A DNA stretch of 64,000 nt. Origin: Myxococcota bacterium (GTDB lineage: Bacteria > Myxococcota_A > UBA9042 > PHBI01 > JAWLBL01). Location of the stretch: positions 77,147-141,146 of the forward strand of contig JAWLBL010000024.1 of NCBI GenBank assembly GCA_041687695.1. Direction: 5' to 3'. The position numbers and the translations under genes are program-made. Below, in pieces: positions 1 through 64,000 of the stretch. How positions within the stretch are numbered: position 1 is the stretch's first letter; each line of letters starts with the position of its first letter. A model generated the notes under the pieces. That model was given only the letters and a program-made list of their open reading frames with translations, was not told the origin of the DNA and ran no database searches.

Positions 1-316
1 CTCCAGCTTGCTGGAGCCCCGGACCCGGCGGCTTGCCGCCGGGATCTGGCCGCCCACTCGGCGCAGCAAGCTGCGCCGGATGGGGGCTCCACCAAGGTGG
101 AGCACTCCGGTTGGGCTCTTGCGACACCCTCTGGAAGCCGGTCATCCCAGGGGGCGGAGGTCGGCGTTTGGAGTGCTCCAGCTTGCTGGAGCCCCGGACC
201 CGGCGGCTTGCCGCCGGGATCTGGCCGCCCACTCGGCGCAGCAAGCTGCGCCGGATGGGGGCTCCACCAAGGTGAAGCACTCCGGTTGGGCTCTTGCGAC
301 ACCCTCTGGAAGCCGG
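1..316. repeat. 175-bp tandem repeat of REP-like palindromes (about 1.8 copies visible; may extend left of the window)
   Basis: 1-141 recurs at 176-316 with one mismatch (100 vs 275). Each unit has four hairpins with CTTG/CAAG loops. Confidence 0.9.
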
Positions 317-334
317 CGATCCCCGGTTCCGGGG

Positions 335-985
335 CTAGCGGCGGGAGCGGCGCTTGGTCGGCTTCTTCTTGGGCTTGGGCTCCTCGGCGGGAGGGTCGGG
401 GGCGGCCTCGGCGGCGAGGGCCTCGGCGGCCTCGTCGTCGCCGAACGGCGCGGCGACCGTGGCGACGGGGCGCAGGTGGGGCGCCAGCTCGGTCAGCCGG
501 ACGCGCTCGTCCAGGGTCAGATCGGGCAGGTGCTCGACGAAGGCCGTGATCGCCCACAGGGCCTCGTCGGTGAGCAGGTGCCGGTACGCCGGCATCGCGC
601 TGTTGCGGACGCCGTGCTTGGCGATCCAGAACAGCTCGCCGGAGGGACGGGCGAGGGCGGCCTGGGCGAGGTCGGCAGCCGGGGGGCCCAGGCCCCGGGC
701 GAAGGGGGCGGCGGGGACGCCGGGCGCGCCGTGGCACTGGGCGCAGGTCTGGGCGTACAGCTCCATGCCGCGGGCGATGAGGGTCGGGTTCGACAGGGGC
801 ACCGGGGTGCCCTTGGGCGCGTGGTCCGCGGCGGTGCTCGACAAGGCCCAGGCGCCGAGGGTGCGCTCGAGCGGCAGGGGGCCGGCGGTGACGGAGGCGT
901 CGAGGGCGCCCAGCTTCGAGGCGACCAGGGGGACCGCCACCGTCAGGAGCACGCCCGCGACCAGGCCCAGGACGAAGCGCAACAT
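335..985 (-). CDS. Membrane-anchored monoheme c-type cytochrome
   Basis: N-terminal hydrophobic segment, CAQCH heme motif, downstream WIAKHGVRNSAMP with likely axial Met. Confidence 0.85.
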   Translation of the reverse strand: MLRFVLGLVAGVLLTVAVPLVASKLGALDASVTAGPLPLERTLGAWALSSTAADHAPKGTPVPLSNPTLIARGMELYAQTCAQCHGAPGVPAAPFARGLGPPAADLAQAALARPSGELFWIAKHGVRNSAMPAYRHLLTDEALWAITAFVEHLPDLTLDERVRLTELAPHLRPVATVAAPFGDDEAAEALAAEAAPDPPAEEPKPKKKPTKRRSRR

Positions 986-1072
986 GAGGGCCTCGGGGGC
1001 TGTCGGGGAGGGTGGGGGTGCACCCCTTCCAAGTGCCCGCCGAGGTTGGGCATTCCTGCGCCGCGCCGGGCC

Positions 1073-2008
1073 TCAGCCGGGGACCGGGAAGCGGTCGAGG
1101 TCGGTCAGCCGCGTGAGGATGGCCTGCCGCCCCAGCAGATCGGCGTAGGCCGGGGCCGCGCGGCCGCCGGCGAGGACCACGACCGCGCGCGGCAGGGCGG
1201 CCAGCAGCTGCTCGAGGGCTTCTCGCGTCTCGGGCGAGGGCGGGTTGACCAGCGACAACAGGACCAGCTCGGCGCGGGTGCGGGCGACCGCGCCGGCGAT
1301 CTCGGGCGGCGGCAGGTTCGGCCCCAGGTACACGACGCGCCAGCCGTTGGTGGTGGCGATCAGCGCGGCCATCAGGACGCCCAGCTCGTGCAGCTCGCCC
1401 GGCGGGGTCGTGGCGAGGGCGGCGGGGGCGCGCTCGACGACCGGCGCGCCGAGCAGGAGCGTGCCGAGGAAGGAGCGCAGGACGCCGGTGGCCGCGTGCT
1501 CGTTGGCGATGGACAGCTCGCCGCGCGCCCAGCGGTCGCCGATCTCCTGGGCGATGGGCGCGACGTGCTCGGTGACCAGCGTGCGAGGGTCGGTCCAGCC
1601 GAGCGCCTGCGACAGCGCCTCCTCGGCCTGGCGCAGGTCGAGGGCCTCGATGGCCGCGACGAAGCGGCCGCGGAACCCCTCGAGATCGGCGGCGGCGCCC
1701 GGGCGGTGGTCCGTCAGCAGGGCTTCGAGGTCGGCCAGGGGCAGGCAAGCGATGGCGGGCAGGGCGTGGCCCCGGTCCGACAGCGCCTTGACCAGCCGCA
1801 GGCGGGCGACGTCCTCCTCGCCGTACAGACGCTCGCCGGCCGGTGTCCGCGCGGGCGTGACCACGGCGTAGCGGCGCTCCCAGGCGCGCAGGGCGTGGGC
1901 GCTGACGCCGGTGAGGCGGGCCACGGCGCCGATGCGGTAGGTGACCGGGGCGGCGGGCGCGCGCGCGGTCGGGGGCGGGGGGCCGGGCAGGCGCGTGGGT
2001 GGGGGCAC
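1073..2008 (-). CDS. carH: MerR-family cobalamin-binding photoreceptor/repressor (CarH/CarA type)
   Basis: MerR HTH (YRIGAVARLTGV..LRAWERRY), W-x9-EH motif (WARGELSIANEH), B12 ExHxxG motif (ELHELG); last gene of the crt operon. Confidence 0.88.
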   Translation of the reverse strand: MPPPTRLPGPPPPTARAPAAPVTYRIGAVARLTGVSAHALRAWERRYAVVTPARTPAGERLYGEEDVARLRLVKALSDRGHALPAIACLPLADLEALLTDHRPGAAADLEGFRGRFVAAIEALDLRQAEEALSQALGWTDPRTLVTEHVAPIAQEIGDRWARGELSIANEHAATGVLRSFLGTLLLGAPVVERAPAALATTPPGELHELGVLMAALIATTNGWRVVYLGPNLPPPEIAGAVARTRAELVLLSLVNPPSPETREALEQLLAALPRAVVVLAGGRAAPAYADLLGRQAILTRLTDLDRFPVPG

Positions 2009-2018
2009 GGGGGCTCCT

Positions 2019-3158
2019 TCAGCGCGCGGCGGGCGCGGGCAGGCGGCGGCCGCGCCAGGCGACCGGGGCGCGGCGGGCCCGGTCGAGCAGCGCGAGCAGG
2101 GTGACGGCCACGAAGAGCGCGACGAAGAGCGGGTAGGCGAGGGCGCCCCAGGCCGGCAGGCGCCCGACGTGGGGCTGGCGGCGGGCGATCTCGGCGGCGG
2201 TGAGCAGGTAGGTGGTCAGGCCGAGCAGCGCCGGGGCGAGGGCGCCGGCGGCCAGGGCCTGCGCCGCGAAGAGCGGCACGCCGAGCAGCCAGCCGACGAG
2301 GACCACCATCTCGACGACGCCGCCGGGGCCGGCCGAGGCCAGGCCCTCGCGGAAGTTGCGGCGCCAGCCGCGGAGGAAGGCGCCGAGGCCCTCGGGGTAC
2401 ATGCGGACGGCGAGCAGGCCGGGGGCGTGCAGGAGGGAGAAGCCCAGGCCGGCCTCGGCGACGAGGCGGGCGAAGGCCAGATCCTCGGCGACCCGGTGGG
2501 CGACCGCGGGGTGGCCGCCGACGCGCTCGTAGGCGGCGCGCGTGAAGAGCAGGTACTGGCCGATGGAGAAGCGGCGCTCGCCGCGGGCGCGGGAGGGGGG
2601 CAGGCCGGCGCCCGAGGCCAGCAGCAGGAGGAGCTGGAAGACGCCCTGCAGGCGCTCCCACCAGGCGATGACGACGTGGGTGGGGACGACCGAGAGCAGG
2701 CCCGCGTCGTCGCGCCGCAGCTGGGCGACCGCCTGGCCGAGCGAGTCGCGGGCGTGGGCGGTGTCGGCGTCAGTGAACAGGAGCAGATCGCCGGTGGCCG
2801 CCTGGGCGCCCGCGTGGCAGGCCCAGGGCTTGCCGAGCCAGCCGGCGGGCAGGGGCGGCGGCGTGACGACGCGGACGCCGGCCTTGCGGGCCAGCTCGCC
2901 GGTGCCGTCGGTCGAGTGGTCGTCGACGACGATGACCTCGCAGGGCGCTGGGTCGAGGCGGGCCACCGAGGCGAGCAGGCGCGGCAGGTTGTGGGCCTCG
3001 TCGCGGGCGGGGACGATGATCGACACCCTCGGCCAGGGTTCGGGGCGGGCCGTCGGGGCCGGGGTCGGCCGGCCGAACAGGCGCCCGAGGCGCACCGACC
3101 AGAGGGCGAAGCCCAGGACGGCGAAGGCGAGCGGGACCAGGGCGGTGGCGAGACTCAT
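2019..3158 (-). CDS. GT2 glycosyltransferase, carotenoid glucosyltransferase-like (CruC/CrtQ type)
   Basis: VSIIVPARDE, VVDDHSTD, GWLGKPWAC, FTDAD and AEDL motifs. ATG at 3158 overlaps the upstream TGA. Confidence 0.85.
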   Translation of the reverse strand: MSLATALVPLAFAVLGFALWSVRLGRLFGRPTPAPTARPEPWPRVSIIVPARDEAHNLPRLLASVARLDPAPCEVIVVDDHSTDGTGELARKAGVRVVTPPPLPAGWLGKPWACHAGAQAATGDLLLFTDADTAHARDSLGQAVAQLRRDDAGLLSVVPTHVVIAWWERLQGVFQLLLLLASGAGLPPSRARGERRFSIGQYLLFTRAAYERVGGHPAVAHRVAEDLAFARLVAEAGLGFSLLHAPGLLAVRMYPEGLGAFLRGWRRNFREGLASAGPGGVVEMVVLVGWLLGVPLFAAQALAAGALAPALLGLTTYLLTAAEIARRQPHVGRLPAWGALAYPLFVALFVAVTLLALLDRARRAPVAWRGRRLPAPAAR

Positions 3159-3728
3159 CACGCCCCGTCCCCGGTGAGCAGCGCCACGGTGCGGTCGACG
3201 CCGGGGTAGCCCTGCAGATAGAAGCGCCACCAGCCGAGCATCATGACGCCGTGGCCGATCATGATGAAGACGTGGCTCCACATCTCGACGCGGTCGGCCT
3301 TGTCGGCGAGGTAGCGGCGCCAGTGGAAGACCTCGTCGACCAGGCTGTAGACGAACGAGAGCGCGGTCATCACGGCGGCCGGGACGGCGGCGGCCGGAGC
3401 GTCGTGGGCGAGGCAGAGCAGGACGCAGCTGGAGACGCCGCAGAAGATGGTGATGTGGTGGACCAGGGCCTCGCCGCCGGCCAGGGCCTGCTTGTAGATG
3501 GTGCGGTGGCCGATGGTGTCGACGGCGATGGCCAGCGCGAAGACGGCGGCGCCGAGGGGGACGAGCCAGGCGTCGTCGGGCCAGGTGACGCCGTGGGCGT
3601 CGCCGAGGAGCAGGAAGCCGCCGGTCGAGCCGACCAGGCCCAGCATCAGGCCGACCCAGGCGAGGTAGACCAGCCAGTCGGCGCGGTCGAACTGGCGGAC
3701 CCGCCCGACGTAGACCAGCAGCTCGGCC

Positions 3729-3739
<11 letters not shown>
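3158..3739 (-). CDS. Unknown multi-TM His/acid-rich membrane protein in the crt operon (no canonical start codon at the expected position)
   Basis: Protein-like frame from TTFWAELL to TGDGA with several hydrophobic helices and DTIGH, EALVHH, DEVFH, EMWSH motifs; stop coupled to the GT start. Confidence 0.75.
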
Positions 3740-6302
<2,563 letters not shown>

Positions 6303-6310
<8 letters not shown>

Positions 6311-7349
6311 AGCTGGCCTCCAGGCGGGCGATCTCGCGGCGGAGCGGGTCGAGGGCGGCCGGGGCGCCGTCGCGGGCGACGGCGTCGGCGAGGGTGGCGA
6401 AGGTGGTCGAGAGCCGGGCGCGGACGTCGGCGCGGCCGGTGGCCTGGACGCGGGCGGCGAGGGTGTCGGCCAGGGCGTCGCGGTCGGGGGGCGAGGTGGC
6501 GGCGGCGCGGGCCTGGCGCTGCAGGCGCGCCCAGGTGACGTCGTCGGCGGCGCGGGCGAGCCAGGCCCAGGGCCAGGTGGGGCGGCCCTGGGCGAGGTCC
6601 TCGCGGCCCTTGTCGCGGCGGGAGGGCGCGGTGAGGCCGCCGAGGTCGTCGAGCATCTGCAGGGCGACGCCGAGGTCGCGGCCGGCGGTGGCGAGGGCGG
6701 CGACCAGCGCGGGGGGGGCGCCAGCGGCGAGGGCGCCGAGCTGGGCGGCGAGGGCCATGAGGGCGCCGGTCTTGAGGGCGGTGGTGGCGGCGACGACCGC
6801 GGGGACGTCGGCGCGGTCGAGGTCGAAGACGCGCGTGGCGAGATCGAGGGCCTGGCCGCGGTGGCAGTCGGCGAGGGTGCGGGCGACGCGGGGCAGGAGG
6901 GTGGCGGCGGCGGCGGGGGGCAGGGGGGCCTCGCCGAGCAGCTCGAGGGCGCGGAAGTACATCCAGCCGCCGGTGTTGACCGCGAGGGGGGCGCCGACGA
7001 GCAGGTGGAGGGCGGGGGCGCCGCGGCGGGTGGCCGAGTCGTCCTGGACGTCGTCGACGATGAGCGAGCCGGCGTGGAGCAGCTCGATGGCGGCGCCGAG
7101 CGCGGGCGGCGGGCCGGCGGGGGCGCCGCCGGACAGGGCCCAGCCGGCCTCGACCAGGCGCGCGCGGAAGGCCTTGCCGGGGCGGGCGAGGAAGGCGCGG
7201 GCGGGGCCATGGAGGGCGCGCTCCCAGACGGCGGCGGGGACGCCGTCGGCGCCGGCGGCGGCCAGGAGGTCGGCCAGCGCGGCGTCGGCCAGGGGCGTGT
7301 CGGGGGCGGGCGGGTCGACGTGGGCGGGGTCGAGGCGTGGGATCACCAT
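6303..7349 (-). CDS. crtE: Polyprenyl (GGPP) synthase
   Basis: PGKAFR, ELLHAGSLIVDDVQD..RRG, GQALD, KTG and QMLDD motifs; crt operon context. Confidence 0.88.
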
Positions 7350-8506
7350 CGGCGGGGGACCTCCGGGCCGGCGAGGGCCGCGCGCCAGTCGAGGCCGCGC
7401 GGGGGGCGGCCGACCAGCATCCGGGCGCGGTCGAGCGCGGTGAGCTCGAGGGCGTAGAAGCGGCGGATGAGGGGCTCGGGGTGGGTGTAGAAGCGCTCGA
7501 GGACGTTGTAGCGGTCCTTGGGGGCGAACCACTTGAAGAGCATCCAGTTCAGGCGGTGGGCGAAGGCGCGCTGGCGGCGGTGCTCGGCGACGAAGGCCGC
7601 GAGGGTGGGGCCGAAGAGGGCCTCGGGCGCGCTCGCGGCGACGAGCAGGGCGAGGCGGACGGCGATGGGGAACGAGTAGCCCGAGACCGGGTGAAAGAAG
7701 CCGCCGCGGTAGCCGGCGCGCAGCGGGCCCTCGGTGGGGCTGGGCACGTCGCCGTCCCAGGGCAGGGGCAGGACGCCGTGCTCCTCGCGGACGGTCCCGG
7801 TGACCTCCCAGCCCTGGCGAGCGGCGTAGGCCAGGACCTCGTCGTGCAGGGCCTCGCGGTCGAGCAGCGGCGAGTCGGAAAAGCGCGTGTCCTCGATGAG
7901 CAGGCGGTCGGGGGCGAGGGGGAGCGTGTAGACGAAGCGGTAGCCGTCGTCCTGGGGGACGGTGGCGTCCATGAGCAGCGGGCGCTCGCGGTCGTGCGGG
8001 CGCGCGAGCCGGACCTCGAGGCCGACGAACTTCTGGTAGCCGCAGCGGGGCTCGTGGCCGGCCTCGGCGCCGTGGTCGGGGCCCCGGGCGTCCACGACGA
8101 CCTGCGCCGACAGGACGCGGCCGTCGGCGAGGCGGACCTCGTGGGCCTCGATCGCGACCGCCTCGGCGCCGGTGAGCAGGTGGGCGGCGGGCGCGGCGGC
8201 GAGCCGGCCCTCGAGCGCCGTGGCGAAACGCCCGCTCGTGACCGCGGAGTAGGTCGCGCCCAGCCGGCGGTGCGACGATGGAAAGACGACGTCATACCCG
8301 GACCAGCGATGCACGACGAGCGGCTCGACGAAGCGCCGCGCCCCGTCCGGGACGTCATCCTCGTGAAAGCACCAGGTGTGGTTGCCCCCGACGCGCGGTC
8401 CTCGCTCGACGATGGCCAAGCGGAGGGCGGGGCGCCGGTCCAGCAGCGCCAGCGCAATGAGGCCGCTCTGCAGGCCGCCACCGACGAGGACGTAGTCGAA
8501 CTCCAA
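7343..8506 (-). CDS. crtY: Lycopene beta-cyclase, CrtY type
   Basis: VGGGL, GGNHTWCFH, YQKFVGLE, LMDATVPQDDGYRFVYTLP, IEDTRFSD, FHPVSGYSFP. TTG start preceded by GGAGG. Confidence 0.93.
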   Translation of the reverse strand: MEFDYVLVGGGLQSGLIALALLDRRPALRLAIVERGPRVGGNHTWCFHEDDVPDGARRFVEPLVVHRWSGYDVVFPSSHRRLGATYSAVTSGRFATALEGRLAAAPAAHLLTGAEAVAIEAHEVRLADGRVLSAQVVVDARGPDHGAEAGHEPRCGYQKFVGLEVRLARPHDRERPLLMDATVPQDDGYRFVYTLPLAPDRLLIEDTRFSDSPLLDREALHDEVLAYAARQGWEVTGTVREEHGVLPLPWDGDVPSPTEGPLRAGYRGGFFHPVSGYSFPIAVRLALLVAASAPEALFGPTLAAFVAEHRRQRAFAHRLNWMLFKWFAPKDRYNVLERFYTHPEPLIRRFYALELTALDRARMLVGRPPRGLDWRAALAGPEVPRRW

Positions 8507-8523
8507 GGGGACCTCCGCGGGAG

Positions 8524-8567
8524 TGGTTTAGGGTTCGTCTATGTATCGTCTAGTCTACGTCGAGGTG
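8524..8567 (-). promoter_or_regulatory. Putative CarH operator: four tandem 11-bp direct repeats
   Basis: Minus-strand TCGACG, TAGACG, TAGACG, TAAACC start at 8563, 8552, 8541, 8530 (exact 11-bp phase) in an AT-richer patch upstream of crtY. Confidence 0.75.
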
Positions 8568-8663
8568 CAACCGGGGGGACCGATTGTGACGGCGGCCGGC
8601 GCTTGGCTGCGGCGTCGGCGGCGCTTAACTCGTCGGGAACGCTGCTGTTCGGGAGGTCGAGCG

Positions 8664-9662
8664 ATGACTGGAGACGACGCGACGGGGCTGCCGATGGATG
8701 AGATCGGCCCGGTCCTGCTGGCGGGAGCGACCGGCTTCGTCGGACGACATCTGCGGCCCGCGCTGGCCGCGCGTGGCGTCCAGGTCCGGTGCGCCAGCCG
8801 CACGCCCGAGCGGCACCGGCGGGACGAGGGCGACTGCGAGTGGGTTCGACTGGACGTAGACGATCCTTCGACGATGCCTGCGGCTCTCGAGGGGGCGCGC
8901 GCGGCGGTGTGGCTGGTCCACGAGATGGCCAACGGACGCGACTACGGCGCGCGCGAGCGGACCTCGGCGGCGGCCTTCGCGGCGGCGGCGGCCCGGACGG
9001 GCGTCGAGCGGATCGTCTATCTGGGCGGGATCGCGCCCGCCGGGACGCCCTCGCGGCATCTCGAGAGCCGCTTGGCGACGGGCGCGGTGCTGCGCGGCGG
9101 GAACGTGCCGTGCTTCGAGCTGCGGGCGTCGATGATCATCGGCGCGGGCAGCGCCAGCTGGCGGATCGTCTCCGATCTCGCCTCGCGGCTGCCTGCGATG
9201 ATCCTGCCGCGCTGGCTGGCCTCGCGGACCCAGCCCATCGCCATCGACGACGTGGTCGTCGCCATGTGCTGGGCGCTCGAGGCCCCGCTGGCGCTCGCGG
9301 GGGTGCACGACGTGCCCGGCCCCGAGATCCTCAGCGGGCGCGACATCCTGCTGCGGGTCGCCGGGCTGCTGGGCGCCCGCCCTTGGACCGTCTCGTTGCC
9401 CGTCCTGTCGCCGCGGCTGTCGAGCTACTGGCTCAAGCTGGTCAGCGGGGCCGACTACGAGATCGCGCGCGAGCTCGTCCTTGGACTCGAGCACGATATC
9501 CTGGCGCAGGACGAGGGGGTGTGGGCGCATCTCCCCGACCACCGCCGCCTGTCCTTCGACGAGGCCGCCCGTCGGGCGCTGGCCGACGACCGCGAGGAGA
9601 AGCCATGGAAGACGCTCAGGCTGGAGGCGCTCGCGCGGCGACTCGCACGCCGGCCGGCCTGA
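8664..9662 (+). CDS. NAD(P)-binding atypical SDR/epimerase (YbjT-like)
   Basis: VLLAGATGFVG, RIVYLGG, SRHLESR, TQPIAIDDV; GGAGG RBS. Confidence 0.85.
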   Translation: MTGDDATGLPMDEIGPVLLAGATGFVGRHLRPALAARGVQVRCASRTPERHRRDEGDCEWVRLDVDDPSTMPAALEGARAAVWLVHEMANGRDYGARERTSAAAFAAAAARTGVERIVYLGGIAPAGTPSRHLESRLATGAVLRGGNVPCFELRASMIIGAGSASWRIVSDLASRLPAMILPRWLASRTQPIAIDDVVVAMCWALEAPLALAGVHDVPGPEILSGRDILLRVAGLLGARPWTVSLPVLSPRLSSYWLKLVSGADYEIARELVLGLEHDILAQDEGVWAHLPDHRRLSFDEAARRALADDREEKPWKTLRLEALARRLARRPA

Positions 9663-10384
9663 CCGGCGCCGCGCCCCCGCCGGGCGCGGTCGCCTTCCTC
9701 GGCAGCTGGGTGGCCGTCGGCGGCTGGCTGGTGGTCGGCGCGCTGTTCGGCGGCTCACCGCTCAGCGTCGCGCCCGAGGTGGGGCTGTACCTGTCGCTCG
9801 GGGTGTACGGGCTGATCGTCGTCCCGCTCCTCGCCGCCACGGCCGGGCCCACCCTGCGCGCGTTCCTGACCGTCACGCCGGCGGCCGTCGTCGTCGGCGT
9901 CCTGGCCGGGGGGCTCATGGCGGCGGCGACGCTCGTCGTCTACCCCGTGGCGGTGGCCCTCTTCCCCGGTGTCCGCGAGGTGGTCTCGGATCTGTACGCC
10001 TCGGCGGCCATCGGCCCGCCGGCCCCGGTACGGCTGGCGCTGCTCGTCGTCATCATCGCGGCCGAGGAGGTCCTGTGGCGTGGCGTCCTGCTGACCGGGC
10101 TGCGCGTCCGCTTCGGGCGGCGCGCCGCGGTGGTCATCGCGGCCGTGACCTACGGGTTGGCCCAGCTCGGCACCGGCTCGTTCGCCCTGTTCGCCCTGGC
10201 CGTCGCCTGCGGCGTCATCTGGGGCGCGCAGCGCCTGTGGCACGGCTCGCTGGTCGTGCCGTTCCTGACGCACCTCGTCTGGGATGTGGCGCTCCTCGTC
10301 GTCATGCCCGTCGAGTCGCCCGCTCCCTTCGCGGCCGCCGCGGCCGCCGCCGTCGGGGCTGGATCAGCGGTCGTATGTGCCTAA
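9605..10384 (+). CDS. CPBP (Abi/CAAX) intramembrane glutamic protease (start uncertain)
   Basis: Multi-TM with EEVLWRG and HLVWD motifs; ATG 9605 preceded by GAGGAG. Confidence 0.78.
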   Translation: MEDAQAGGARAATRTPAGLTGAAPPPGAVAFLGSWVAVGGWLVVGALFGGSPLSVAPEVGLYLSLGVYGLIVVPLLAATAGPTLRAFLTVTPAAVVVGVLAGGLMAAATLVVYPVAVALFPGVREVVSDLYASAAIGPPAPVRLALLVVIIAAEEVLWRGVLLTGLRVRFGRRAAVVIAAVTYGLAQLGTGSFALFALAVACGVIWGAQRLWHGSLVVPFLTHLVWDVALLVVMPVESPAPFAAAAAAAVGAGSAVVCA

Positions 10385-10491
10385 GATAGCGAAAGAAAAG
10401 GACACAGGCTGGAACGGCCGGCACCGGCGCCCTCTCTGGGCTCCTGCCGCGGAGCCGGCCCAGCGACGACGACCGCGGAGGGCAACACCTC

Positions 10492-10725
10492 ATGGAGATC
10501 ACCGCCATCATCGGCCTCGTGACGTTCATCGCCCTCCTGGTGATCGGCCTCGCCTTCAGGTCGCTGCGCGAGACGGTCGGCATCATCGCGATCGGCGCGG
10601 GCGTCGTCTTCGCGCTCACCACCATGGGCGCCATCTTCGCCATCCCCATGCTGCTGCTCGGCGGCGCGCTGCTGTGGGTCGAGTTCCGCAGGAAGCGCGG
10701 CGACCGCGAGCGCCAGCCGGCGTGA
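10492..10725 (+). CDS. Small hydrophobic membrane protein
   Basis: 77 aa, about 3 TM helices, basic C-tail, GGAGG upstream, typical codon bias. Confidence 0.75.
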   Translation: MEITAIIGLVTFIALLVIGLAFRSLRETVGIIAIGAGVVFALTTMGAIFAIPMLLLGGALLWVEFRRKRGDRERQPA

Positions 10726-10744
10726 CGACGGCGACTTGGGAGCC

Positions 10745-11464
10745 ATGATGGCCGGCGACTCGACCAACATCGTGCCCCTGCGGGTCCCCGATCGCGTCAG
10801 CGCGGTCGCCTCGCCGGCGCTCCGGCGCCGGGCCTGGGCTCGCGTCGCGCGCCTCGGCCTGTCCGCCGCCCTCGGGCGCGCCCGACAGTCCGCCGGCCTG
10901 TACCTGCTCGAGCTGCTCACGGGCTTCGGCAGGGGCGGCCCCGTCGTCCGCGGCGCTGCGAGCACGCCGGTCCACTTCCGCAGCACGGTCACGGTCGAAC
11001 GCTCGCCTCGGGTGGCCTACCGCTTCTGGCGGGATCTCGCCAACCTGCCGCGCTTCATGCAGCACATCGCGAGCGTCGAGGACCTCGGCGGAGGTCGCAG
11101 CCGCTGGACGGCGCGGACGGGCCCGGGGCAGCGCCGGCTCAGCTGGGAGGCCGAGCTGGCCACCGACCGCCCCGGGCGCTGTATCGCCTGGCGCTCCGTC
11201 CCCGGCGCCCCGCTGCACCACGCCGGCCGCGTCAGCTTCGCGGAGGCTCCCGGGCCCCACGGCTGCGAGGTCACCCTGGAGCTGGATCTCCGCCCCGCCG
11301 GCGCTGGCGTCGCCCTGGCCCTGGGCCTGTTCCACCCGGTCGTCGGCCGCGAGCTCGAGGAGGAGCTGCGGCGCTTCAAACAGCTCCTCGAGGCGGGCGA
11401 GGCCGCCACCGCCCCGGGGCAACCGTTCGCTCGCGGCGACGGCGCGCGCGCCCCCGAGGCTTGA
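10745..11464 (+). CDS. SRPBCC (polyketide cyclase-like) family protein
   Basis: YRFWRDLANLPRFMQHIASV..SRWTA..WEAE..IAWRS and ELRRFKQLLEAGE. Confidence 0.85.
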   Translation: MMAGDSTNIVPLRVPDRVSAVASPALRRRAWARVARLGLSAALGRARQSAGLYLLELLTGFGRGGPVVRGAASTPVHFRSTVTVERSPRVAYRFWRDLANLPRFMQHIASVEDLGGGRSRWTARTGPGQRRLSWEAELATDRPGRCIAWRSVPGAPLHHAGRVSFAEAPGPHGCEVTLELDLRPAGAGVALALGLFHPVVGRELEEELRRFKQLLEAGEAATAPGQPFARGDGARAPEA

Positions 11465-11917
11465 GCCCGCCGTCCGCCCTGCTCCCTGACAACTTTCTCC
11501 TCCACGGCGCACGCCAGCCCTGCGCCGACGTCACCGTCCGTCCCCAAAGGCACCCGCGACCGGACTCTGCGGGGGTCGCAGAGAGAGGGGGAGGGTGAGG
11601 GTGGGGCGGCCTGGGCCTCGCGCTCGGGCCGCCCCACCCGAACCTGACCGCCGCTCGCCGCGACCTCCGCGCTCGAGACGTTCAGCCATCGGCGGGGAGC
11701 CGTGGAGGGGGGAGTCCGCGAGGCGGGGTGGGCCCTCTCCGGAGGCCCGCCCCGCCTCGTCGACTTTCGCCCGCCGCGTCGATCTTCGACCGAGCCGTGG
11801 CGGCGTTCGTGGCCGAAGCGGCGCGGTGGCGCCGGCGACCGGGGCCATGGAGCGGGCCGCGGACCGGGTTACGATGGTGCTCCCACCTCCCGCAGCCCCT
11901 CCCGCCAGGCTCCCGCC

Positions 11918-13024
11918 ATGTCCCCGAACGGTCCGACGCCCCCGGCGCGCGTCCGCCTCACCAGCGGCACCGTCGCGCGCGCCGCCCTCGTCATCCTCGC
12001 CCTGTGGGCCCTGTTCAACCTGCTGTACGTCGGCCGCGTCGTCCTCTTCGCCACCTTCGTGGCGGTGCTGGTGGCCGCGTTCCTGTCGATCTTCGTCGAT
12101 CCGCTCGAGCGACGCTTCGGCCTCCCCCGCGCCGCCGGCGCCGCCCTGACCCTCATCGTCATCGGAGGCCTGCTCGCTGGCCTCGCCGTCCTGGCCTGGC
12201 CCACGCTGAGCGAGCAGCTCCGCCTCATCCGCTTGCAGCTGCCGGCCTTCCTCGCCAAGACCGAGGCCGCCATCGCCAGCGTCGTCGAGGACGTCGCCGG
12301 CCGCCTCGGCAACGGCGACATGACCCTCGAGGACGTCGGCCACGAGCTGGGTGAGCGCGTCCCTCAGGTGGTCGGACGCGCCATCCCCATCGTCGGCACG
12401 GTCGCCGGCGCGGTCGGCGGCGCCGTGCTCGTCCTCTTCGTCGGCGTCTTCATGACCATCGAGCGGCGCACCCTGGCCGCCGGCCTCGTGGCCCTCGTCC
12501 CGCCCGACGGCCGCGCCCGCGTCGCCGGCGCCCTCGTCGACGCCGCGGCCACCCTGCGTCGCTGGATCCTCGGCACCAGCATCAGCATGCTCAGCGTCGG
12601 CGTCATGAGCTACGTCGGCCTGTGGCTGCTCGACGTGCCTGCGGCGCTCGCCCTCGGCCTCATCGCGGGCGTGCTGACCTTCGTCCCCATCTTCGGGCCG
12701 CTGCTGTCGGCCGTCCCGGCCATCGCCATCGCGCTCATCATGTCTCCGGCCGACGCGGTGTGGGTCGTGCTGCTGTACATCGGCATCCAGCAGATCGAGG
12801 GCAACCTGATTACGCCCCTGGTGATGAAGGGGATCGTCGACATCCCGGCCACCCTGAGCGTCCTGTGGCAGTCGCTGATGGCCCTGGCCTTCGGCTTCCT
12901 GGGGCTGTTCGTGGCGGTGCCACTGCTGGCCGTGACGATGGTCCTGGTCCGGCGCCTGTACGTCGCCCCGATGGACGAGGCCGAAGCGACCGCGCAGGCG
13001 CCGCGGGCACCCGCTGGCGCCTGA
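11918..13024 (+). CDS. AI-2E family (PerM/UPF0118) transporter
   Basis: Multi-TM; FVPIFGP, IQQIEGNLITPLVM, FGFLGLFVAVPL. Confidence 0.9.
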   Translation: MSPNGPTPPARVRLTSGTVARAALVILALWALFNLLYVGRVVLFATFVAVLVAAFLSIFVDPLERRFGLPRAAGAALTLIVIGGLLAGLAVLAWPTLSEQLRLIRLQLPAFLAKTEAAIASVVEDVAGRLGNGDMTLEDVGHELGERVPQVVGRAIPIVGTVAGAVGGAVLVLFVGVFMTIERRTLAAGLVALVPPDGRARVAGALVDAAATLRRWILGTSISMLSVGVMSYVGLWLLDVPAALALGLIAGVLTFVPIFGPLLSAVPAIAIALIMSPADAVWVVLLYIGIQQIEGNLITPLVMKGIVDIPATLSVLWQSLMALAFGFLGLFVAVPLLAVTMVLVRRLYVAPMDEAEATAQAPRAPAGA

Positions 13025-13033
13025 GCCCCGAGC

Positions 13034-14032
13034 CTACGCGCGGCGCGCCCACCAGCTCGCGGCGAGGCCCGCCAGCCCGACGGCGAGCACGGCGCCACGG
13101 CGTCGTCGAGCGGGGTGAACCTTGACGACGGGCCCCTCCCAGGTCAGCCCGCGGGCGCCTCCGTCGAACTCGACCGGCCGATACAGGTTGTCGTCCCGGT
13201 CGCGGGTCAGCGGCAGCTCCGATCGCTGGGCCGACATCGCCAGGCGACCCAGCAGGCGGTCCGTCAGGCGCGGCGACAGGGTCTGCGCCAGCTGCAGCAT
13301 CCGGCCGATGCCGCCGGCGACCACCTCGCGGGTCGGCGTGACGGCGCAGCGCAGGATGAGGTCGGCCACGATCTCGGGGGCGTACACCGGCGGCAGCGGC
13401 CGCGGCTCGACGCCCAGGTAGCTGCGCGCCTTCTGGAACAGCGGCGTGTGGACGCTGGCCGGCTTGACCAGGCTCACTGCGATGGCGCGGCCGTCGGCCT
13501 CGAGCTCGACCCGCAGCGCGTCGGTGAAGGCCTCGAGCGCGTGCTTGGCCGACGCGTAGATGCCCTGCAGCGGCAGCGGCCGGTCGGCGACCGCGCTGGC
13601 GACGTTGACCAGCGCCCCGCCGCGGCGCCCGAACAGGCGCACGGCGGTCCGCGACCCGTGCACCGCCCCCCAGAAGTCCACGTCGAACAGCCGCCGCATG
13701 TCCTCGACCGGCAGCGCCATCAGCGGCCCGAACATCGAGACCGCCGCGTTGTTCACCCAGGTGTCGACCCGCCCGAAGGCGCTCAGGGCCGCGTCGCCGA
13801 TGGCCTCGACCTGCGCGCGGTCGGCGACGTCGGCGACCACGTAGGTCGCGCGCCCGCCGGCGTCGCGGATGTCCGCGGTCGCCCGCTCGAGGTCCTCGGC
13901 GTTGCGCGCGGCCAGGACGACCGCAGCGCCGCAGCGCGCCGCCTGGGTGGCGGTCACCAGGCCGATGCCGCTCGAGGCGCCGGTCACGACGACGACCTGA
14001 TCGCGCAGATTCCTGAGGCGAATCGCGGCCAT
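13034..14032 (-). CDS. SDR family oxidoreductase
   Basis: VVVVTGASSGIG, VNNAA and YASAK catalytic motif. Confidence 0.92.
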   Translation of the reverse strand: MAAIRLRNLRDQVVVVTGASSGIGLVTATQAARCGAAVVLAARNAEDLERATADIRDAGGRATYVVADVADRAQVEAIGDAALSAFGRVDTWVNNAAVSMFGPLMALPVEDMRRLFDVDFWGAVHGSRTAVRLFGRRGGALVNVASAVADRPLPLQGIYASAKHALEAFTDALRVELEADGRAIAVSLVKPASVHTPLFQKARSYLGVEPRPLPPVYAPEIVADLILRCAVTPTREVVAGGIGRMLQLAQTLSPRLTDRLLGRLAMSAQRSELPLTRDRDDNLYRPVEFDGGARGLTWEGPVVKVHPARRRRGAVLAVGLAGLAASWWARRA

Positions 14033-14097
14033 AGGGGCCCTCCTGGGATGCGTTGGACGTCTCGACACCGTGGTCACGGCGGCGGGCGCGGGCAAAC

Positions 14098-15675
14098 TCA
14101 GGGCTGGAAGGCGTAGATCTGGAAGCCGGCGACGTCGGCCTCGTGGCGCACGGCCGGGTAGGGGCCACGGCGCGTGAACAGCCGGTGCAGCTCGGCGTAA
14201 CCGGGGCGCGGGCTGAGGTAGTAGCCGTCGAGCACCAGGTGGGTGGCGCCGAAGCGGCGGGCGGCCGCGAGGACGGCGTCGGGGCCGTCGCTGGGCACGC
14301 TGAGGGCGGGGCGGCCGGTGGCGTACCACAGGCGCCAGGGACGGGTGCTCATCGTGACGGCCTGGGGGGCCTCGTGGGTCACCCAGGCGGTCAGGGCGTC
14401 GTAGCGGGCGCGCTCGTGGGCGGCCTCGGCGGTGAGGCGGGCGCGCTGGGCGGGGGCGCCGTGGAAGGCGTAGGCCAGGGGCGTCGCGGCGAAGGCGAGC
14501 GCCAGGGCGAGCAGGGCGACCGGGCGCAGGCGGTGGGTGGCCAAGCGGGCGCGGGCGGCGTCGAGGGCGGCGCTCAGGCCGAGGGCGGCGCAGGCGAGGG
14601 CGAAGGGGACCAGGGCCATGTAGCTCTTGAAGAAGCCGCCGACGATGGCGGTGGCCGTGCCGTGGAAGAGCACCAGGGCCAGGGCGAAGAGGTGGAAGAC
14701 GCGGTGGCTCGGGTGACGGCGCCAGGCGAGGGCGGCGCCCGCGACTGCGAAGGGGGCGAGCAGCAGGGAGGAGCGCTCGAGCAGGAGCGTGAGGGCGGCG
14801 CGGAGGCCGGCGTCGAAGCCGGCGAGGACGGCGGCGGGGCCGCGGGCGAGCCACTCGGCGGGCGTGGGCTGGGCGGAGAGGGCGTAGATCTGGTCGTAGG
14901 AGGTGATCCAGACGGCCTGTGACGAGCCGGGGGGGAGCGGCGTGCCGAAGGCGGCGAGGTTTCGGACCATCAGCGGGCCCATGACCACGAGATAGCCGCC
15001 GAGCAGCAGCGGCCAGGCGCGCCGGGCGGGCAGGGCGAGGGCCTTGGTGCGCTGGAGGTGGGCGAGCCACAGGGCGAGGACCAGCAGGGTGAGGACGCCG
15101 TCACCGCGGGTCAGGTGGGCGAGGCCGGCGAGGAGGCCGGCGGCGAGGACGGTGGGGGCGCGGGCGGCGGAGAAGCGGGCGCCGGCGAGGAGGGCGCCGG
15201 TGACGAACACGGCGTAGAAGAGGGTCGAGTCGGGGTCGACGGCGTGGTGGGTGGGCCACTCGGCGAAGACGGAGGTCGCGCCGGCGGCGAAGCCGACCCA
15301 GGCGCGGCCGGAGAGGCGCTCGGCGAGCAGAAAGGTCAGCCAGGCGAACAGGCCCGCGAACAGGACGGTCGGGAGCGTCTCGGGGCCGGGGCCGGGGCCG
15401 AGGAGGGCGACCGAGGCGGCGACCAGCAGGGAAGCGCCGGGCATCCAGTAGTCGTGGGAGGGGTGGGTGAGGGCGTCCGGTTGGCCGAGGAAGTGCCAGA
15501 CGATGTCCTCGGTCCACAGGCCGGGGCCCAGGGCGCCGCGCAGGCCCATGGCGCGGTAGTAGGCGCTGTCGTTGCCCAGCGGGAAGTCGATCTCGGCGCC
15601 GAACCACAGGCGGTAGACGATGGCGCCGAGGACGAGGAGGCCGAGCCCGATGGCGCGGGCGGTGCGGACCGTCAA
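14098..15675 (-). CDS. GT-C fold (ArnT/PMT-like) integral membrane glycosyltransferase
   Basis: NDSAYY acidic loop after TM1, many TMs, GLAHLTRGDG, soluble C-terminal domain. TTG start overlaps the kinase TGA. Confidence 0.7.
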   Translation of the reverse strand: MTVRTARAIGLGLLVLGAIVYRLWFGAEIDFPLGNDSAYYRAMGLRGALGPGLWTEDIVWHFLGQPDALTHPSHDYWMPGASLLVAASVALLGPGPGPETLPTVLFAGLFAWLTFLLAERLSGRAWVGFAAGATSVFAEWPTHHAVDPDSTLFYAVFVTGALLAGARFSAARAPTVLAAGLLAGLAHLTRGDGVLTLLVLALWLAHLQRTKALALPARRAWPLLLGGYLVVMGPLMVRNLAAFGTPLPPGSSQAVWITSYDQIYALSAQPTPAEWLARGPAAVLAGFDAGLRAALTLLLERSSLLLAPFAVAGAALAWRRHPSHRVFHLFALALVLFHGTATAIVGGFFKSYMALVPFALACAALGLSAALDAARARLATHRLRPVALLALALAFAATPLAYAFHGAPAQRARLTAEAAHERARYDALTAWVTHEAPQAVTMSTRPWRLWYATGRPALSVPSDGPDAVLAAARRFGATHLVLDGYYLSPRPGYAELHRLFTRRGPYPAVRHEADVAGFQIYAFQP

Positions 15676-17012
15676 AGGTAACCCAGCGCGAACAGGGCGG
15701 CGGCGGTGGCGGCGCCCAGGACGCCGAGGCCGGCGAGGATCCATGGCAGGAGCTGGCGCTCGGGGGCCTCGCGGCGGAAGGCGAGGCGGGTGGCGGCCGG
15801 GACGACGGGGCGCTCGCCCGGGACCGGCAGCCGGACCGGCGCCTCGAAGGGGTCGAAGTCCTCGGCGGGCGCGGGCGCAGGGGCGGCCCCGGTCGGGCGG
15901 GGCGGCTGCGTCGGCGCGGGCGTGGCGTGGGCGGGTTCGGCGGCGCGCGGCGCGACGAGGCCGCCGAAGGGAGACTGGGCGCCGGTCCCCAGCATGGCGG
16001 CGAGCTCGGCGATCTCGTTGACGTCGATGGACAAGGTCTCGGTCAGATCGTCTTCCTCGACGCCCTCGCCGTGCTCGAGATAACGCTCGATATCGGCCAG
16101 CAGGGCGCCGGCGGTCCCCTGGCGGTGCTTGGGGTTGCGGCGCAGGGCCTTGGCGACGATGGACCACAGCTCGGGCGTGATGGTGTCGATGACCGGGAGA
16201 TCGTCGTCGTCCTGCTCGAGGCGCCACTCCATGTAGCGCAGCATCTGGCGCGTCGCCTCGCGGTCGTCGCCGTCGATGCGCGCCGGGAACGGCTTACGCC
16301 CGCTGAGCATCTGGTAGAAGATGACCCCGAGCGCGTACACGTCGGCCGTCGTGTCGGTGCGCTCCATCAGCGGGTCCGACAGGCTGGGGTCGCTGATCTG
16401 CTCGGGCGCCATGTACTCGGGCGTCCCCGCGACCATCCCCTCCTCGAGGTTGTCGGCGAAGTCCTGCCCGGCCAGGATGTCCTGCTCCTCGAACAGCTTG
16501 AGCAGGCCCTGCGCGTCCTTGACCAGGCCGAAGTCCATCAGCTTCACGCGCTTGCCCACGTTGGTGAGCATGATGTTGTCGGGCTTGATGTCGCGGTGGG
16601 CGAGCCCCAGCTGGTGCAGGCCCTGGAAGGACTCGCACAGCTGCACCATCAGCCCGCAGGCGGGGCGCTCGTCCAGGCGAAACCCCGGCTTGAGGACGCT
16701 GCGCAGGGTGAAGCCGTCGACCAGCTCCATCGCCATGAAGGGCGCCCCGTCCGGCGCCTGGCCCTGCCCGCGGAAGCCCACCACGTGCGGGTTGGGCGGC
16801 AGCTCCCGGCAGACCTTGATCTCGCGGTAGAAGCGCCGCTCGGCCTGCTCGTCGCGGCGCGTCAGGATCTTGATCGCCACCGGCTGCCCGTCGGGGCCCG
16901 CGCCGTCGTATACGCGCGCGAACATGCCGCGACCGATGAGCTGGTGCGTCCGAAAGCCGCCCTCCAGCGTCCGCCCCGCGTACGGATCGTGCTCGGCCGT
17001 GCCCGCTGCCAT
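15672..17012 (-). CDS. Hanks-type Ser/Thr protein kinase with C-terminal TM
   Basis: IGRGMFARVY, VAIK, HRDIKPDN, DFG, GTPEYMAPE, DVYALG. Confidence 0.93.
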   Translation of the reverse strand: MAAGTAEHDPYAGRTLEGGFRTHQLIGRGMFARVYDGAGPDGQPVAIKILTRRDEQAERRFYREIKVCRELPPNPHVVGFRGQGQAPDGAPFMAMELVDGFTLRSVLKPGFRLDERPACGLMVQLCESFQGLHQLGLAHRDIKPDNIMLTNVGKRVKLMDFGLVKDAQGLLKLFEEQDILAGQDFADNLEEGMVAGTPEYMAPEQISDPSLSDPLMERTDTTADVYALGVIFYQMLSGRKPFPARIDGDDREATRQMLRYMEWRLEQDDDDLPVIDTITPELWSIVAKALRRNPKHRQGTAGALLADIERYLEHGEGVEEDDLTETLSIDVNEIAELAAMLGTGAQSPFGGLVAPRAAEPAHATPAPTQPPRPTGAAPAPAPAEDFDPFEAPVRLPVPGERPVVPAATRLAFRREAPERQLLPWILAGLGVLGAATAAALFALGYL

Positions 17013-17251
17013 GACTCCCCCACCGTGCGTGAGGGGCCATGATAGAGCGGTCGCGCGCGCCCGGCTACCGCCGCCGCGCCGATTTGCCGTGACCCGGCCG
17101 CGGCGGGCGGGCAGGTCGGGGCTGTAACCCGGCCGGGTTGCGGTGGGGCGCGTCCGAGACCACTGTGGCCCCCACGCGGACAGCGATGAGCGGCGTGGGC
17201 GTTCGGGTGGGCGGCGGCGAGGCCGCGCCGGCCGTGCGCGCCGGCGTCGTG

Positions 17252-20200
17252 TTACTGGTCGACGGCCGAGCCGGCCGGCGGCCGGGTGGCGATGCGGGGC
17301 AGGGCCCAGGGCTCGCCGGTGCCGTCGCACAGCGGGCAGCGGTGACGGCCCGAGCCGCTGCACCCGTCGCAGGTGATGGAGCCGCTGGCGCACTCGCACG
17401 GCGTCGCGATGGTCCCGCGGCCGCGGCACGTCTTGCAGGGGCGGCTGTCGATGGCGCGCGTGGTGTCGAAGGCGTTGCAGCTGGCCTCCGGGCACGGCAC
17501 GCGCACGACGGCCTGCCCCTCGCACGCCTCGCAGCTCTGCTCGCCGTCGCCCTCGCAGGCGGGGCAGCGCAGCGAGCCGCGCCCGACGCACAGGCGGCAC
17601 GACAGGCTCTCGAGGCGCCGGAGCGCGGCGGCGGCGGCGGCGCGGACACCGAAGTGCTGCGTCCGCTGGCCAGAGGCCAGGCCGTCGAGCCACCCGGCGA
17701 GCGATCGCACGCGGAGGAACGGGACCAGCTCGAGGCGGTGCGACAGCGCGTCCTCGCCGAGGGAGGCGAACATGCCCTCGAGGGCGGCGACGGCCTCTCG
17801 ATCCTCGAGGGCGCCCGTGGGCGCGAGGCGCAGCCAGGGCTCGAGGCCGGCCAGCGTGCCGTGGTGGGCCAGGGCGAGGGCGGCGCGGACGGCGGTCGTC
17901 GAGGGCAGCAGGCCGTGGTGGTCGAGGGCCTCGCGCGCGGGCTGTCCTACGCGGTACTCGGGGTCGAGGGCGAGGCGCAGCAGGAGGTCCTGGGCGACCT
18001 GCAGGTCGCCGCGCCAGCGCCGCAGGGCGTCGGCGGCGGCCTGGCGGCACTCCCACCAGGGCTCGTCCATCAGCCGGCGCACGACCGGCAGCGCCGGGTC
18101 GCCGATGGCCGCGAGGGCCTTGGGGATGGGGCGGCGGTCCTCGCGGAACGGGTTGGCCAGGCCCTGACACAGGGCCTCGGCGGCCGCGGTGGTGCCGACC
18201 TTGACCAGGGCCTCGATGGCGCAGCGTCGGACGTCGTCGTCCTCGTCGCACATGAACGTGGCGAGCACCTCGACGGCGGCGTCGTCGCCGGGGCGGCCGA
18301 GCGCCTGGCAGACGGCCTCGCGGGCGCGCCAGCCGAAGGGGGCCAGCTCGCCGGAGTCGAGGGCGGCGCGCAGGGCCTCGGGCGGCAGGGCCCTCAGGCC
18401 GCGCGCGAGGTGCGACCGGTGCGGGACGGCCTGCCAGGTCAGGTCGAGCACCCGCAAGACCATGGCGATTCCGTTGGGCGCCTCGAGCGCGCCGACGCCG
18501 TCGAGGCGCGTGGCCATGACCAGCGCTGCCAGCTCGGGGCGCGGCAGCCAGCCGGGGAGCTGCTCGAGGACGTCGAGGACCTCGCTGCGGAACACGTGGC
18601 CGCCCAGCTCGAGGGCCTGCTCGAGCGTGGCGACGTCGAGGAGCTCGGGCGTGCGCAGCAGGGCGGCCGTCTGGCGCGAGGCGACCGCCGCCAGCGTGTG
18701 CTCGCGCGGCGTCTGGGGGACCCAGCCGCGGACCTCGAGCGCCTGGAGCGCGGCCACGCGGACGTCCTCGTCCGGGTCGAAGAGCACCTCGAGGAGGATC
18801 TCGGTGCCGATGGGGGACGCGAGGCGCGCCAGCACCTCGCAGGCGGCGCTGCGGCGCTTCCAGGAGCCGGTCGCGAGCGTGTGGCGGACGCCGGGGAGGG
18901 CGGCGAGGCCCAGCTCGCGCGCCCGCTGCACGGCCTCCTCGAGGTGCTCGACCGGTCGGAACAGGATGCCGTAGCCGGCCGCCTCCTCGGCCGCGGGCGT
19001 CGGGCAGCCGAAGACCTGCAGCGCGCCGGCGGCGGCGAGCCGGACCTCCTCGTGCGGGTCGGACAGGCTGCGGCTGCGCAGGGCGAAGACCGCCTCGCGC
19101 GTGCGGGTGCGGGCCAGGGCGCGCGCCGCGGCCGCGCGGGCCACCGGGTAGTAGCGCGTGCCGAGGGCCTCGAGCAGGTAGGGGACGCGGTGCTCCCCCG
19201 CGAGCTCGCAGAAGTCGTCGAGGGCCTGGTCGTCGGCCCACTTCAGCCGCCGCCGGTAGACCTCGGCGAGCGCCTCGTACTGGTCGCGGGCGCCCAGGGC
19301 GCGCAGCGTGGCGGCGACGGACCCCTCGAGGGCGCGATAGCGGCGGGCCACGTCGACCAGGGCCGGGGCGTCCGCCACGTCGCCGATGAGGGCGAGGGCC
19401 TCGATGCAGGCGCGGCGCAGCGCCATGTCGGGCACCTCGATGGCCGCGAGCAGCGCGACGCGCGCGGGGGCCTGCTCGTGGCTCGACAGCTTGGCCGACA
19501 GCCCCACGATGGTGTCGGAGTCGCCCTCCCACAGGGCCGCGCGCAGGCGGTCCAGGGTCGAGCGCGCGAGGCTCGAGGCCGGCAGGGTGACGACCTCGGC
19601 GCCCGGCGGATCGGGGATGGCGCGGGCGGCCGTGTCGCCCTGCTGGCGGCCGGACAGGAGCTTGCCGACGGCGCGGCGGACGTCGGCGTCGCGGTGGCCG
19701 AGCAGCTCGACGAGCCCCAGCCGCGCCGCGCCGTGCAGGCGTACGCGCCGTTCGCCGGCGGCGGGCGTGGCCAGCTGGCGGAAGGCCTCGGCCAGGATGG
19801 CCGGATGGCGATCCTCGCGCCAGCGCGCGCTCAGCGACAGGCCGAAGCCGGGCGCGCGCTGCAGCAGCGCGAGGCGGACGGCCGCCGGCCAGGTGGTCCA
19901 GTGCGCGACCAGGTGCTCGAACAGCGGCTCGCGCTGGCTCGGGCCGGCCGCCTCGAGGAAGCGGTCCACGCGCGCCGCCGCGACGGCCGGCTCCGGGTTG
20001 CCGCGCAGCGCGGCGTCGACCAGCTGCCGGGCGGCGCTGGAGCCGCCGTGCAGGGCCAGCACGGCCGCGCGCTCGCACAGGGACGTCCAGGCGCGCCGCT
20101 CGAAGACGGCGTGCAGCCCCTGGTGGGCCAGCCAGCGGTAGCCGTCGTCCTCGAGCCCCTCGCCGGCGCCCTTGACCAGCCCCAACGCGACGGCGTCGGG

Positions 20201-20794
20201 GCAGCCCTCGCCCATCAGCTTGCGGGCGAGGCGCGCGGCGGCCGGGCACCCGGCTCGCATCGCCCGCCCGATGGCCAGCCCGGCGAGGCCCGCCAGGTGC
20301 GGGTCGCCGATGGCCTCGATCTGCTGCGGCTCGACCACCGACAGGGGCAACAGCGCGGTCAGCGCCAGCGTCGTCCCGGCCGCGAAGCCGACCGTGTCGG
20401 GCGCCCAGGTCAGATCGTGCCAGAGCCGCTCGAGCGACCTGAAGTCGCGGATCTGCCCCTCGATGGCCTCGCCCAGCAGCTCGGCCGCGATGCCCAGGTC
20501 CTCGACGTGGGCGGCGAGATCCGCGTCCAGGTCCTGCGGCTCGGGCAGGGCCCCGCGCGACGCGTCGACGCCGGCCACCGCGAGCACCAGAGTGCGCGCC
20601 GCGGGCGACAGCGGCGCGAGGAGCCGCCGCTCGGCCTCGATGGCCTCGGCGTGGTCGGCGGCCGACATGGGGCCGGCGCCGGTCCTCGCGGCCTGCTCGA
20701 GCAGCCACCCGAGGAGCTGCTCGGCCGCCTTCACACCGGCGCGCAGCTCGCGTGGAGCCGACGGCACCGAGCGATAGCGGCGCGCGCGTTGCAT
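17252..20794 (-). CDS. Large HEAT-repeat protein with C-terminal DnaJ-type CxxCxGxG zinc finger
   Basis: Repeated DxDxDVRxAAxxAL units and a C-terminal cluster of CxxCxGxG. Start 20794 or 20818. Confidence 0.85.
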   Translation of the reverse strand: MQRARRYRSVPSAPRELRAGVKAAEQLLGWLLEQAARTGAGPMSAADHAEAIEAERRLLAPLSPAARTLVLAVAGVDASRGALPEPQDLDADLAAHVEDLGIAAELLGEAIEGQIRDFRSLERLWHDLTWAPDTVGFAAGTTLALTALLPLSVVEPQQIEAIGDPHLAGLAGLAIGRAMRAGCPAAARLARKLMGEGCPDAVALGLVKGAGEGLEDDGYRWLAHQGLHAVFERRAWTSLCERAAVLALHGGSSAARQLVDAALRGNPEPAVAAARVDRFLEAAGPSQREPLFEHLVAHWTTWPAAVRLALLQRAPGFGLSLSARWREDRHPAILAEAFRQLATPAAGERRVRLHGAARLGLVELLGHRDADVRRAVGKLLSGRQQGDTAARAIPDPPGAEVVTLPASSLARSTLDRLRAALWEGDSDTIVGLSAKLSSHEQAPARVALLAAIEVPDMALRRACIEALALIGDVADAPALVDVARRYRALEGSVAATLRALGARDQYEALAEVYRRRLKWADDQALDDFCELAGEHRVPYLLEALGTRYYPVARAAAARALARTRTREAVFALRSRSLSDPHEEVRLAAAGALQVFGCPTPAAEEAAGYGILFRPVEHLEEAVQRARELGLAALPGVRHTLATGSWKRRSAACEVLARLASPIGTEILLEVLFDPDEDVRVAALQALEVRGWVPQTPREHTLAAVASRQTAALLRTPELLDVATLEQALELGGHVFRSEVLDVLEQLPGWLPRPELAALVMATRLDGVGALEAPNGIAMVLRVLDLTWQAVPHRSHLARGLRALPPEALRAALDSGELAPFGWRAREAVCQALGRPGDDAAVEVLATFMCDEDDDVRRCAIEALVKVGTTAAAEALCQGLANPFREDRRPIPKALAAIGDPALPVVRRLMDEPWWECRQAAADALRRWRGDLQVAQDLLLRLALDPEYRVGQPAREALDHHGLLPSTTAVRAALALAHHGTLAGLEPWLRLAPTGALEDREAVAALEGMFASLGEDALSHRLELVPFLRVRSLAGWLDGLASGQRTQHFGVRAAAAAALRRLESLSCRLCVGRGSLRCPACEGDGEQSCEACEGQAVVRVPCPEASCNAFDTTRAIDSRPCKTCRGRGTIATPCECASGSITCDGCSGSGRHRCPLCDGTGEPWALPRIATRPPAGSAVDQ

Positions 20795-20864
20795 GGTTCC
20801 AGTGACCACGGATGTCACCTGCCGTCAAGCTCGGTGTGGTCGCCCGGCCGCGGACCCGAAGGGG

Positions 20865-21410
20865 TCAGGACCCGCTGGCCTCGGCCGCCGCCTCGGCCCC
20901 CGACTCGGCCGCAGCCGGCTCGGCGGAGGCGTCCTCGGTGGCGCCGGGGGCGGGCTCGCCGCGCACGAGGCGCGAGGCGATCACCGGCTCGTCGAAGCGG
21001 ACGCCGTTGAGGCGCACGCAGAGGAGGATGTCGTTGCGCTCGTGGCGCTTGAGCAGATCGTCGATGATGGCGTGGGCCTTGTCGTCCTCGATGCGCTCGA
21101 TGGCCTCGACGTCCTCGTTGATGGTCTGGACGTGGGCCACCATCTCCCGATAGAGCTGCGCGTGCTTCTCGTTCCAGTGGACGATGATGAGATTCGCGAA
21201 CAGCTCGTGCCCCGGATCGGCGAAGATCTCCTTGTCGGCGATCTTCTTGATGCGCCCGCGCCCGATCTGCTCGGGCTTGTAGCCCTTGAAGTAGCGGAAG
21301 TGGAACGCCTTGTCGGCCTTGGCGAACTCGTAGGCGAGCCGCTTCGGGTTGACGTGACGCAGGATGTCATCGAATCGGTCGGCGACCGAGCGGAGAGCTT
21401 GGATCGGCAT
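20865..21410 (-). CDS. Hypothetical soluble protein
   Basis: Balanced amino-acid composition, strong GC3 bias, GGAG RBS. Confidence 0.8.
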   Translation of the reverse strand: MPIQALRSVADRFDDILRHVNPKRLAYEFAKADKAFHFRYFKGYKPEQIGRGRIKKIADKEIFADPGHELFANLIIVHWNEKHAQLYREMVAHVQTINEDVEAIERIEDDKAHAIIDDLLKRHERNDILLCVRLNGVRFDEPVIASRLVRGEPAPGATEDASAEPAAAESGAEAAAEASGS

Positions 21411-21520
21411 GGTGGCTCCGTAACAGGGGGGCCTCTGCGGTCATTCCGACCGACGGCCCCGGGGCCGGGGCGACGCCGCGCGGCAGCGCGCTGCAGAGGG
21501 GAGGGGGGAGGGCGCCGGCC

Positions 21521-22654
21521 TCAACCTTCGAAGGCGGCGCGATAGAGGCGGACCATGTCCTGCCGCGTGCAGGGGCGCGGGTTGGACCCGTGGCACCCGT
21601 CGGCGATGGCCTGGTCGGCGAGGGCCTCGAGGAGGCCCGGGTCCACCCCGGCGTCGGCCAGGGTGTGCGGGATGCCGGTGGCGGCGCGGAGGCCGACCAG
21701 CCAGTCCCGGAGATCGGTGTCGAGGCCCAGGCGGCGCCGGACGACGGCGTAGGCCTCGGCGGCGGCGTCGCGGTTGAAGTCGACGACGTAGGGCAGGACG
21801 ATGGCGTTGGCGAGTCCGTGGTGCATGCCGGCGAGGGTCGACAGCGGGTGCGCCAGGCTGTGCGCGGCGCCGAGGCCCTTCTGGAAGGCCACGGCGCCCA
21901 TGGCGGCGGCCATGGCCATGCCCTCGCGAGCCTCGAGGTCCTGGCCGTCGGCGACCGCGCGCTCGAGGAACCGGTGGCACAGCGCCAGGCCCTCGAGGGC
22001 GATGCCGTCGGCCATGGGGTGGTAGCCGCGGGCGGCGAGGGCCTCGAGGCAGTGGGTCAGCGCGTCGAACCCGGTCGCGGCGGTCAGGTGGGGCGGCAGG
22101 TCGCGCACCACCTCGGCGTCGACGAGGGCCACCTTGGGCATGAGGAACGGGGAGAACACCACGACCTTGGTGTGGGTGTTGGTGTCGACGACCACCGTCG
22201 AGCGGCCCACCTCGGAGCCGGTGCCGGAGGTGGTCGGGATGCAGATGACGGGCGGCACGTCGGGGCGGATGCGCTCGTAGCCGCCCTTGGCGTCGTCGTA
22301 GTCGACGATGCGGCCGTCGTGGGTGGCCATCAGGGCGATGCCCTTGGCGGCGTCGAGGGCCGAGCCGCCGCCGATCCCGACGACGACGTCGGCGCCGGAG
22401 TCGCGGAAGGCCTGGGCGCCGCGCTCGCACTCGACGTCGAGGGGGTTGGGCGACACGTCCGAGGTCAGCGCCCACGGCACGCCTGCGGCGTCCAGCAGCG
22501 AGGTGACCCGGGCGAGCACGGGCAGGCGGGCGACGCCGGGGTCGGTGACCAGGAAGGCCTTGCGCCCGAGGCGGCGCACGTGGTCGGGCAGGTGCGCGAG
22601 GGCGCCGGCGCCGAAGTCGATCGTGGTCGGGAACGAGAAGACGGCCTGCGGCAT
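21521..22654 (-). CDS. Iron-containing alcohol dehydrogenase
   Basis: GGGSALDAAK, IPTTSGTGSE, DALTHCLE, HSLAH, HHGLANA. Confidence 0.95.
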   Translation of the reverse strand: MPQAVFSFPTTIDFGAGALAHLPDHVRRLGRKAFLVTDPGVARLPVLARVTSLLDAAGVPWALTSDVSPNPLDVECERGAQAFRDSGADVVVGIGGGSALDAAKGIALMATHDGRIVDYDDAKGGYERIRPDVPPVICIPTTSGTGSEVGRSTVVVDTNTHTKVVVFSPFLMPKVALVDAEVVRDLPPHLTAATGFDALTHCLEALAARGYHPMADGIALEGLALCHRFLERAVADGQDLEAREGMAMAAAMGAVAFQKGLGAAHSLAHPLSTLAGMHHGLANAIVLPYVVDFNRDAAAEAYAVVRRRLGLDTDLRDWLVGLRAATGIPHTLADAGVDPGLLEALADQAIADGCHGSNPRPCTRQDMVRLYRAAFEG

Positions 22655-22862
22655 GGGAGACTCCCCGGTGAGGACGCGCCGACGGCGCCGCCCGGCCGGA
22701 CGGGCCGGGGACGGCGGGCCCATGTTCTGCCCTGACTTCGGCCCGGGCGCAACGGCGATGCCGTCAGGTCGGGCCCCGACGCGCGATTCTGGGCGCGCGG
22801 GGCGCCCGTGGCTGGCCGCGACGCGTCCCCACCGCTATAGGTGCGCGACGTCGGAGGTGCGG

Positions 22863-24110
<1,248 letters not shown>

Positions 24111-24120
24111 CGAGCGCACC

Positions 24121-24150
24121 TTGACAATTCGTCCCGCCGGCTTCGATACT
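24121..24150 (+). promoter_or_regulatory. Putative sigma70 promoter
   Basis: TTGACA-18 bp-GATACT, 62 bp upstream of ATG 24213. Confidence 0.65.
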
Positions 24151-24212
24151 GCGCCGACCCTCGGCCGGGGTGCCGAGCGGAAAAGTCTATACCTTTCGGG
24201 AGACTGCGTTCG

Positions 24213-25892
24213 ATGGACCGCGTCCTCACCTCGAGAAGAACCCCTTGGCTCCTCGTGCCGGTCACGCTCGTGACCTTCGGCCTGCTCGCCTGTGACATGG
24301 GGCTGCAGAAGGAGCTCGACGAGAAGAAGGCTCAGCGGTTCGCCGCGGCGGCGGCGGCGATCGACGCGATCGAGGCGGCGCGCGTGGAGGAGCAGCGGGC
24401 CACGATGCCGGCCAAGGGCGCAGAGCCGGCGGCGGGCGCCAAGCACCCGATGTTCGAGTGGCGCAAGCGCATCGCCGAGTCGCGCGACGAGGAGGTGCTC
24501 AACAAGCTGGCCGAGGACTTCAAGGGCACGCCCGCGCAGCAGTCGGCCATCGACGGCGCCGCGTTCGTCCGCGAGTCGGTCGCCTACTGGAAGGGCGAGG
24601 GCAACCTCGAGCGCTACGTGAAGTTCCTCGAGTCCTACCTCGCCGACGGCGCCAAGAAGCTGAAGGCGGCCGAGGAGGCCGGCAACAAGGAGTTCAAGCA
24701 GCGCCCGTTCCTGGCCGAGGCGGCGTTCGATCTGCTGTTCCTGCACGCCGCGCGCCACTACCTGTTCGAGAAGTCGGACGCGGCCAGCCAGCTGGTCACG
24801 AGCTTCCCCTACTGGCAGCTGGCCTTCGGCTTCCCGAGCCGCGCCCGCGAGTCCTTCAGCGACTACGTGACGCGCGTGTGCCGCGCCTCGCGGCTGGCCG
24901 AGCGCTGCAAGGGCGTGCCGCACGAGGTCCGGCCGCTGGCCATCAACAAGCCCTACCTCGAGTGGCTGCGCGAGCGCGCCGCCGAGTTCGTCAAGGCCTA
25001 CGACGTCGCCCTGTACAAGGACGTCATCACCGCCTACGACCAGACGCTCAGCGCCGCGCTCGAGGCGACGCCCGACCTGACCGAGGACCCGGTCCTGCCG
25101 TCCACCTGGTCGGACGCCTCGGGCATGAGCGGCCTCATGGTCGCGATGAGCCCGAAGAAGGGCGTCATGCTGCACGACCAGCAGCTGGCCGAGTCGTTCT
25201 CGGGCAAGCTGCCGGGCGACTTCGCCAGCAAGGCGTCCGAGCTGGTCAACGGCCTCAAGGCCAACGAGGGCAACACCGTCGACTACGAGCGCGTCGTCCT
25301 CGAGGCGCCGGGCGACATCGACGGCGGGACCCTGACCAAGATCGTGTCCGCCTTCCCCCGCGAGCTGGTCCGCCAGTTCATCCTCGTCGGCCGCAAGCGC
25401 ATCGACGAGAGCCTGCGCCGCACCGGCATCCTGCTGCGCATCCCGACCGAGGAGGAGGGCAAGACGACCTCCTACCAGTTCAGCGGCGACGCGGCCAAGC
25501 AGAGCTGCGACTTCCTGGGCATCGCCGGCCGCCCGCCGATCGGGCGCAAGGAGCCGGGCGCCTACCTGGTCGTCGACAAGGATCGCGTCCGCGCGGCGAA
25601 GCTGTCGCGCGACGAGGCCGGCGAGCTGGTCGTGGGTGACGTCGACTTCACCGCGACGCCCGACGAGCTCGACAAGATCGGCGAGTGGGCCGAGAAGAAC
25701 CCGGGCATCGTCCGCATGTTCGTCCCGGGCAGCTTCAGCTACGACCGCCTGATGACCCTGGCCAGCTCGGTGATGCACAAGTGCCAGGACGCCGAGGTCG
25801 CCTTCGACGAGCGCGGCGAGCAGAAGGTCACCATCAAGTGCAGCAAGGCCGAGGACCGCGACGTGACGCTGGTCTTCGCGGTCTGCAACTGA
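24213..25892 (+). CDS. Hypothetical lipoprotein
   Basis: Basic N-terminus, hydrophobic core, LLAC lipobox; strong codon bias. Confidence 0.8.
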   Translation: MDRVLTSRRTPWLLVPVTLVTFGLLACDMGLQKELDEKKAQRFAAAAAAIDAIEAARVEEQRATMPAKGAEPAAGAKHPMFEWRKRIAESRDEEVLNKLAEDFKGTPAQQSAIDGAAFVRESVAYWKGEGNLERYVKFLESYLADGAKKLKAAEEAGNKEFKQRPFLAEAAFDLLFLHAARHYLFEKSDAASQLVTSFPYWQLAFGFPSRARESFSDYVTRVCRASRLAERCKGVPHEVRPLAINKPYLEWLRERAAEFVKAYDVALYKDVITAYDQTLSAALEATPDLTEDPVLPSTWSDASGMSGLMVAMSPKKGVMLHDQQLAESFSGKLPGDFASKASELVNGLKANEGNTVDYERVVLEAPGDIDGGTLTKIVSAFPRELVRQFILVGRKRIDESLRRTGILLRIPTEEEGKTTSYQFSGDAAKQSCDFLGIAGRPPIGRKEPGAYLVVDKDRVRAAKLSRDEAGELVVGDVDFTATPDELDKIGEWAEKNPGIVRMFVPGSFSYDRLMTLASSVMHKCQDAEVAFDERGEQKVTIKCSKAEDRDVTLVFAVCN

Positions 25893-25981
25893 CGCGCGGC
25901 CTCTGGTCGTGACGTGCGACGGCGGGCTTCGGCTCGCCGTCGTCGTTTGGGGGCCGGACGCGGGTGGGGCGGCGCCCCGCG

Positions 25982-26011
25982 TTGACAGCGGGCCGGGGCC
26001 GTCCCCATACT
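25982..26011 (+). promoter_or_regulatory. Putative sigma70 promoter for the PAAR gene
   Basis: TTGACA-18 bp-CATACT. Confidence 0.6.
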
Positions 26012-26099
26012 GCGGGCGTCGCGCGGGCCTCGCTCGCGCGCTCGGGGAACGGGGTGGTCGACCGCAGCGCGCGCGACCCGCGCCATCGAGGAGCAAGCC

Positions 26100-26420
26100 A
26101 TGCCAGCGCAAGCTCGAGTCAGTGACATCGGCAAGTGCGACGCCGACGCGCACGGCTGCCCGGCGTGCCCGCACCCGGTCCAGGGCCCGTGCATCAGCGG
26201 GTCGCCGGACGTGTTCGTCAACAACCTGCCGGCCGCGCGCAAGGGCGACCCGGGCATCCACGCAGCCTGCTGCGGCCCCAACATGTGGCAGGCGAACGCG
26301 GGCTCGGGCACGGTGTTCATCAACGGCAAGGCCGCCCACCGCAAGGACGACGCGACCAAGCACTGTGGCGGCTCGGGGACGATGACCACCGGGTCGGACA
26401 ACGTCATCACGGGCGGCTGA
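26100..26420 (+). CDS. PAAR-domain spike tip protein
   Basis: AQARVSD, GSPDVFVNNLPAARKGD, GSGTVFINGKAAHRKDD, GSDNVITGG; Cys/His metal ligands; GAGGAG RBS. Confidence 0.92.
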   Translation: MPAQARVSDIGKCDADAHGCPACPHPVQGPCISGSPDVFVNNLPAARKGDPGIHAACCGPNMWQANAGSGTVFINGKAAHRKDDATKHCGGSGTMTTGSDNVITGG

Positions 26421-26478
26421 CGCGCCGCGCGGACGACGCGGCGAGATGTCGGCGGCGGGAAGAGGGTGGAGGGCCCAG

Positions 26479-28806
26479 GTGCCGGAATTCGCCTCGAAGG
26501 GTTACCAGGGGATCTGGCAGCCCGGCATGCGGCTGTCGGGACAGAAGGGCATCGCGATCATCTTGAAGCGGCGCTTCACGGTGGACCTGGCGTCGGGGCG
26601 TTGCGTGCCCGACGAGGTGACGCCGGGCGTCGCGCTGATGGCCGAGTACGAGGACGAGGACAACCCGGCGGAGTCCGGCATCGAGCAGCCGGGTGAGCTG
26701 ACGCTCGAGAAGCCCAAGGTCGACGTGCTGGTCAAGGCGACGGCCTACGCGCCGGGCGGCGTGCCGACGCCCGAGTTCGAGGTGGGGCTGCGCATCGCGG
26801 GCGTGCTCGACCGGCGGCTGCGCGTCATCGGCCCCCGGGTGGCGCGGTGGGTGCCGCCGAAGAAGTGGCTGACGGACAAGGAAAAGGCCAAGGGCGAGCG
26901 GCAGGAGTACCCGCCGCCCGAGTTCTCGGATCCGCTGCCCATCGAAAAGCTGCCGTTGCGGTACCAGTACGCTTACGGCGGCAAGGCCAAGCTGGTGCTC
27001 GAGGCCGAGTTCGTCGAGCAGGCCGAGGAGCACCAGGAGGAGGCCAAGAAGAAGGAGGCGCGGCGCGAGCGGAAAAAGGAGATCGAGAAGGAGCTCAAGG
27101 CCGAGGAGGAGAAGAAGGCGGCCGAGGCCAAGGCGGCGGCCGAGCAGGAGGGCAAGAGCGGCGTCGACGCCATCCCGGACGAGGTGGCGCGCGACAAGGC
27201 CGCCGAGGCGTTCAGCGGCGGGCACACCAAGGCGGTGGACGCCGAGACGCTCGAGCGCCTGGCCAAGGAGGTCCCCGAGGAGGAGCTGGTCGCCGTGTCG
27301 GCCTATCGCCTGGGGCGTGACCTGCCGGACCGACCCGTCGAGGCGGCGCCGGCGGACACCGTGGCCGGCGAGGCGGCCGAGGTGGTGGCCGAGGCGGCCG
27401 GGGCGGCGGCCGAGAAGGTGGCGGGCGAGCTGGACGGGTTCTTCAGCGGCCGTGAGAGGACGGCGGCCATCGACATCAGCCAGCTCGAGGCCGAGGGGCG
27501 CGACGAGTTTCGCGAGGCGCTCGACGAGCGGGCGCGGCGCGAGGCGCGCGTGCTGGCGGACGGCGAGGGGACGCTGCGCTCGCGGGCGACCGAGCACGGC
27601 GACATCGTGCTGACCGACGAGGCCTGGGTCGACGAGCACCGGGGCAAGGGGCCGGCCAAGGCGGCCAAGAAGGAGGAGAGCGAGTTCCCCGAGATGCCGT
27701 ACCCGGCCAACCCGGGGGGGCGGGGGTACTGCGTCTCGCCCCTGAAGGACGGCGTCGACGGGGTGCCGCTGCCCATGATCGAGGACCCGGCCCGGCCGCT
27801 GCGGCCCGAGGCCTTCGTGGTCGACCTGACCGAGTTCGACCTGACGAAGCTGCCCGCCACGCCGGGGTTCGCCGCCTATCCGCCGGGCTGGTTCCCGAGG
27901 GCGGGGCTGGCCGGGACGATGCCGTGGGATCTGGACGCGGCCGAAGCGGCCAAGCTCAAGGCGCTCGAGGAGTACGACCCCGAGGATCCGGACGACCAGC
28001 AGGCCATCGAGCTCATCCGGTCGCAGATGGTCCCGGTCATGCAGCCCGGCTTCTACAACGAGGCCCACCCCGATCTGCAGGTCGAGCGCATCCGCGGCGA
28101 CGAGGAGGTGATGCTGCTCAACCTGACGCCCGACGGGACGCTGTACTTCCGGTTGCCGGGGCAGCACCCGAAGGCCGAGCTGGACATGGGCGCGGGCCGA
28201 AAGCCCGTCGGGCTGCGGCTGGACACGCTGACCCTGGACGTGACCGAGGCGGACCAGCCGACGGTCGAGATCCTGTGGCGCGGCTGGCACGCGCTCAAGG
28301 ACTTCGCCGAGCTCGACAACCGGCCGTACATCAAGGTCATCGTGGACGACGTGGACCAGGAGACCTGGCTCGAGGCGCAGCGCGAGGACGAGGTCAAGGC
28401 GCCGCGCAGCGAGGGCACGGTGGCCATCAAGGCCATCGAGGACGAGGAGCTCGAGCCCGCGGTGCTGGGCGAGGAGGCCGCCGTCCGCTACCGCGAGGAG
28501 GTCTCCAAGCGGCGCGTGGCCAACGAGGACGAGCTGGGCGCGGCCAAGGACGAGAGCGGGACCGTCATCTTCGCGCTGGACGACGAGCGGCAGCTGTCGG
28601 GCGACGAGTGGGACGAGGAGATCCGCGCCGACAAGGAGGCCTTCATCGAGGAGGCGCGGCGGCGGCACGAGGAGAGCCAGAGCGACAAGGAGAAGGCGCT
28701 TCGGAAGAAGGCCCGCGAGCTGGCGGACGCCGAGTTCGGCATCGAGCGCGAGGAGGAGGGCGGCGAGTCCGGCGGCAAGGGCGGCAAGGGCGGCAACAAG
28801 AAGTAG
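26479..28806 (+). CDS. DUF2169-family T6SS adaptor-like protein with a large charged insertion and acidic tail
   Basis: KPKVDVLVKATAYAPGG, LRVIGPR, LPLRYQYAYGG, NPGGRGY, LPMIEDP, WFPRAGLAGT, FYNEAHPDLQ, LDTL..ILWR. Confidence 0.82.
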   Translation: MPEFASKGYQGIWQPGMRLSGQKGIAIILKRRFTVDLASGRCVPDEVTPGVALMAEYEDEDNPAESGIEQPGELTLEKPKVDVLVKATAYAPGGVPTPEFEVGLRIAGVLDRRLRVIGPRVARWVPPKKWLTDKEKAKGERQEYPPPEFSDPLPIEKLPLRYQYAYGGKAKLVLEAEFVEQAEEHQEEAKKKEARRERKKEIEKELKAEEEKKAAEAKAAAEQEGKSGVDAIPDEVARDKAAEAFSGGHTKAVDAETLERLAKEVPEEELVAVSAYRLGRDLPDRPVEAAPADTVAGEAAEVVAEAAGAAAEKVAGELDGFFSGRERTAAIDISQLEAEGRDEFREALDERARREARVLADGEGTLRSRATEHGDIVLTDEAWVDEHRGKGPAKAAKKEESEFPEMPYPANPGGRGYCVSPLKDGVDGVPLPMIEDPARPLRPEAFVVDLTEFDLTKLPATPGFAAYPPGWFPRAGLAGTMPWDLDAAEAAKLKALEEYDPEDPDDQQAIELIRSQMVPVMQPGFYNEAHPDLQVERIRGDEEVMLLNLTPDGTLYFRLPGQHPKAELDMGAGRKPVGLRLDTLTLDVTEADQPTVEILWRGWHALKDFAELDNRPYIKVIVDDVDQETWLEAQREDEVKAPRSEGTVAIKAIEDEELEPAVLGEEAAVRYREEVSKRRVANEDELGAAKDESGTVIFALDDERQLSGDEWDEEIRADKEAFIEEARRRHEESQSDKEKALRKKARELADAEFGIEREEEGGESGGKGGKGGNKK

Positions 28807-28908
28807 CGGACGGCGAGGGGCCGGCGGCCGGGCGCCCTGGGGCGCGTTGGACCGTTCACAACCCCAGGGCGTGCGTGTAGGCTGGCCCGCGGCAAGGAGG
28901 CCAGGCTG

Positions 28909-29457
28909 ATGATCATCGGGCTCACGGGCAAGTTCGCCGCCGGCAAGGGGACCGTCGCGGACATGCTCATCGCGCGCGGGTTCGTGTACCACTCGCTGTC
29001 GGACGTGCTGCGCGAGGAGCTCGCGCGGCGGGGCGTCGCCGAGAGCCGGACGTCGCTGATGGCGCTCGGCAACGAGCTGCGCGCGGCCGAAGGGCCCGAC
29101 GCGCTGGCGCAGCGCATCCTGGAGCGGCTGCGGGACGGGCGCGATCACCTGGTCGACTCGATCCGCACGCCGGCCGAGGTGGCGACGCTGCGCAAGCTGC
29201 CGGACTTCACGCTCCTGGGCATCGACGCCGACCCGGAGGTGCGCTTCCGGCGGCTGATCGAGCGCGGCCGACAGGGCGATCCGCTGACCTGGGAGGACTT
29301 CCGCGCGCTCGAGGCGCGCGAGACGTCCAGCGACGATCCGGCCGCGCAGCAGCTGGCCGCGACCTTCGCCCTGGCCGACATCGTGGTCATGAACGACGGC
29401 CCGGTCGACGCCCTGGCGAGCGCGGTGGAGCGCGTCCTCGAAGGCCTCCGCGGGTGA
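28909..29457 (+). CDS. P-loop nucleotide kinase (dephospho-CoA kinase/UPF0200-like)
   Basis: MIIGLTGKFAAGKGT, DSIRTPAEV, ADIVVMND. Confidence 0.8.
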   Translation: MIIGLTGKFAAGKGTVADMLIARGFVYHSLSDVLREELARRGVAESRTSLMALGNELRAAEGPDALAQRILERLRDGRDHLVDSIRTPAEVATLRKLPDFTLLGIDADPEVRFRRLIERGRQGDPLTWEDFRALEARETSSDDPAAQQLAATFALADIVVMNDGPVDALASAVERVLEGLRG

Positions 29458-30913
29458 GCGACGCCGACGCATCACGCGGGGCGACGCTGTCCCCCGAGGA
29501 CGAGGCCTTTGCGGTCGAGGTCGCCGACGCCTTCGACGCCCGCCTCGATCTGCGCGCCCGGTCCGCCGAGTGGGACGCCCACCGCGTCACCCCCGCCATG
29601 GCCGGGCTGCCGGTGTTGCAGCTCGACGACGTCAGCGGCATCCCCTTCCTCGAGGGGGTCGTCGGCGTCGAGTACTACCAGCTGCGCGCCCGCGTCCGGG
29701 CCCGTCCCGGCGACCTGTTCGCGGCCACGTGCCCCGACATCCCGGCCTACGAGCGCTACAACCGCGACCGCCTGGGGCTCGGCGACGTGCAGTTCGTCGA
29801 GGCGCCCCCAAGCGGCCCGCCCATCCGCGTCGCCGAGGCCTGCCGCGTCGGCCCCGCCTTCGACCGCCTGCTCCAGGTGACCCGCGACGCCGGCGGCCTC
29901 GTCATCCACCCCTACATGGGCATCGAGCCCGTCTGGGCCCTCGCGCGCGATCTCGCCGCCCGCGCCGGCGCGCCGGTCGGCGTCCTGGCCCCGCCGCCCC
30001 CGGTCACCTGGTTCGCCAACGACAAGCGCCACCTGACCGACCTCGCCCGGCAGCTGGTCACGCCGCGCCTGGGCACCGACGCCGTCGTCCCCACCCTCGA
30101 GGGCACCACGGCCGACGCCCTCGCCACCCACCTGCTGGCCCTGGCCGCCCGCCCCGGCGCCCCCGCGGACGGCCGCGTCGCCCTCAAGCTCACCCGCTGC
30201 GCCTCCGCCATGGGCAACGGCGTCTTCGCCGCCCGCGACCTGCTCGCCGCCGGCCACGCCAAGGTCGCCCGCCAGGTGGCCGCCTTCCTCGAGGCCAAGC
30301 AGTGGGAGCCGGGCGACCCCGTCCTCGCCGTGGTCTGGGAAGACACCGACGTCTCACCGTCCAGCCAGCTCTGGATCCCACCGGCCGGCGAGGGCGCCCC
30401 ACGCCTCGACGGCCTGTACGAGCAGATCCTCCACGGCCCCGAGCGCATCTTCTGGGGTTCCGTCCCCTCGCGCCTCGCCCCCGACGTCCACGCCTGGCTC
30501 GCCCGCGCCTCGCTGCTGGTCGCCCGCGCCTACCAGCACCTCGGCTACGTCGGCCGCTGCTCCTTCGACTTCATCCTGGCCGGCCCGACCCCCGTCTTCG
30601 TCGAGTGCAACGGCCGCTGGGGCGGCACCTCGACCCCCATGCACCTGGTCGACCGCCTCTTCCCCGCCGGCCGCCCCGCCTACCGCGCCCGCGACGTCGT
30701 CGTCCCGCACCTGGTCGGCGGCGACTTCCAGGACGTCCTCGACGCGCTCGGCGACCTCCTCTACGACCACCGCACCGGCCAGGGCCGCTTCGTCCTCTAC
30801 AACGTCGGCTGCCTCCCGCAGTACGGCAAGCTCGACGTCATCGCCCTCGGCCGCGACGTCGACGACGCCACGCACGCCCTCGAGGTCCTGCTGCCCGAAC
30901 GGCTCCGCCTCCC

Positions 30914-30917
<4 letters not shown>
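29454..30917 (+). CDS. ATP-grasp protein with pre-ATP-grasp domain (PGM1 peptide-ligase-like)
   Basis: IHPYMG, ANDK, ASAMGN, SPSSQLWI, GYVGRCSFDF, ECNGRWGGTS. Confidence 0.72.
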
Positions 30918-31716
<799 letters not shown>

Positions 31717-31720
<4 letters not shown>

Positions 31721-33738
31721 GCCGCCGCGGCCACCTCGCCTCGGCCTGGGTCATCACGAAGAAGGAGCTGCGCGAGACCCTGCGCGACCGCAAGACGCTC
31801 CTGGTCATGATCGTCCTGCCGCTCGTGCTCTATCCGCTGCTCATCCTGGGCTTCAGCCAGCTCGCGCTGATGCAGCAGAGCCGCCTCGCCGCCGAGTCCC
31901 TGCGCGTCGGCCTCTCCGGCGCCCCGCCCCCGCCCGCGCTGCGCGCCCACCTCGAGGCCCTCGAGGCCACGACCCTCCAGCCCGTCGACGACCCACGCGC
32001 CGCCGTCCGCGACGGGGCCGTCTCCGCCGCCCTGGTCCTGCCCGACGACGCCCCGGCCGCGCTCGCCGCCGAGGGCCAGGCCGCCGTCGAGGTCGTCTTC
32101 GACGGCGCCAGCGACCGCTCCCGCCAGGCCGAGGAGCGCCTGCGCAAGGCCCTGACCGCCTTCGCCGACCAGCTGCGCCTCGAGCGCCTGGCCGCGCGGG
32201 GCCTCGACGAGCGCTTCGTCAAGCCGGTCGAGGTCGACGCCGTCAACGTCGCCCCGCCCGAACGCCAGGGCGGCTGGATCCTGGGCCAGATCCTGCCGAT
32301 GCTCATCAGCGTCCTGATGATCGGCGCCACCTTCTACCCGGCCATCGACCTCACGGCCGGCGAGAAGGAGCGCGGCACCCTGCAGACCCTGCTCACGGCG
32401 CCGCTGCCCCCGATGACCCTGGTCACCGGCAAGTACCTCGCCGTGGTCGGCCTCGCCATGCTCACGGGCGTCCTCAACCTGGCTTCGGTCGCCTTCGTCG
32501 CGACCGCCATCCCGGTCCCGCAGGCCGCTGCCGATCAGCTCTCCTTCGACATCGGCCTGGGCGCCATCGGCCTCGTCTTCGCCTGCCTCCTGCTGCTCGG
32601 CATGATGTTCGGCGCGATCATGGTCGCCGTCGCCGTCACGGCCAAGGACTACAAGGAGGCGCAGAACTACCTGACGCCCCTCTACCTGGTCGCCGTGATG
32701 CCGCTCATGGCCTCGAGCCTGCCCGGGATGGAGCTGACCACCGTCACGGCAGCGGTGCCGGTCCTGAACCTGGCGCTCGCCATGAAGCAGCTGCTGGTCG
32801 GCCCCATCCCGGCGCCGCTGCTGGCCGTCGTCTTCGGCTCGACCCTCGCCTGGGTGGCCCTGGCCCTGGTCTTCGCCGCCCGCGTCTTCCGCACCGAGGC
32901 CATCCTGCTCGGCGACGCCGGCTTCCGCGCCCTGTTCCACCGCCGCGCCCCGGCCGCCGGGTTCGACGCCGCCCGCCCTCCGGTCGCCAGCGTGGGCGAG
33001 GTCGTCACCCTCCTCGGCGTCGTCCTGCTGCTGCTGTTCTACGGCGGCGTGCTGCTCGTCGACGCCCCGCTCCTCGTCGCCGTCCACGTCACCCAGTGGG
33101 GCCTGCTCCTCACGCCCGTCGTCCTCCTCGTCGCCGGCCTCCGCCTCGACCCGCGCCACGCCCTGGGCCTGCGCCGCCCCCCCGCCTGGTCACTCGCCGC
33201 CGCCGCCCTCCTCGGCCTGGGCACCTGGTTCATCGCCGCCGTCGCCATCGAGGCCCTCGGCGCCGACTGGATGCCCGTCCCGACCCCCGCCATGGAGGCC
33301 CTCGAGCAGTCCTTCCGCGATCTCGCCGCCTCACCCGGCACCGCGCTCCTCCTGTTCCTGGGCGTCGCCCTGGCCCCGGCCATCTGCGAGGAGGCCCTCT
33401 TCCGCGGCGTCGTCCTGCGCGGCCTCGCCCCCCGCCTGGGCGCCCGCGGCGCCGTCGTCGCCTCGTCCGTCGCCTTCGCCGTCTACCACCTCAACCTCTA
33501 CCAGGCCCCGACCACGCTCCTGGTCGGTCTGATCCTCGGCGCGCTGGCCATCGCCTCCGGAAGCCTGTGGCCGGGCGTCGTGCTGCACGCGCTCCACAAC
33601 GGCCTCGCCCTCGCGTTTCACGTCTACGCGGGCGAGTCGGTATCCACCGAGGCCCTCGCCGTCGTATCATTGGGGCCAGCGCTCGGCCTCCTCATCCTAT
33701 GGAGGCGCGCGCGAACGGTGGCGCCCCCAGGCTCATGA
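31717..33738 (+). CDS. ABC-2 permease (NatB-like) fused to a CPBP protease domain
   Basis: KELRETLRDRKTL, AGEKERGTLQTLL; C-terminal EEALFRG, FAVYH, HALHN. Confidence 0.9.
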
Positions 33739-35354
33739 ACACTCGCTTCTGCCCATCGTGCCGACGCAACTTCGGCAACCTCACCCGCTGCCCGCAGGAC
33801 GGCGAGCGCCTGCTCCCGTTGCCGATCGACTATCCGTCCGCCGGGACGGTCCTCGACGGCGACTACCAGCTGCTCGCGCCCATGGCCGCCGGCGGGATGA
33901 GCCGCGTCTACCGGGCCAGCGACCGGCACCACGGCCGCCCGGTCGCCGTGAAGGTGCTCGATCCGCGGCTCGCGGCGCACCCCTACACGATCGACCGCTT
34001 CTACCGCGAGGCGCGCGTGTCGCGGCTGCTCGAGCACGCCAACGTCGTCGAGGTCCACTCCTTCGGCCCGACGCCTCAGGGGCACCACGTCATTGTCATG
34101 GAGCTGCTCGGCGGCGAGAGCCTGGGCAGCGTCATCCGGCGGCTCGGCCGCCTGCCCTGGCAGCGCGCCCTGCACATCGTCATCGAGCTGTGCGACGCGC
34201 TGGGCCACGCTCACGGCCGGCGCGTCGTCCACCGCGACGTCAAGCCCGAGAACATCCAGCTCCTGGGCGCCCCCGGGCCCGACGAGCGCGTCAAGCTGCT
34301 CGACTTCGGCGTCGCCTACGTCGCCGCGGACGCCAGCTTCAGCGCCCCGGCGCCCGGCAGCACCAACGTCTCCGGGACCCCGGCCTACATGAGCCCCGAG
34401 CAGATCCGGGGCCAGCCGCTCGACGGGCGCAGCGATCTGTACGCCATCGGCGTCCTGCTCTTCGAGATGCTGACCGGCCAGCGCCCGTTCCTGGGCGACG
34501 ATCCGGTCGACGTGTGCCGAAAGCAGCTGTTCGAGCGGCCGCCCCTGCTCAGCGAGGTCCTGCCGCGGTCGATCCGGGTCCCTGCCGACCTGCAGACGCT
34601 GGTCAAGGAGCTGCTGGCCAAGTCGCCACGGAGCCGGGTGCCCGGCGTCGGGGCGTTGCTCGGGCGCCTGATGGCGATGCTGCCACCCGATCAGTGGCCG
34701 ACGCGCCTTCGCGCCAAGCAGCAGCGCAGCGGCCCGACGCGCGCGCCCACGCTGTGGGACAACGCGCCGTCCCGGCGCAACACGGTCGACGAGATCGTTC
34801 GCCCGGCGAAGACGCCGGTCGTGCTGCTCCACGTCGAGATCGAGTGCGCCGAGCGGGCCGCCCACGGCGCGGCGGCCTGGCCCGAGTCGGTCGATCAGGT
34901 GCTCGCGAAGTGGCGCGCCGTCATCGAGGAGACCGGCGGCTTCATCCAGCAGCCCGAGCCCGACAGCATGCAGGCGGTCTTCGGCCTGTTCACGCCGATC
35001 CAGGGCGCCGACGAGGTCCGCGAGGTCGTCGGTCACGCCGCTCGCCTGCGCGACATGCTCTTGCAGTACGGCACGCGGCCCGGGCTGCAGGTCGCGCTGC
35101 GGGCCTGCGTCACGCGGGCCGAGGTCCGCGATCCCGAGGCCGGGGTCGACATCGGGGCGGGGCTGACCGCGGCCGACGCCGGGGTGGTCAACCAGGTGGT
35201 CCGGATGACGCCGGCCGGCGGCGTGGTGGTGACCGCGCCGGTCGCGCAGCTGCTCGGCGGCACGCTCGAGCTCGAGCCGCTCGGGCACGTCCCGCTCGCG
35301 GGGCCGGCGGACGCGATGCCGGTGTACCTGGTGGCCGAGATCGACGGCTTCTGA
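33735..35354 (+). CDS. Ser/Thr kinase with N-terminal Zn-ribbon and degenerate class III cyclase-like C-domain
   Basis: CPSC..CPQD, VAVK, HRDVKPEN, DFG, GTPAYMSPE; C-domain resembles the cyclase fold. Confidence 0.88.
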   Translation: MNTRFCPSCRRNFGNLTRCPQDGERLLPLPIDYPSAGTVLDGDYQLLAPMAAGGMSRVYRASDRHHGRPVAVKVLDPRLAAHPYTIDRFYREARVSRLLEHANVVEVHSFGPTPQGHHVIVMELLGGESLGSVIRRLGRLPWQRALHIVIELCDALGHAHGRRVVHRDVKPENIQLLGAPGPDERVKLLDFGVAYVAADASFSAPAPGSTNVSGTPAYMSPEQIRGQPLDGRSDLYAIGVLLFEMLTGQRPFLGDDPVDVCRKQLFERPPLLSEVLPRSIRVPADLQTLVKELLAKSPRSRVPGVGALLGRLMAMLPPDQWPTRLRAKQQRSGPTRAPTLWDNAPSRRNTVDEIVRPAKTPVVLLHVEIECAERAAHGAAAWPESVDQVLAKWRAVIEETGGFIQQPEPDSMQAVFGLFTPIQGADEVREVVGHAARLRDMLLQYGTRPGLQVALRACVTRAEVRDPEAGVDIGAGLTAADAGVVNQVVRMTPAGGVVVTAPVAQLLGGTLELEPLGHVPLAGPADAMPVYLVAEIDGF

Positions 35355-35485
35355 GGGCGAATGCGGCCCGTCCGCTGCGGCCGCGCCTCGGGCCGGCTAG
35401 GTTCGGCCGTTCGAACTTGCGGGGACGGCGGCCCGATCCGTAGACTCCGTCGGATTCTGCCTTGGTACGCTTGCCCGGAGGACCC

Positions 35486-36598
35486 ATGTACGAGGTCTCC
35501 CACCACGCCCTCGATGACCAGATGACGGCATGCTTCGACCGGGTCGGCCTGGTCGGGCGCGAGCTGCGAGAGCGGCTCGGCCACGAGCTGAAGGCCAAGC
35601 TGGTCATGAGCGGCGGGCGAGACCCGGTCGAGGTCGTGGGCAGCGCGGGCGCCGGCAAGCACAAGGTCGTCGAGGCGGCGCACGCGGCGGCCACCGAGCT
35701 GCTGGGGCGGCGCGGCCCGCGCGTGAACCTGGACTGCGGCAGCCTGGCCGAGCCGGCCGGCCTCGAGGACGCGCTGGCCCGAGCGATGCGCGACGCCCGC
35801 GACGGCACCCTGGTCCTCGACCGCTTCGGCAAGCTGGGCGAGGAGCGTCGCCGGGCGGCCCTGTCCGCCGCCTCGCTGGGCGCCGGGCCCGAGCGTCCCA
35901 TCGTCCTCACCATCCGCCGCGACGTGGCGGGCGACACCCAGCCCAGCCCGGCCCAGCGCATCGAGGTGCAGCCCCTGCACGCCCGCGAAGAGGACATCTG
36001 GGACCTCATCGACCACTTCTTCGAGGCGGCCTCCGAGGACGCCGGCCTCGAGGGGTGCCGGGGCTTCAGCCGTCAGTCCAAGGCCGACATCGCCGAGGTG
36101 GTGCGCCAGACCGGCCTGGCCAGCGTGCGGCGGCTGCGCGAGATCGTCCGCGAGCTGGTCTTCGAGGCCGCCAGCGTGTCGCCCGCGCCCCTCAAGGTGA
36201 CCAGCGAGCTGGTCCGGCCCTGGCTCGAGCAGCACTGCGGGCAGACCACCGGCGACCGCCAGGCGCGCGACGCCGCCCTGGTCGCCAGCCAGTTCGACGC
36301 CCTCGCGGCGCGCTCGATGGTCGAGCGCTTCAGCGAGCTGCACGGCGTCCCGGCCGAGCTCATCCAGCGCCAGGCCGACCTCGTGCAAGAGATCATCGGC
36401 TACATCGACGACGTCCCCCGCAGCTACCGCAACATCGTCGACCGCGCCGAGGACATCCAGCGCGTCGGCCTGTGGCTGGTCACGGGCGCCGAGACACAGG
36501 CCGACTTCCGCCGCTTCTTCGGCGAGGAGCGCTTCATGCGCCCGACCAAGAGCGTCGCCTGGGCCTTCTTCAACCGGGTCTTCAAGCGAGACGTCTGA
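35486..36598 (+). CDS. Degenerate sigma54-activator-like AAA+ protein
   Basis: GSAGAGK Walker A, VNLDC, ARDGTLVLD, IEVQPLHAREEDI; GAFTGA absent. Confidence 0.65.
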   Translation: MYEVSHHALDDQMTACFDRVGLVGRELRERLGHELKAKLVMSGGRDPVEVVGSAGAGKHKVVEAAHAAATELLGRRGPRVNLDCGSLAEPAGLEDALARAMRDARDGTLVLDRFGKLGEERRRAALSAASLGAGPERPIVLTIRRDVAGDTQPSPAQRIEVQPLHAREEDIWDLIDHFFEAASEDAGLEGCRGFSRQSKADIAEVVRQTGLASVRRLREIVRELVFEAASVSPAPLKVTSELVRPWLEQHCGQTTGDRQARDAALVASQFDALAARSMVERFSELHGVPAELIQRQADLVQEIIGYIDDVPRSYRNIVDRAEDIQRVGLWLVTGAETQADFRRFFGEERFMRPTKSVAWAFFNRVFKRDV

Positions 36599-36600
36599 CG

Positions 36601-37353
36601 ATGGCGACCGCGTCCACAGCCGCGGCGGCCGCCCGGCCGGTCCGCGTCGCCGACGAGCTCCGCTGGGAGCTCGTGCGGGACGAGTGGGAGCTGCTGCTGG
36701 CCATCGGCTCGGGGCCGACGTCGGTCGCCGACCTGTGCCAGCGCCTGAGCGAGCCTACCGACGCGGTGGCCGCGCGGGTCCGGGTGCTGGTCGATCACCA
36801 GCTCGTGCAGCCGGTGGGCGACGGCTATGGCCTGGTGCCGGTCTTCCACCAGCGGCAGGAGGGGATGGCCTCGTACCTGCGCGACATGGTCATCAAGCGC
36901 CTGCAGCCGGCGGGTCCGCCGCCCATCGCGGGCGCGCTCCGCGACGGCCTGGGCGGCCCCGAGGCGGTGCGGACCCTCATCGCCGCGGCCGACGAGTCGC
37001 TCTTCCCGCCGGTCGTCGCCGCCGCCAGCCGCCCCGAGAGCGATCGGAGCGAGCGGTTCACGGTGTACTTCGCGGTCGCCAGCGACTGCCCGCCTGCGGG
37101 GCCGACGTCAGACACGCTGCAGGCCGGGCTCATGCGCGTCCTCCGCGCGGCGGCCGTGCAGCGCAGCCACCCCCAGCTGGCGCCGGGCGCCAAGCTGTGG
37201 ATCGCCGAGATGCGCACCGATCCCGAGGTCGCCGACGAGATCGGCGGCCTGTTCCAGTCCTTCATGCAGGCCGCGCCCGCCGGTTCCGGCGCGGGCGCGG
37301 CCGTCTTCGCCATCCTGCCGACCCCCTCGGGGGCGGCGGTGAAGCCGAGGTGA
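36601..37353 (+). CDS. Hypothetical protein with N-terminal winged-HTH-like segment
   Basis: GPTSVADLCQRL...VAARVRVLVDHQLV resembles ArsR/MarR wHTH; starts 2 bp after the upstream stop. Confidence 0.65.
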   Translation: MATASTAAAAARPVRVADELRWELVRDEWELLLAIGSGPTSVADLCQRLSEPTDAVAARVRVLVDHQLVQPVGDGYGLVPVFHQRQEGMASYLRDMVIKRLQPAGPPPIAGALRDGLGGPEAVRTLIAAADESLFPPVVAAASRPESDRSERFTVYFAVASDCPPAGPTSDTLQAGLMRVLRAAAVQRSHPQLAPGAKLWIAEMRTDPEVADEIGGLFQSFMQAAPAGSGAGAAVFAILPTPSGAAVKPR

Positions 37354-37358
37354 CGACG

Positions 37359-37871
37359 ATGTTCCGTCCCCAGCGATGCTCCACCCTCGTCGCCCTGCTG
37401 TTGGCCGTCGCCGTCGGGGTGACGCTCACGGCCCCGCCGGCTTCGGCGGGCATCATCGTGACCGAGGGCAAGATCACGACGCCCGCGGCGACCGCGCTGA
37501 AGGCGACGCGGCGCCGCGTGTACGTGGCTCCCAGCTCGACGCCGACCCCGAGCGCGGCCAACAGCGCGTACGCCACGCACGACGACGACCAGGCCGACGA
37601 GCCCGACGACCAGGGGCTGCCCGGTGAGCTGAGCGATCTCGACGGTCCTCCGCCCCCGGGCTACACCTGCCAGCTCCTCGCCGGCGGCCTCGAGGTGTGC
37701 GAGCCGACCAGCGCGACCTCGCCGCTCACGACGGGCGGGGCTACGGGCGCCTCGGTGGAGACCGCGGCGGCCCAGGGCTGTCAGGGCGGCGCCTCGAGCG
37801 CGCTGGCGGGTCTGCTGCTCGCGCTCGGCGGCTGGCTCTTCACGCGCCGCGGTCGCCGCGTCCAGGGCTGA
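37359..37871 (+). CDS. Small secreted protein with MYXO-CTERM-like sorting signal
   Basis: Signal peptide ending PPASA; C-terminal GCQGG-TM-RRGRR. Confidence 0.75.
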   Translation: MFRPQRCSTLVALLLAVAVGVTLTAPPASAGIIVTEGKITTPAATALKATRRRVYVAPSSTPTPSAANSAYATHDDDQADEPDDQGLPGELSDLDGPPPPGYTCQLLAGGLEVCEPTSATSPLTTGGATGASVETAAAQGCQGGASSALAGLLLALGGWLFTRRGRRVQG

Positions 37872-38103
37872 ACGCCTCGGAGGTCGCCTTCCGCGATGCA
37901 GGCGGCAGCGAAGGTCGCGGGTCCGCCGCGCACGCGGCGCCCACGGCGTCGCGTGCGGCGGCCGGGTGGGGGCGCGCCGGCTGGGCCGGTGCAATGCTCG
38001 GCCATGGGCGAAGCGCTCGTGATGCCGCCTGCGGGGGCGTCACGGCGGAGCCTGGGACGGTGACGCTTGCGCGGGCCGGGGAGCGGGGGGCGGCCGCTGG
38101 GCG

Positions 38104-41100
38104 CTACGGCGCGTAGAACGTGAACTGGTCGAGCGCCCAGGAGTCGCGCAGGAACAGGTTGAAGTCGCGGGTCGAGTGCTCGTCGATGTCGAAGTCGCGG
38201 TTGAGGACGCGCAGGATCTCGATGCGCTTGGGGCCCTGGCCGACGCCCTTGTGGCCGGCGAGCAGGCCCAGATCGGGCAGCGGCGCGGCGCCCGTGGGAC
38301 CGTCGACGATGAGGGTCCACAGCAGCGCGCCGGTCTCCTCGCGCAGGCTCAGCTGGCTGTAGTTCGCGTCGGGCCCGGACCACTTCCAGCCCAGGGTGAG
38401 ATCCCCCGAGGCGCTGCCGCCGTGAAGCGGCGAGGTCAGCACCGGGAAGTGGAGGATGGGCCCGAGGACGAAGGCCGCCTCCCCGACCACGCGCGCGGCG
38501 CCGCCGTCGGCCGGGGCGAAGACCCCCAGCGCGTGCGAGCGCCAGCCGGCCAGCTCCTCGGCCGTCCAGGCGCCGTCCTCGTACCGCAGCACCTGGCCGC
38601 CCTCACCGACCGCCAGCGCGCGGCCGTCGGGACGCACGGCGAGGGCCCGGAGATCGCGCGTCGCCCCGGTCTCCACCGCCGTGACGCCCTGCGCCACCGA
38701 ACCGACCAGCACGACGCCGTCGTCGCCGACCGCGATCAGCGCGTCGGCCTGGGGATCGAGCCACACCGCGTTGAGGTCCTGCGTCACCTTGGTCTCGACG
38801 GGCTGCCAGGCGCCAGCCGCGTCCCGGTGGAACAGCCGGCCGCCGCCGCCCACCGCGGCGATCCGGCCATCGGGCGCGACGGACACCCCCCGCAGGCTCT
38901 GCAGCCAGGCGGGGCCCTCGACGGTCCAGGCGGCGCCGTCCCAACGCCGCAGCCGAATCTGCCCGGCGGCGTACACCGGCTGTCCGGGCGCCGTGCCCAC
39001 CGCGCGATAGGCGTCCAGCGGCGCCTCGACGAGCTGCCAGGCCTGTCCGTCGAAGTGGACCACCGCGCCTGCGTCCCCGACCGCCCACAGGTCTTCGGCC
39101 GCGCGCCCGGCCAGGGCTCGCAGCGTCTGGTGGGTCGGGCTCGTCTGCGGCGTCCAGGACGCGCCGCTCCACAGGAGGATGGTCCCGCCCTGGCCGACCG
39201 CGAACACCTGGTCGGACGAGGCGCCCCAGATCCCGTGCAGATCGGCCTGCAGCTGCGTGGGCTCGAGCTGCCAGCCCGCGTCGGTCAGGACCGGGACGCG
39301 CTCTTGCACGATGCCGCGCACGTCCTGGATCAGGTTGTGCGTGCGCGGCAGCTGCATCGGCGTCGCGGCGCTGAGGGTCGTGTACAGGAAGTACGACGCG
39401 TCGTGCAGCTCGCCGCCGAGCGCCGCCAGCTGCCGCGGCGCGAGCCACAGGCCGTCGCCCCCGTCGACCAGCGGCCGGGTGAACGGGATGACGCCGTCCG
39501 AGCCCATGTCGAGCGAGATGGTGACGCTGGGGTTCATCATGCCGCCCGGCCAGGTCGGCGGGTCGTCGAGCCGCAAGCGGAAGGTGCGCTTGAGCGGGTA
39601 CTGCAGCGTGACGTCGAGGTCCTCCATGATGGCGCCGGAGGCCGCGAAGACGTGGCGCCGGACGCCCAGCACGGTGGGCGTGAACAGGCCGAGCTGGTCG
39701 CGGTAGCCGCCGAAGCAGACGATGGCGAGCTCGCCCAGGCGCCCCGAGGGCAGCTCGTAGGTCTGGCCGGGGCCGACCCAGCCGGTCGGCGGCGTGTAGC
39801 CGTCCGTCGCGAAGACGCTCTGCGGCGCGACGAAGCACCGGGCGATCTTCTCGCCCGGTGAGGGCAGGCAGCGCGTCCCGCCGGCCGACCCGCCGCAGAC
39901 GTAGCCGCCGGGGCAGTCCTGTGGGACCGAGCAGGCCTGCAGGCAGCGGTGCCCCTGCTCGGCCAGGTCGACGCAGGCGAACTCGGCCTGGCCCTCGGGG
40001 GTCTCGCACCCCAGCGCGGGCAGGCAGGCGGCGCAGTGGGCCGAGTCGGCGATGGCGGCCGCGTCGCAGCTGCCCGGTGGCGCGACCACGTACTTGCCGA
40101 GCCCGATGACCTGCCCGCGCAGGGTCGCCTCGGGCAGCGGATTGGTGATGCCACCCCCCCCGCCGGTCGGCGGCGGCGTGACCAGCGGGCGCAGGAAGAT
40201 GGTCACGTTCACGGCGTCGTAGTGGACCACCGAGTAGACGTCCATCTCCGGATGGCTGGCCGTCACGTCGACCGGGCCCTCGAGGCCGGGCTGGCTGAAG
40301 GTGACCTGCCCGGCGTCGTCGGTGGTCGCGACCAGCGGGGGCTCGCCCTTGCGCGCCACGACGACGGTCGCGCCGGCCACCGGTCCGTAGCCGCTGGTGC
40401 CGCGGACCGTGACGTTCAGCGTCTCGTCGATGGGCTCGCCCCAGGTGCCGCCGTAACCGGAGCGCGGGTCGTAGACGCTGAGCGCGGCGGGCAGGGTCGC
40501 CTCTCCGGTCGCGCCGACCACCCGGGCGTCCCAGGTGCCCACCTCGAGGCGCGGGCTGCGCACGTGCAGCTCGGCACTGGACACGCGCGCGATGAGCGGC
40601 GCCTCGACGTCGCCGACGAAGACCCGGGCGTCGTGCGGGAAGTCCGAGCCGTACACGCGCAGCCAGGTGCCGCCGGCCTGCGCGGCCATCGGCGGGGTGA
40701 CCAGATCCAGCGACAGCGCGCCGGTCAGGTATTGGAAGGCGTTGCCCAGCGTGCCCTCGTCGGGGCCCACGACGACCCGCACGTCCGCGCCGCCGGGCGA
40801 CCCGGGCGGCGTCCGCGCGGCCAGCTGCCCCGGGCCCTCGACGACCACCTGCGTGGCCGGCACGCCGCCCACGAACACCTTGGCGCCGGGGCCGAACCCC
40901 GCGCCCTTGACGACGAGCTCGGTCCCGCCGCCGACGGGGCCCGCGCCCGGCGTCACGGTGGCGACCGAGACGGGCGACGGCGCGAGCCAGGTCCAGGGCT
41001 GCCCGACGACGACCTCGTCGAAGGGAGAGGTCACGGTCACGTCGGCGGTGCCCGGCGCGCCCGCGGGGGCGACCACCTCGAGCCAGCCCGCCTCGGCGTG

Positions 41101-42258
41101 GGTGGCCACCACCTCGGCGACGGCCGGGCCGAAGCGCACCTCGACGCCGTAGTGCAGCCCGGTGCAGGCCAAGGCGACCTGGTCGCCGCCAGCGCTGGCC
41201 CCGCTGCTGGGCGCCAGCGTCGCGCAGGACAGCAGATACGGGTCCTGCGCGGGGTCGGAGTACACCCAGCCGTTGTCCAGGCGCCCCTGGCCCCAGCCGT
41301 TGGTCGCGGAGACGTCGACGATGTCCCCGGCGGCGCCCGCGGGGGCGCGGACCTCGACCCAGCGGCCGTCCTTGGCGCGCGCCACGACCGTCGCCTCGGC
41401 CGCGCCGAAGGTGACGAGCGTGTCGTCGGTGAGGCCGGCGCCCTCGAGGCGGACGACGGTCCCGCCCTCGGCCGGGCCGACCGGGGGCGAAAGGGCGGTC
41501 AGGGTCGGCGCGACGCGGTAGTGGTAGGCGCGGCGGGCCTCGGCGGTGGCCCAGGGGCTGCGGGCGTGGACGTGCACGCGGCCGGGGGTGCCGCCCAAGC
41601 TCTGCGGGGTGACGCCGGTCACGGTGCCGTCGTCGTGCACCTGGACGTCGATGGCCCGGCGCCCGCCGATGTAGACGAGGGTGTCCGGCGTGAACCCGGC
41701 GCCGGTCAGGGTGAAGGCCTCGCCGCCACGGGCGTGACCCTCGTCGGGGGTGATGGCGGCGATGGTCAGCGGGCTCTGGAAGGTGTAGGCCGCGTCGAGC
41801 GCGCGCGGCGCGCCGCCTTCGACGTCGGGGTGATAGACGGTTACGTCGACGACCCCGGCGGGGTGGGGCGGGGTGCGCACCATGGCGACCCGGTCGTTCA
41901 GGACGAAGACGTCGAGGGCGTGCGACTCGGCGAAGAGGACCTGGAGGCCTTCGCTGAAGCCGCTGCCGGAGAGCATCACCTCGGTGCCGCCCTGGGTGGC
42001 GCCGGTGGTCGGCTCGACCGCGGTCAGCAGGAAGCCGGCCGGCGCGGCGTCCGGAGGCGTCGGCAGGGCGTCGGCGTCGGGATCCGTCGGGTCGGGGATC
42101 GTGGGATCGCCGTGGTCGGACTGCGGCTTGGACGCGTCCTGGTCGAGGTCGACGAAGTCGTCGACCGACACGCACCCGGGGAGGGCGGCCCACGACAGGG
42201 CGATCAGCGCCGCGAGGAGGTGGGACCGACGCGGAGCGCGAGCGAGTGGGCGGGTCAT
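38104..42258 (-). CDS. Large surface lipoprotein with six IPT/TIG domains, a Cys-rich module and a beta-propeller
   Basis: LPGC lipobox-like motif; six PxxGxxxGGTxVxxxGxGF-type repeats; WAVGxxG propeller repeats. Confidence 0.88.
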   Translation of the reverse strand: MTRPLARAPRRSHLLAALIALSWAALPGCVSVDDFVDLDQDASKPQSDHGDPTIPDPTDPDADALPTPPDAAPAGFLLTAVEPTTGATQGGTEVMLSGSGFSEGLQVLFAESHALDVFVLNDRVAMVRTPPHPAGVVDVTVYHPDVEGGAPRALDAAYTFQSPLTIAAITPDEGHARGGEAFTLTGAGFTPDTLVYIGGRRAIDVQVHDDGTVTGVTPQSLGGTPGRVHVHARSPWATAEARRAYHYRVAPTLTALSPPVGPAEGGTVVRLEGAGLTDDTLVTFGAAEATVVARAKDGRWVEVRAPAGAAGDIVDVSATNGWGQGRLDNGWVYSDPAQDPYLLSCATLAPSSGASAGGDQVALACTGLHYGVEVRFGPAVAEVVATHAEAGWLEVVAPAGAPGTADVTVTSPFDEVVVGQPWTWLAPSPVSVATVTPGAGPVGGGTELVVKGAGFGPGAKVFVGGVPATQVVVEGPGQLAARTPPGSPGGADVRVVVGPDEGTLGNAFQYLTGALSLDLVTPPMAAQAGGTWLRVYGSDFPHDARVFVGDVEAPLIARVSSAELHVRSPRLEVGTWDARVVGATGEATLPAALSVYDPRSGYGGTWGEPIDETLNVTVRGTSGYGPVAGATVVVARKGEPPLVATTDDAGQVTFSQPGLEGPVDVTASHPEMDVYSVVHYDAVNVTIFLRPLVTPPPTGGGGGITNPLPEATLRGQVIGLGKYVVAPPGSCDAAAIADSAHCAACLPALGCETPEGQAEFACVDLAEQGHRCLQACSVPQDCPGGYVCGGSAGGTRCLPSPGEKIARCFVAPQSVFATDGYTPPTGWVGPGQTYELPSGRLGELAIVCFGGYRDQLGLFTPTVLGVRRHVFAASGAIMEDLDVTLQYPLKRTFRLRLDDPPTWPGGMMNPSVTISLDMGSDGVIPFTRPLVDGGDGLWLAPRQLAALGGELHDASYFLYTTLSAATPMQLPRTHNLIQDVRGIVQERVPVLTDAGWQLEPTQLQADLHGIWGASSDQVFAVGQGGTILLWSGASWTPQTSPTHQTLRALAGRAAEDLWAVGDAGAVVHFDGQAWQLVEAPLDAYRAVGTAPGQPVYAAGQIRLRRWDGAAWTVEGPAWLQSLRGVSVAPDGRIAAVGGGGRLFHRDAAGAWQPVETKVTQDLNAVWLDPQADALIAVGDDGVVLVGSVAQGVTAVETGATRDLRALAVRPDGRALAVGEGGQVLRYEDGAWTAEELAGWRSHALGVFAPADGGAARVVGEAAFVLGPILHFPVLTSPLHGGSASGDLTLGWKWSGPDANYSQLSLREETGALLWTLIVDGPTGAAPLPDLGLLAGHKGVGQGPKRIEILRVLNRDFDIDEHSTRDFNLFLRDSWALDQFTFYAP

Positions 42259-42264
42259 GGGGGC

Positions 42265-42294
42265 ATCATCGGGAGCGGCGCGGGGCCGTGTCAA
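42265..42294 (-). promoter_or_regulatory. Putative sigma70 promoter, probably giving a leaderless mRNA
   Basis: TTGACA-18 bp-GATGAT ending 6 nt before ATG 42258; no SD sequence. Confidence 0.55.
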
Positions 42295-42451
42295 ACCCCG
42301 GGTGTCGCCCGCATTCCCGTCACCTCGGCGAACGCCCGACCGGCTTCGTCGTTGCAGGGCGGCGGGCACCGTCGCTTGCCGGTCGCAGGGCAACCGATCA
42401 GAATCGCGGAGAGGGACAACCAAGCCTCCGACCCCACGTCGGAGGGCCTGC

Positions 42452-43084
42452 TTGGTCGCCTCGATCTCCCACATCCACCCCGCGAGGCTCGCCACGGCCA
42501 GCCAGGCAAAGGAGCGCGACCAGCTCGGCGCGACCGCCTCCGACGGCGTCGCCTCGGAGCGCGAGGCGCCGGACTTCGACACGGTCTACCGCCAGGAGCA
42601 GGGCCGCGTCCTGGCCGCAGTGCGGACCGTCATCGGGGCCTCCGACGAGCTCGAGGACGTGGTGCAGCTGGCCTTCATCGAGATCCATCGGTGCCTGCCG
42701 CGCTTCGAGGGACGCTCCAAGCTGTCGACGTGGGTGTATCGGATCGCGCTGAACGTGGCGCTGCAGCACCTGCGCAAAAAGCGCCGCAAGCGCTGGCTGA
42801 CCCTGGGGCTCAGCGGCGACGAGGCCAGCTACGAGCCGTGGCAGGTGGACGCCGTCCGCCAGCTGGAGGACCGGCAGGTGCTCGCGCGCGTCTACGAGGC
42901 GGTGGGGAAGCTGTCGGACAAGAAGCGGGTGGTGTGGACGCTGCATGAGGTGCAGGGCCTCGACCCGCACGAGATCGCCGAGATCCTCGAGATCCCGATG
43001 AACACGGTGCGCTCCCGGCTGCTGGCCGCGCGCAAGGATCTGATGGAGGCCCTCGAACGGCACGCCACCCGGCGGGAGGGCTGA
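42452..43084 (+). CDS. ECF RNA polymerase sigma factor
   Basis: EDVVQLAF, FEGRSKLSTWVYRIALN, EIAEILEIPMNTVRSRL; TTG start after GGAGG. Confidence 0.92.
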   Translation: MVASISHIHPARLATASQAKERDQLGATASDGVASEREAPDFDTVYRQEQGRVLAAVRTVIGASDELEDVVQLAFIEIHRCLPRFEGRSKLSTWVYRIALNVALQHLRKKRRKRWLTLGLSGDEASYEPWQVDAVRQLEDRQVLARVYEAVGKLSDKKRVVWTLHEVQGLDPHEIAEILEIPMNTVRSRLLAARKDLMEALERHATRREG

Positions 43085-43085
43085 G

Positions 43086-44423
43086 ATGACCCTGTGCGAA
43101 CGCGTGATGGCGGCGCTCGTCGAGCGCGACGACCTGTCCCAGCCGTTGCCGCCCGACCTGGGCGCCCACGTGTCGGGGTGCGAGCGCTGCGCGATGCGCG
43201 CGGCCCATGCGGCGGCCCTGAGCCTGGGGGCGCGCCGCGCCGGGCAGGCGCTCGAGGCCCAGGCCGCCCTGTCACCCAACGCCTGGGCCCGCGTCCGGGC
43301 GCGCGTGGACGAGGCCGCGGAGGCGCGACCGAGCGCGTCGCCCCGGGCCTGGTGGCTGGCGGCGGCGGGCGCCGTGGCCGTGGCGGCGACGCTGTGGGCG
43401 ACCCTCGACGCGCCGTCGTCCGCTCAGCCGTTGGCGCCCAAACCCGAGCTGGCCCAGGCCCCCGCGCCGGTCGCGCCCGAGCCCGCTGCGCCCGCGCCGA
43501 AGCGCCCCCGGCTGGCGACGGCCCTCGCCCCGCTGTCACCGGCGCCGCTGCCCGTTCCCGGCGTAGGCGACGTGCTCGGCGCCGGGCACGAGCAGCGGTG
43601 GGACGCCTTCGGGCGGCACCGGGTCACGCTCGGTCGGGGCGCCCAGGCGACGGTGGTGGCCTGGGACGACGACGGGCTGGTGCTGGACCTCGAGCGCGGG
43701 CGGGTCCGCGCCGACGTGCACCGGGCGCAGCCGGACGAGGTGTTCGAGATCCGGGTCGGCGCGGCGCGGGTGCGCGTGCTGGGGACGGTGTTCGAGGTCG
43801 ACCGCCAGGGAGGCGAGCGAGCGCGGGTCTCGGTCGAGCATGGGCTGGTCTCGGTCGTCGACGGCCGCGGTGACGACCACCGCGTCGCGGCCGGCCAGTC
43901 GCTGACCTTCGAAATCGAGCCCGAAGCGCCGCGCGCGGCCCGACGCGGCGACCGCAAGCCCGTGCTCCCGCGCGTGGCGGCCACGCCTCCCGAGGTCGAG
44001 CGTGCGCCCACGCCGCCCACGCCGGCGCCGACCCAGGCCGCGGTCGAGCGGGTGGTCGAGATCCAGGTGCCCGCGCAGCAGATGCCGCCTCCCGAGGTCG
44101 ACGCGCCGCCCACGCCCGCCACGCCCGCCACGGCCAGCGCGGTCCGCGACCAGCTCATCCGAGTCATCGCCCGCATCCGCGGCGGCGACTGCGCCGGGGC
44201 GCTGCCGCAGCTCAAGGAGATCGCCCGCGTGGCCGGCGGACGCCGCACGCCGCCGGACATCCTGTACCTGATGGGCTGGTGCCACCGCCGCCTGGGCAAC
44301 CGGACCCTCTCGGACGCGTTCTTCGACCGCTACCAACGCCTCGCGCCCGGCGGCCCCTGGGCCCTGCCGTCGGGGCCCGACGTCGAGCTCCCGCTGCCCA
44401 GCGCCGAGCGCCTGTCGCTCTGA
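43086..44423 (+). CDS. Anti-sigma factor: ZAS motif, TM, FecR domain and TPR-like C-terminus
   Basis: HVSGCERC (HxxxCxxC), TM helix, VRVLGTVFEV..VSVEHGLVSV. Confidence 0.82.
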   Translation: MTLCERVMAALVERDDLSQPLPPDLGAHVSGCERCAMRAAHAAALSLGARRAGQALEAQAALSPNAWARVRARVDEAAEARPSASPRAWWLAAAGAVAVAATLWATLDAPSSAQPLAPKPELAQAPAPVAPEPAAPAPKRPRLATALAPLSPAPLPVPGVGDVLGAGHEQRWDAFGRHRVTLGRGAQATVVAWDDDGLVLDLERGRVRADVHRAQPDEVFEIRVGAARVRVLGTVFEVDRQGGERARVSVEHGLVSVVDGRGDDHRVAAGQSLTFEIEPEAPRAARRGDRKPVLPRVAATPPEVERAPTPPTPAPTQAAVERVVEIQVPAQQMPPPEVDAPPTPATPATASAVRDQLIRVIARIRGGDCAGALPQLKEIARVAGGRRTPPDILYLMGWCHRRLGNRTLSDAFFDRYQRLAPGGPWALPSGPDVELPLPSAERLSL

Positions 44424-44488
44424 AGCGGCGCGGCCGTCGCCCCGCTCCGGCGATTGACCCTCGGCGCTCGTCGGGCATGATGCGCCGC

Positions 44489-45247
44489 ATGCAAACCTTG
44501 CCCGGCCCCGCCCTCCCGACCGTCTTCGGCGCCCTGGGCGCGGGTGTCCGCATCGGCCTCACCGACCACCACGTCCGCCGCGTCATGGTGGCCAGCCTGC
44601 TGGTGAACGCCGCCGCGTTCCTGCTGCTGTTCGCGGGCCTGGTCTGGGGCGCCTTCACGCTGACGGCCGCCTGGGCCGACGGCGGCTTCTGGCTCTTCGA
44701 GACCCTCGCCTGGGTCGTCCGCGCCGCGGCCGTCGTCGGCGCGCTGTTCGTCGCCCCGGTGCTGTTCAACCTGCTTGCCGGCGTGGTCCTGCCGCTGTTC
44801 CAGGAGCCCGTCTTCAAGGCCGCGCGCCGCCGCGCCGGCGGCCCCGATCGCGAGCCGCCCGGCGGCGTCTCGGCCACCACCGGCATCGTCGCGACCAGCC
44901 TGCGGCGCCTCGCGCGCTTCGTCGGCCTGTCCCTGCTCCTCTTGCCGCTCAACCTGGTCCCCGGCGTCGGCAGCCTGGCCTACGTCGTGCTGCAGTTCCT
45001 GCTGGGCGCGCACACCCTGGCCTGGGATCTCATGGCCTTCCACTTCGAGCTGCACGGCGTGGCCTACGCCGAGCAGAAGCGCTTCCTCCGCCGCAACCGC
45101 GCGGCGATGCTGGCGCTGGGGTCGGCCGCCCTGGGGCTGTGCCTCGTCCCCATCGCTCAGCTGGTCTTCATCACCACCAACGTCGCCGGGGCCGGCGTCC
45201 TGTCGGCGTGGATGGACGGGGCGCCGCGGCAGCCGCCCGCCGGCTGA
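44489..45247 (+). CDS. EI24/CysZ-like membrane protein
   Basis: About 5 TMs; LNLVPGVG, LAWDLM, LVPIAQL. TTGACC-16-CATGAT just upstream suggests a leaderless start at 44489 (alternative 44477). Confidence 0.75.
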   Translation: MQTLPGPALPTVFGALGAGVRIGLTDHHVRRVMVASLLVNAAAFLLLFAGLVWGAFTLTAAWADGGFWLFETLAWVVRAAAVVGALFVAPVLFNLLAGVVLPLFQEPVFKAARRRAGGPDREPPGGVSATTGIVATSLRRLARFVGLSLLLLPLNLVPGVGSLAYVVLQFLLGAHTLAWDLMAFHFELHGVAYAEQKRFLRRNRAAMLALGSAALGLCLVPIAQLVFITTNVAGAGVLSAWMDGAPRQPPAG

Positions 45248-45250
45248 GGC

Positions 45251-46210
45251 TCACGGGGCCATGCAGTCGTGCCGCTCGCACCAGGCCCGCCAGGCCTCGG
45301 CGTCGGTCAGGCCGGTGGCGCCCGTGATGGCCTGCAGCGTCGCCACCGCCTGTCGCCGGACGCCGGGCGAGCTGTCGTCGAGCAGCCGCATGGCCACCGG
45401 GATGCCGCCCGTGTCCTGCAGCCTCGCCATCGTCTTGAGCGCCTCGTAGCGCACGAACCGGCCCGGGTGCTGTCCGGCCAGACGCGCCGCCGGCAACGCG
45501 GCCGACAGCCGCCAGTCGCGGACGATCTCGAGCGCCAGCGCGTAGACCGCCGGGTTGAGGCGCGCCAGCTCCTCGGGGCCGCCGTCCAGGAACGCCAGCA
45601 GCTCGGCACGGCGCGCGTCCGAGGCCTCGCGGAAGCCCGGCGCCGCGCGATCGGCGAGGCGGTCCTGGGCGTAGAGCAGGGCGCCCACGACCGCGGCGTT
45701 GGGCCGCTCGGCCGCGCGGGCCCGCGCGAGCGCCGCGTCGACGGCCGGCCGGGCTTCGGGCAGGGCCAGGCGCCCCAGCGCGTGCGCGGCGCGCGCGGCG
45801 TACTCCCAGCGCGGCTGGTCGAGCAGCTCGACCAGGGTCGGGATCGCCCGCGGGTCGTCGAGCTGCCCGAGCAGCTCGATGAGGAAGCCGATCCACGGGG
45901 CGTCGCGGGGACCGCGCTCGGCCAGCGCCTGCGCCACCAGCGGCGTCGCGGCGTGCCCGGCCGACAGCAGCGTCGTCGTGGCCGGACACCCCGAGACGCG
46001 GTTGCACTTGGGCCTCGAGCGCATCTCGCGAAGGGCCTCGGTCAAGACCGGGTCCGGCGGCGAGGGCGCCGGGGCCTCGGCGACGGTGGCCGCTCCGGCG
46101 GCGGGCGAGGGGGACGCCGTCGTCGCTTCGGCCGGCCGCGGCGGCGGGGACGACGGCTCGGGGCGGCCGCACGCGGCCAGCAGCGCCAGGCTAAGGAGCG
46201 CAGTGGCCCA
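45251..46210 (-). CDS. HEAT-repeat (lipo)protein, start uncertain
   Basis: LLAAC lipobox-like motif, Pro-rich linker, HEAT units (DPRAIPTLVELL, LLDDSSPGVRRQAV). Confidence 0.7.
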   Translation of the reverse strand, partial: WATALLSLALLAACGRPEPSSPPPRPAEATTASPSPAAGAATVAEAPAPSPPDPVLTEALREMRSRPKCNRVSGCPATTTLLSAGHAATPLVAQALAERGPRDAPWIGFLIELLGQLDDPRAIPTLVELLDQPRWEYAARAAHALGRLALPEARPAVDAALARARAAERPNAAVVGALLYAQDRLADRAAPGFREASDARRAELLAFLDGGPEELARLNPAVYALALEIVRDWRLSAALPAARLAGQHPGRFVRYEALKTMARLQDTGGIPVAMRLLDDSSPGVRRQAVATLQAITGATGLTDAEAWRAWCERHDCMAP

Positions 46211-46991
46211 TGTGGTATAGCGTGCCGACGCCCCCCGGGTGCTCGCTCGGGAGGTAGGTCCCCCAGACGATGTAACGGCGGCCGGGCTGCATCGGGGCGC
46301 AGGTGATCCCGCAGTTGCTGCCGGCGCAGGCGACGGTCTCGGTTCGAATGGGAAGGGCAACGCTGACTCCGAGGCTCGGATCGACGACCTGCACGCGCAA
46401 GCTGCCGGTGCACGCCTTGCAGCAGGGCGTGGTCGGGTCACAGGTCGGGCCCTTGCAACTGTATTCCATCTCGACGAGCCCATCGACCTTCAGCGGACCG
46501 GCGCCGGCCAGCGCGAGCAGGCTGGCGGGGGTGACGGCCTGGGCGTTGCAGGCGGCGAGGCCCGGCGGCAGCGACAGCTCGCCCAGGCGGCAGATCCCGT
46601 CGCGGGCCGGGACGGGGTGCAGGCGCGACTGCACGCAGGTGTACCCGTCGGGGCAGGCCAGCCCGTCGGCGCACGAGATGTCCCAGGTGGCGCAGCGGTC
46701 GGGCGCCTCGACCGGGTCGCAGCAGAGCGTGTCCTTCACCCCCTCGGCGCAGGCCCAGCGGCCCAGCTTGCAGGTCGCTTCGCCCAGGGCGACGCCGTCG
46801 CGGCACGCGCTGAGGCAGGTCGGGGCCTCGCCCGCGCAGCGCGAGTCCTCGGCCGCGACCGCCTCGGGCAGCGGGGCCGGCTCGGGCGCGGACAGGATGG
46901 CTGGGACGGCGGCGGGGTCGGCGTCGGCGCAGGCGACGGCGAGTGCTGCGAGCAGCGCGCCGAGGGGCCAGGCCCGGGCGGAGCGTGGCAT
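46191..46991 (-). CDS. Cys-rich lipoprotein
   Basis: LAVAC lipobox; many cysteines. Confidence 0.75.
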   Translation of the reverse strand: MPRSARAWPLGALLAALAVACADADPAAVPAILSAPEPAPLPEAVAAEDSRCAGEAPTCLSACRDGVALGEATCKLGRWACAEGVKDTLCCDPVEAPDRCATWDISCADGLACPDGYTCVQSRLHPVPARDGICRLGELSLPPGLAACNAQAVTPASLLALAGAGPLKVDGLVEMEYSCKGPTCDPTTPCCKACTGSLRVQVVDPSLGVSVALPIRTETVACAGSNCGITCAPMQPGRRYIVWGTYLPSEHPGGVGTLYHMGHCAP

Positions 46992-48243
46992 GGCGGTACC
47001 GTGGGGGCCGGGAGGGGCAGCCGCTGAGGCGTCGCGTCGGCCGGCCGTGGGGGACGGCGGCTGCGCGGCGCGCGGGCTGGGGGGAGGTGCCCAACAACGT
47101 AAGCGCCTGGGAGGGTCCGGGAACCCCTGGCGCGCCGGGGCGGCGGCGTTGCTTGGGATGCTGGCGCTGGCGGCGTGCGCGGGCGCGCCCGGACCCGTGC
47201 GCACGATGCAGGACGTCCTCGGCGACGATCATGGCCCGGGGACGTACCTGCCTCCTACTGGCGAGCCCTACTCGCGCGGCGGCTTCGATCTGAAGGCGCT
47301 GACGCTGGCGGTCGTCGGCGACGATCTGGTGATCACGGCCGAGCTGGCACGCCCGGTGCCGATCGCGCGCAGCGTGCGGACCACCACCGAGGGGGCTATG
47401 GACCTGTTCCTGCCCACGGTGGACGTGTACCTGGATCTGGACCTGGTGGCCGGCTCGGGCGAGCGAGAGGGGCTGGTGGGCCGGCGTGTGCGGCTGGCGG
47501 ACGAGGCGGGCTGGGAGGTGGCGCTGGTGCTGAGCCCGGCGCCGGGGCTGGCGCGGCGCGTGCTGGGGGCGGGGCGGTCGGACGTCGTCGTGGCCGAGGG
47601 CGCGCGGGCGCGTGGGGCGACGTTGAGCGGGCGGGTGCCGGCGTCGGTGCTGCGAGGGCGCGGGCTGGAGCAGGTGGGCGTGGCGGCCGCGGTGACGGCG
47701 ACGGTGGTGTCGTCGACCTTTCGCGATCTGGTGCCGGGGGCGGCGGCGACGGGGCTGGCGCGTGAGATCACGGCCGAGCCGGGGCAGTGCGGGGCCTGGG
47801 AGGAGCTGCCCGACGGGACGCCGTGCACCTTCGGCGGCTGCGCCCCGTGCGGGGAGCACCCGCGGGTGCTGGACGCGCTGCATCCTCAGCCCGGTGAGCA
47901 GGAGCAGCGGCTGGGGCGCTACGTGCGGGGGGAGGTGGCCGAGCTGCCGATCGTGCTGCCGCCGGCGCGGGCGGAGGTGGGGCTGAGCCGGCCCAAGGCG
48001 CCCGCAGTGGACCGGGCCGAGGTCGTCGATCGCAAGGGGGCGTTGGTCACGGCCCGAGGCGAGCCGGCGCGCATGGCGGGGCTGCGCGAGGGGCAGCTGC
48101 TCGATGGCTTGAACGCGGCCGGCGAGGTGGTCGCGACCCTGATGGTCCTGTCGAGCGGGCCCGAGGGGCTGGCCGTGCTGCGGGTCGTGTCGGGCGGCGG
48201 CGCGGCGTCGGGGACCGCGATCGTGCACGTCGCGCTGCCCTGA
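46990..48243 (+). CDS. Lipoprotein with glucodextranase DOMON-like domain (start uncertain; may be near 47150)
   Basis: LAAC, DVLGDDHGPGTYLPPT..FDL, VDVYLDLD..GWEVAL. Confidence 0.7.
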   Translation: MAVPWGPGGAAAEASRRPAVGDGGCAARGLGGGAQQRKRLGGSGNPWRAGAAALLGMLALAACAGAPGPVRTMQDVLGDDHGPGTYLPPTGEPYSRGGFDLKALTLAVVGDDLVITAELARPVPIARSVRTTTEGAMDLFLPTVDVYLDLDLVAGSGEREGLVGRRVRLADEAGWEVALVLSPAPGLARRVLGAGRSDVVVAEGARARGATLSGRVPASVLRGRGLEQVGVAAAVTATVVSSTFRDLVPGAAATGLAREITAEPGQCGAWEELPDGTPCTFGGCAPCGEHPRVLDALHPQPGEQEQRLGRYVRGEVAELPIVLPPARAEVGLSRPKAPAVDRAEVVDRKGALVTARGEPARMAGLREGQLLDGLNAAGEVVATLMVLSSGPEGLAVLRVVSGGGAASGTAIVHVALP

Positions 48244-48298
48244 GGCACGATCGACGCCGTCCCCACTCCACCGCGGTCGCATCCCAACGAGGTCCCCC

Positions 48299-48970
48299 AT
48301 GACCCTCGCCGTGCGCTTCGTCGCCGCCCTGGCGCTCACCACCGCGCTGCCTCTCGCCAGCTGCGGGACCACGCGCGTCGTCCCCTACGAGCCCCCCGAG
48401 CTGGTCAACCCGGACGCCGCCTGCGCGCCCGCGCCCCCCGAGGGCACGCCCCAGCCCGCCGTCGCCGTCCCGGCGCCGGGCGGCCCCGTCGAGCCGCGGC
48501 CCCCGGTCGAGGTGGCCTTGCCCGACGACTTCGCCGGCACGGTCGGCGCGACCTCCGTCGACCGCCCGAACGTCCGCGCCAGCGCGCTCAGCGGCATCCG
48601 GAGCGGCGGCCACCAGGGCTTCGATCGGCTGGTGTTCGACTTCGCGGGCCCCGAGGTGCCCGGCTACCACGTCGAGTACGTCGACCAGCCGCAGTACCGC
48701 TGCGGCACGCGCGAGCCGGTGCGCGTCGCCGGCGACGGGGCGCTGCTCGTCCGCGTCTCGCCGTCCGAGATCCGCGTCGACGCGGGCGAGGCCGGCCTGC
48801 TGGCCTGTCAGCGCGATCTGTCGCTGACGCTGCTGCGCGAGATCGAGCTCGTCTGCAACCGCGACGGGCAGGTCGCGGTGCTGGTCGGGATGCGTTCGCC
48901 CAACCCGTATCGGGTGGTCGAGCTGAAGGAGCCGAGCCGGCTCGTCATCGACGTCCGCCAGCAGCGCTGA
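48299..48970 (+). CDS. Lipoprotein with AMIN-like domain
   Basis: LASC lipobox; IRSGGHQGFDRLVFDF, PGYHVEYV, PSRLVIDV. Confidence 0.75.
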   Translation: MTLAVRFVAALALTTALPLASCGTTRVVPYEPPELVNPDAACAPAPPEGTPQPAVAVPAPGGPVEPRPPVEVALPDDFAGTVGATSVDRPNVRASALSGIRSGGHQGFDRLVFDFAGPEVPGYHVEYVDQPQYRCGTREPVRVAGDGALLVRVSPSEIRVDAGEAGLLACQRDLSLTLLREIELVCNRDGQVAVLVGMRSPNPYRVVELKEPSRLVIDVRQQR

Positions 48971-49005
48971 GGCCGGCGGCCGGGCAGGCGTCGCGCCGGC
49001 CGCGG

Positions 49006-50184
49006 TCAGCGCAGCCGGTCGACCCGGGACAGGTCGCGCGCCATGTTCTTCTGGTGCGCCTCGAGGGTGCCGCCGCCGATCTCGAGCAGCTTCGCGTCGC
49101 GCCACAGGCGCTCGACGACGTACTCGCCGACGTAGCCGTAGCCGCCCAGGACCTGGATCGCCCGGTCGGCCACGTTCTTGCCCATGGTCGAGCAGTAGAG
49201 CTTCACGCCGTCGGAGTCGACGCGGTTGCCGTAGCTGGCGAGATCCATGGCGCCGGCGGTCGCGTAGACGTAGGTGCGGCCGGCCATGTACTCGGCGTAC
49301 GAGTCGGCGATGTAGCGCTGGATCTGGCCGAAGGCGTGCAGCGGCTGGCCGAAGGCCTCGCGCTCGCGGGCGTAGCGGTTCATGACGTCGATGGAGCGGC
49401 GGGCGATGCCCAGGCTCATGGCGGCCAGGGTCAGGCGCTCGAGCTCCAGGTTGCGCATCATGTGCTTGACGGCCTGCCCGACGCTGCCGACCAGGTTGCG
49501 CGCCGGGACCTCGCAGTCCTCGAAGACCAGCTCGGCGGTCGTCGAGGCGCGCATTCCCAGCTTGTCCTTGATCTTCTGGCCCAGCTTGAAGCCCGGCGCG
49601 CCCTTCTCGACCAGGAACAGCGACAGGCTCTTGGGCCCGGCCTCGGGGGTGCGGGCGTAGACCAGGAAGACGTCGCCCAGCTCGGTGTCGCTGACGGCGC
49701 CGTTGGTGATCCACATCTTGGCGCCGTTGAGGATCCACGTCTCGCCGCGCTGCACGGCCGTGGTGCGCATCCCCAGCACGTCGGTGCCGACCGCCGGCTC
49801 GCTCATGCACATGCCGCCGATGGCCCGCCCGTCGCACGAGGGCGGCAGCAGGCGCAGGCGCTGCTCGTCGTTGCCGTTCTGCGCCAGGTTGTTGGCGAAC
49901 AGCATGCTGTGGGCCAGGTAGCTGAGCGTGAACGCCGGGTCGCTGTAGGCCAGCTCCTCGTGGGCGATGACGGCCGCGACCGCGTCCATCCCGGCGCCGC
50001 CGAAGCGCTCGTCGACCGTGATGCCCAACAGGCCCAGCTCGCCCAGCTTGCGGAACAGGGCCAGGTTGAACCGCTCGTCCCGGTCGTGCGCCGCCGCCTG
50101 CGGCTCGACCTCGCGCGCCGTGAAGTCGCGGATCATCTCGCGCAGGGCCAGGTGCTCGGCGGTGGGGTTGAACAGATCGGTCAT
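49006..50184 (-). CDS. Acyl-CoA dehydrogenase (isovaleryl-CoA dehydrogenase-like)
   Basis: MSEPAVGTD, NGAKMWITNG, KLGMRAS, IQVLGGYGY, RDAKLLEIGGGT. Confidence 0.95.
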   Translation of the reverse strand: MTDLFNPTAEHLALREMIRDFTAREVEPQAAAHDRDERFNLALFRKLGELGLLGITVDERFGGAGMDAVAAVIAHEELAYSDPAFTLSYLAHSMLFANNLAQNGNDEQRLRLLPPSCDGRAIGGMCMSEPAVGTDVLGMRTTAVQRGETWILNGAKMWITNGAVSDTELGDVFLVYARTPEAGPKSLSLFLVEKGAPGFKLGQKIKDKLGMRASTTAELVFEDCEVPARNLVGSVGQAVKHMMRNLELERLTLAAMSLGIARRSIDVMNRYAREREAFGQPLHAFGQIQRYIADSYAEYMAGRTYVYATAGAMDLASYGNRVDSDGVKLYCSTMGKNVADRAIQVLGGYGYVGEYVVERLWRDAKLLEIGGGTLEAHQKNMARDLSRVDRLR

Positions 50185-50282
50185 GGCGGCGGCTCCTTGC
50201 TTCGATTCGGGAGGCGCAACTTATTCGCCCCGCGCGGGCGAGACAAGCGCGGCGGCGGGCGTGGGCGCGGCCGTCCGCGAGG

Positions 50283-50927
50283 TCAGAAGAACAGGCCCAG
50301 GGCCGTGCCGATTTCGAACGTGAACCGGTCGCGGCGCTGCTCGAGCTCCGAGTCGACGACCTCGAGCGAGAGCTTGCTCCAGACCAGGTCCAGGCCCAGC
50401 TGGAGGAAGCCGCCGGTGGCCACGCCGACGGGGATCGTCAGGCCGCCGCCGAGGCCGTAGACGACGCCGGAGCCGGAGATCTCGACGGTGTCGCCGAAGT
50501 CCCACTGGGACTCGGAGCTGACGCTGACCACGCCGAGCTGCGCCCGGAGGTAGGGCATGAACGAGCTGCCCAGGCCGAAGTAGTAGCTCGGGATGACGTG
50601 CAGCCCGACGGTGTTGGTGTTCCGGCTCACGATCGTGTCGCCGGAGTAGTCCTCCTCGCCCTCGGCCTCGAGGGTCAGGGCGCCGGCCAGCAGGAAGCCG
50701 TCGGTCACGAAGTGGCCGATGAGGGGGCCGAAGCGTACGCGGGCGGAGGAGACCGACGTCTCGTCGTCCCCGAACACCCCGTCGGTCGCGATGTCGTCGC
50801 TGTTGGCGCTCAGTCCAGCGGACCCACCGAGCACGGTCGTCCCGGCGAGGCCGAACCCATGGGCGCCAGCCTGGGGGGAGAGGGTGGAGAGCGCCGCCAC
50901 CGAGGCGACCACGAGTGCAATGCGCAT
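50283..50927 (-). CDS. Outer-membrane beta-barrel protein
   Basis: Signal peptide, amphipathic beta strands, terminal Phe. Confidence 0.8.
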   Translation of the reverse strand: MRIALVVASVAALSTLSPQAGAHGFGLAGTTVLGGSAGLSANSDDIATDGVFGDDETSVSSARVRFGPLIGHFVTDGFLLAGALTLEAEGEEDYSGDTIVSRNTNTVGLHVIPSYYFGLGSSFMPYLRAQLGVVSVSSESQWDFGDTVEISGSGVVYGLGGGLTIPVGVATGGFLQLGLDLVWSKLSLEVVDSELEQRRDRFTFEIGTALGLFF

Positions 50928-51065
50928 GAGAGAGACACCTATCGTTTCGTGTTCCGTCGCGGCCGCGAGCGAAGGCTGGGCCATCTCGCGCTCGTTCCCA
51001 TCCCCCAGCGCGATGGTCAAGCCCTTTGTCGGCGCCGAATGTGACCGGCCCCGGGCCCCCCGCGG

Positions 51066-51349
51066 TGGGGGGCTGACCTCGTTTGGCGAGGCCTTGGGGC
51101 TCGTTCCGTGGGGTTCGGACCTCGTTGGGCGAGGCCTTGGGGCTGCTTGGGTGGGGGGCTGACCTCGTTCGGCGAGGCCTTGGGGCTCCCTGGGTGGGGT
51201 TCGGACCTCGTTCGGCGAGGCCTTGGGGCTGCTTGGCTGGCGTTCGGACCTCGTTCGGCGAGGCCTTGGGGCTGCTTGGGTGGGGTTCGGACCTCGCTTG
51301 GCGAGGCCTTGGGGCTGCCTGGGTGGGGTTCGGACCCCGTTCGGCGAGG
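51066..51349. repeat. Intergenic 43-bp tandem repeat, about 6.6 copies
   Basis: GACC(T/C)CG at 51075, 51118, 51161, 51204, 51247, 51290, 51333. Confidence 0.95.
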
Positions 51350-51481
51350 GGGATGTCGGTCGGTGGGGTAGGGACGCGTTGGGGCCGGGCCCGGACCGGG
51401 CCGGCTCGACCTCACCCAACCTCTGGGGTCGACTGGCGAAATCGGTTTCGGTGTGCTTGGATGCGCGGGCTGGAGGGTGCG

Positions 51482-52608
<1,127 letters not shown>

Positions 52609-52612
<4 letters not shown>

Positions 52613-53910
52613 AGATCAGGCTGGGAGCGATCGCGCTGGCGGCGGCGCTGGCGCTGGGCGCGTGTGACAAGAAGGAGGCCGAGGCGCCGAAGCCGGCCGA
52701 GGCGCCGAGCGCCAGCGTCGCCAAGGGCGCCGAGCCGGGCAAGCCCGCGGCCGAGGCCCCCAAGCCCGAGGCGCCCAGGGAGACCGTCGAGGTCGTCCTG
52801 TGGCACGCCTACCGGGCCGGCGAGAAGGACGCGCTCGAGCAGGTCGTCGCCGACTACAACGCCGCGCAGCAGGAGGTCGCGGTTCGGCTGCAGGCCGTGC
52901 CCTACGACCCCTTCGTCGACAAGGTGCGCATCACGGTCCCGCGCGGGCAGGGGCCGGATCTGTTCATCTTCGCGCACAACATGATCGGCAGCTGGGTCGA
53001 GGAGGGCGTGCTCGAGCCGCTGAGCGGACACGTGTCGCCCGAGACGCTCGAGCAGTTCACGCCGCAGTCGGTCAAGGCGCTGGTCTACCAGCAGAACCTG
53101 TACGGGCTGCCGCTGGCCTTCAAGTCGCTGGCCCTGTTCTGGAACAAGGCCCTCATGCCCGAGGCGCCCGCCACCATGGAGGCCCTGCTCGAGGCGGTCA
53201 CCAAGGTCCAAAAGCCCGACGACGGCCTGCACGGCCTCGTCTACGACGCGGGGCTGCTCTACAACCACGCGGTCTGGATCCACGCCTTCGGCGGCCGCGT
53301 CTTCGACGAGCAGCACCAGCCGGCCTTCGCGACGCCCGAGCAGGAAAAGGCGCTTGCGTTTGTAAAGGGTCTTTACACCCAGCACGAGGTCCTGCCCAAG
53401 GGCATGAACGGCTTCATGGTCACCAGCCTGTTCAACGACGGCAAGGCGGTCGCCGTGCTGAACGGGCCGTGGTTCCGGGCCGAGATCAAGGCGGGCCTCG
53501 ACTACGGCGTGGCGACCATCCCGACGGTCGAGGGGCGGGCGCCGGCGCCGCTGCTGGGCATCGAGGCGGTCTTCGTCTCGAAGACCAGCGCGAAGAAGGA
53601 GGCTGCGGTGAAGGCGGCGCTGCATCTGGCGGGCGCGGCGTCGGCCAAGGTCCGGCTCGAGGTGGGCAAGCAGCCGGTCGCGCACGCCGAGGCGCTGGCC
53701 GCCGGGGCCGCGGCCGACCCGGTGATGGAGGTCTTCCGCAAGCAGGCCGAGGTCGCGGTCATCATGGACGCCAGCCCCGAGATGCAGCTGGTCTGGTCCG
53801 CGGCCGACATGGCCATCAACGGCGTCATCTTCGGCGACAAGGACGCCAAGGACGCGCTGGCGCGGGCGCAGGCGAAGATGGTGGAAGACATCGGCAAGCG
53901 CGGGCGCTGA
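52609..53910 (+). CDS. Sugar ABC transporter solute-binding lipoprotein (MalE-like)
   Basis: LGAC lipobox; [20 protein letters not shown]. Confidence 0.92.
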
Positions 53911-53922
53911 GGAAGGCCCCGC

Positions 53923-55560
53923 TTGACGCAGTCGGTCGAGAGCCGGCGCCGCCTCGGCGCCCCACAGGTGCGGGCCGCGGTGGCGGCGGCGCTGATCTTC
54001 GCGGTCGTGGGCGGCTGCGCGGTGGGCGTCGTGCGCTACGTCGCAGAGCGCGAGCACCGCGCCGCGCTCCTCACCGAGATCGCCACGTCCGCCGAGGCCG
54101 CCGCCCAGCGCCTGGCCGCCCAGGGGCCCGAGGCCGTCGCCGCCGCCCTGGCCGACGCGGCGGCCGTCAGCGTCGTCACCCCGGGCAAGACCGACGCCTT
54201 CGGCATCTCGCGCGGCGCCGAGGTCGCCGTCGACCTGACCCGCGACCCCCGCATGGCGCCGGCCGACGCCGAGGCCCACCGCCGCGCCCTGCTGGCCCGA
54301 AACGCCGAGCTGGCCAGCGCGCCCGACGCGGCGGCCCAGCGCCGCTTCGAGCAGGTCGAGGTGCCCGACGCCCTGTTCGCCAGCGCCGTCGCCCCGGCCG
54401 TGGCCGACGGCCGCTACCTCGGCATGGTCCGCGTCGTGGTCGAGCTGCGACCGGGCGAGCCCGCCATCTCGATGGCCCGCTTCGGCGCCGCCGTCGCGCT
54501 GGCCCTGCTGCTCGCCCTGGCCCTGCTGTTCGCCACGGGCAACGTCCGCCTCGCGGGCGCGGCCGGCGGCGCCGCAGGCACCCTCGTCGCCCTGGGCCTG
54601 ACCGCCTTCGCCGGCTGGACCGCCCTGGCCGCCGCCGGCGCCGCCGCCCTCGCCACCCGTCCGCTGGCCGGCCTGCTCCACGGCCTGCGCACCCAGCCCG
54701 GCACCTACCTGTACGTCGCCCCGGCCATCCTCTCGATGGTCGTCCTGGTCTTCATCCCCTTCGCCATGGGCGTCGGCCTGTCTTTTTTCGACAGCCGCGG
54801 CGAGCCGGTGGGCCTGGCCAACTTCATCGAGATCCTCTCGCCCCCGGCCACCGCCGACACGACCTTCTACTGGACCTTCGGCGTCACCGTCCTGTGGACC
54901 GTCACCAACGTCGTCCTGCACGTCTCCATCGGCCTGGGCCTGGCGCTGCTGCTCAACCGCCCCGACCTGCGCTTCAAGGGCGTCTACCGCGTCCTGCTCA
55001 TCGTCCCCTGGGCCGTCCCCAACTACATCACGGCCCTCATCTGGAAGTGGATGTTCAACACCCAGTACGGCGCCGTGAACGCCTTCCTGGCCCTGTTCGG
55101 CCTCGACGGCGTCGACTGGCTGGGCCAGAGCTTCGCCACCAACTTCGCCGCCAACCTCATCACCAACACCTGGCTGGGCTTCCCCTTCATGATGGTGGTG
55201 GCGCTGGGCGCGCTGCAGTCCATCCCCAAGGACCTGTACGAGGCCGCCCACATCGACGGCGCCAGCCGCCTGCAGGCCTTCCGCCACGTGACCCTGCCCC
55301 TGCTCAAGCCGGCGCTCGTCCCGGCGATCATCCTTGGCTCGGTGTGGACCTTCAACATGTTCAACGTCATCTACCTGGTCAGCGGCGGCGGCCCCGACAA
55401 CCAGACCAACATCCTCATCACCGAGGCCTACCACGCCTTCAAGGTCCTCGGCCGCAGCGGCTTTGCGGCCGCCTACTCGCTGCTCATCTTCTTCATTCTG
55501 CTGGCCTACGGGTGGATGACCAACCGCGTCACGAAGGCCACCGAGGGGGCCTACGAATGA
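53923..55560 (+). CDS. Sugar ABC permease (MalF-like) with extended N-terminal region
   Basis: EAA loop (LYEAAHIDGAS), PWAVP. Confidence 0.92.
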   Translation: MTQSVESRRRLGAPQVRAAVAAALIFAVVGGCAVGVVRYVAEREHRAALLTEIATSAEAAAQRLAAQGPEAVAAALADAAAVSVVTPGKTDAFGISRGAEVAVDLTRDPRMAPADAEAHRRALLARNAELASAPDAAAQRRFEQVEVPDALFASAVAPAVADGRYLGMVRVVVELRPGEPAISMARFGAAVALALLLALALLFATGNVRLAGAAGGAAGTLVALGLTAFAGWTALAAAGAAALATRPLAGLLHGLRTQPGTYLYVAPAILSMVVLVFIPFAMGVGLSFFDSRGEPVGLANFIEILSPPATADTTFYWTFGVTVLWTVTNVVLHVSIGLGLALLLNRPDLRFKGVYRVLLIVPWAVPNYITALIWKWMFNTQYGAVNAFLALFGLDGVDWLGQSFATNFAANLITNTWLGFPFMMVVALGALQSIPKDLYEAAHIDGASRLQAFRHVTLPLLKPALVPAIILGSVWTFNMFNVIYLVSGGGPDNQTNILITEAYHAFKVLGRSGFAAAYSLLIFFILLAYGWMTNRVTKATEGAYE

Positions 55561-56432
55561 CCGACCCCGGCCACAGCACCGTCGGCCGCAGCCGCTGGGG
55601 CGTCTGGGCCACCCACGGCTTCCTGGTCGCGGTCACCCTGGCGACCCTGTACCCGCTGATGCTGGTCGCCAAGATCGCCCTGTCGCCCGGCCAGTCCTTC
55701 TCGGCCAGCCTCAACCCCTTGCCCGACCTCGCCACCGCCACCCTCGACAACTTCCGCGCCGTGGTCAGCGAGTCGACCCCCGAGGGCGAGTGGCTCTTCG
55801 GCCGCCAGCTCCTCAACTCGGTCGTCATCAGCCTGGCCACCACCGTCCTGGGCATCTTCCTGGCGACCACCGCCGCCTACGCCTTCAGCCGCTTCCGCTT
55901 CCCGGGCCGCCGCGCCGGGCTGATGGCCTTCCTGGTCAGCCAGATGTTCCCCGGGGTCATGATGATGATCCCGCTGTACCTGCTGATGCAGCACCTCGGC
56001 CTGCTCAACCGCCCGCTGGGGCTCATCGTCGTCTACGCCACGACCGCCATCCCGTTTTGCGTCTGGATGCTCAAGGGCTACTTCGACACCATCCCCAAGG
56101 ATCTCGAGGAGAGCGCCATCATGGACGGCGCCAGCCAGTTCACGATCTTCTGGCGCATCATCCTGCCGCTCTCCATGCCCGCCGTGGCCGTCACCGCGCT
56201 GTTCTCGTTCATGACCGCCTGGAACGAGTTCATCCTGGCCTTCACCTTCATGGACGACCCGCGCGCCTTCACCCTGCCGGTCGCCGTCAACGCCTACGTC
56301 GGCGAAAAGAGCATCGAGTGGGGCAAGTTCGCCGCCGCCTCGATGCTGGTCTCGCTGCCGGTCATGGCCCTGTTCTTCATGCTGCAGAAGAACCTGGTCG
56401 GCGGCCTCACCGCGGGCGGCGTCAAGGGCTGA
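55557..56432 (+). CDS. Sugar ABC permease (MalG-like)
   Basis: LEESAIMDGAS, AWNEF, GLTAGGVKG. Confidence 0.94.
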   Translation: MTDPGHSTVGRSRWGVWATHGFLVAVTLATLYPLMLVAKIALSPGQSFSASLNPLPDLATATLDNFRAVVSESTPEGEWLFGRQLLNSVVISLATTVLGIFLATTAAYAFSRFRFPGRRAGLMAFLVSQMFPGVMMMIPLYLLMQHLGLLNRPLGLIVVYATTAIPFCVWMLKGYFDTIPKDLEESAIMDGASQFTIFWRIILPLSMPAVAVTALFSFMTAWNEFILAFTFMDDPRAFTLPVAVNAYVGEKSIEWGKFAAASMLVSLPVMALFFMLQKNLVGGLTAGGVKG

Positions 56433-56574
56433 GCGGCCCGTCGCGCCGCCTGCGCCTCGTCTCGCCCGGCCGGTTTCCGTCCGGTTTCCAGGCGACGCCG
56501 GGGTCGGGTTTCGGGTGCCCGCGGGCCATGCTAGCGTGACCTCACCGTCACACGCGCAGTCCTCGGAGCAGGTC

Positions 56575-58755
56575 ATGGCTTTCCGCCGGAGCGGTCACAT
56601 GGGCGCCATACGCCTCGTCGCGTTCGTCGCCGTCGGTCTATTCGCCGGCTGCCAGGCCGACGGCGGCGTCGAGCCCATCGACCCCAAGACCGTCGAGCGC
56701 CCCGGCTCCTTCCCGGGGACCCCGTGCCGCCCCGAGGGCTCGCCCGACGGGCGCTGCGACCAGGATCTGAACGGCGCAGACTTCGTCGACATGGTCTGCG
56801 TCAACGAGGTCTGCCTGGTCGACTGCGCCGACGGCGGCGACTTCCTCTGCGGCACCGTCGTCGACGCGCGCCTGAGCTGCTCGGCCACCGCCGGCGACGT
56901 CTGCCTGCCCAAGTGCGTCGACGGCGCCTGCTCCGAGGGCCTGAGCTGCTTCGAGTCCGAGGGCGTCTGCCTGCCCACCGGCGCCTTCCCCGGCAGCCCG
57001 TGCCCCGCGGACGGGGTCTGCGCCCAGGATCTGGGCGGCAACCCGGACGTCGACCTGGCCTGCGTCGCGGGGCGCTGCCTCATCCCGTGCGGCGCGGGCG
57101 GCACCGCGCTGTGTCAGGCCGTGAACCCAGCGCTGGCCTGCTCGGCCGCCGCTGGCGAGGTCTGCGTGCAGGCCTGCGTCGAAGGCGCCTGCGGGCAAGG
57201 CTTTTCCTGCTTCGAGACCGAGGGGACCTGCCTGCCCACCGGCGCCTTCCCGGGCAGCCCGTGCCGGGCGACGTTGCCAGGCTGCGACGCGTTGGGCGAC
57301 GCGCCGATGGTCTGCCTGCAGGACCAGTGCCTGGTCAGCTGCGCCCAGGGCGGCGAGGCGGTCTGCGACGCGGTCAGCGACGCGCTGGCCTGCTCGGCGG
57401 CGGCCGGCGAGGTGTGTGTGCGCGCGTGCGTCGAAGGCGCCTGCGACCCGGGCTACGCCTGCTTCGAGACCGAGGGGACCTGCCTGCCGGCCGGCGCCTT
57501 CCCGGGGGGGCCGTGCTCGGCCCAGGGCACCTGCGGCCAGGATCTGGGCGGCGACGAGGCGGTCGACATGGCCTGCGTCGCGGACACCTGCCTCGTGATG
57601 TGTTCCCAAGGCGGCACCGGCCTGTGTTCGGCGCTCAGCGACGCGCTGGCCTGCTCGACCGCCGCCGGCGGCTTCTGTCTGCCACGCTGCGTCGGCGGCG
57701 GGTGCGAGGCCGGCCTCAGCTGCCTGGAGGCCGAGGGCGTGTGCCTGCCGACCGGCGCCTTCCCCGGCAGCCCGTGCTCGGACGCGGCCCCCTGCGCGCA
57801 GGATCTGGGCGGCGACGAGGCCGTCGACATGGCCTGCGTCGGCGGCAAGTGCCTTGTCGGGTGCGCGCAAGGCGGGACGGCGCTGTGCGAGGGCGTCGAC
57901 CCCGGGCTGATGTGCTCGGACGCCGCCGGTGCGCACTGCCTGCCCAAGTGCGTCTCGGGGGCCTGCGACGCCGGCCTCAGCTGCTTTGCGACCGAGGGGG
58001 CCTGCCTGCCCACGGGGTCGTTCCCCGGCAGCCCGTGCCCGGCCACGGGCGGGTGCGCGCAGGACGTTGGTGGCGACGCCGCGGTCGACCTGGCCTGCGT
58101 CGGCGGCGCGTGCCTCGTGCAGTGCGCCGAGGGGGGCACGCCGCTGTGCGAGGCGGTCAGCCCGATCCTGGCCTGCTCGGCCGCGGCGGGCGGCCACTGC
58201 GTCCCCAAGTGCCAGGGCGGCGCCTGCGGGCCGGGGCTGAGCTGCCTCGCGGCCGAGGGGGTGTGCCTGCCCATCGGCTCGTTCCCCGGCGGGCCCTGCG
58301 CCGGCGGGACCACCTGCGCTCAGGATCTGGGCGGGAACGAGGCCGCCGACATGACCTGCGTCGACGGCGTCTGCGTCGTCGGCTGCGCCGAGGGCGGCAC
58401 GCCGCTGTGCGAGGGGGTGAGCCCCCTGCTCGCCTGCTCGGCCGCGGCCGGCGGGCTGTGCCTGGCCAAGTGCGTCGAGGGCGCCTGCGACGCGGGCTTC
58501 AGCTGCCTGCAGGCCGAGGGGGTGTGCCTGCCCACGGGCTCCTTCCCGGGCAGCCCCTGCCGTCCGGGCCCCAACGACCGCTGCGACCAGGACCTGGGGC
58601 ACCCCGACTTCGATCTCGTGTGCACGACCGCGCTGGGCCCCGAGCTGTGTCTGCTCGGCTGCCCACCCGACGCCGGCCCCGTCGGCTGCGGCGACTTCCC
58701 CGGCGGGTCGGAGTGGGTCTGCGAGGCTGGGGCGGGGCTGTGCCTGTCGCCATGA
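56575..58755 (+). CDS. Lipoprotein of about 87-aa, 12-Cys tandem repeats
   Basis: FAGC lipobox; eight GxFPGxPC repeat starts, mostly 261 bp apart. Start 56575 or 56599. Confidence 0.88.
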   Translation: MAFRRSGHMGAIRLVAFVAVGLFAGCQADGGVEPIDPKTVERPGSFPGTPCRPEGSPDGRCDQDLNGADFVDMVCVNEVCLVDCADGGDFLCGTVVDARLSCSATAGDVCLPKCVDGACSEGLSCFESEGVCLPTGAFPGSPCPADGVCAQDLGGNPDVDLACVAGRCLIPCGAGGTALCQAVNPALACSAAAGEVCVQACVEGACGQGFSCFETEGTCLPTGAFPGSPCRATLPGCDALGDAPMVCLQDQCLVSCAQGGEAVCDAVSDALACSAAAGEVCVRACVEGACDPGYACFETEGTCLPAGAFPGGPCSAQGTCGQDLGGDEAVDMACVADTCLVMCSQGGTGLCSALSDALACSTAAGGFCLPRCVGGGCEAGLSCLEAEGVCLPTGAFPGSPCSDAAPCAQDLGGDEAVDMACVGGKCLVGCAQGGTALCEGVDPGLMCSDAAGAHCLPKCVSGACDAGLSCFATEGACLPTGSFPGSPCPATGGCAQDVGGDAAVDLACVGGACLVQCAEGGTPLCEAVSPILACSAAAGGHCVPKCQGGACGPGLSCLAAEGVCLPIGSFPGGPCAGGTTCAQDLGGNEAADMTCVDGVCVVGCAEGGTPLCEGVSPLLACSAAAGGLCLAKCVEGACDAGFSCLQAEGVCLPTGSFPGSPCRPGPNDRCDQDLGHPDFDLVCTTALGPELCLLGCPPDAGPVGCGDFPGGSEWVCEAGAGLCLSP

Positions 58756-58893
58756 CGCCGCGCCCCCCCGAACCACAGCCGCTTCATTGGCGCGCGCCCG
58801 TCGGTGCCGACGGTTCGGGGGTGCGCTCCGGCGCGCTCCCTCCCGTCCGATGACGGGGCGCGGCGCGCGTTGACGAGCACCAGAGGGGACGAG

Positions 58894-59292
58894 ATGGGCT
58901 CAGGTGGGACCAGCAAGCGGGGAACGACGGCGCGCTGCCGCACGATCCTCATCGTCGAGGACGATCCCGACATCCGCGACGCGATCCGCAGCATCCTCGA
59001 GGACGAGGGCTACGAGGTCGAGGAGGCGACCAACGGGCGCGAGGGGCTCGAGCGGCTGCGGACCATCGAGCGGCCCTGCCTGGTGCTGCTGGACCTGATG
59101 ATGCCAGTCATGAGCGGCCCGGAGTTCCTGGCGGCGCTGCAGAACGAGGACGCGATCGCCACCATCCCGGTGGTCGTGGTCAGCGCCTGGACCCACATGG
59201 CAGCGGTGGTCGAGGGGAGCGTCGGCTTCATCAAGAAGCCGGTGAACCTGGATCAGCTGTTGGATTCCGTGCGGCAGTACTGCCATCCCTGA
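58894..59292 (+). CDS. Single-domain response regulator
   Basis: ILIVEDD, LLDLMMPVMSG, VSA, KKP. Confidence 0.92.
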   Translation: MGSGGTSKRGTTARCRTILIVEDDPDIRDAIRSILEDEGYEVEEATNGREGLERLRTIERPCLVLLDLMMPVMSGPEFLAALQNEDAIATIPVVVVSAWTHMAAVVEGSVGFIKKPVNLDQLLDSVRQYCHP

Positions 59293-60010
59293 TCGCGGCG
59301 GCGCGGGCCAGCGCCTCGGGGAGCGCGCGCATGGCGCGGTCGACCGGCTCGTCGCGATCGGACAGGCGCGTCGGGTCGACCGCGAAGGCGCGCCGGGCGC
59401 GGGCGAAGCGGCGCTCGAGATCGCGCAGCCAGGGCACCAGCCACGGGTCGCCGCGCTCGAACAGGCGCGGGCCGAACAGGCGTGCCAGCGGGTCGGGGTC
59501 GGGCTCGGCGCCGGGCTCGAGGGCGACCACCTCGTAGTAGCGCCCGGCGTCCCAGGCGATGCGCTCGTCGGCGACGCGCCAGCCCAGGGCGTTGGCGGCT
59601 GGGCGCATGAGGCCGCGATAGTCGGCGGGGCACAGGACGATCCGGCGCGCGGCGTCGCGCACGGAGGCCCGCCCACCCTGGCTGCCGGCGAGCCAGGCGG
59701 TCAGGGTGCGCTCGCCGAGGCCGGCGCAGACCAGGACGTCGGCCTCGCCGGGGGACAGGGCGGACAGGCCGTCGCCGAGGCGCAGGTCGACGCGGGCCAT
59801 GGCGGGCCCCAGGGCGGCGGCGTGCCGGGCGCGGAAGCGGGCGTCCAGGCCGGGTTGGCGCTCGACGCCGATGAGGCGGGCAGCGGGCGCGCGGGTGGCG
59901 AGGGCGAGCAGGAGCTGGCCGTGGTCGTAGCCGACGTCGGCGACGGCGCGGGCGTCGGGCGGGACCAGGGCGGCGACGGTGTCCAGGCGTGGGGGCGGGC
60001 GGGGCTGCAT
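59231..60010 (-). CDS. trmK: tRNA (adenine22-N1) methyltransferase-like
   Basis: RLDTVAALVP..VADVGYDHG, RLGDGL, AGLG, GWRVADE..RYYEV. Confidence 0.75.
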   Translation of the reverse strand: MQPRPPPRLDTVAALVPPDARAVADVGYDHGQLLLALATRAPAARLIGVERQPGLDARFRARHAAALGPAMARVDLRLGDGLSALSPGEADVLVCAGLGERTLTAWLAGSQGGRASVRDAARRIVLCPADYRGLMRPAANALGWRVADERIAWDAGRYYEVVALEPGAEPDPDPLARLFGPRLFERGDPWLVPWLRDLERRFARARRAFAVDPTRLSDRDEPVDRAMRALPEALARAAAIRDGSTAARNPTADPGSPAS

Positions 60011-60083
60011 GGGGGAGGGGGTTAACACGCCGGGCCGGTCGTGGGATATGAAGCGCGCAGACCATCGACCGGAGAGGCGAGCC

Positions 60084-60608
60084 ATGCCGACGTACGGGCC
60101 CAGCGAGGGCGAGTGCCTGGTGTTCACGTTCAAGGAGGGGCTGCTGTCGCCGCTGGCGCACGATCTGAAGATCCGGGTGACGGCCTATCAGGTGCGGGTG
60201 GCCGAGGACCGGAGCGCGGTCGAGGCGACGTTCGACCCGGCGTCGCTGCGGGTAGTGAGCCCGATGAAGGACGGGCGCGAGGCGCAGGGCGTGCTGGGGG
60301 ACGTGTACAAGCCGCAGATCGACAAGAACATCCAGGCGGACGTGCTGGAGACGAAGAAGCACGGGGAGATCCGGTTCGTGTCGCGGTCGGTGGCGCCCGA
60401 GGGCGAAGGGTATCGCGTCGAGGGCGAGCTGACGCTGCACGGGCGGACGCGGCCGCTGACGGCGCAGGCGCGGCGCGAGGGGGCGTGGCTGACGGTCGAG
60501 GCGCGGCTGCACCAGCCGGACTGGGGCATCAAGCCGTACAGCGCGATGTTGGGGACGCTGCGCATCCAGCCGGACGTCGTGGTGCGATTGTCCGTGCCGG
60601 CGCCGTGA
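60084..60608 (+). CDS. YceI-like protein
   Basis: KEGLLSPLAHDL, IRFVS, GELTLHG, GIKPYSAMLG. Confidence 0.85.
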   Translation: MPTYGPSEGECLVFTFKEGLLSPLAHDLKIRVTAYQVRVAEDRSAVEATFDPASLRVVSPMKDGREAQGVLGDVYKPQIDKNIQADVLETKKHGEIRFVSRSVAPEGEGYRVEGELTLHGRTRPLTAQARREGAWLTVEARLHQPDWGIKPYSAMLGTLRIQPDVVVRLSVPAP

Positions 60609-60631
60609 GGGAGTGGTAGGAGCGCGGGGCG

Positions 60632-61168
60632 ATGGGCGAGCGGGACGGACAGGACGCGCGCGGGCGCGCTGAGGGTGGGGCAGGGCAGGGGCCGTCGGCG
60701 GTCCCGCTGACCCCCGGGTCGGCGCCGTTTCGCAACCAGCTGGCGCTGCCCGAGGCGGCGCCCGGGTTCGGCGACGAGATGCGGCGCGAGGTGCAGGCCT
60801 CGGCGATGAAGCGGCTCGAGGCGCTCGACCGGGTCTACCAGCAGCTGCAGGCCGAGGCGCGCGGCGTGGTCGGCGCGGCGCGGCGCGACATGGCCCTGCA
60901 CGCGGTGCCGCTCAACGGGACCAAGCTCCGCGGGCGCGACTACCACCTGTTCGCGCGGCCGAGCGGCGAGCGGTTCTTCTCGCTGCTCGAGGCGGCCGAC
61001 TACCGCGGCATCGACCCGGCGATTCGCTTCGTGGCCAGCTACCGCTTGAACCACGACGGCAGCTGGACGCGCCTCGACGCCGACGACGAGGCCGACAAGC
61101 TGGCGCACGCCCCGCCCGGCGGCGCCCCCGTCACCCCCGACCTCGACGACGGAGCGCCTCGCCCATGA
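60632..61168 (+). CDS. DUF2452-like hypothetical protein
   Basis: Coiled segment followed by GRDYHLF..FFSLL..FVASYRLNHDGSW. Confidence 0.6.
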   Translation: MGERDGQDARGRAEGGAGQGPSAVPLTPGSAPFRNQLALPEAAPGFGDEMRREVQASAMKRLEALDRVYQQLQAEARGVVGAARRDMALHAVPLNGTKLRGRDYHLFARPSGERFFSLLEAADYRGIDPAIRFVASYRLNHDGSWTRLDADDEADKLAHAPPGGAPVTPDLDDGAPRP

Positions 61169-62043
61169 GCCGCCTCGAGAAGAAGCTGCTGAACAACGTC
61201 TCGCGCGCCTGCCGCGACTTCGATCTGCTGGCGCCGGGCGACCGGGTCATGGTCTGCCTGTCGGGCGGCAAGGACTCGTACGCGATGCTGCACCTGCTGC
61301 GCGAGGTGCAGCGGCACGTCCCGTTCGAGCTGTCGCTGGTCGCGGTCAACCTGGACCAGGGGCAGCCGGGCTTCCCCAAGGACGTCCTGCCGACCTGGCT
61401 CGCCGCCAACGGCTACGAGTTCGAGATCGTCGAGCGCGACACCTACTCGGTGGTGGTCGACAAGGTCCCCGAGGGCAAGACCTACTGCTCGCTGTGCTCG
61501 CGGCTGCGGCGCGGCATCCTGTACGACACGGCCGAGCGGCTGGGCGCGACCAAGATAGCGCTGGGCCACCACCGCGACGACATCACGCAGACGCTGCTGC
61601 TCAACATCCTGTACTCGGGGCAGCTCAAGGCGATGCCGCCCAAGCTGCGCTCGGACGACGGGCGCAACACGGTCATCCGCCCGCTGGCCTACTGCGCCGA
61701 GGAGGACATCGCCGCCTTCGCGGCCGAGCAGGCCTTCCCCATCATCCCCTGCGACCTGTGCGGCTCGCAGGACAACCTGCACCGAAAGCGCGTCAAGCGG
61801 CTCATCGACCAGCTGCACGCCGAGAACCCGGTGGTCAAGGGCAACCTGATGGCGGCCCTGATGAACGTGCGGCCCTCGCACCTACTCGACAGGCAGCTGT
61901 GGGAGCGGTGCGGCATCGATCTGGTCGGCCAGGACGAGGCGCTGGCCGCGCTCGAGGGCGACGGCGGCTGCGGCGATCCGGCGCCGGCCGGGCCGGTGGC
62001 GGTCGAGACGCTGCGTCTGGGTCGTCCGCGCGTCGAGCCCTGA
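61165..62043 (+). CDS. ttcA: tRNA 2-thiocytidine(32) synthetase
   Basis: SGGKDS PP-loop, CSLCSRLRRG, GHHRDD, MPPKL, CDLCGSQ. Confidence 0.95.
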   Translation: MSRLEKKLLNNVSRACRDFDLLAPGDRVMVCLSGGKDSYAMLHLLREVQRHVPFELSLVAVNLDQGQPGFPKDVLPTWLAANGYEFEIVERDTYSVVVDKVPEGKTYCSLCSRLRRGILYDTAERLGATKIALGHHRDDITQTLLLNILYSGQLKAMPPKLRSDDGRNTVIRPLAYCAEEDIAAFAAEQAFPIIPCDLCGSQDNLHRKRVKRLIDQLHAENPVVKGNLMAALMNVRPSHLLDRQLWERCGIDLVGQDEALAALEGDGGCGDPAPAGPVAVETLRLGRPRVEP

Positions 62044-62049
62044 AGCCGG

Positions 62050-62925
62050 CTACTCAGTGAAGTCGTCGGGCAGGTCCGGCGGCAGGTGGAAGCCGTTCCA
62101 GGGCGTCAGCTTGTCGTGGGCGGGCATGGGCAGCAGCGGCTGCTTCTGCAGCGAGGCCGCGCCGTCGACGCGCAGGGTGGCGCCGCTGACGTAGGCGGCG
62201 GCCGGGCTCAGCAGGAACACCACGGCGGCCGAGACCTCGCTCTCGGTGCCGCCGCGCGAGGACGGGTTCTTGCGGATGACGTCGGCGGCCATCTTGCGGA
62301 CGGAGTCCGGGTAGTTCTTGAAGCCGCTCGACAGGATGAAGCCGGGCGCGACGGCGTTGACGCGGACGCCGGCCGAGGCCCACTCGATGGCCAGGGTCTG
62401 GGTCAGGTTGACGACGCCGGCGCGGGCGGCGCCGGTGTGGGCCATGCCCGGGAAGCCGTTCCACATGTCGGCCACGATGTTGACGATGGCGCCCCCGGAG
62501 CGGCTCATCGCGTGCTTGAAGGCGGCCTGGGTGACGAACCAGGTGCCGTTCAGGTTGGTGTCGACCACCGCGCGCCAGCCCTTGGGGCGGATGAGGGCGG
62601 CGGGCGAGGCGAACTGGCCGCCGGCGTTGTTGACCAGCAGATCGAGGCGGCCGTGACGCTGGGCCAGCTCGCCGATGGCGGCGTCGACGGCCTCGTCCTC
62701 GCGGATGTTGAGGATGAGCGTCTCGGCGCGGCCGCCGGACCGCTCGATCTCCGCGGCGGTCGTGGCCAGGGGCTCGGGCCGGCGCCCGCCCAGGACGACG
62801 GTGGCGCCGAGGCGCGCCAGCTCGTGGGCGATGCAGCGCCCGATGCCGGTGCCGCCGCCGGTGACCAGCGCCACCTGCCCGGCGAAGAGGCCGTCACGGA
62901 ACACGGAGTGGAATTGGTCGGACAT
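62050..62925 (-). CDS. SDR oxidoreductase (trans-2-enoyl-CoA reductase/AtuB-like)
   Basis: TGGGTGIG, NNAGGQF, HTGAARAG. Confidence 0.9.
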   Translation of the reverse strand: MSDQFHSVFRDGLFAGQVALVTGGGTGIGRCIAHELARLGATVVLGGRRPEPLATTAAEIERSGGRAETLILNIREDEAVDAAIGELAQRHGRLDLLVNNAGGQFASPAALIRPKGWRAVVDTNLNGTWFVTQAAFKHAMSRSGGAIVNIVADMWNGFPGMAHTGAARAGVVNLTQTLAIEWASAGVRVNAVAPGFILSSGFKNYPDSVRKMAADVIRKNPSSRGGTESEVSAAVVFLLSPAAAYVSGATLRVDGAASLQKQPLLPMPAHDKLTPWNGFHLPPDLPDDFTE

Positions 62926-63047
62926 CGGTCGGCTCCGGGTCGGGGTGCGGGACGTGGATAGCGCAGCGCACGCGGCGCAACAAGCGTCGGCTCGGTCGAC
63001 CGCCACTCCCCCGACGGTCCGGTCGGTGCTACCTTCGCGCCCCGAGG

Positions 63048-63287
63048 AGGCTGTAGTGAATAATGGGATTTGGCGGATCCGAGCCGAGGTTGGAGCAGAT
63101 CCGGTTCCGGGAGACCGAGGTGAACCGGGCGGTTCACCGGCTCCCTTCGGTCGCCGGTTCTTCTGGCCCTGTGGGCCAGCACGGCCGCGCTTCGCACGGC
63201 CGCAGCGTCTCCCGGGGCCGGAGCTGCCCAACACGAAGCGGGGCTCGGGGCCGCGGGCCCCGTGAATCAGCTCATTCACTACAGCCT
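63048..63287 (+). ncRNA. Candidate structured ncRNA (alternative: MITE)
   Basis: Perfect 14-bp terminal inverted repeat plus nested long stems with G-U pairs on the + strand. Confidence 0.5.
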
Positions 63288-63312
63288 GCTAGCCCCAGCC
63301 GAACGAGGACGG

Positions 63313-64000
63313 ATGGACACGCTCGACATCCCAGGCGCCCCGAACCACGAGCTGACGCGCTCGCCCGCCGCGCTCGCGGTCGGCCGGCTGGCCCGGACCT
63401 CGGGCCTGTTCATGGCCCACTTCGAGCACCGCGTGCAGCTCGAGCTGCCCGAGGCCTGGGTCCCGGAGGGGCGGCCCGATCTGGGCGTGTCCGAAGGCTG
63501 GCGCGGCGGCGTCCTGCCCGAGAGCAAGTATCACGCCTTCCGCCACGATCTGCTGGTCGGCAGCTTCAACCCGCCGCACCGCGCCAAGTGGACCGCCCAC
63601 GAGCTGTGCCACGGGCTGGTCGGCTTCGCCTGGCGCCCCGGCGCCCCGCTGCTGTTCCACGCGCTGGCCGCCCGGCTGGCCGAGGCGCTGCCCGTCGCCT
63701 TGTGGTACTTCTTCGACGAGGCCGGCCTCGCGCGCTGCCGCGACCACGCCGGCCAGGGGCCGCTGTGGGGCGACTTCTGCGCCGACTGCGAGGCCGCCGC
63801 CAGCGACGGGGCGGTGGGCGACGCGTCCGACCCCCGCTGGATCGTCGAGGGCCGGGCCTTTCTGCAGCGCGAGCTGACCGCCGTCACCCGCTCGCGCCGC
63901 CTCGGCCGCCCCATCTCGCACCGCCTGGCCACCCTCGACCTCGCCAGCGACGGCCTCGCCTACGCGGCGGCTCACGCCGGCCGCCTGGCCTCCCCCGAGA
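63313..64000 (+). CDS. Hypothetical HExxH protein, truncated by the window edge (absent from the ORF track)
   Basis: ATG 63313 after GAGGA; open to the window end (MDTLDIPGAPNHELTRS...KWTAHELCHGLVGF...AEALP...CADC). Confidence 0.78.
   Translation, partial: MDTLDIPGAPNHELTRSPAALAVGRLARTSGLFMAHFEHRVQLELPEAWVPEGRPDLGVSEGWRGGVLPESKYHAFRHDLLVGSFNPPHRAKWTAHELCHGLVGFAWRPGAPLLFHALAARLAEALPVALWYFFDEAGLARCRDHAGQGPLWGDFCADCEAAASDGAVGDASDPRWIVEGRAFLQRELTAVTRSRRLGRPISHRLATLDLASDGLAYAAAHAGRLASPE

Follow-up and report, generated by a model that had tools for sequence, protein, structure and literature searches.

A strongly folded intergenic element in a Myxococcota genome is a MITE of the IS1182 family

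A window of 64,000 nucleotides from the genome of an uncultured Myxococcota bacterium contains some 240 bases, between two divergent genes, that fold into a long rod. What kind of element are they? A preliminary description made from the letters alone took them for a standalone 6S-like RNA, a switchable 5′ leader of the downstream gene, which encodes a HExxH-motif protein, or a MITE. We examined the copies of this stretch, its ends, its fold and the corresponding sites in related genomes.

A dispersed repeat between two divergent genes

The element lies between a short-chain dehydrogenase/reductase (SDR) gene and the HExxH gene, 24 nt ahead of the start codon of the latter and 11 nt behind an extended -10-like word (Table 1). 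Elsewhere in the window, 61165-62043 is ttcA (tRNA 2-thiocytidine synthetase; NF007972, 410 bits), which overlaps the upstream DUF2452 gene, and at positions 13-283 palindromic repeats rich in GC form a cluster that resembles repeats found at many contig ends.

BLAST of the element against its own genome (G000) gave 18 clusters, the wide dispersal expected of a MITE. A profile built from the copies and run with nhmmer found 14 full-length copies at E < 1e-37, each at a separate locus, and a half copy on contig C39; a worn 218-nt relative lies on contig C4. Aligning the copies set the boundaries of the element at 63047-63288 (242 nt). The repeat first described at 63048-63287 is present, and 63048-61 is indeed the exact reverse complement of 63274-87, but the real terminal inverted repeats are 17 bp long rather than 14 bp. 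Over 12 copies, 98% of their cells were paired. The element is gene-less, and its lengths across copies (164-242 nt) are below the size of a transposase gene.

Table 1. Features of the element and its surroundings (window positions; a dot in the strand column marks a feature without strand)
Feature	Positions	Strand	Basis or remark
SDR gene, divergent	62050..62925	-	PF13561, E 5e-49
Extended -10-like word TGCTACCTT	63027..63035	+	outside the element; 0 sites in sigma-70 scan
Left flank CGAG, putative worn CTAG-type target duplication	63043..63046	.	flank comparison
Whole MITE, 242-nt form, IS1182-type, non-autonomous	63047..63288	.	1 of 14 near-full copies
Left terminal inverted repeat, 17 bp, GAGGCTGTAGTGAATAA	63047..63063	+	13/15 identical to both contig-break IS ends
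Inner rod, 5′ arm, common to all size classes	63089..63115	+	compensatory pairs, alignment columns 45/184 and 64/166
Apex hairpin, GAACC-N4-GGTTC core	63119..63138	.	also in related elements of genomes G010 and G011; AAACC for GAACC in G012
Optional 63-nt cassette, three short hairpins	63136..63198	-	4/14 copies; loops GAA, ACA, GAA on -; one tandem G-A
Inner rod, 3′ arm	63207..63232	+	pairs with 63089-63115 in predicted fold
Remodelled 3′ arm of 242-nt form, net +15 nt	63233..63263	+	contains hairpin 63246-63262
Right terminal inverted repeat	63272..63288	-	2 mismatches to left repeat in this copy
Right flank CTAG, putative target duplication	63289..63292	.	sequence
HExxH-motif protein gene	63313..64000	+	no Pfam/NCBIfam family in first 229 aa; about 540 aa in genome, runs off window

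The copies fall into size classes of 164 nt (nine copies), 227 nt (two) and 242 nt (two, including the studied copy), with a single worn copy of 178 nt. These classes differ by the 63-nt three-hairpin cassette and by the remodelled 3′ arm, and eight of the 164-nt copies differ from one another at 2-13 sites. As a free element the cassette had one apparent lone copy, on C4, which proved to sit inside the worn 218-nt MITE; loose motif scans for it elsewhere in the genome returned mostly chance matches. Most copies have an open frame on each strand. With a rough gene caller, 13 of the 14 copies lie outside called genes; they are oriented both ways relative to their neighbours, and several abut a stop codon.

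The remaining copy (C6:168119-168282, flanks CGAG and CGAA) contains no stop codon and lies in frame within a gene for a 516-aa AtoE-type short-chain fatty acid transporter (PF02667; C6:167390-168940, that is L025:783-2333), where it adds 56 residues to a loop. Seven homologous loci were tried, and the six full-length AtoE homologues that they gave (458-473 aa) all aligned without the segment. In 12 of the 17 other genomes of the order, transporter matches break around residues 245-300.

No target-site duplication had been seen at the studied copy. We found that its two flanks appear to form a worn duplication of the CTAG type. Among the 14 copies, CTAG is exact at 11 of the 28 flanks; the two flanks are identical in four copies and one base apart in five. 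Flanks are unequal in 10 of the 14 copies, more than the divergence of the interiors predicts. CTAG has a density of 0.175 per kb in this genome, 19% of the Markov expectation, and we infer that the flanks may be worn because CTAG decays quickly. Since flanks are unequal in most copies and no empty site was found at base level, the 4-bp duplication is putative.

The corresponding sites in relatives bear directly on the two RNA readings. Homologues of the HExxH gene occur in 34 of the 107 genomes of the class, G000 included, and the gene is kept in all 18 genomes of the order that were searched, often divergent to an SDR gene. Upstream of the 19 non-self homologue loci, neither the element's ends nor an nhmmer match was found (0/19). 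Eleven of these loci keep the SDR gene upstream, and in 10 of them it is 190-300 nt closer than here. Because the element is absent from homologous sites, this locus does not have it as a conserved leader or small RNA. A riboswitch or attenuator that evolved to serve the HExxH gene would fit the close spacing to the start codon and the -10-like word, and the competing pairings on which switching would depend do exist (63113-120 with 63145-152 at 7/8 positions; 63122-128 with 63154-160 at 7/7). However, these alternatives stem from the optional cassette, which is missing in 10 of the 14 copies; a 98% identical copy lies between unrelated genes at C12:232117-232358; and the ribosome-binding word at 63305-09 is outside the rod. 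With all 19 homologue loci empty, we regard a leader of this kind as extremely unlikely.

Ends shared with insertion sequences

Besides the MITE copies, the assembly itself offers a candidate partner. Eleven contig ends carry CTAG followed by GAGCCTGTAG(C/G)GAAT, which is identical to the MITE ends at 13 of 15 positions. Five are of the left type (C5, C27, C28, C36, C52) and six of the right type (C2, C17, C38, C40, C47, C50), and each comprises about 95 nt. We infer that they belong to a multicopy insertion sequence (IS) that was collapsed in assembly, and the intact CTAG beside all 11 suggests a recent burst. Beyond the terminal repeats, any similarity of the MITE arms to these IS ends is weak (p 0.018, 0.098, 0.22 and 0.96), and triloop hairpins are few in seven IS ends. 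At the contig ends C7, C14, C16, C17, C20, C21 and C32 we noted a second unassembled multicopy element, whose ends start with ATGACC after CTAG, together with several other collapsed IS-like ends.

The exact end pattern was present in 5 of the 18 genomes of the order, compared with none for a reversed control. Short matches of about 30 nt also occurred in genomes G013 and G023. Across GTDB genomes it was found in at least 112 stretches, from myxobacteria, Acidobacteriota, Gammaproteobacteria and Longimicrobiales. Among the stretches listed, L101 and L177 are complete ISs that contain a transposase frame, and we counted 43 short elements that have a second end of this kind at their other side, although these are not independent, many coming from a few genomes. 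L101, complete at 1,707 bp, is bounded by CTAG on both sides and has ends of the MITE type. Its 493-aa protein scores 347 bits on NF033551 (IS1182 transposase; cut-off 270) and contains the domains DUF772, DDE_Tnp_1 and DDE_Tnp_1_6. Furthermore, 5 of 30 loci found with NF033551 carry CTAG-GAG..GT at both ends. Some stretches with the end pattern have a more complex build: L114, L136, L158, L161 and L190 are composite elements with an internal third end, in which units of 72-97 nt are nested in units of 165-329 nt, and L147 and L202 are elements of about 430 nt with both ends and apparent decayed transposase remnants among GTGCTC repeats. The last two are possible intermediates between IS and MITE.

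In this assembly, searches for an IS5/IS1182-type transposase with PF05598, PF01609, NF033551 and the L101 protein gave no match, and 32 residues translated from the right IS end did not align to the L101 protein. The assembly holds no more than about 95 nt from either IS end, and it is thus by its ends that the local partner is assigned to a family. The MITE shares ends of the GAG(C/G)C(C/T)GT type and CTAG on both sides with IS1182-family ISs (NF033551, for example L101); unlike them, it has no transposase, and its foldback interior is missing from the IS ends. Together, the dispersed copies and the occurrence of the same inverted repeat around a transposase gene bear out the last option of the preliminary description: the 240-base folded stretch is an IS1182-family MITE, ordinary mobile DNA and not a new RNA gene.

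We are confident about the outline of how it spreads: most likely, an IS1182 DDE transposase binds both ends in trans and inserts the MITE at CTAG with a 4-bp duplication. The enzyme would most likely be supplied by the multicopy IS whose ends stand at the 11 contig breaks. After binding the two MITE ends, it would mobilise the element and integrate it at CTAG or a closely similar site, where a cut staggered by 4 bp would give the duplication. Gain or loss of whole hairpin cassettes would produce the size classes, and the rod is long because its two arms are imperfect inverted copies. The studied copy landed in the spacer of a conserved divergent pair, downstream of a possible -10 and ahead of the HExxH gene's ribosome-binding site. 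In this position it may be co-transcribed with that gene as an inserted 5′ leader, and it may affect this neighbour. The extended -10-like word is present as first described; it lies outside the element and is probably the host promoter for the HExxH gene, although the sigma-70 scan does not score it. A promoter and terminator scan at the element itself found none.

Could another enzyme move the element? Y1_Tnp has 11 matches in the genome, and GTAG is present inside each element end. Both would fit a Y1 (RAYT-type) enzyme, a single-strand transposase, acting on a REPIN-type palindrome that has this GTAG as its REP tag. An end-like word, ATTCACTACAGCCG, is found just upstream of a Y1 gene on contig C47, and the element contains GNA-type triloop hairpins, which are typical of single-stranded DNA substrates. 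However, the element ends are longer than GTAG and match CTAG-flanked IS1182 ends, the word on C47 adjoins an IS end at a contig break, and the DNA around the 11 Y1 genes, read by eye, carries other repeats, the MITE not among them. Movement by a Y1 enzyme is thus very unlikely. The beginning of C47 (1-200) carries the IS end, CTAG and a lone MITE-end-like word, directly upstream of the RAYT-type transposase gene. Several of the 11 Y1 matches (L032-L039 and three more places) have tandem palindromic repeats of their own on their flanks, and some look truncated or frameshifted.

Fold, cassettes and strand preference

An IS1182-family MITE with so strong a fold raises the question of what the fold reflects. 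In the studied copy, the predicted fold was stronger than all 200 shuffled controls, both for the + strand (z -6.3) and for the - strand (z -6.5), so the fold is real, but it is not strand-specific. The two strands fold about equally (-147.6 versus -146.5 kcal/mol), and the fold is not confined to the + strand. Among the individual parts, the pairing of 63089-115 with 63207-232, including two T-G pairs on the + strand, forms in the predicted fold as described. The segments 63073-85 and 63242-54 are complementary at 11 of 13 positions, but local hairpins are preferred there. Of the three apex hairpins, those at 63119-138 and 63163-179 are perfect, whereas 63182-202 reads better on the - strand. 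The sequence indicates that 63139-155 and 63182-202 both favour the - strand, with tandem G-A, T-G and GAA loops there versus U-C, C-A and TTC on the other.

The 164-nt form, in contrast, folds unequally on its two strands (-124 versus -105). The cassette appears to account for the difference. It carries GAA/GGA/GCA/AAA-type triloops and tandem G-A on one strand, which in genomes G010 and G014 is the G-T-rich strand; its last stem closes on flanking bases up to 63202. Sequence reading indicates that in this genome its orientation relative to the rod is flipped compared with G010 and G014, and hence the studied copy folds equally on both strands. Triloops of the GNA/TNC type occur in 14 of 30 triloop hairpins, against 11% genome-wide, a count made up mostly of repeats of one cassette, most distant families having no such triloops. 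Related MITEs of G010 (L015:1354-1643 and L041:1505-1793) contain the 63-nt cassette twice, beside the apex and inside an arm. GGGG-N-CCCC hairpins like that at 63246-63262 recur in other repeats of this genome.

We found that 97.4% of cells pair over 12 of the 14 copies, with double-sided changes at four pairs (11 cells, 0/500 shuffles; 59/500 by the pairs measure). Seven sequences from four genomes showed double-sided changes at 21 of 60 pairs on one strand. These compensatory changes, the strong fold and the better consensus energy of the + strand (-83.5 versus -65.7 kcal/mol) are what one would look for in a standalone structured non-coding RNA gene, a 6S-like rod repeated by chance, which had been the leading proposal. 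However, double-sided changes were equally many on the opposite strand (20/56), a pattern that any inverted repeat should show; repair between the arms of an inverted repeat can produce changes of this type. Covariation is present, then, but it does not separate an RNA from a DNA foldback element. In addition, the element is not syntenic, and its 14 copies have transposon ends. Although 6S RNA (RF00013) is similar in rod shape and size, the element does not match its model, and a 6S match over the cut-off (48 bits, cut-off 46.4) lies on another contig, at C6:268078-268262. Rfam gave no match at the gathering score over the whole window and, in E-value mode at the element, only two chance matches (E 1.2 and 2.4). 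Multicopy, missing at the same site in relatives and with a 6S match elsewhere in the genome, the element has next to no chance of being such an RNA gene.

One property of the MITE is not explained by simple DDE transposition. Over five related families, G-T mismatches in the arms outnumber A-C mismatches by 27 to 3 (5:0, 10:0, 1:2, 4:1 and 7:0), counted on one representative per family, oriented by best alignment. Among the copies of this genome, derived changes run 10:3 in the same direction (p 0.046). The G-T tallies are not independent of one another, and it was from the + strand that the structure was derived. Such an excess would result from selection on the folded strand, as RNA or as DNA, and equally from deamination of a strand that lies exposed. 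Length gives no general rule: together with the 4-bp flank, all intact forms of G000, G010, G011 and G012 keep the reading frame, but across all families no more than 10 of the 22 lengths do so. No clear rule was found for the helical phase of element lengths either.

From the G-T mismatches and the cassettes of DNA-style mini-hairpins, capable of flipping and bearing GNA triloops and tandem G-A, we derive a speculative proposal that we ourselves hold to be rather doubtful. These IS1182-ended MITEs would be polar, one strand being selected to fold as single-stranded DNA, which would imply that they spread or are maintained through a single-stranded step; as lengths in this lineage keep the frame, copies would be able to enter proteins as peptides. 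Our literature search found no description of a single-stranded step for a DDE-type MITE.

Relation to known elements and significance

Among described elements, MITEPye1 of Paracoccus yeei comes closest. It is reported as 159 bp long, with 18-bp repeats like IS1182 ends, 4-bp direct repeats and a long stem-loop, mostly intergenic, in 1-3 copies and said to lack frames (PMC11578231); we compared the two by description. Both are gene-less, with a core of about 160 bp, IS1182-like repeats of 17-18 bp, a mostly intergenic location and a long stem-loop; the 4-bp direct repeats of MITEPye1 have a putative counterpart in the flanks here. In contrast to MITEPye1 as described there, the present family has at least 14 copies, three size classes and optional hairpin cassettes, and it has an open frame per strand in most copies and one in-frame gene insertion. 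Within the IS1182 family, ISPse1 is given as 1,653 bp with 16/16 IR and 4-bp DR (PMC3281130), whereas IS1272 is described as inserting at inverted repeats without duplication, a different targeting mode (PMC5678879).

The in-frame transporter copy resembles the Rickettsia palindromic elements, palindromes of about 150 bp found in frame in proteins. These are described as lying in genes nearly half the time (PMC10969869), unlike our MITE, for which this is 1 copy in 14. The same review notes that prokaryotic MITEs commonly show stem-loops of high stability, direct repeats that are worn, and fusions in frame with genes. Our literature search found no paper on this MITE family in myxobacteria.

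These results remove a false non-coding RNA candidate and illustrate that a strong fold together with covariation can come from a foldback transposon. Of wider interest is the one-strand fold that such elements keep: if it reflects a single-stranded step, it would bear on how IS1182-family elements move. For the organism, the analysis provides one case of a MITE that has lengthened a membrane transporter by a 56-residue loop, and it adds a MITE family for an uncultured lineage.
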